From Antedon mediterranea (taxonomy: Eukaryota > Animalia > Echinodermata), in NCBI RefSeq assembly GCF_964355755.1, contig NC_092678.1:19671365-19735364 (forward strand): 64,000 bases of DNA. The letters are read 5' to 3'. Under the pieces are notes generated by a model. The model did no database searches and was not told the DNA's origin. It was given only the letters and a program-made list of their open reading frames with translations. Positions 1-64,000 of the stretch are shown piece after piece. Made by a program: the position numbers and the translations under genes. The first letter of the stretch is position 1. Each line of letters opens with the position of its first letter.

Positions 1-734
1 TAAAAATCCAGAATACAAAACGAGTTTCATTTTTTATTCATTTACAAGAATTTATCTTTTTAAATTATTTTAATGAAATTATTGTATATAAGTTGTATAA
101 TGTAATGTGTAATAATTATTATAATAAATATAATGGCTATTAAGTTGGAATTGTTATACATTTTCTGTATAATTAGGAACATTTAATAGTGTGTATATAT
201 TGTAAAAAACTTACAAATAAACAGAAGAATCAGGTATCTTTAAATATAATATTTATTTTTATGGATGATTAAAATACTTGTAATTGACTAGAATGAGTGT
301 TAATTTTTGTGTTCGTTTTTAAAAATGTTGTAAATCGACTAAGAGAGATAACGATGCGTTCCACTCCATAACACATGTACATGAATTTAAAATAATATAT
401 TAACAGGAGCATGTGGAGAACGACACGTGGATGCATTTGGATAAAGCAATTGGGCCAGTCACGTTTTGCGAATATGGCACGCATTCGATGCATTAATATA
501 TTTAATGATCTACCTTGACATTTATGATGGCAGCTTATACATGATAAATATAAATATACTGTAAAGTATAAACATGTGATGTTGACATGTGACATGTGAA
601 AGTAGTTCTTCAAAACACGTTTACAAAGCACCCCCTCCCTCGCCAATTTCTCTAGAAGGAGACAAAACAACAAACAGAGGGCGCATTGTGGCAAGAAAAC
701 ATGACGATTACGACAGGAAGCGTGGGCCTATAAT

Positions 735-990
735 GAATTTTTACTCAATGGTATATAAAGTTGGTTCAGCACTAATTGTAACCACCTAATGTAACCCTGT
801 TTATTAATCAATGATTTACCCCAAATAGGGGTTTTTTCCGATCATGATGATATACCGTACACTGTCTACACACAATAATACGATCTCCTTTTACGATAAT
901 TGTTTTTAATAGCTGAAAATTGGTTAAACAGCTCGAGTACAGCATCATAATGTTGAAGACAAGTCGATTTTCTTTAAAATACTATTTTAA
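735..990 (+). repeat. Dispersed repeat shared with 39962-40315
   Basis: GAATTTTTACTC.ATGGTATATAAAGTTGGTTC ... GAGTACAGCATCATAATGTTGAAGAC present at both places. Confidence 0.8.
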
Positions 991-1171
991 TACACGTTTA
1001 TGCAAACGTATTGCTTAGCGATAAATGGAACATTCCAATCTATCAGTCTACAGTATAAATATTTGGTTTATACCATGCGCCCTCATCGGTTGATTGTTAA
1101 ACAGAGTTTTTCTCACACGCAGTTGATCATTACTGATGAGACATAACACGAAAACTTAAAGCGACATCAGC

Positions 1172-30569
<29,398 letters not shown>

Positions 30570-30768
30570 CCAAAACGTAATATTAAATAGTAGGCCTATG
30601 CATTACCAGGGCTTTGTATATATTTCCGCTTAAAAGGCGCTACCAGCAAGACCTCAGTCGGGGTGGAGATGGAAACAAATTATTATACCTATTTACCTCT
30701 TGCAATCAATGTTGTATTTAATTTCAGATATACAGTGAGTATAGTATATATTACAATGACTCTAAAAC

Positions 30769-31168
30769 AAATACAATGACGTCATAACTAAACCATAGCT
30801 GTACCAAACAATATGTTAATAGTGACTTTTTTTAAACATTCGCTTTTATATCGTCATTTGTCGTTATATTTTATTCAGATTGTAATTATTTTGTACAATT
30901 TTGTTGTTGAAACATTGTGATCGTTAAATTTGGATAGAGTAAAAGTAAATCTAAACACATTATTAAAGCGATTTGAAAAATACAATGACGTCATAACTAA
31001 ATCTTAGCTCTACTGTACCGAACAAAACTATGCTGATTTTTTTTTAAACATTCAATTTGCATTTTACTTTTACATCATCTTTTCTTTTATTAAGATTTTA
31101 TTCGGATTGTAATTATTTTTTTGTGAAATTATTTGTCGAAACATTGTGATCGTTAAATTTGGATAGAC
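30769..31168 (+). repeat. ~200 bp tandem duplication downstream of the mGluR stop codon
   Basis: AAATACAATGACGTCATAACTAAA ... GAAACATTGTGATCGTTAAATTTGGATAGA occurs twice. Confidence 0.8.
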
Positions 31169-32961
31169 TAACATACAATAGTAAGCTTTCCCAACGGAAA
31201 ACTACTTGACAGCAAGTCGATTGGATAACGCCACCGGGAACCATCGCTGTGCATCGTAACTGACAACTGCTTAAGATCATAGACACATGCTAAAATCGAT
31301 ATAACAACTGAAAATCTTTAAATCAACTATGACGACACACTGTATTATTTTTAGAATATTTCAGACGATTTAAAATATCTGTTTGGCTTCCTCAATGTAA
31401 TGTTTGTGTCTGGTATAGATGTCCGTAAATCATTCTGACAATCCTTTGTGATTAGAAAATTAGCAAAGCACAATGTGTTTCTTACAAAATGAAAAGTTAT
31501 CAACTATAATGTCGACCAGATTCCAAATTATTTCACAAAATAACAATAGGCCCACAGTGATACCTATACTAATTGAAAAAACACTAATTTGCTTAGTATG
31601 CTTGAGAAAGCACTATAAAGAAAAAGATACATCGAGTTCTGACGGAACAAAATAAGAAATTGAGTGAAAGAAGATATTTTCTCTAAACGGATACCACAGA
31701 TACCAACACAAATGTACATGCATCAAGCATCAACATAACGAATAAGTTCATGTTGTCCTATCTAACTTAAATATTAAAAGTCCAACAAAATAGATTCTAT
31801 TTTTAAAAATGGCAATAGGCCAGCTACAAATACTAATCTTTACGATTTTCGCCACGGAAGAATTACTAGAAAATATGTCGCTACAATCGGGTCAAAAACG
31901 GGTCAATTGCTTATTCTAACTTAATTGAAGAAAAGCAAAATGGTAGAACATCAACATTAACCATATTATATTAGTGTAAGACTTATGGCTTGACGAAGGT
32001 TTAAACGTTGTTTAAAAAAAAGCTTTTACTGTATATAATTGTTATTTATTATACCATTAGGTTGGTTATTTATACAAAGACCTATTATTTATTTATTTAT
32101 TCTGTCTTTATACTGAATGAAATTTTCAGTGCTAAAGCATTGATTTCCAAAGTGGTTCAGTAGAGAAACATTAACAATATAATTCAAAGACAACTAACTA
32201 AGTAATTTACAGTACACACACATTGACAAAACATACAGTAGGCCTTAGTCTGGGTTCCAGACGGAGTTTTGTCTTAATATTAGTAAAAAGATAAATATTT
32301 TGGCACATATGGCGTTTCATACGTATACTACTTGATTTTGGATTTTCAGGAAAAAATCGCGGTCGAAATAAAAACCAATACATTTTAAAAAAAAGATAAT
32401 ACAGACTTGGGGCAAGTCTAAGTAGGCCGACAGTATATATATAAAACAAATGGAAGGAATTCAAGGGAAAAGAAACCAGTAATATTTTGGATTGATTTTT
32501 TAAAAGTTGAAAGCGTCATAGATTTACACTTTGTTTTTGTGTTATTTTAAAGTTTGTTCTATAATTTGATTTATCGATATATACAAAAGTTATTTTACCT
32601 TGTGTATTTTTCCATGATGGTTCAATAAGTGTATTATTACTCTCACTACGTGTACAACATGAGTGCAAGCAATCATTAAAAATAAATGTGATTATTACAA
32701 AGTTATATTAATATTACTCGACAGAATTATAGTCTTTATATCATACAACATTACAACTGTTAATTTCCTGGTGAAATTTGTTCTATTTTTGTTTTGTATG
32801 TTTTGTATATGGATGTACTGAAAGAAAATGAATACGCTCATCAAATTTAAAACTAAACTCAAAACTCATCTCTTCAGAGAAGCATAATCACACGCTACTA
32901 CTTGCACAGATCTTGGAAAACACAGCGCTTTGAAACCTTTGTCTCTTGCGCTTTATAAATG

Positions 32962-32997
<36 letters not shown>

Positions 32998-34840
32998 AAG
33001 AGGAATAATTGGACCAGATGTTAGTAACCAGAACTTGAAAAATTTAGTTAACTAACTATCTCACTAAATATTTAAAGTAATTTATTGCTTATAGAATAAG
33101 TGTTAACTTCGTTGATCGTAAATATTTGAAAATATAGCAAATAAAAAGAAAATACCTACAAGTTACAACGACACTGATAACATGTTCTAAAAAGAAGAAT
33201 ATGTGTTTTTGTTACAATTATTGCGCACACGATCTATGTTCGATGTGTTATGTTATGTCCACTATGTTCAAAGTGTGGAAAGAATCTTCATATATTTTTT
33301 ATTAAAACTTGTTCAATGAAAAAGTCGCTTACAAATAAAACATAATAGAACGCGGAGATTGAAACATAATCAGTAATAAATCATGTTATGGCGATAGGAC
33401 AGGATTAGATTTTAACTGTTAAGAGAACAAATAACAACGACCATTTCCAGGTCCTATACACGTGCGAACGCATTTGACTATAGAACGTTTGTTGTTGCCA
33501 GAGTTTTCAATCAATTATAGTTCTAATTTGTCAAATAAAAGCCATAAATGCGAGATTTCTGTCGAGTGTGTTTCCAATCATTACAGTTTCATGTTATGTT
33601 GTATGTGAAAAAACATGTCAAGTGCATGCACCAGCAATTACCAACTAAGATTCAAAAAACAAACAAATTGTGTGATGTAAAATTACCCCACTTTGCCGAG
33701 TGTCAAAGTAGGCCTAAGATATTGCGGTATACTAAACATGTTATTAGGGAGCTTTCGATCTAGGAACAAGCTAGGTCAGGTCAATCGATGAGTCGATCGT
33801 CTGGACCGTTAGAAACCGCCAAAACTGTGTCGAGGTAGGGAGCGAGATCGAAAGTACATCACAGCTTCCCCCACATGCGTACAATACATTGATATGACCT
33901 AGCTTGACCTAGTATAGGTAATTGGGAATGCAAGGAACATCTACCAATTTCTACAAAAATGGTTGAATTAATTTAAACAGTTGTTAATAGGATATATTGT
34001 TAATCGGTTATTATACGTTTAATTTGTTTCTGGTAACTGAGCTATACTATGAACACCCTCAGGCTTACTCTACCCGGGTAGCTGGGTATAAGTTGGTTTC
34101 TATAAACGAAGCGTTTCAAACGAAAACTTACCCGTATAATAACTATGCCTAAACGGGTCCTACAATAATTATTTTCATTAAAACGATGCCAACGAATACT
34201 ATTTGATTTCTTTGTTATACAAACAACACAGACCTATAATAAAACAATATGAGTCCTATCATTTTTTACAAGAGATAAAATAAACATAAAATAAGCCTAA
34301 ACGGGTCCTACAATAATAATTTAACACGCGTTAATAATTTTTCATTTCGTTGTTATGCAAACACATGCCTATAATAAGCCACTATAATAATAAGTCCTAA
34401 ATTGTACACTATTACTGTTTTTTATCATCAGTTTTACAAGGGATAAAATACACAAAAAATATACATGCAAAGCCAAATAATATTACAAATTATAAGAATG
34501 ACAAAAACGCATGGTAATTTATTCACATCTTTACCATTAAACACAATACAATAAAGGCCTACAAAATATATGTTCGTACTTGACATTCTGTAGAAAATAA
34601 ATTAATAGGCAGGTTTTTAAAAAGTATTGAGAAGCAAATGTTTCAAGGAAAATATATTATTTGTATGATCTCTTATCCGTGCGACCCACTTCTTACGAGC
34701 GATTCTTAGGCCTAACACAAGACGTCACATATTTGATTTTTTTTGCCTGTGTTTTGGATTCGTTCGATACGACGATGTAACCTTTGCGGGAAAATGTTAA
34801 AGCGTGTGTACAGGTACCGGTACTGCTCATTTATTATACA

Positions 34841-36214
34841 GGAGGTGTGGGGAGGGAGGAAGGTGTGGGGACGGAGGAATGTGTGGGGAGGCAGGAAGGT
34901 GTGGGGAGGCAGGAAGGTGTGGGGAGGGAGGAAGGTGTGGGGAGGGAGGAAGGTGTGGGGAGGGAGGAAGGTGTGGGGAGGGAGGAAGGTGTGGGGGAGG
35001 GAGGAAGGTGTGGGGAGGGAGGAAGGTGTGGGGGAGGGAGGAAGGTGTGGGGGAGGGAGGAAGGTGTGGGGAGGGAGGAAGGTGTGGGGAGGGAGGAAGG
35101 TGTAGGGAGGGAGGAAGGTGTGGGAGGGAGGGTGGTGTGGGGAGGGAGGAAGGTGTGGGGAGGGAGGAAGGTGTGGGGAGGGAGGAAGGTGTGGGGAGGG
35201 AGGAAGGTGTGGGGAGGGAGGAAGGTGTGGGGAGGGAGGAAGGTGTGGGGGGGAGGGAGGAAGGTGTGGGGGGAGGGAGGAAGGTGTGGGGGGAGGGAGG
35301 AAGGTGTGGGGAGGGAGGGAGGAAGGTGTGGGGAGGGAGGGAGGTGTGGGGAGGGAGGGAGGAAGGTGTGGGAGGGAGGGTGGTGTGGGGAGGGAGGGAG
35401 GTGTGGGAGGGAGGGAGGTGTGGGGAGGGAGGGAGGTGTGGGGAGGGAAGGAGGTGTGGGGAGGGAGGGAGGTGTGGGGAGGGAGGGAGGTGTGGGGAGG
35501 GAGGGAGGTGTGGGGAGGGAGGGAGGTGTGGGGAGGGAGGGAGGTGTGGGGGGAGGGAGGGAGGAAGGTGTGGGGGGAGGGAGGAAGGTGTGGGGGGAGG
35601 GAGGAAGGTGTGGGAGGGTGGAAGGTGTGGGGAGGGTGGAAGGTGTGGGGAGGGTGGAAGGTGTGGGGAGGGTGGAAGGTGTGGGGAGGGAGGTTGGTGT
35701 GGGGAGGGAGGAAGGTGTGGGGAGGGAGGAAGGTGTGGGGGAGGGAGGAAGGTGTGGGGGGAGGGAGGAAGGTGTGGGGGGAGGGAGGAAGGTGTGGGGA
35801 GGGAGGAAGGTGTGGGGAGGGAGGAAGGTGTGGGGAGGGAGGGTGGTGTGGGGGGAAGGGAGGAAGGTGTGGGGAGGGAGGAAGGTATGGGGAGGGAGGA
35901 AGGTATGGGGAGGGAGGAAGGTGTGGGAGGGAGGGAGGTGTGGGGAGGGAGGGAGGTGTGGGGAGGGAGGAAGGTGTGGGGAGGGAGGAAGGTGTGGGGA
36001 GGGAGGAAGGTGTGGGGAGGGAGGAAGGTGTGGGGAGGGAGGAAGGTGTGGGGAGGGAGGAAGGTGTGGGGAGGGAGGAAGGTGTGGGGGAGGGAGGAAG
36101 GTGTGGGGGGAAGGGAGGAAGGTGTGGGGGGAGGAAGGTGTGGGGAGGGAGGAAGGTGTGGGAGGGAGGGTGGTGTGGGGAGGGAGGAAGGTGTGGGGAG
36201 GGAGGGAGGTGTGG
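34841..36214 (+). repeat. G-rich minisatellite, 18 bp unit GGAGGAAGGTGTGGGGAG, roughly 75 copies
   Basis: Directly visible; variants differ in G-run length and GGAA/GGGA/GGGT substitutions; almost no C on the + strand. Confidence 0.97.
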
Positions 36215-36329
36215 ATTGGTGTCATTGGGGAGAAGTAGGGACTCTCTATGAGTATAAGGAAATACTCAATGAGAGTTTTTGGAAAAACCTAAAAATATTC
36301 ATTTGTATTCGTAAATGTAATCCTAATTT

Positions 36330-36525
36330 GAGCTCAAGCTTAAAAAGAAAACTGTGGAAATTAGGATCAGGAGGTCCTCTCAACAAGCAGTGCAGCGCCT
36401 AACCAGATGAACTACATTGGCTGCGCACAAGTACACCGGGGTAACCCCCTACTCTTCCGAAAAACACACTGAGGACGAGCCAAATACGTAATGAACCTCT
36501 AGCTTGAAGTCCTCATCCGAGTATG
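36330..36525 (-). mobile_element. Partial Deu-domain-like SINE (second family)
   Basis: Minus strand reads CTCGGATGAGGACTTCAAGCTAGAGGTTC...GAAGAGTAGGGGTTACCCCGGTGTA; a related 3' fragment lies at ~57190-57290. Confidence 0.6.
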
Positions 36526-36825
36526 TGGCGACGTGGGCATTGTAACTACGGTACTTGTGTGATGTTCCTCTTAGACCGTAGAATGAAATCAGGAATTGAA
36601 TGAAATATATAAGAGATGTGTTTATTTATGCTTTGACGAGAGCAATATATACTTAATATACACTTAAGTACACTTACTTGCTCTTAAAGGTAAACATCGT
36701 GTAAAGTTGTCCTCTTTTGAATATAACCGTTTCTTGTTAATTCCACATGGATTAAAATTTAACTTCACGGTAAGTTAACATCACCTAGCTATCAAAACGA
36801 TAGGTTAAATCCGAATTTCTTCACA

Positions 36826-37360
36826 ATGCGATCAACAAAAACACATAAACACGACACCCTATGACCTGGTATTCAGCGATTCTAATTTGCATATTACCAG
36901 CTGGCATGTTTCGGTTTAGTTGTTCTCACCTGCCCTCAACTAATCTTTCATGATTTTCTTCAACAAAAACACATAAACGACAACACATGACTCGGTATGA
37001 TCACTCACCGATTCTAATTTGCATATTACCAGCTGGCATGTTTTGGTTGCCCTTAAATAATCGTTCATGATTTTCTTCCCAATGCGATCAACAAAAAACA
37101 CATAAACGACAACATGATCACTCACCGATTATAATTTGCATATTACCAGCTGGCATGTTTTGGTTGCCCTCAACTAATCTTTCATGATTTTCTTCGCAAT
37201 GCGATCAACAAAAACACATACACGACAACACATGACTCGGTATGACCACTCACCGATTCTAATTTGCATATTACCAACTGGCATGTTTCGGTTTAGTTGT
37301 TAGTTGGTCGCCTAGGAACTAATCTCTTATGAATTTCTTTAAGATGTGATCAACAAAAAC
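36826..37360 (+). repeat. Tandem repeat of ~120-135 bp units, 4+ copies
   Basis: Repeated CAACAAAAACACATAAACGAC...CGATTCTAATTTGCATATTACCAGCTGGCATGTTT; the last unit is split by the MULE-like insertion. Confidence 0.88.
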
Positions 37361-38433
37361 GGGTGTCACGAAAGCTCAGACCCCCTAAGACCTAAGATCA
37401 CGAAAGCTAAGACCCAACACCTAAGATTACAAATATTTATCTTTCGCACCTGCCTTGTATTTTAACTCCCAACATTTTTATTCTGAATACCACACCTTAG
37501 AATTGGCACTTTCATGAAAAAGAATCACATAAAAAGTAACAAATACATTTTTAAATTGATGATTTTACAGACGTTTTTCTCGCACACAAAATGACTAGCC
37601 TACAGTACAGTAGGCCTACCCCATGGGCCATGTTCAATGTTTTTGTTTCTATGGAACGTCAAAAGAGCAAAAATTATATAGAGGGCTGAAAACTCTGTGG
37701 AGTCCATCTACAGTGTGGATGGAACAATGTAAAATTAAAATTGTTATGATAATAGTATAATCATGCAAGTACGAAGAAATAAATACTGGCAAATAAATTT
37801 TAATTTAAAAATCATGATAAGTTTTTTTGTTTCGTTTTCTTTCTGTTTTTATACTTGTACTATTATTGTTGCTCTTTTGGCGCTCCATAGAAACAAAAAC
37901 ATTGAGCATGGGGAGCTCGAGGAGTTACATTGTCATTACAGTATACAAAGAAACACATCTGTAAAATCATCAATTTAAAGGATTTATTTATTTGTTATTA
38001 TGTGTTTCTCCTTCTGAAAGTACTTATAAGTCCTAATTTTAAAGTGTGGTGTTCAGGATAAAGTTAGTCAACAAATTTGGAGTCAAAATACAAGAAAGGC
38101 AGGTGCGTAAGAAAAACATCCTCTGAACCAACACAATGGAGTAAATATATACCAACAAACAACCCGTCAAGTTTGTTTGTTGTAAAGAAAAAATATACAT
38201 TTACTCAACGGGCGAAAATAATGTGAGTTTATCTATGTTTTTCGGTAGTATTAAATTATATTTATGGTAATAAATGAAACCTACTGTGTTTAAAATTATG
38301 TATGGATAAACAAGTATTGTTTTTAAGCTGTAGTATATCTTAGTATTTGTAATCTTAGGTGTTGGGTCTTAGCTTTCGTGATCTTAGGTCTTAGGGGGTC
38401 TGAGCTTTCGTGGTCTGAGCTTTCGTGACACCC
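37361..38433. mobile_element. Foldback / Mutator(MULE)-like non-autonomous element with 10 bp TSD
   Basis: TIR GGGTGTCACGAAAGCTCAGACC... mirrored at 38344-38433; CAACAAAAAC duplicated on both sides (37351-37360, 38434-38443); further internal inverted arms (37630-37678 vs 37861-37911). Confidence 0.88.
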
Positions 38434-40331
38434 CAACAAAAACGCAAAAAAGTTGCTACAGTAGTTGTTTTCATAAACCACACGATATCTTATCGATCGC
38501 TTTTTAGTTACATATATTGCGGAACCATGCTCTGTTTCTTACGACATATAGTTTTAAATGCGATTACACGGCATCTATATATAAATTATGGTTAATTCTG
38601 ACATAGGCGAGCACAATGCAAAAACTTCTCTACAAATCTCCACCTTGGATACCTACCTTATCTATCCGAGATGTACCGCGAAACGTAGATTTGATAACAT
38701 TAGTGTGCACGCCGACGCTATTGTTCCATATTTATATCTTAGGAAGATATTATAAAGAGTTTTTTAACAACATTTATGATTTCAACATTGGATTTTCCTC
38801 TCAATTTCAATTCTTCCCGGTCAAAGTAATTTCCGGGTTTAAGATAAGTTCACCTTAGTTTAAAATATTTTCTCTCTTTTATACACAAGGGAGCAGTTAA
38901 AATAATAGATTTGACCCTAAAGGTGACTGGAAACAGGCACTTTCCATCAATCAATACAGTGTCCCTTTGGAAGACGAAAAAAAAATTGGCCATTAATCAT
39001 AGCCATTTCAGTTTTTTGTTTATTTTAAAACATACCACACGTGTGTGAAGGTACAGTAGTTAAATAATAGGAATTATACTGCAAATTAATAAAGATCAAA
39101 TTAAATATACGCCATAAAGAATCAGAATATATTGTGGGAAATAGTATTATAAAATTACATAGGGAGATTTGACAGACTTTTTTCGAGTGAAATCCCGATA
39201 GCTGAGTTTTATTGAGTAAGCTTGCAGGAATAACTGTAGGCTATCTTTCTGTGTCCCGTTAGGACCGAGATGTCTGCCCATGTTGCAAGCCGTAATGTCT
39301 TCTTTCTTGGGCCCACTCTGTCACGGCAGTTAGTTTCAAAAGATGATTAAATTAAATAATGTATTAATAATTATTAGGATGGTATTCATTTGAATAAACG
39401 CCTCTCCAATAAAACATCACTTTGAATAATAACCCCCCCCCCCACCCCCCCCCCCCCCCCCACAACCCAACTATCTAATAAACGTCCATCCACATATTTA
39501 TAATAACACAATTATACTATTTGTAGTAGAATTCACCGCACTGTTATCTGCAATTTACCAAGCATTTGTTATTCTTTTTTACCACTTTTCATATCTATGA
39601 GAGGATTTCATTTGATTATAAATGTTACCATATTATTAGAACTAAAAAATTTAACATATATCCCTCGAATAAGCACCTCCCTCAAATGACCTCCGCCTCC
39701 CCAAAGGGCCCTACCAAACAATAAAAACTATACTTTAAAATGTTATTAATCATCTAAAACACTGTGAAACAAAGTAGTTTAGTTTTACGAATGTCAAGCA
39801 TTTTCAATAATGGTAACCGACAGAAAATGTATAAGGAGAACATTATCATTCCGAGAACCATCGTCTACACTTCCTAGAGGGGGAGCGAGCGAAGCGAGCT
39901 CACCCTCTAGTTTATATATAAATTTACGTAAGGGCAAAATTCGGTAAATCGCGCCTTACTTCTAGAATTTTTACTCGATGGTATATAAAGTTGGTTCGTA
40001 CTTTCGGTACTGATTTTAACCACCTGATGTAACCCTGTTTACTAATTAAATTAAGTTAGATAATTAGTTATTGACGATTAAAACGAATTTAGGTTCAACG
40101 ATTTGCCCCAAATAGGAGTGTTTTCAGATCGTGGTATACACTGTCTAATGGATGTCCATCTTGAAAAATACCCGCCACAAAAATGAGAGGAGGCTTCGCA
40201 TTTTCCTATCTCCTCCTACGATAATTGTTTTTAATAGCTGAAAACCGGTTGAACAGCTAGAGTACAGCATCATAATGTTGAAGACAGGCCGATTTTCTTA
40301 AAAAAATACTATTTTGATAGATTTAATATTA

Positions 40332-43016
40332 GTCCAGTCCCTAAGGGGAAATGATGTTACCATAGTGGATACAAGTGTGCCCTTTGGCATGTTGATAGAA
40401 CATGATATGGAGATACCAAAACAAAGTTACTGGAAATCTGATTTGACCTCTGTGACCTCTGACCTCAATTTTTATATTTCTATCTTAAACAGCCATATCT
40501 CCGCAACGGGTTTGACAATTGAAATGATATTGGTGTCAAACAGATGAGAGGGTACATATTTATATTCGCTGTAATAGAACTTTTTTCCAAAAAATGCCCG
40601 GAAATGTAATTTCTCAATGTTTTGACCTTTGACCTCGGCTTACTATATCTCAATAACTACTGGTCAAAATTTCTTGAAATTTGTTTCAAATTGTTAAGAG
40701 CATACATATTTATATATACTCTAATTAAACATGTTCTTCCAAATCCACAGGAAATGTCATTTACTGACCTTTGACCTTTAATGTTTAAATATGTCTGTAT
40801 CTCTGTAACCAAATGTCATAAAAAGTTCAACTTGGTGTCAAAATGTTCAAAATGTAAACATTTATATTTTTACTGGAAATGCCAGTTTGAGGTATGACCA
40901 GGATATACTGTTAAGCGTGCGTGTGTCATACTTATAATAATATACCTAAAATATAGATTTAATGGACCAGAACTACACTCAATATCCTATCTAGCCTTTT
41001 ACAATTTTTTTAAAACTTAATGTTTAATTTAATTTCAATATATAATTCCATCGCATGGTAGGCCTACACCGTAAGAGCAACACTTAATATCAACAAAAAA
41101 TTAAATAAACTTAAAAGTTAAATAACATTAAAAAAAAAGAAAGAAAATCAGGATCTTAAAGAAAGAAAAATTAACCAATGCGATTTGATACTCATAAAAC
41201 ATATGACCTAATTATCAATTAATTGCTTGAAGTATGCTGACAAAATAAAATGTTTGAAACAGTGAGGAAAAAGCGAAGAAAAGAAAAACATATGTTTAAA
41301 ATATTAGAAATCTGAAAAGGATCAAAGACAAATTAATTACAAAGCTGATTTCTTTTCAAGAACATACTGTAGTGGAATATAAAAGGAAAACAAACCAGTG
41401 AGCAGTCAAAATTACCATCTTGGCTTGATGAGGCAATAACACATCCAGCTCATAACACTATACAACAAAATCTTTGAAACCAGAAGAAATTAAGAGAAGC
41501 AATGATAATTATACTTTAATCCACAAAAACATGACAAAACTGACATCAACCATTACCGACCAAACGAACATTATCACATGTACACAAATAATTTACAAAA
41601 GTAATCAAAAAACAAAATCAGAGACCGACTAGAAGTAAATAAACCAATATATAAGGCTTTATACAGTAGGACCATCTTATACAGTTGGTCAATCAACTAA
41701 AATAAAAAGGAAATTTAACCAAAATCACAATTGACTTCCAGCCTCTTTTTTGCTTTAAATTACAGTTTTTTTGGGTATGCACTATATCATTTTTTTTTCA
41801 ATCCAATTTTTGGTGAAACTATTATGTGTGACATTAAAATTGCATATTCAACAAAAATATTTGTCAAAATTACTTTTGTCAGGGGGAAAATAAGTATATC
41901 TTTAATAGCATGTGATATTATTAGCAAATATTTCAAATGTAGTTTTAAAACTTTCCCATTACAAACAATTGCCATAATTCTGATAACATTACAATACACC
42001 CATCCTCTGGGACTTATTTTCAAATGTAGCTAAAAACTTTCCAGTACAATTCCGGTCATTTTGATGTGTATAGATGCATGCAGTAGCATTGGAAAGGCGA
42101 GAGAGGGGGAGGTGGTTGGGGTGATGGAGAGACACATATGTTTTACATGTTTGTCTACACTATAAACTAGTTTAACAAAAAAGGTGTGATGTGCCCAAAT
42201 ATGGTAGTGATATGTCATTCATCGTGTCCATATATGGGCACATCACATTTTTTTGTCGCATAAAAATGTTATAGTGTAGACAAATTCTAATATTTGTGTA
42301 ACATGTAACAAAAATATGTGTCTCTCCATCCACCCCAACCCCCTCCCCTCTCTCGATCTCTTTTTTTAGATTATTAATTGCTAAATATATGCAAAACGAT
42401 GGGTCATAGCTCAAAATGACATTTCCAATTGAATTCTGACAAAATATTTTGTTCGAGCAAATATAAATGTGTATATTCTAAACAATTTGACACCAAACTT
42501 AACTTTTTAGGACAAATAGTTACCGAGATATTGACATATTCAAACATTAGAGGTCAAGGGTCAAAAAAGCTTAATTTATGGTAATTTTTTGAAAAAAGTT
42601 TCTATTAGACTAAATATTAGATTTATTTTCTTAACATTTTGAGCCCATTCTCAAATCTCTGAGAGTGCGTGTTATTGAGATATTAGGCAATCAAGGTCAA
42701 AGGTCAAACTGAAAAATAAAGCCTTTGCGGCCATTTTTGTACAATTATTTTCATTATAGCGAATATAAATATATATCTTCCAAGCATTTAAAAAAAAAAT
42801 AAATGTAAAATGTCCCTGCGTTGTCAAGATATGGCGATTTTTAGTTATATAATAGAAAAATATAAAAATTGAGGTCAGAGGTCACAGAGGTCAAATCAGA
42901 TTTCCAGTAACTTTGTTTTGGCATCTCCACACTATACTCTACCAAACTGCTATACTGAAAAATTTGTATCCAGTTTGGTAACATCCCACCCCTTTTTCTC
43001 CCCTTAGGGACTGGAC
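40332..43016. mobile_element. 2.7 kb TA-flanked foldback DNA element with long imperfect inverted arms
   Basis: TA|GTCCAGTCCCTAAGGGGA ... TCCCCTTAGGGACTGGAC|TA; subterminal arm 40411-40478 mirrored at 42859-42927; no transposase ORF; nested family A MITE at 42152-42281. Confidence 0.85.
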
Positions 43017-44289
43017 TATATAAGATTATACAAATGTATTGATTTGCGATGAATGGAACATCCCAATCTCTCAGTCTGCCAGAGTTTGGTTTAACACAAG
43101 TAGGTAAATTTATGAGCCCTTGGTTTAACACATACGGTAGGTAAATATATGGGCCCTTTGAGAATAAACTTCTTGCAATACTTTGACAATACTGTAAATA
43201 CACATTATTATATACAAATAAACTTTATACTGACAGTTCCTTCTCAACGTTTGTATTAATTAATAATTACCAAAAATATAAACGTCGTGACATGTACTTT
43301 AATATTTCAATCGATTATGACAGTGACAGTTTTAACAAAGTATTAAATCGCAAATGTTTTACTGTATTTAGAGGTATATTATATATAGGCTTATAAAACA
43401 TGAACAAAATATTTCGTTACTGAGTGGATAAAGAATATATTTAAAAATTGTTCCTCTTTGTACCTATCCGCTTTCCCATCCCTCAACCCTAATGTTACAT
43501 ACAAAACACAAATTGGGTTTCTTTAAATGAGTCCAAATCAAAAATTTGGACTCATTTTGTGATAAGTTTCTCCATCGGAAGTAATTCCCAGGGTGCTAAT
43601 TTTAGTTGACTACATAAATCATCGTGTCTATTTATTCGTTTCTGTAAACGACAATGTATTATAGTCCTGCGGTACGTACATTTGAAATCGCCAGTTTTGC
43701 TACGCTGAAATTACTGTATATTCGAGAACCATCTGTGGGCACGACCTACATGGTACGCGAGCGAAGCGAGCGTACCATCTAGTACATTTAATATACAGTT
43801 CTAATTTTGATTACCGTTTCAAAAACAAAAAAGTCGAATTAACTGTCTGAAAGTAGCTGAACACAATGAAGGCCTATCACATGCGTTTTGTTCAAACAGT
43901 AGAACACAATAATGTTGTATTGTATGTTGTTTATGTAAAGAAAATGTCGAATCAATCAATCAACACGATTTCATTATTTATTAAGGCATTTCTTTTTAAT
44001 ATAAATATCCTAAAACACAAGTCTACATAAAAGAAAAATAAATAAGATCAATTCGGTATTATATCATTGTCTGGCACACGCAATTCCTACAAATAATATT
44101 CTTATCATGACGGATTTTTTACATACCATATACAGTATCAAACACATGCAGAGCTCTGTCTACACTATCAAACTAGTTTGATGTGCCCAAATATGGTAGT
44201 GATGTGACGTCATCGTGTCCATATATGGGCGCAACACATTTGTTGTCACATGAAGGTAGTGTAGACATAGCTTAATGGCTAGACGTGTA

Positions 44290-44505
44290 CAACATAACGC
44301 GTTTATATCAGCAATGCGTTATAAACGTTTTCTCAACGCAGGCGTTTAAAACGCGTATGTAGCAATGCGTTTTAAACGTTTCTAAACGCAGGCATTTGAA
44401 ACACGTCTATAGCAATGCGTTTAAAACACGTCTATTGCAATGCGTTTAAAACACGTCTGTAGCAACGCGTTTTAAACGTTTTGTCAACGCAGGCGTTTTA
44501 AACGA
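44290..44505 (+). repeat. Degenerate tandem repeat (AGCAATGCGTTTTAAAC...)
   Basis: Repeated GCAATGCGTT(T)AAA(A)C(A)CG units. Confidence 0.75.
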
Positions 44506-46302
44506 GTTTCATGTTAATTTTTTCTTTATATTGATAAAAAAAAAAGTTTTTTCGAGCAAATACCTGATGCAAACAAGAAATATTATAATTTATTTATTGA
44601 CAATAGGATGAAAAATTTTGCACATACAAAATAAAAGAATTGTCACAAGTCATAACATTAAGTTAACCTGACAGGTGCGAGAAACTTTAGTTTTATGCAA
44701 ATGATTTTGATGATGCTATGACAACAAAATTACCAGCATACGCAAATTACAGAGGCAATATGCAAATTAAGCTGCATGCAAAATATTTTAACAAAGGGAT
44801 GAAGATTGCATTGTCAAGATACTGCAATGTAAAGCTCTGTTTACGCTATCAAACTAGTGATATGACGTCACCGTGTCCATATATGGGCACATCACATTTT
44901 TTTTGTCACAAAAAGTTTAATAGGGTAGACAGCGCTTAATGCATGCGAGACAATGGCATTGAAGATTCGATAATTATACATAAATATTTATTTTGTACAT
45001 TAAAGATAAACATCCCGTTTCAAATTTGAGTAGTTAATAAAACATGATATAGCGTCCTCTATCGAATGGTTGGTTGCTTAAATTAAATTTTAAAGCGCCC
45101 TCTGTTAGGCCATCACCGATATATTTTCTTCATTACAGAAAGTACACTGTGGTATTTTGACTTTCTTTTCTTTTAGTATTAATGTGTTTTTTTTTTAAAT
45201 AAAATTATAAACCATTCTTGTACTTCAAATAAAATGTTTTTAAAAGAAAAAAAGAATCATTATCAGCAAGTTTTAGTACAAACAATACAATGATTATATT
45301 GATTGAGGAATAAATTCAAAGACAGCATGTTTTTGGAATATTAACCTGGGTTTAAAAAAATACGACAACAAATTTAATTACATTAAAAATTGTTCATCAT
45401 GATGGAATTTACACTAATTTCTAAATACAATATTTACAGAGTATACGGATTTTTAAAAATCAGTAAAGGAAACTGGTAACAATTTCATGACAAAAATTGT
45501 ATAAATATTATAAATAGTACAATATTAATAATTATTCTCAGCAAATTCATATCATTAAATAATTATTTTAAGAATTGCTACAATAACTCAATTGAACTTT
45601 CATTAAATAGTAAAGTATTATAAATAAAGAGAAATAGCTAAGTTAATCTCTAACAATCCAAGATCTTACATAACATTTAAATAATATCATTTCTTCCGAA
45701 AGTACAGAGTACTATAAAATATGTACGATCCAATTAAAACACTCCATTTAAAATGTTAAATAGTGATGTGTCTCTTCCTTCCCTTCCAATAAACGGGTGA
45801 CTGCTCTCGCTCGCTCAGTGCTAGATAATAACAGTCACTTCTTATAATATTCACTCTCTCTCTCCCATTATCAAGTTGAGGGGGACATTTATTTTTGATG
45901 ACTGTACTGCATTTAGGGAAAATTAAAGCTTGCATTAAATAAATAAACCAAATATTTGTGTACACAATTAACTATAGTTATATCAATTAATTTTAATTAA
46001 TTTATTGCGTTTCTCTTTGGATGTCGCAGCGTTTAAATGAGAAATTTGTTTTCAACAGAAAATTTAGATTTATTTGTGAGCATGCACATAGGCTTGATAT
46101 GGTCCAGTGGTTTCATATTTTTATTCAAAGTTCACTAAATCATTTAAAAAAATATATTTTAAAAATGGCAATTTTTAACAGATAAACAAGTAAGTTATTT
46201 TGGTACCTTAAATTTGACTTTTTTTCTTCCTTTTTTTCAATTTCGGAGAAAATTTACATTTCAACTCTTGGAATGGTAAAAAAATAAATAAAATTACATA
46301 AA

Positions 46303-49300
46303 TTACATTACTTCATCTTTTGTGTTTTCTAATTCTTCACTTGGTTCCGCTTCACTGCACGTCATTTCAACATCACCATTTTCTTGAGTGTTTCCATTTG
46401 TTTCCTCCACTTCTTCAATTGGTTTCGGCATCACCTCAAGTTCTGGATGGTATTGTTTTAAACGGACATGCCACGCTACACTGATGCAAGCCGCCACAGT
46501 CTTGAACTGGTGTATAACGTTGCGGGGAATGAAGTATATGTCGTTGGCTCGTAAGCGTATTTTGGCATACCGAATACCCTCTCTTCTCATCTGGTTCAGT
46601 TTGGCATCCTCTACCCACTGAACGCACTGTAAATATAAAATTTTAAAATAACTAATTTTTAATTTAATAAAATATAATTTATATATTATAAATTTAATTA
46701 TCATTTGAGAGAACATAATAATAACTTTATTGACAAACACTTTTGGATCAGTGGCAACACACTCATTAGTGGTGCCGTCAACTTAAAGATGTATTGTCCC
46801 TTGAAACACAAAAAAATGAAGGTCAAAATATACTAAATTTTAATTGGCCATATCAAAGTAAAATTAAAGTTATTCACTTTAAGTCGAAAATTCAAGACAA
46901 AAACAACAATTTTACGTAATAGCTAAATTAATTTGATTACATTTCGTCTGGAAAACAAAGTAAACAAAGATTTCAAACCATGAGTATACATGCATGATGC
47001 TAATTAGGATTGTTTACAACTTGTCACGGTTGAGAAGGTGTTTTCACACAGATCGCGAGGAAGTTTTATGATTATGCATACAGAGCAGCCAAATATGCGC
47101 ATTGCATTATGAGATATGTTTTGATCGCAAACCTTGACTGGAAGTCAAAGTTATTTTTTGAACCAAAAAATTTCTGTATTTCAGTTAAATGATTTTTTTC
47201 CCAACTATTTTTTGGTGAAAGTTAATAACTATTATGATACTTCAAAATGACCCACTTTTTTTCGAAATCTTTTTACTTTTTTTTTTTTGGAATTTGACAA
47301 AGGGACAATACATCTTTAAACAACATACAAATGAACATTATAAACCAAACATGTATGAATGTACAATATAACCTATTAATATAAAATATCGAGATAAAAA
47401 TCAATATATTTATACAGCTAGTGTGACATTCCAGAATTTAATAAAAAATGTGATATATCATAAAAACATTTAAGAGACTAATTTTTTTCTGGCTGTTTTA
47501 ATTATTGTTCTGATTTAGCTTTTTGCTTATTTTTTTTTCTATCTCCATTGAGATTAAGCCACAGATACCCACAGCACTGATATTTTTCAGTAATTTGCCT
47601 TTGGATTTAATATAAATATAATATATAGACACATAAGAACCCATCTCTCGCACATGCTAGTCCAATATCCCTTACCATTACACCATACCAACACTTACCT
47701 GAGAGACAGGAGGTTCATGCAGATCAAGTTGCAGGGTTTCCGTGACATTTAAGAAGTCTGCAGAGTGAAAACAAACGACATCTTTCACATCAAGATCATC
47801 AACCGTATCCATGTCTTTACCATGGACTGCTTGCAGAACTCCAACGGCAGCTGTTGTCTGTCGGTCAAATCCTTGACCAATGTGGTCAGCGTGGCATCGC
47901 GTCCGGTCAGGAACGAGTAACTCTCTTGGTTCCGAAGCTCGGGGACGGTACATCAAATTTTTCAATTCATTTACACCAGTTCTAGTGTTCAGGAAATAAA
48001 TATTTGTGTTAAATTTTGATTTGAGGAATAAAAAAAAATATATGTAATAAATGTTGAATTATTGTAGGTTACTAATACTAGTCAATGCTAACTGAAAGTT
48101 TTTAACAATGCAAAAGCACATCTTAAAGGGCTATGGAAGAGGAGACCTGGTCACGAAGACAAAATACTGTACTGGATCAAGATTTGGGTTTAAAAGATGC
48201 ATTCAAATGCTATTATAGGTCCCCAGGTACTAAAAAAACATTATCTGATGTGATAATTAATCGGCATTTTTAAAAAATCAAAATTAATGTTTGGTTCCCA
48301 CTAGAGATGCAACAAAAGGACATGACACAACGTAAGTGATTTGACCGAATCACAGACAATGGATTATTCAAACATTCAACTGGCTTGCATTGTTTCTATA
48401 TTTTTGTGTTGCATCCTAGCAAGCGTTTTAACACCGTTATTTGTTTTATTTTTATTTTAATATAATTTCTCTTTACCTCCTTTTGGCTTTTGAGGGTGAC
48501 TTGGGCAAATCAGCTGTTGGTATCATTTGTTCTCCTGGACGAACCCATATGATTGGACCATCGTTACTATGACAGCGCTTTTCCATCTTCACTGAAGATA
48601 GTGGACCCCACGGCATGACACGGTGCAGAAATGAATTTTCCTCTAACATGTCTAAAATATCTTCGAAATAATCTCCCGTTTCCTCGTTGACTGTTCCTAC
48701 GAGGCTCATCTGCAGCATGGGTCCAGATTTATACGTACCATTACAGTACGAACGGTGAACATCGTTACGGAAATCATTGACAGTTTTTGTTATCAAATCG
48801 TGTTTAGTACCCAACAGTTCGGTTTTGATGACCGTAGATGGGTGTCTGCAGGCTAAATAGTCAATAAGATTTGGAATGTTGTTGACAGCGTCATGAACGA
48901 TACCCATCACATGATCACAAATGCCATCGGACGATTCACCATACACAATTTTAAAATACTCTTCAACAAATTTATCCAACTCCTCTCCTTTTAAATGCTG
49001 GATCTCTTTACCGTACACATGTACGACACTAGCGCCCCCATTTGATTGTTTTTCGATGTGGATATATTTGCTAAATGGTGAGTTTGCCTCTTCGTGGCTG
49101 TCCAATATCATTTTAATGTTGTCTGTGGTCGTTTTATCCGAGACCTCCATCTTCATTGGTTTCTGAACAGTGACTACTGGAGAAGAAGGCGATATACTGG
49201 TTTTAACAGTATCCTGAGATGTACATGTTGTAGCATCGACCATGACTGGCCTATGTCTGTGATGATGGTGGTGATGATGCTTGTGTTTCTTAGCTCTTCT

Positions 49301-51051
49301 CATCATCGTTAAACATTCTTTCTTAATGTGCAACTTAAGTTCTGGTGACCCATCCTTTTTCACGATCCTTGAAGTGGCATACTTTACAAGTGGCCATGAA
49401 TCACCTGTTTAGTAAGCAGAAAAATATATAATGAAAACAAATATTAATAAAATATAATATTAATTTATTGTACAACTGTGCATTTATATTATTATTATTA
49501 ATATTATGAAAATAAATTATTTATTATAGAGCAACATTGAACTACAAACAGGCCTAAAGGTAAAGCAAGCAAAGTGTAACTTCACTGTACTGACACTAGG
49601 CCTAGTAACAGGCCTAGCTAAATCTGACAGTACAGGGTTAGGGCGGTCCTACTACTAAACACCACCAGATACCAACTAGAGCAATAAATCCTACCACCAG
49701 AGAGCAGCCACCTGTTTGGAATTGATTATTAAGGGTATATTGCAAATTTCAAAGCTTAATTTTTTCAGAAACTGATAAAATTGAAGTTTAAAGTTGAATT
49801 TCTCGCGGTCGTATTCCAGAACCGAATGCGTTTGATAAACATAGCAACGAAACGAATGCATTCATCCGTGTCTCTTGTGTATTGTATTGAACGGTCAACT
49901 ATGAGGCAGGATTTATTGCTCTAGTAGGTATCTGGTGGTATCTGGTGGTGTTTAGTAGGACCCGCCCGGGTTAGGTTGTTACTGTACAGACAGTAGAGTG
50001 TAAATGTTAATGTATGATACAAATTCAGACACAATTAAATATACAGTTACTGTAGGCCTAATTAATAGTATAATCATAATCAAAGATAAACCAAAGATAA
50101 TAAATTAAAAAATGTCTAGGATACACTAAAAACTACTGGCCGAGCGGTTAAGACAGTGGAACCGTAATTACGTAGCCATAACATCGGCAAGGGTTCGAGG
50201 CTCACTCACTCCATGGTTCTGGTGGTAGAACGAGTCTTCTCGGATAAGGACTATAAACCGTAGGTCCAGTGTACACATCTAGCTGGTGTGCACTTTAAAG
50301 AACCTAGTACATCTTTCGAGACGAGTAGGGGGTTACCCCGGTGTATTAGTACATTACAGCCACTGATCACCAACTGGGCCCTCTGGGAGACCAGTCTTTG
50401 ACTGAAGAGGTTACTCAGTATAAATATATATTCAATCAATCAATCACAATAGTCGTAGCTAGGCCTAGTAGCCTAGTAGTCTTACTTACCATTATGAACC
50501 TGCTTAGGCTGATCTTGTTGCTGTAGCACCTGCGTCCCTGTTGATGGTGGTGAGCTTTCATTTCGTAGGCTAACAGCAGCAGGAGCTGCAGCTGTCGCTG
50601 GTGGTGGTGTTTGATTTTGTAATTGCTCTTCACTTCGACGTGCTGGCGATTGCCTTCTTATTTTTGCAGCAGATGGAGGAGGAGAGATATCGGACTCGCT
50701 TGTACTTGAATACCGTTGTTTATAATCGGTATACATATCCTCCGTGTAGCCCGAGCTCGATAACCTTCGATAGTTATGCTGTACCCGCCTTCTCTTGCCT
50801 GTCTCCATCACCATCGCAGGCCCCAATTTGCTAGGCGAAACGGTGGTGGGAGTAGGCGGGCTAGCTTCATAAACAACCAGCGTATCTGATTGTCGAGTGT
50901 CTCCATTAATTTTAAATCGACTACTTACGACAAGTGAATTATTTGGAGTGCTAACTTTGTCATCTTCGTCACACTTTGGACTTGATAAATCATTTTCAGA
51001 CATCATATCTTCGTTTACATCACGTTTTCTTTCTCGTTCAGACGCCATCAT
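46303..51051 (-). CDS. RSBN1: RSBN1/RSBN1L (KDM9, DPY-21-like) JmjC-like lysine demethylase, 4 exons, 698 aa
   Basis: Exons 51051-50490, 49404-48477, 47981-47699, 46626-46303 join in frame (2097 nt). Family motifs [82 protein letters not shown]; HxD...H metal-ligand pattern present. Confidence 0.94.
46787..47315. mobile_element. Non-autonomous Kolobok-like element (TTAA TSD) in RSBN1 intron 3
   Basis: TTAA|AGATGTATTGTCCCTT ... AAGGGACAATACATCT|TTAA. Confidence 0.82.
49641..49967. mobile_element. MITE with ~55 bp TIRs in RSBN1 intron 1, flanked by GGGTTA duplication
   Basis: GGGCGGTCCTACTACTAAACACCACCAGATACC..CTAGAGCAATAAATCCT mirrored at ~49907-49967; GGGTTA at 49635-49640 and 49968-49973. 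Confidence 0.8.
50137..50446 (+). mobile_element. tRNA-derived SINE with Deu/Nin-domain-like core, antisense in RSBN1 intron 1
   Basis: A box TGGCCGAGCGG, B box GGTTCGAGGC; core GGATAAGGACTATAAACCGTAGGTCC...TTAAAGAACC...GAGTAGGGGTTACCCCGGTG resembles the AmnSINE1/Deu domain as I recall it; (CAAT)n tail. Confidence 0.8.
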
Positions 51052-52215
51052 GGTTCATCGCTTACCCGGATGTCGTGTACCAGACGTTTTGCAGGATTTT
51101 TTATTAATTAATAAATAAGTGTTTTTCGTAACAATTGAGTTGGTAGCTATCAACGTTAAATGATAATAATGATTATAATTGTTACAAAATGAATATGCAT
51201 ACTACCCCTTTTTTCACATTACTGAAAAATACTGTAACTGACTGTAAAATTACGTTATGTCTGGCCACACAAGACTACGAATAATTATGCATTTTTCTAC
51301 ATACCGCCCTCAACAATTTATCCCGACGCAGATTTTTTAACTTCTTGTGACAAACAAAATTGTATACTCAAAAAACATAGTATTGAGAATCGATCTGAGA
51401 TGATGTATTTTTTTTGTATGGTCCAAAGTGTCCAATCCCGTCTATGCTGATTACGATGTGTACCATAAGTGTAATAATAATAATGTTATAGTCAATTACT
51501 ACATTACTTACTGTATAGCATATACACACGCTTAAAAAAAAGTATATCTGCTGAGTTTGATGAAACATGACTATGGCTATATCTATGTAGACATTTTAAA
51601 ATTATTTTCTCCCCGGCTTCGTGTCTTGTACTTCATATATATATATATATTTCTATGTTTTCGTAATTATTATTTTATGTTTATTGCCGAAATGAATACA
51701 ATTATTACGTCTTCCCAGAGTGTACCTACATTACTGTATAGCATATACACACGCTTAAAAAAAAGTATATCTGCTGATTTTGATGAAACATGACTATGGC
51801 TATATCTATGTAGACATTTTTAAATTATTTTCTATGTACAGTATAACAACATTACGGATAGATGCATCACAAAATAGGCTTAACATCGCAAAGTAAACTT
51901 CGTGTTGATTACACAGAAATAACAAACCAAATACTGTACTTCAAAATATATTGTTTAATGTTATCAAAAGAATACATTTTTATTTATTTTTTAAGCATTT
52001 TCATGTCACCTAGTTATTCAATATTATGCCTATATGACGTATTTATTGTGCACAAAAAAAAAACACGTTGTGCGTCGGCGCGGTAGAGTTTTTAGAATGT
52101 TACGCGCTGTTCTTATTCTGCTTGAATAGAGTGTATCTTTCTAAAAAATATATAATTATCTACGGCACGCCTCTATGCGTAACACAGTAACTATCATTAA
52201 TATGAACTAATAGAA
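51052..52215. promoter_or_regulatory. Putative bidirectional promoter / 5' UTR interval between RSBN1 and the HhH-CaaX gene
   Basis: Divergent start codons about 1.16 kb apart; contains a ~103 bp direct duplication (51508-51610 / 51731-51832). TSSs cannot be determined from sequence. Confidence 0.55.
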
Positions 52216-53964
52216 ATGTCTAAGAGTATTGACATAAATTATAGTACAGCTAGAGGTCTTTGTAAGATACCAGGCGTGGACCCAGTATTGGCGAAAAGAA
52301 TAATAACTTACCGACGGAAACTATGCGGTTTCGACAGCATAGATCAACTTATGCAAGTTAGTGGCCTAACACGTGGAAAATATAAAAAGATTGCAGATAA
52401 CGCGTTTGTTGGAAAAAAGCAAACTCCATCTAAACTACACAATTCTAGGCCTACGCCTAAGCAAAATTCGAAGAATAAAACAGTAGAATGGAATTTGGAA
52501 GACAATTTAATAATACCTATAAGGTCGACTCCCAGGCCCAACAGAAAATCTTCACGAAATAGTAGCAAGAAGGTTTCGATCACTCAACCGACAGATTCAA
52601 TGGTGCAGGATGTTGGAACTCAATACTATAAAAATGGTATGTAGGCCTATCTAGGCCTATGTCTAGGCCTAATGATTTTGCAAATGATGATGATGCAAAT
52701 TATATCTAGGAGCCTAGGGCCTAGGTAGCCCAGGCCTATGGTAGGCCAATTCATGTTTCCATTCCTTACAGTTATACTAAATAAAAAGACTTGTGTTACA
52801 TTGTTTACTGGTTGTCTGCAGGGGGAAGATGTTATACTAGGCCTAGAGTCCATAGTTTCGTGGAATGTTCCAAACCACTTTGAATGCTAAACGTCACTGA
52901 TAGGCATAGGCATATATGCCTAGGCCTATACCTATATTCTGGGCCTGAGACGTGACCAAGATATGAAATCATACTTTTTCATTTCAGGTACAAGAAAGTG
53001 TGCTACGGGAACAAAGAAACCCAACAAACAAACTGTTGCCAAACAACGTAGGCCTAATAGATTAGCTGATGAAACTTTACAGACACCTATCATGAACTTC
53101 TACATATCGCCAGGACAGTCAGGACATATATCTGGTCAACCGATGTCCGGTCAAACACAAACAGGACAACTATTGCCAGGAAATCTTCCGTCGGGACAAC
53201 AGTCAACTTTCTTAAATACATCGACTTTTCCTTATAGTCCTACACCTCTTCAATTTGGAAATAACCCAAAAGACTTCAAACATGTTTATAGTTTCGACAA
53301 AGAGGACTATTATACATTCCAGCCATCGTCGACATATGATACTGAAAATATAAAAGAGCATACAACTCCTAAAACGCCTCAAGCACAAACGGAGCAGCAA
53401 AGTCGTGAAGAAAGTTTTGACTTTTCAAACAATCTTATGTTCACAAAACCATTGACGTCATCAACTCCTAAAAAACGCCGAAAGAGACAAAATAAAAGGA
53501 GAAATCAAGATATCTCTGCAAATTCTAACGATTATTCAGAATACAAAGACGTACAAACAAATTCAGATAATAACCAAAACGTCAGTAACGATCTCCAAAT
53601 TATCAATGAGTCCGACAACAAAGCTCGCGGAATTTATAAGGAAAATTGTAACGCTATAAAACAGTGGTTGAGAGGCGTAGCACCATACGTGTTCAGTGAC
53701 TATGAAACAACAGCAACAACAGATAGCGAGGTTGACTTAAAACAACAAGAACAATCTGCAAATTCTACATCAAAAAGAGTTAAACACAGAAGAAAAACCC
53801 GTTCAAAATCAAAACCATCAGAACGCCATACTACGCAGTGCACATGCGCAAATGAGAGAAAGGAAAAACGGAACTTGAAGCAACATAAGGAAAAACGAAA
53901 CACCGAAGATGAAGATAATATTAAAAATCAATATGTTAATTCTTGGCCATGTGTTCTGATGTAA
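52216..53964 (+). CDS. Uncharacterised protein, 465 aa: N-terminal ComEA-like helix-hairpin-helix (HHH_3-type) domain, low-complexity basic tail, C-terminal CaaX (CVLM)
   Basis: Exons 52216-52636 (donor G|GTATGT) and 52988-53964 (acceptor TTTCAG|) join in phase 1 (1398 nt). N-terminus IDINYSTARGLCKIPGVDPVLAKRIITYRRKLCGFDSIDQLMQVSGL follows the tandem HhH consensus (ININTAS.EEL..LPGIG...A..II.YR...G.F.S.EDL..V.GI). AATAAA at 54007-54012. Confidence 0.85.
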
Positions 53965-54206
53965 GTGGTAAAGGCCAAACAATGTTCAATTCATTTTATT
54001 GCTATAAATAAAGTTAGATTAATCTAGTATTAATATAATTGTGTCAAACATTTCCGCATTTCATTTGTTTTTAGTCGATAGCGGTTAGCCCATTAGCGAG
54101 GGTATACGCAGTTAGCTTATTGGCATTTTCTTAGAAACGCTAGGACGCTAGTATTATGATGCGGAATTAAATTGTTGACATGCACATTATACATTACTAC
54201 GAAACT

Positions 54207-57200
54207 TTAGCCTCGGGGATGTACGACTGTTTGATAGGGCCTAGGAAAGTGAGTAAGTTGGCACGTTCCTGTGATTGCTACGTTCCCCGTCTCTCCTGGG
54301 GCTTTCTCGAACTTATAATTCTGAATTAACCACGAAAAGATGAGAAAGATCTCGGCCTTAGCTAATGCTTCTCCAACACACCCTCTTCGACCGGTGGAAA
54401 ACGGCAGAAAACTCGGAAGACGTTGCTTAATAGTTCTTGTCGAATCCAAGAATCGCTCTAAGAAAAAGAAAATATATTAACAATACAAAATATACAAATA
54501 AATGTTGATTTGAATGGAAAGAATATTTTAAACGATTCCATTCAATTAAATTTCATTCGAATCAAGATTATTTTCATATGACTTTCTCATTAACTATTTG
54601 TATTTAATAGATCAGGGTTGGTATTTATCAATATTAATTTGCTTATATTGTTGCTTAAGATGAAATATTTAAGAAGTGCTTAAGCATATAGCAATGTCTT
54701 AGCATAAAAATTGTCTTAGGCAAATATCGAGGGATTCTTAAGCTCTGCCTTCACTATCAAACGTTATGTGACCTAAAAATGTGATGTGCCGAAATAGGTT
54801 AGTGATATGATATCGTGTAGGATATGGACTATCACACCTTATATTTTAAGATATACTTGTTGTCAAACTAGTTTGATAGCCTAAACAAGGCTTTAGAGAG
54901 GCCGTGTCATAATTATTCTACTGCAGTAACTGCAGTATACTACAATATATTTACTCTTTGAGTAATCATTATATGATATAACAATTGCTAATATTTTGAA
55001 TATTAATTACCTTTGTACATAACAAATATAAAGCAAAAACAAAATAATAACAAAAATAACTTTGTATTATTACGATGTCATATCATTGCCATGGGCATAT
55101 CACTACCATATTTGGGCACATCACACTTTTTTGTCACGTAAAGTTTGATAGCGTGTAGACAACGCTTTAGAATAAGACAAGGTCTTGCCCAGCTACCGTG
55201 CCTTGCCTACTTTTTTATGAGATCTAGTGCACAATCGATATCAATATACCTATAATTGTTACCTGGTTTGAACTTTTCTGGAGAAACCCAGTATTTTGAG
55301 TCATTGTGAAGTGCCCAATGATTTATGAATACTATCGTGCCTACAGGTACATTGTAATTGCCTGAAAGAAAAAGGTACGCATTAAGCCGAATTCACACTA
55401 GGCGCATATTAATTGTTCGCGCGAATCGACAGCATCCGCTTATACGCATGCGCTTTTGATTCGCGCAAACAAATTCGCATAGTGGAAAATCGTTTTTAAG
55501 GGTCTTTGAAACGTCAGGGTTCCGGTTCGGCCCCAGCAGCAAACCAAAAACGTTCTATGTGTACGCTAAATTCCCTCTTATTCAGTATAAGATAACTACA
55601 AAAGCCTAATCCTGCCACATTATGAATATGAATAACTAAAAACACCGGACGAGGACGAGAGCTTGTTTAGTTCTTACCGATTGTGGAGTCTTCAATAGCA
55701 CGATGAGGTAAGCCTAAAGGTGAAGCCGTTCCGTATCTCATAATCTCCATGATCACAGCCTCCGTGTATGGTAACTTCCCACGATCGCTTAGTCTTGGCG
55801 GTCTGTCTCCAATGACGTCGTCAAGTTCCTTCTTTATTTTCTCCTGTACATCCGGGTTGTCCATCATGCATGCAACAGCCCAAAGTAATGATGCTGTTGA
55901 TGTGTCTGTACCAGCTTAAAAAAATGTGATTAAAATAAATAATTAATTTTAATCAGGGAAGAAATAAATTGAAATTTTTTTTCTAAACTGTAAATATCGG
56001 TAAACGATGCACGACGCCAAAAAACTGCAGTTAAAATATTCCCATTTTGAAAACTTATGTTTATATACCCAAGACTTTGTAAATTGTAGATCATATGCAG
56101 TTAATAAATGAGTATTATGATGATGTGTTCACGGAAACCAAACGTTTATGATGGGCGTTTATTCCAATCAGAGCGTTTTAACATATTTATTTATGTACAA
56201 AAATAGAGGAACATACCAAAGAAGAGATCTGATACAATATGTTTGATATGCACGTCGGTTAATTTACTGGCAGAACTATCTGTCTCCAGTTCATCTTTCT
56301 GAGTTTTTAATAGAAGCTCAATTACGTCATTTGCAGGTTCATCTAAAATTAATAATGAACATGGCTGTAAGAAATATTATACTGTACCCCTTTTACACCG
56401 CCAGTAAAAATAGAAGATGTGAACAAAAATTGGGTTTCCTGAAAGATCTAATCTTAAAGGCAAAAAGATAGACGCTATCGATCGCATGGTAAAATGACTA
56501 TTTATAAATAAAATTAAAAACAAAACTAGACCAATGGTCGTCCAATTGTCGGGGCTAATACAAGCTAATATCGTTGTGGTTTGTAAGGCCTTGTCTACAC
56601 TATCAAACTTTATGTGACAAAACAATTGCGATGGACATCATGATGTCATACCACTACCGTATTTGAGAATATCACTACTATATTTGGGCATATCACACTT
56701 TTTTGATAGTGTAGACAGAGCTTATTATGGTGGTCTAGATAATATCAATACCTGGGGAGTATGTTCTCAAATGCTGATTCACTTCTGTCAAAATTATAGC
56801 AAAATATTCCAGAGTTAATTTTCGAAATAGGCCTAAGTTCATTGATGTACTTGGTAAAAATCTAGCGGCTGGAATAAAGTCTAATATAGAACAGTTACCA
56901 ATGGCGTCATTGATTTCGTCTATTACCTTCATTAATTTATGAAGCTGGGGATCCTTGAAGTTGTATCTAAAATTTTAAAAACACACAAATAGCAAAAGAA
57001 GACTTAAAGGTTAAAAGATGTCCTTGAACACTCGACTAATGAAGTATATCAAAATATGTAATATAGTGCGTACTATTGCACGCATGTGACCCACAATCAT
57101 CCAATCAAATGACAGGAATTTATTTAGGTGTTATATAAACACAATTATAGACTTATAGATACAGAAAATGTGAAACTTGTTATTGTTATTCAGGTCCTCA

Positions 57201-58890
57201 AGCTTAACTGGAAAGTAAGGACATTTGGATTAGGCCGCGGTGCAGCGCCTACCAGACCAACAAACCGAGAGACAATCCCTACTCTTTAATCGTATCTATC
57301 AATATGAGATAGATATAATTTGAAGATGTGTGGACACAGATATTATCTTAGCTTACTCATGTCCAAAGCACATAGACGCGATAATGTTGTAGACTGCCAA
57401 TTTGATCACTTCCTTTGGATCAAATGGTGTGCCAGCTTTTTCTGAAAGAACATCTCCGACTTTCGGTATTACTTTTTCTACCAAACTCTCCAAACCGTCA
57501 GTACAAAATTTTCTGTAAGCCAAAAAAAAAACGTGATCAATGAACTAAAACTGAGCTACATCTAAATATTCAACCAATAAATTTAACATATCTTTTATCC
57601 TATTTTTTCCCCGATAAATAATTAAACATTATTACGTACTTACCTGATAGCTAAATGTGCTAACTTTCGGTGGAATTTCCATGTTGGTGTAGGTTGAGCA
57701 AAAACTATGTCTTTTCCGTGATCAGAAGACAAGTCAACTATAATGAAGATACATTTGGTCAGATGTTTGGTAACCTAAACTGACGCAATATTGTACTATA
57801 TACTACTAGCAAGTGTTCGCATTGTACTTAAAGTACAAATTACGTTAGTTACTAGGGAAAACATCTGGCAATTACTCAACAAAGCTCAACTCAACATTAG
57901 CTAATGATCTTCCTGAACGTACATGATATTAAGTTATTTAAATTAAGTGTAGCCCTATCTTTATAATAATGTGCAAGTTCCACACTTTCAGCCTTCGGGC
58001 AGCTTGTTGTCCATGTTTTATAGAATAAATATAAAATCAATAAATGATTTTAACACATCTAAAACATCACGAGAATGGATTCGCTTTAGCCTATAACACT
58101 TTGACTGCCAAACACGAAGATCTTCGTGTTTGGAAACACAACGCTTAACTGCCAAACACGGAGATCTCCTTGAGTAAAAGGTCTTTTTTATAATTAGGCC
58201 TACGATAGATATACATAAAACATAACTAATTACAGGCTATTTGAAACAAATCGGCCTAAGACTGGACGATTGGAAACAACTTACAAGTATATGAAGGATG
58301 TCGTCCACTAAATTCATTAAATTTGGTCAGTAAAGCTTCTTGCGTAAGGTCGTGGTTGTTGATAACGACTCCCCAATACCATCCAAATTTTACTGAAAAA
58401 ATTGGTCCGTACTTGAAAGTCATGTCCTTAAAGGTATTCCATAGCTTTTTCTTTTCTAACAATACTGTATAACAAAAAAAAATATTTCGGCAAGATTATA
58501 CAGTACATCAACATGACCACATAATATACAATTTTTAAACGGAAAATAGGGGGAAACAAAGTATATATTCCTTAATAGTAACCAACAAGCTTGAAAAACT
58601 TTTTCAATAACCAAAACAAATGTGGTGTGTCCTAGTATGGTAGTGATCATATCCAAATATGGTAGTGATGTGACATCATGTCTATATAATGGGCACATCA
58701 AATTCATTGTCACATAAAGTTTGTAGTGTAGGCTTGATATTTAAGGCTTACTTGGAACATTCCCTATGATAGGGTAAGGCGTTGGACCAGGCGGCATTCC
58801 AGATGGACGGCGAATGTTGAAATACATCCACGTAAACAACAGGACGATCAGCACTACGACTAGAGACATCGTACTTGTACACTCCAACAT
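54207..58890 (-). CDS. Cytochrome P450, clan 2 (CYP17A1-like), copy 1, 9 coding exons, 498 aa
   Basis: Exons 58890-58752, 58464-58285, 57737-57644, 57512-57357, 56966-56752, 56342-56217, 55914-55678, 55361-55263, 54457-54207 join in frame (1497 nt). N-terminal TM anchor, [12 protein letters not shown] hinge, WKFHR C-helix, AGTDT I-helix, EIMR K-helix, PERF, heme motif [10 protein letters not shown]. Confidence 0.95.
56586..56723. mobile_element. PIF/Harbinger-like MITE family A (TIR AGCTCTGTCTACACTATCAAAC), representative copy
   Basis: ~130-150 bp palindromic element with internal TGTGATGTGCCC...GGGCACATCACA. Other copies at ~9143-9270, 18822-18975, 19597-19764, 28158-28288, 42152-42281, 44152-44273, 44831-44937, 54739-54893, 55072-55168, 58584-58733, 61195-61290, 61396-61489, 63396-63532. 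Confidence 0.82.
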
Positions 58891-60029
58891 CTTAAGAAAA
58901 ACAAATTAAAAAAATAATATTTACAATTACTTTTGACTGCATTAAAGTCATTATGTACGATAACGATTGGACAGTTTTTTTATACATTCATTACAAGCAG
59001 ACGAAAAATGTGTACTGTATAACATTTTACAATTTCAACAATGATAGTATAACTACTGAAAACATCAATAAATTTAATAATAATGCACAATCACGTTCTG
59101 ATATTATTATTATTATTATATGAATTAGAATTTCGTTTCAGAGCTTCTTGAATTGAACTACAATTTAATGTAGTGTAGTAGGCCTACAGAACCCTTGTAA
59201 TCTGAGTGATCCGTAAGTAAGAGAATATGCATCCATTTTAATACAAAAACAGTCAGTGACCCATATGCACTTATACATACTCTGCCTTTTATCGTTAAGA
59301 TAAATCTATAAACTATGGAATCTATAATGTTATGGTTTGTAGATACTGTACTACATGGAAAAGTTAATGGTTACCTTGTAACATCAAAGTAGACCTAGTC
59401 ACTGTACCAGTTAGGCGTTCAGCATCTCTCAGCTCGTTCCCAGTTTTAACTGTTATTACGTATGCATGTTGACTTTGAATATGGCAATGTTCCAAATAAT
59501 AACCTTATACAAACACAATAATGTCGTTGCCACGTAGTTGACTGACCTAGTTAATAATCATGTAGGTTAAGAGTTAGGCTATTGTCTACGATACTGAGCG
59601 GTAAATGTCAAAAACACATTGCTGTTTTCGAATTCAAAATCTATAGCTATAATAATCAATATAAAAATATATAATAAAAATATTATTTTAGATCTAGCGA
59701 TCTCGTAGGCCCTAAGAAACCTAGGCCTAGTCTATAGGTCTATCGTATTGTATATCAACCATGGTGGAGTTGTCATGGTCCTGGAGACATACAGTTAGGC
59801 TCAGATTCATATTTTATTTTTATATTATATTTCAACTATTGTAGGTGCCATTTCCTGGCATCTAGCAGCTGATTATGTGAGTTTCTGTAGGCTACATTAG
59901 ATTACATGAAATGTTATAATAAAAACAGTATTCCCAGTTTAGTTATTATTAAATGTTATATTTTATTAATACAATAAAGGTCATTTATCTGAGAACACGG
60001 GAGATTTTATTATGTTTTTATACTATTAT

Positions 60030-60090
60030 ATGAGAGAAAGGAAAAACGAAACAGTTGGAGATACTGTAGTTATATTAACAATCAATATGT
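60030..60090 (+). pseudogene. Degenerate fragment of the 3' end of the HhH-CaaX gene carried by the P450 duplication
   Basis: ATGAGAGAAAGGAAAAACG (60030-60048) is identical to 53852-53870; ATATTAACAATCAATATGT (60072-60090) matches 53918-53936 at 18/19. Confidence 0.7.
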
Positions 60091-60411
60091 CGACGCTACA
60101 AATCACTATGTCGGTCGGTTGATCGGTCGGTCGGTTGGTTGGTAAACACTAACTTGAGCACGTGACTGCAGCCATGTATATGGCCATGTTTCAATTGGTT
60201 TGTAGAAGATCTTCCTGAAATGTAATGTATATTTTGCATTAAATTTGCATAAATTAACATAACAAAAATGATTCATCTGTTTTCTCCTTACAGCCAACTT
60301 CTAATATCCTATCTGCTTCATTACATTGTACACGTGTTACTGGCAATGTGTTTTTAGTCGATAGTGGTTTAGCACTTTATTCGCGGTATACGCTGTTAGC
60401 TTATTGCCTTT

Positions 60412-60528
60412 TCAGTCGTGTGCAACGCAACTCTACAGCTCACTATGTCGGTCGGTCGGTCAGTCGGTAGGTTGGTCGGTAAACACTAACTTGAGCAAGC
60501 GACTGCATCCATCATGTATATGGCCTTG
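60412..60528 (+). mobile_element. Short DINE/HINE-like repeat copy in the 3' flank of P450 copy 2
   Basis: Same family as 3731-3845; interrupts sequence homologous to 54068-54130. Confidence 0.7.
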
Positions 60529-60776
60529 TATAATAAAAAAATACTTGTGTATATTTAGCTTCAGCATATTATAAACGATAACGATTTTCTACATTAATTG
60601 TTAATAATGTTTCAATCACATTTATAAGTATAATTGTATTCAGTTCAACAAAACAAAACTAGGCTAGACCGAAAAAAAAAATAGATACTCTTATGTAAGG
60701 ACGCTATAGTATATGATGCTATCGTATATGATGCGAAATTAAATTGTTGACAGGCCTCTATATATTAACTACGAAA

Positions 60777-63700
60777 CTAGCCTCGGGGATGTACGACTGT
60801 TTGATAGGGCCTAGTAAAGTGAGTAGGTTGGGGGATCGTTCCTGTGATTGCTACGTTCCCCGTCTCTCCAGGAGCTTTCTCGAACTTAAAATTCTGAATT
60901 AACCACGAAAAGATGAGGAAGATCTCAGCCTTAGCTAATGCTTCTCCAACACACCCTCTACGACCGGTGGAAAACGGCAAAAAACTCGGAAGACGTTGCT
61001 TAATAGTTTTTGTTGAATCCAAGAATCGCTCTAAAAAAAAGAAAATGTACTATGCTTGCAATACACAATATACAAATGAATGTTGATTTGAAAAGAAGGA
61101 ATTTAAAAAATGTTGTTTGAGTCCAGATTATTTTCATATGATTTCCTCATTGAATAATTGTACTCGATAGATCAGGGATAGATCATGGGATTCTTAAGCT
61201 CTGTCTACTATTGTCTACAAACGTTATGTGACCAAAAAAATGTGAAGTGCCGAACAAGGGTAGTAATATGATATCATCGTGTAAGATATGGAAAAATCAA
61301 ATTTGTTTTTCATATAATTCTTACCTTTAGTAACAAACAAAGCAAAAATAATAATAATAATAATAATAATAAAAATAACGTCATATGTATTATTACGATG
61401 ATGTCATATTTGCCATATTTCATTATTACCATATTTGGGCATATCACACTTTTTTTGTCACATGAAGTTTGATAGCGTAGACAGAGCTTTATAATAAGAC
61501 AAGGCCATGCCCACCTACCGTCCCTTGCCTACCTTGTTTGTTGATTATTTTTATGAGATCTAGTGCACAATCGATATCAATAGACCTATAATTATTACCT
61601 GGTTTGAACTTTTCTGGAGAAACCCAGTAATTTGAGTCATTGTGAAGTGCCCAATGATTTATGAATAATATCGTGCCTACAGGTACATTGTAGTTGCCTG
61701 AAAGAAAAAGGTACGCATTAAGTGTCTTTGAAACATGCTACGGCACAGTTCCGGTTCGTCGCCAGAAACAAACCAAATCGAACGAGAATGTTTTAATTCA
61801 CCACTCTCCGCGAGGCTACGCGCCGGACCGAAAACTACACCACGTGTCGAAATTTCGACATAGCAAAACAAAAATAAAAACAAAAAATATAACAAATATG
61901 TCGAAATTTCGACATACGTATGTCAAAATTTCGACATAGTAGAAAAAAAACAAAACAAAAGAGTTGGTCTCTTAGGCCTAGATAATATAGATCTTGGGCT
62001 TAACGAAGTTACACCTAATTAATTCCCCTATTTACCCACTGGAACTTTAGGCGTTCCATACTTGGCGGCCAAAACGAACGGCGGCCGATGTGCACTGTTT
62101 TTGTTTTATTTTATTTAGCTATTTATATTCATGTGGCAGGATTAGGCTTTCATAGATAACATTCTACAGTTTTTAATTAAATATAAAGAGAGAAAATGTT
62201 TGGTACAGTAACATTCAATTTTGATTCTTCATATTATGACTACTTTTGCCTATTTACTACATTTTTTGTCATCCTTTTAATTACGACGTTTTATTTTGTA
62301 TTTTTTAACGTATTTATTGTATACTAAAGTGATTTGTCCAGGATGTATAACATCAATGTGACCTAATAGATGGATACAGCTACATAGCTCACTATGTCGG
62401 TCGGTTGGCTGGTCGGTCAGTCGGTTGATCGGTAAACACTAACTCAATTTGAGCACGCGACCGCAGCCATGTATATGGCCTTGTTATCCATGATCTTAGG
62501 TAGAGGAACGCACGAACACGGGACGACGAAAACGATAGCTTGTTTAGTTCTTACCGATTGTGGAGTCTTCAATAGCACGATGAGGTACACCTAAAGGTGA
62601 AACGGTTCCAAATCTCATAGTTTCCATGATCACAGCCTCCGTATATGGCAACTTCCCACGATCGCTTAGTCTTGGCGGCCTGTCTCCAATGACGTCATTA
62701 AGTTCTTTTTTTATCTTCTCCTGTACATCCGGGTGGTCCATCATGCATGCCACAGCCCAAAGTAACGATGCTGTCGATGTGTCTGTACCAGCTATAAGAA
62801 ATGTGATTAAAATAAAATAATTAATTTTAAGTGTAATATTACGTAATTTGATTTTTGAACCTGATATTTAATATTTTTTTACAATTTCTAAATATAACTA
62901 TGCACGCCAAAACAAGATCATTATGCAGTTAATAAATGTGTATTATGATGTGGCGGGGCGTTTATTGAAGAAAAAACAAACGGTTATGGGCGTTTATTCA
63001 AATCGGGGAGTTTAACATATTTATTTATATAAAAAAATAAAGGAACATACCAAAGAAGAGATCTGATACAATCTGTTTGATATGCACGTCGGTTAATTTA
63101 CTGGCAGCGCTATCTGTTACTGTCTCTAGTTCATCTTTCTGAGTTTTTAATAGAAGCTCAATCACGTCATTTGCAGGTTCATCTAAAATTAAGCATTAAC
63201 ATAATTGTATTAGAAGTATTGGTAGATGTGAACAGAAATTGGGTTTCCTTAAAGATCTAATCTTAAAGGCAAAAAGATAGACGCTATCTATCGCATGGTA
63301 AAATGACTATTTATAAATAAAATAAAAAACCAAACTAGACTAATGGTCGTCCAATTGTCAGAACTAATACAAGCTAATATCGTTGTGGTTTGTAAGGCCT
63401 TGTCTACACTATCAAACTTTATGTGACAAAACAATTTTGATGGACATGATGATGTCATACCACTACCGTATTTGAAAATATCACTACTATATTTGGGCAC
63501 ATCACACATTTTTGATAGTGTAGACAGAGCTTATTATGTGGTTTAGATAATATCAATACCTGGGGAGTATGTTCTCAAATGCTGATTCACTTCTGTCAAA
63601 ATTATAGCAAAGTATTCCAATGATAATTTTCGAAATAGGCCTATATTCGCTGCTGTACTTGGTAAAAATCGAGCGGCTGGAATCAAGTCTACTATAGAAC

Positions 63701-64000
63701 AGTTACCAATAGCGTTATTGATTTCGTCTATTACCTTCATTAACTGATGAAGCTGGGGATCCTTAAAGTTGTATCTAAAATATAAAAAAAAAACACAAAT
63801 AGAAAAAAAATATTAATTTGTAACATACATTCAGGTTAAAAGATGCCTTTGAACACCCGACTAATGAAGTATTCTGGTCATAATGCTCATATAAAATATG
63901 TAATAAGATTGATATAATTTGAAGATGTGTGGACACAGATATTAAATTAACCTACTCATGTCCAAAGCACATAGACGCGATAATATTGTAGACTGCCAAT
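60777..64000 (-). CDS. Cytochrome P450, clan 2 (CYP17A1-like), copy 2, 5' part outside the window
   Basis: Exons (64000)-63956, 63774-63560, 63182-63051, 62791-62555, 61697-61599, 61030-60777, with the same intron positions and phases as copy 1. AGTDT, ETMR, PERF and [10 protein letters not shown] intact; only in-frame indels (+6 nt, +3 nt). Confidence 0.93.

Follow-up and report, generated by a model that had tools for sequence, protein, structure and literature searches.

A 64,000-nucleotide stretch of the genome of the feather star Antedon mediterranea (contig NC_092678.1, positions 19,671,365 to 19,735,364; hereafter the window) carries an intact gene, single-copy at 80% likeness, whose 465 amino acid product begins with a tandem helix-hairpin-helix (HhH) domain, continues as a basic and predicted disordered tail and ends in the CaaX box CVLM. 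The parts and their logic are known; their combination appears to be undescribed, in that no HhH + CaaX protein is described in the literature surveyed, which consisted of main texts largely from outside the subscription journals. By analogy with Drosophila Kugelkern, we tentatively favour, at somewhat less than an even chance, a prenylated protein of the inner nuclear membrane with weak, charge-driven chromatin binding.

The gene consists of two exons and one intron, with a coding sequence of 1398 nt that ends SWPCVLM-stop:

52216..52636, plus strand: first coding exon, holding codons 1-140 and one further nucleotide; the base at -3 of the ATG is A (matching RefSeq protein)
52637..52987, plus strand: phase-1 GT-AG intron of 351 nt (sequence)
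52988..53964, plus strand: coding exon 2, aa 141-465 and the stop codon, K/S/T/N/Q-rich and predicted to be disordered (open reading frame, model)

The initial annotation had described a spliced 465 amino acid product, and RefSeq holds the same protein: the two are identical, under accession XP_071961581.1 (Antedon mediterranea, uncharacterized), in a cluster of one. This entry is probably the genome's own annotation, that is, a second gene call and no proof of expression. The 324 open codons of exon 2 exceed the longest frame (209) seen in any of 2000 dinucleotide shuffles.

The N-terminal domain was identified as follows:

52222..52410, plus strand: ComEA/EEPD1-type tandem HhH domain, aa 3-65, with hairpins G20-V21-D22 and G50-L51-T52 and a net charge of +7 (Pfam, PDB matches, model)

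That a ComEA-type tandem HhH domain stands at the N-terminus, as first proposed, is borne out at the level of both sequence and fold. Pfam HHH_3 (PF12836) matches aa 3-61 with an E-value of 5.7e-14 (52 bits against a curated cut-off of 27), placing the domain among the ComEA-type (HhH)2 domains, and the fold agrees: a domain model, for which the alignment comprised 49 of 149 bacterial-type matches, has a pLDDT of 92.7 and superimposes on ComEA (8dss) with a TM score of 0.84 and an rmsd of 1.1 Å, the Foldseek E-values being only ~1e-3 as the domain is so small. Core HhH residues (N8, G20, I29, R33, V48 and G50) are kept. Among PDB sequences human EEPD1 is the first match (9yi2, E 1.3e-9), followed by ComEA and PsbU, and the structural neighbours of the model include PsbU, a component of photosystem II that is not known to bind DNA, together with the ERCC1-XPF dimerisation region. 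The best viral fold matches of the model (52216-52425) are giant-virus HhH proteins (Hyperionvirus, Indivirus) at E about 5e-4 and 29% identity, no closer than the bacterial ones.

The protein resembles ComEA (Bacillus/Geobacillus 8dfk and 8dss; Vibrio) in its HHH_3 fold and, for the Gram-positive form, in being built of anchor, linker and HhH domain. The order is reversed here, however, and there is no signal peptide or N-terminal transmembrane anchor, the HhH domain beginning at residue 3 and the highest 19-residue hydropathy of the protein being 0.63. The residues that serve ComEA in DNA uptake are also replaced: the first hairpin reads G-V-D rather than G-h-G, and V24 and L25 occupy the positions of the key lysines (Vibrio K63, B. 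subtilis K164). Across 512 aligned bacterial domains, 81% retain the second glycine of that hairpin and 5% have Asp, as this protein does at D22. In Vibrio ComEA, where G60, K62 and K63 correspond to D22, V24 and L25, G60E or loss of K62/K63 is reported to abolish function (PMC3879209), and in B. subtilis K164 and K199 are reported as the two critical lysines (PMC9747964); counted along the PDB alignment these fall on L25 and A60. Leucine at position 25 is found in 53% of the multi-HhH matches.

The initial annotation had taken the HhH domain to bind DNA. The basic character of the domain, at +7, still speaks for this, and the claim is otherwise weakened by the GVD and GLT hairpins, by V24/L25 and by the behaviour of EEPD1, whose two HhH domains alone are reported not to bind DNA stably (PMC12988330). 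The same findings, taken with the fold neighbours PsbU and the ERCC1-XPF dimerisation region, would suit a prenylated nuclear-envelope protein in which the HhH domain has lost DNA binding and become a protein-interaction or self-association module. We think this unlikely: bacterial domains typically carry far less positive charge (median net charge -1, 90th percentile +4 across 377 domains), and the first hairpin of EEPD1 is likewise non-canonical, yet deletion of one of its HhH domains is reported to impair DNA binding by the full-length dimer (PMC12988330). DNA binding by the feather-star domain is plausible, though it would be weak and, to judge from its residues, non-canonical.

The protein is not EEPD1, as had been stated at the outset on the grounds that no nuclease domain is visible. 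EEPD1, a metazoan protein, is the best PDB match to the HhH domain and likewise combines HhH domains with a lipid anchor, but it is described as having two (HhH)2 domains and a myristoylated Gly2 (PMC12988330), along with an EEP domain, whereas here there is a single HHH_3 stretch, Ser2, no EEP domain and a C-terminal prenyl signal; downstream in the window there is no plus-strand frame of at least 100 aa.

Beyond the HhH domain the protein is predicted to be disordered apart from one helix, and has the following features:

53461..53502, plus strand: basic cluster S299-R312, a candidate nuclear localisation signal (NLS) after a full CDK consensus, T300-P-K-K
53617..53679, plus strand: predicted amphipathic helix, aa ~351-371 (about 337-371), the one part to which the single-sequence model gives a pLDDT over 70
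53773..53898, plus strand: second and third basic clusters, K403-K416 (53773-53814) and R431-R444, candidate NLS or membrane second signal

Modelled from its single sequence, the full-length protein gives a poor result (pLDDT 43), and for the tail (aa 142-465) there is no Pfam match above cut-off and no PDB match. A transmembrane segment is absent by the hydropathy value given above. The basic clusters picked out in the initial annotation are present, the densest having 9 K/R in 12 residues (p=0.003 against shuffles of the tail), and K302-R307 is the best NLS pattern, fitting the monopartite form. Full CDK sites are not enriched (2 sites, p=0.21); minimal S/T-P sites number 10 (p=0.025).

Basic, NLS-like clusters with a terminal CaaX and no transmembrane segment are the layout of Kugelkern and of the tails of B-type lamins. 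The likeness to Kugelkern is one of layout. Kugelkern is characterised by conserved blocks of sequence and by a putative coiled coil at its N-terminus, the place of the HhH domain in this protein; and, unlike in the lamins, no intermediate-filament rod or lamin-tail domain was detected by Pfam, the model being mostly disordered. Nor is there a BAF match in Pfam, and BAF is absent from the fold matches listed. The expectation that an NLS joined to a CaaX box acts at the nuclear membrane is backed by chimeras (GFP-NLS-CaaX) that do so (PMC2947476); for Kugelkern itself, that paper reports no evidence of direct chromatin binding.

A farnesyl group next to a polybasic stretch can also act elsewhere, being the plasma-membrane signal of K-Ras4B (PMC13524398), and EEPD1 with its lipid anchors is reported to be located at the plasma membrane and not in the nucleus (PMC5321112). 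With a net charge of +14 over aa 400-446, the feather-star protein might thus be a prenylated protein of the plasma or cytoplasmic membrane, its basic clusters a second signal of the K-Ras4B type and its C-terminal anchor a replacement for the N-terminal one of EEPD1. Like the K-Ras4B hypervariable region, it has a Met-ending CaaX with basic residues upstream. Unlike K-Ras4B it has no GTPase domain, and its basic patch is not beside the cysteine: the nearest cluster ends ~18 residues before it, behind an acidic stretch, and the last 25 residues carry a net charge of -1. The fit of K302-R307 to the monopartite NLS pattern also counts against a plasma-membrane protein, which we regard as improbable. 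If the mRNA ends at CVLM, a nuclear location in preference to the plasma membrane is rather likely and, given both of these, so to a like degree is the binding of nucleic acid.

Whether the mRNA ends at CVLM turns on a short stretch around the stop codon:

53950..53964, plus strand: CaaX box C462-V-L-M465 and TAA; a single synonymous allele occurs at the Leu codon (sequence; PMC11152559)
53961..53966, plus strand: GTAAGT splice-donor consensus overlapping Met-stop, with T at -1 (GAT/GTAAGT; sequence)
53995..54000, minus strand: AATAAA, candidate poly(A) signal of a convergent cytochrome P450 gene (stop 54207-54209) and its only minus-strand AATAAA
54007..54012, plus strand: AATAAA, candidate poly(A) signal of the HhH-CaaX gene (sequence)
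54059..54074, plus strand: strong acceptor 113 nt downstream of the 53961 donor, with no other of that strength inside 540 nt

The C-terminal SWP-CVLM-stop of the initial annotation is there, and CVLM has the form of a CaaX box, with Cys at -4, aliphatic residues at a1 and a2 and Met at X. Ends of the type C-aliphatic-[VIL]-[MSQAL] occur at 6 of the 6057 six-frame stops in the window, and this is the only one ending in Met. The predicted potential for prenylation is backed by a yeast reporter, in which human FTase and GGTase-I both accept CVLM as a substrate (PMC11152559), and from its sequence the terminus is likely to be prenylated in the animal. Because CVLM is also a GGTase-I substrate, an FTase inhibitor alone may give a false negative.

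No other site in 52216-54100 fits the donor consensus as well as the one that overlaps the stop, and the overlap is itself suspicious because G-TAA-GT is rare: only 34 of the 4120 TAA triplets (0.8%) lie within GTAAGT. CaaX ends are, moreover, reported to be switched by alternative splicing in annelid lamins (PMC10125929). Were the donor used with the acceptor at 54074, the terminal Met would be replaced by Ile-Arg and the canonical CaaX spacing lost. The CaaX box would then not be the real or main end of the protein, or it might be an unselected accident, leaving a soluble, basic HhH protein of the nucleus. Several observations make this less likely again than either of the alternatives above. 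The T at -1 is in contrast to 11 donors of the window, all chosen by eye where an exon evidently ends, in which -1 is G ten times and A once; a Met-ending ideal CaaX is much rarer by chance than a donor overlap; and the three strong downstream acceptors add merely 2, 3 or 22 residues and open no domain. The AATAAA that the initial annotation had noted shortly past the stop lies at 54007, between donor and acceptor, yet 9.5% of random 60-nt stretches of the window contain one. The two convergent poly(A) signals (53995-54012) stand back to back, 6 nt apart, and the 3' ends of the two genes would overlap by tens of bases. The RefSeq model stops at CVLM under a name without isoform suffix. The weak T at -1, the back-to-back poly(A) signals, the RefSeq end and the lack of any domain beyond the acceptors together favour the stop over the donor, and by our own estimate, which was not computed, the main mRNA probably ends in CVLM.

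Contigs from five runs and two samples (two animals, one of the samples a possible source of the window) cover the gene, and the frame is free of stops and frameshifts in both animals' contigs. At 80% likeness only allelic contigs cover it, making it single-copy at that level. Nine coding SNPs were found, none within aa 1-66. One is synonymous and lies in the Leu codon of the CaaX box, and the only coding indel is of 3 nt. Overall five SNPs change a residue and four are silent, against 79% residue-changing by chance, a difference that is not significant (p=0.10). The contig of one run, which we guess to be RNA, is unspliced through the intron and flanks and thus carries no information on expression or splicing.

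A relic of the C-terminal part of the gene lies downstream of it:

60030..60090, plus strand: remnant of codons ~429-457, decayed and frameshifted (local score 50; the best of 1000 shuffles reaches 32)

Together with 3' flank, the decayed copy of the last codons spans 60030-60412, and a 66-nt island within it (54063-54128 against 60346-60412, 81%) is better kept than its surroundings and contains the 54074 acceptor. The copy travelled with the tandem duplication of the P450 gene, for which dS is about 0.26 (125 codons), so the tail must be older than that duplication; the copy at 60030 has decayed and the tail of the gene ending at 53964 has stayed open. We considered, and rejected, the idea that the copy keeps W-P-C, since a repeat inserted there, and present in five places, accounts for most of the letters in question; this insertion hides whether the last codons were kept. 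The repeat is a ~95-nt dispersed element with a GGTC/GGTT microsatellite core, with copies in the window at 60095-60192, 60433-60529, 62379-62485, 23236-23304 and 3772-3846.

Relatives of the protein were sought in several collections. The word-index searches covered proteins of at least 246 aa and need shared 5-residue words, which makes them weak for diverged animal proteins. One such search gave no orthologue among 112 candidates except the protein itself; 2598 candidates held the protein itself and one bacterial-type multi-HhH protein, and 10 candidates the protein itself alone. The best 150 of 6914 matches were the protein itself and 149 bacterial-looking multi-HhH proteins, and animal single-HhH relatives may be hidden beyond these. 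An atlas search gave no feature match for the whole protein and otherwise only ComEA/EEPD1-type clusters, while a metagenome scan (two ComEA-like loci) and a phage tblastn search (two weak matches) yielded no orthologue. As the searches are weak, their failure to find orthologues is no demonstration of absence.

That no orthologue was retrieved and that selection within the species is not significant would suit a decaying fragment without function (a truncated EEPD1 duplicate or a piece of a mobile element), but this is very improbable given an exon with 324 open codons, more than in any of 2000 shuffles, a proper intron, a frame intact in two animals with single-copy cover at 80% likeness, and a tail that predates the P450 duplication and stayed open while its copy decayed.

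The surroundings of the gene are varied. The P450 pair lies on the minus strand at 54207-57740 and ~60780-64000, the nearer member convergent with the HhH-CaaX gene; over two exons (the 125 codons) dN is about 0.025, far below the dS, and both copies thus look constrained. An intron of the P450 contains a very high-copy repeat with inverted arms (54716-55250), with summed contig depth of up to 6.5e5. On the other side is a divergent gene (minus strand, 46306-51051) that starts 1165 nt from the HhH-CaaX ATG and encodes a His-rich basic stretch with a weak JmjC match (E 0.0013). We take its product to resemble RSBN1, which is reportedly a spermatogenesis-linked chromatin protein in the mouse. 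Between the divergent genes there is a 103-nt direct duplication (51508-51610 and 51731-51833, 98%). Further away are a family C GPCR gene (plus strand, 1160-~30300; ANF_receptor, NCD3G and 7tm_3) that is metabotropic-glutamate-receptor-like, and a G-rich 18-nt minisatellite (34843-36214, 74 copies) with at least 380 open codons in all six frames.

In the Kugelkern-like reading that we prefer, the protein would be made in soluble form and prenylated at CVLM, and its basic clusters would direct nuclear import. The prenyl lipid would then hold it on the inner nuclear membrane, as for Kugelkern or a lamin tail, where the basic second HhH motif and the tail may touch chromatin weakly and in a non-canonical manner through their surface charge, crowding on the membrane providing avidity. 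T300-P-K-K could serve as a mitotic release site.

The initial annotation described the linking of chromatin to the envelope as a job normally split between different proteins. This was overstated: S. pombe Lem2 is a natural one-chain tether, chromatin is also tethered when the non-specific DNA binder Sso7d is artificially joined to a helix of the inner membrane (PMC13201548), and EEPD1 is a lipid-anchored HhH protein (PMC5321112). Lem2 and the Sso7d tethers resemble the feather-star protein in joining a DNA-binding domain and an inner-nuclear-membrane anchor in one chain, and differ from it in using transmembrane helices and a LEM or Sso7d domain where it has a prenyl group and an HHH_3 domain. 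For Bqt4, the accessible part of PMC6379675 makes no statement on DNA binding. APETALA1 is said to be a DNA-binding transcription factor that carries a prenyl group.

A bolder form of this idea, which we hold to be doubtful, is that HhH domain, disordered basic tail and CaaX define an undescribed family of crinoids and bivalves, dating back to the first bilaterians and overlooked because it is absent from model animals, with soluble, prenylated members that act as one-chain tethers between chromatin and envelope and in which the splice donor on the stop codon could switch the anchor off.

Only the combination of the parts is new, the parts themselves being ordinary, and the DNA-binding step is doubtful. 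If the reading is true, animals would have a further route for attaching chromatin to the nuclear envelope, in which a DNA-binding fold is anchored reversibly by a lipid and neither a filament nor a transmembrane helix is involved. An unnamed protein of invertebrates would thereby acquire a function, and the question of how links between chromatin and membrane shape nuclei could be addressed with a simple construct.
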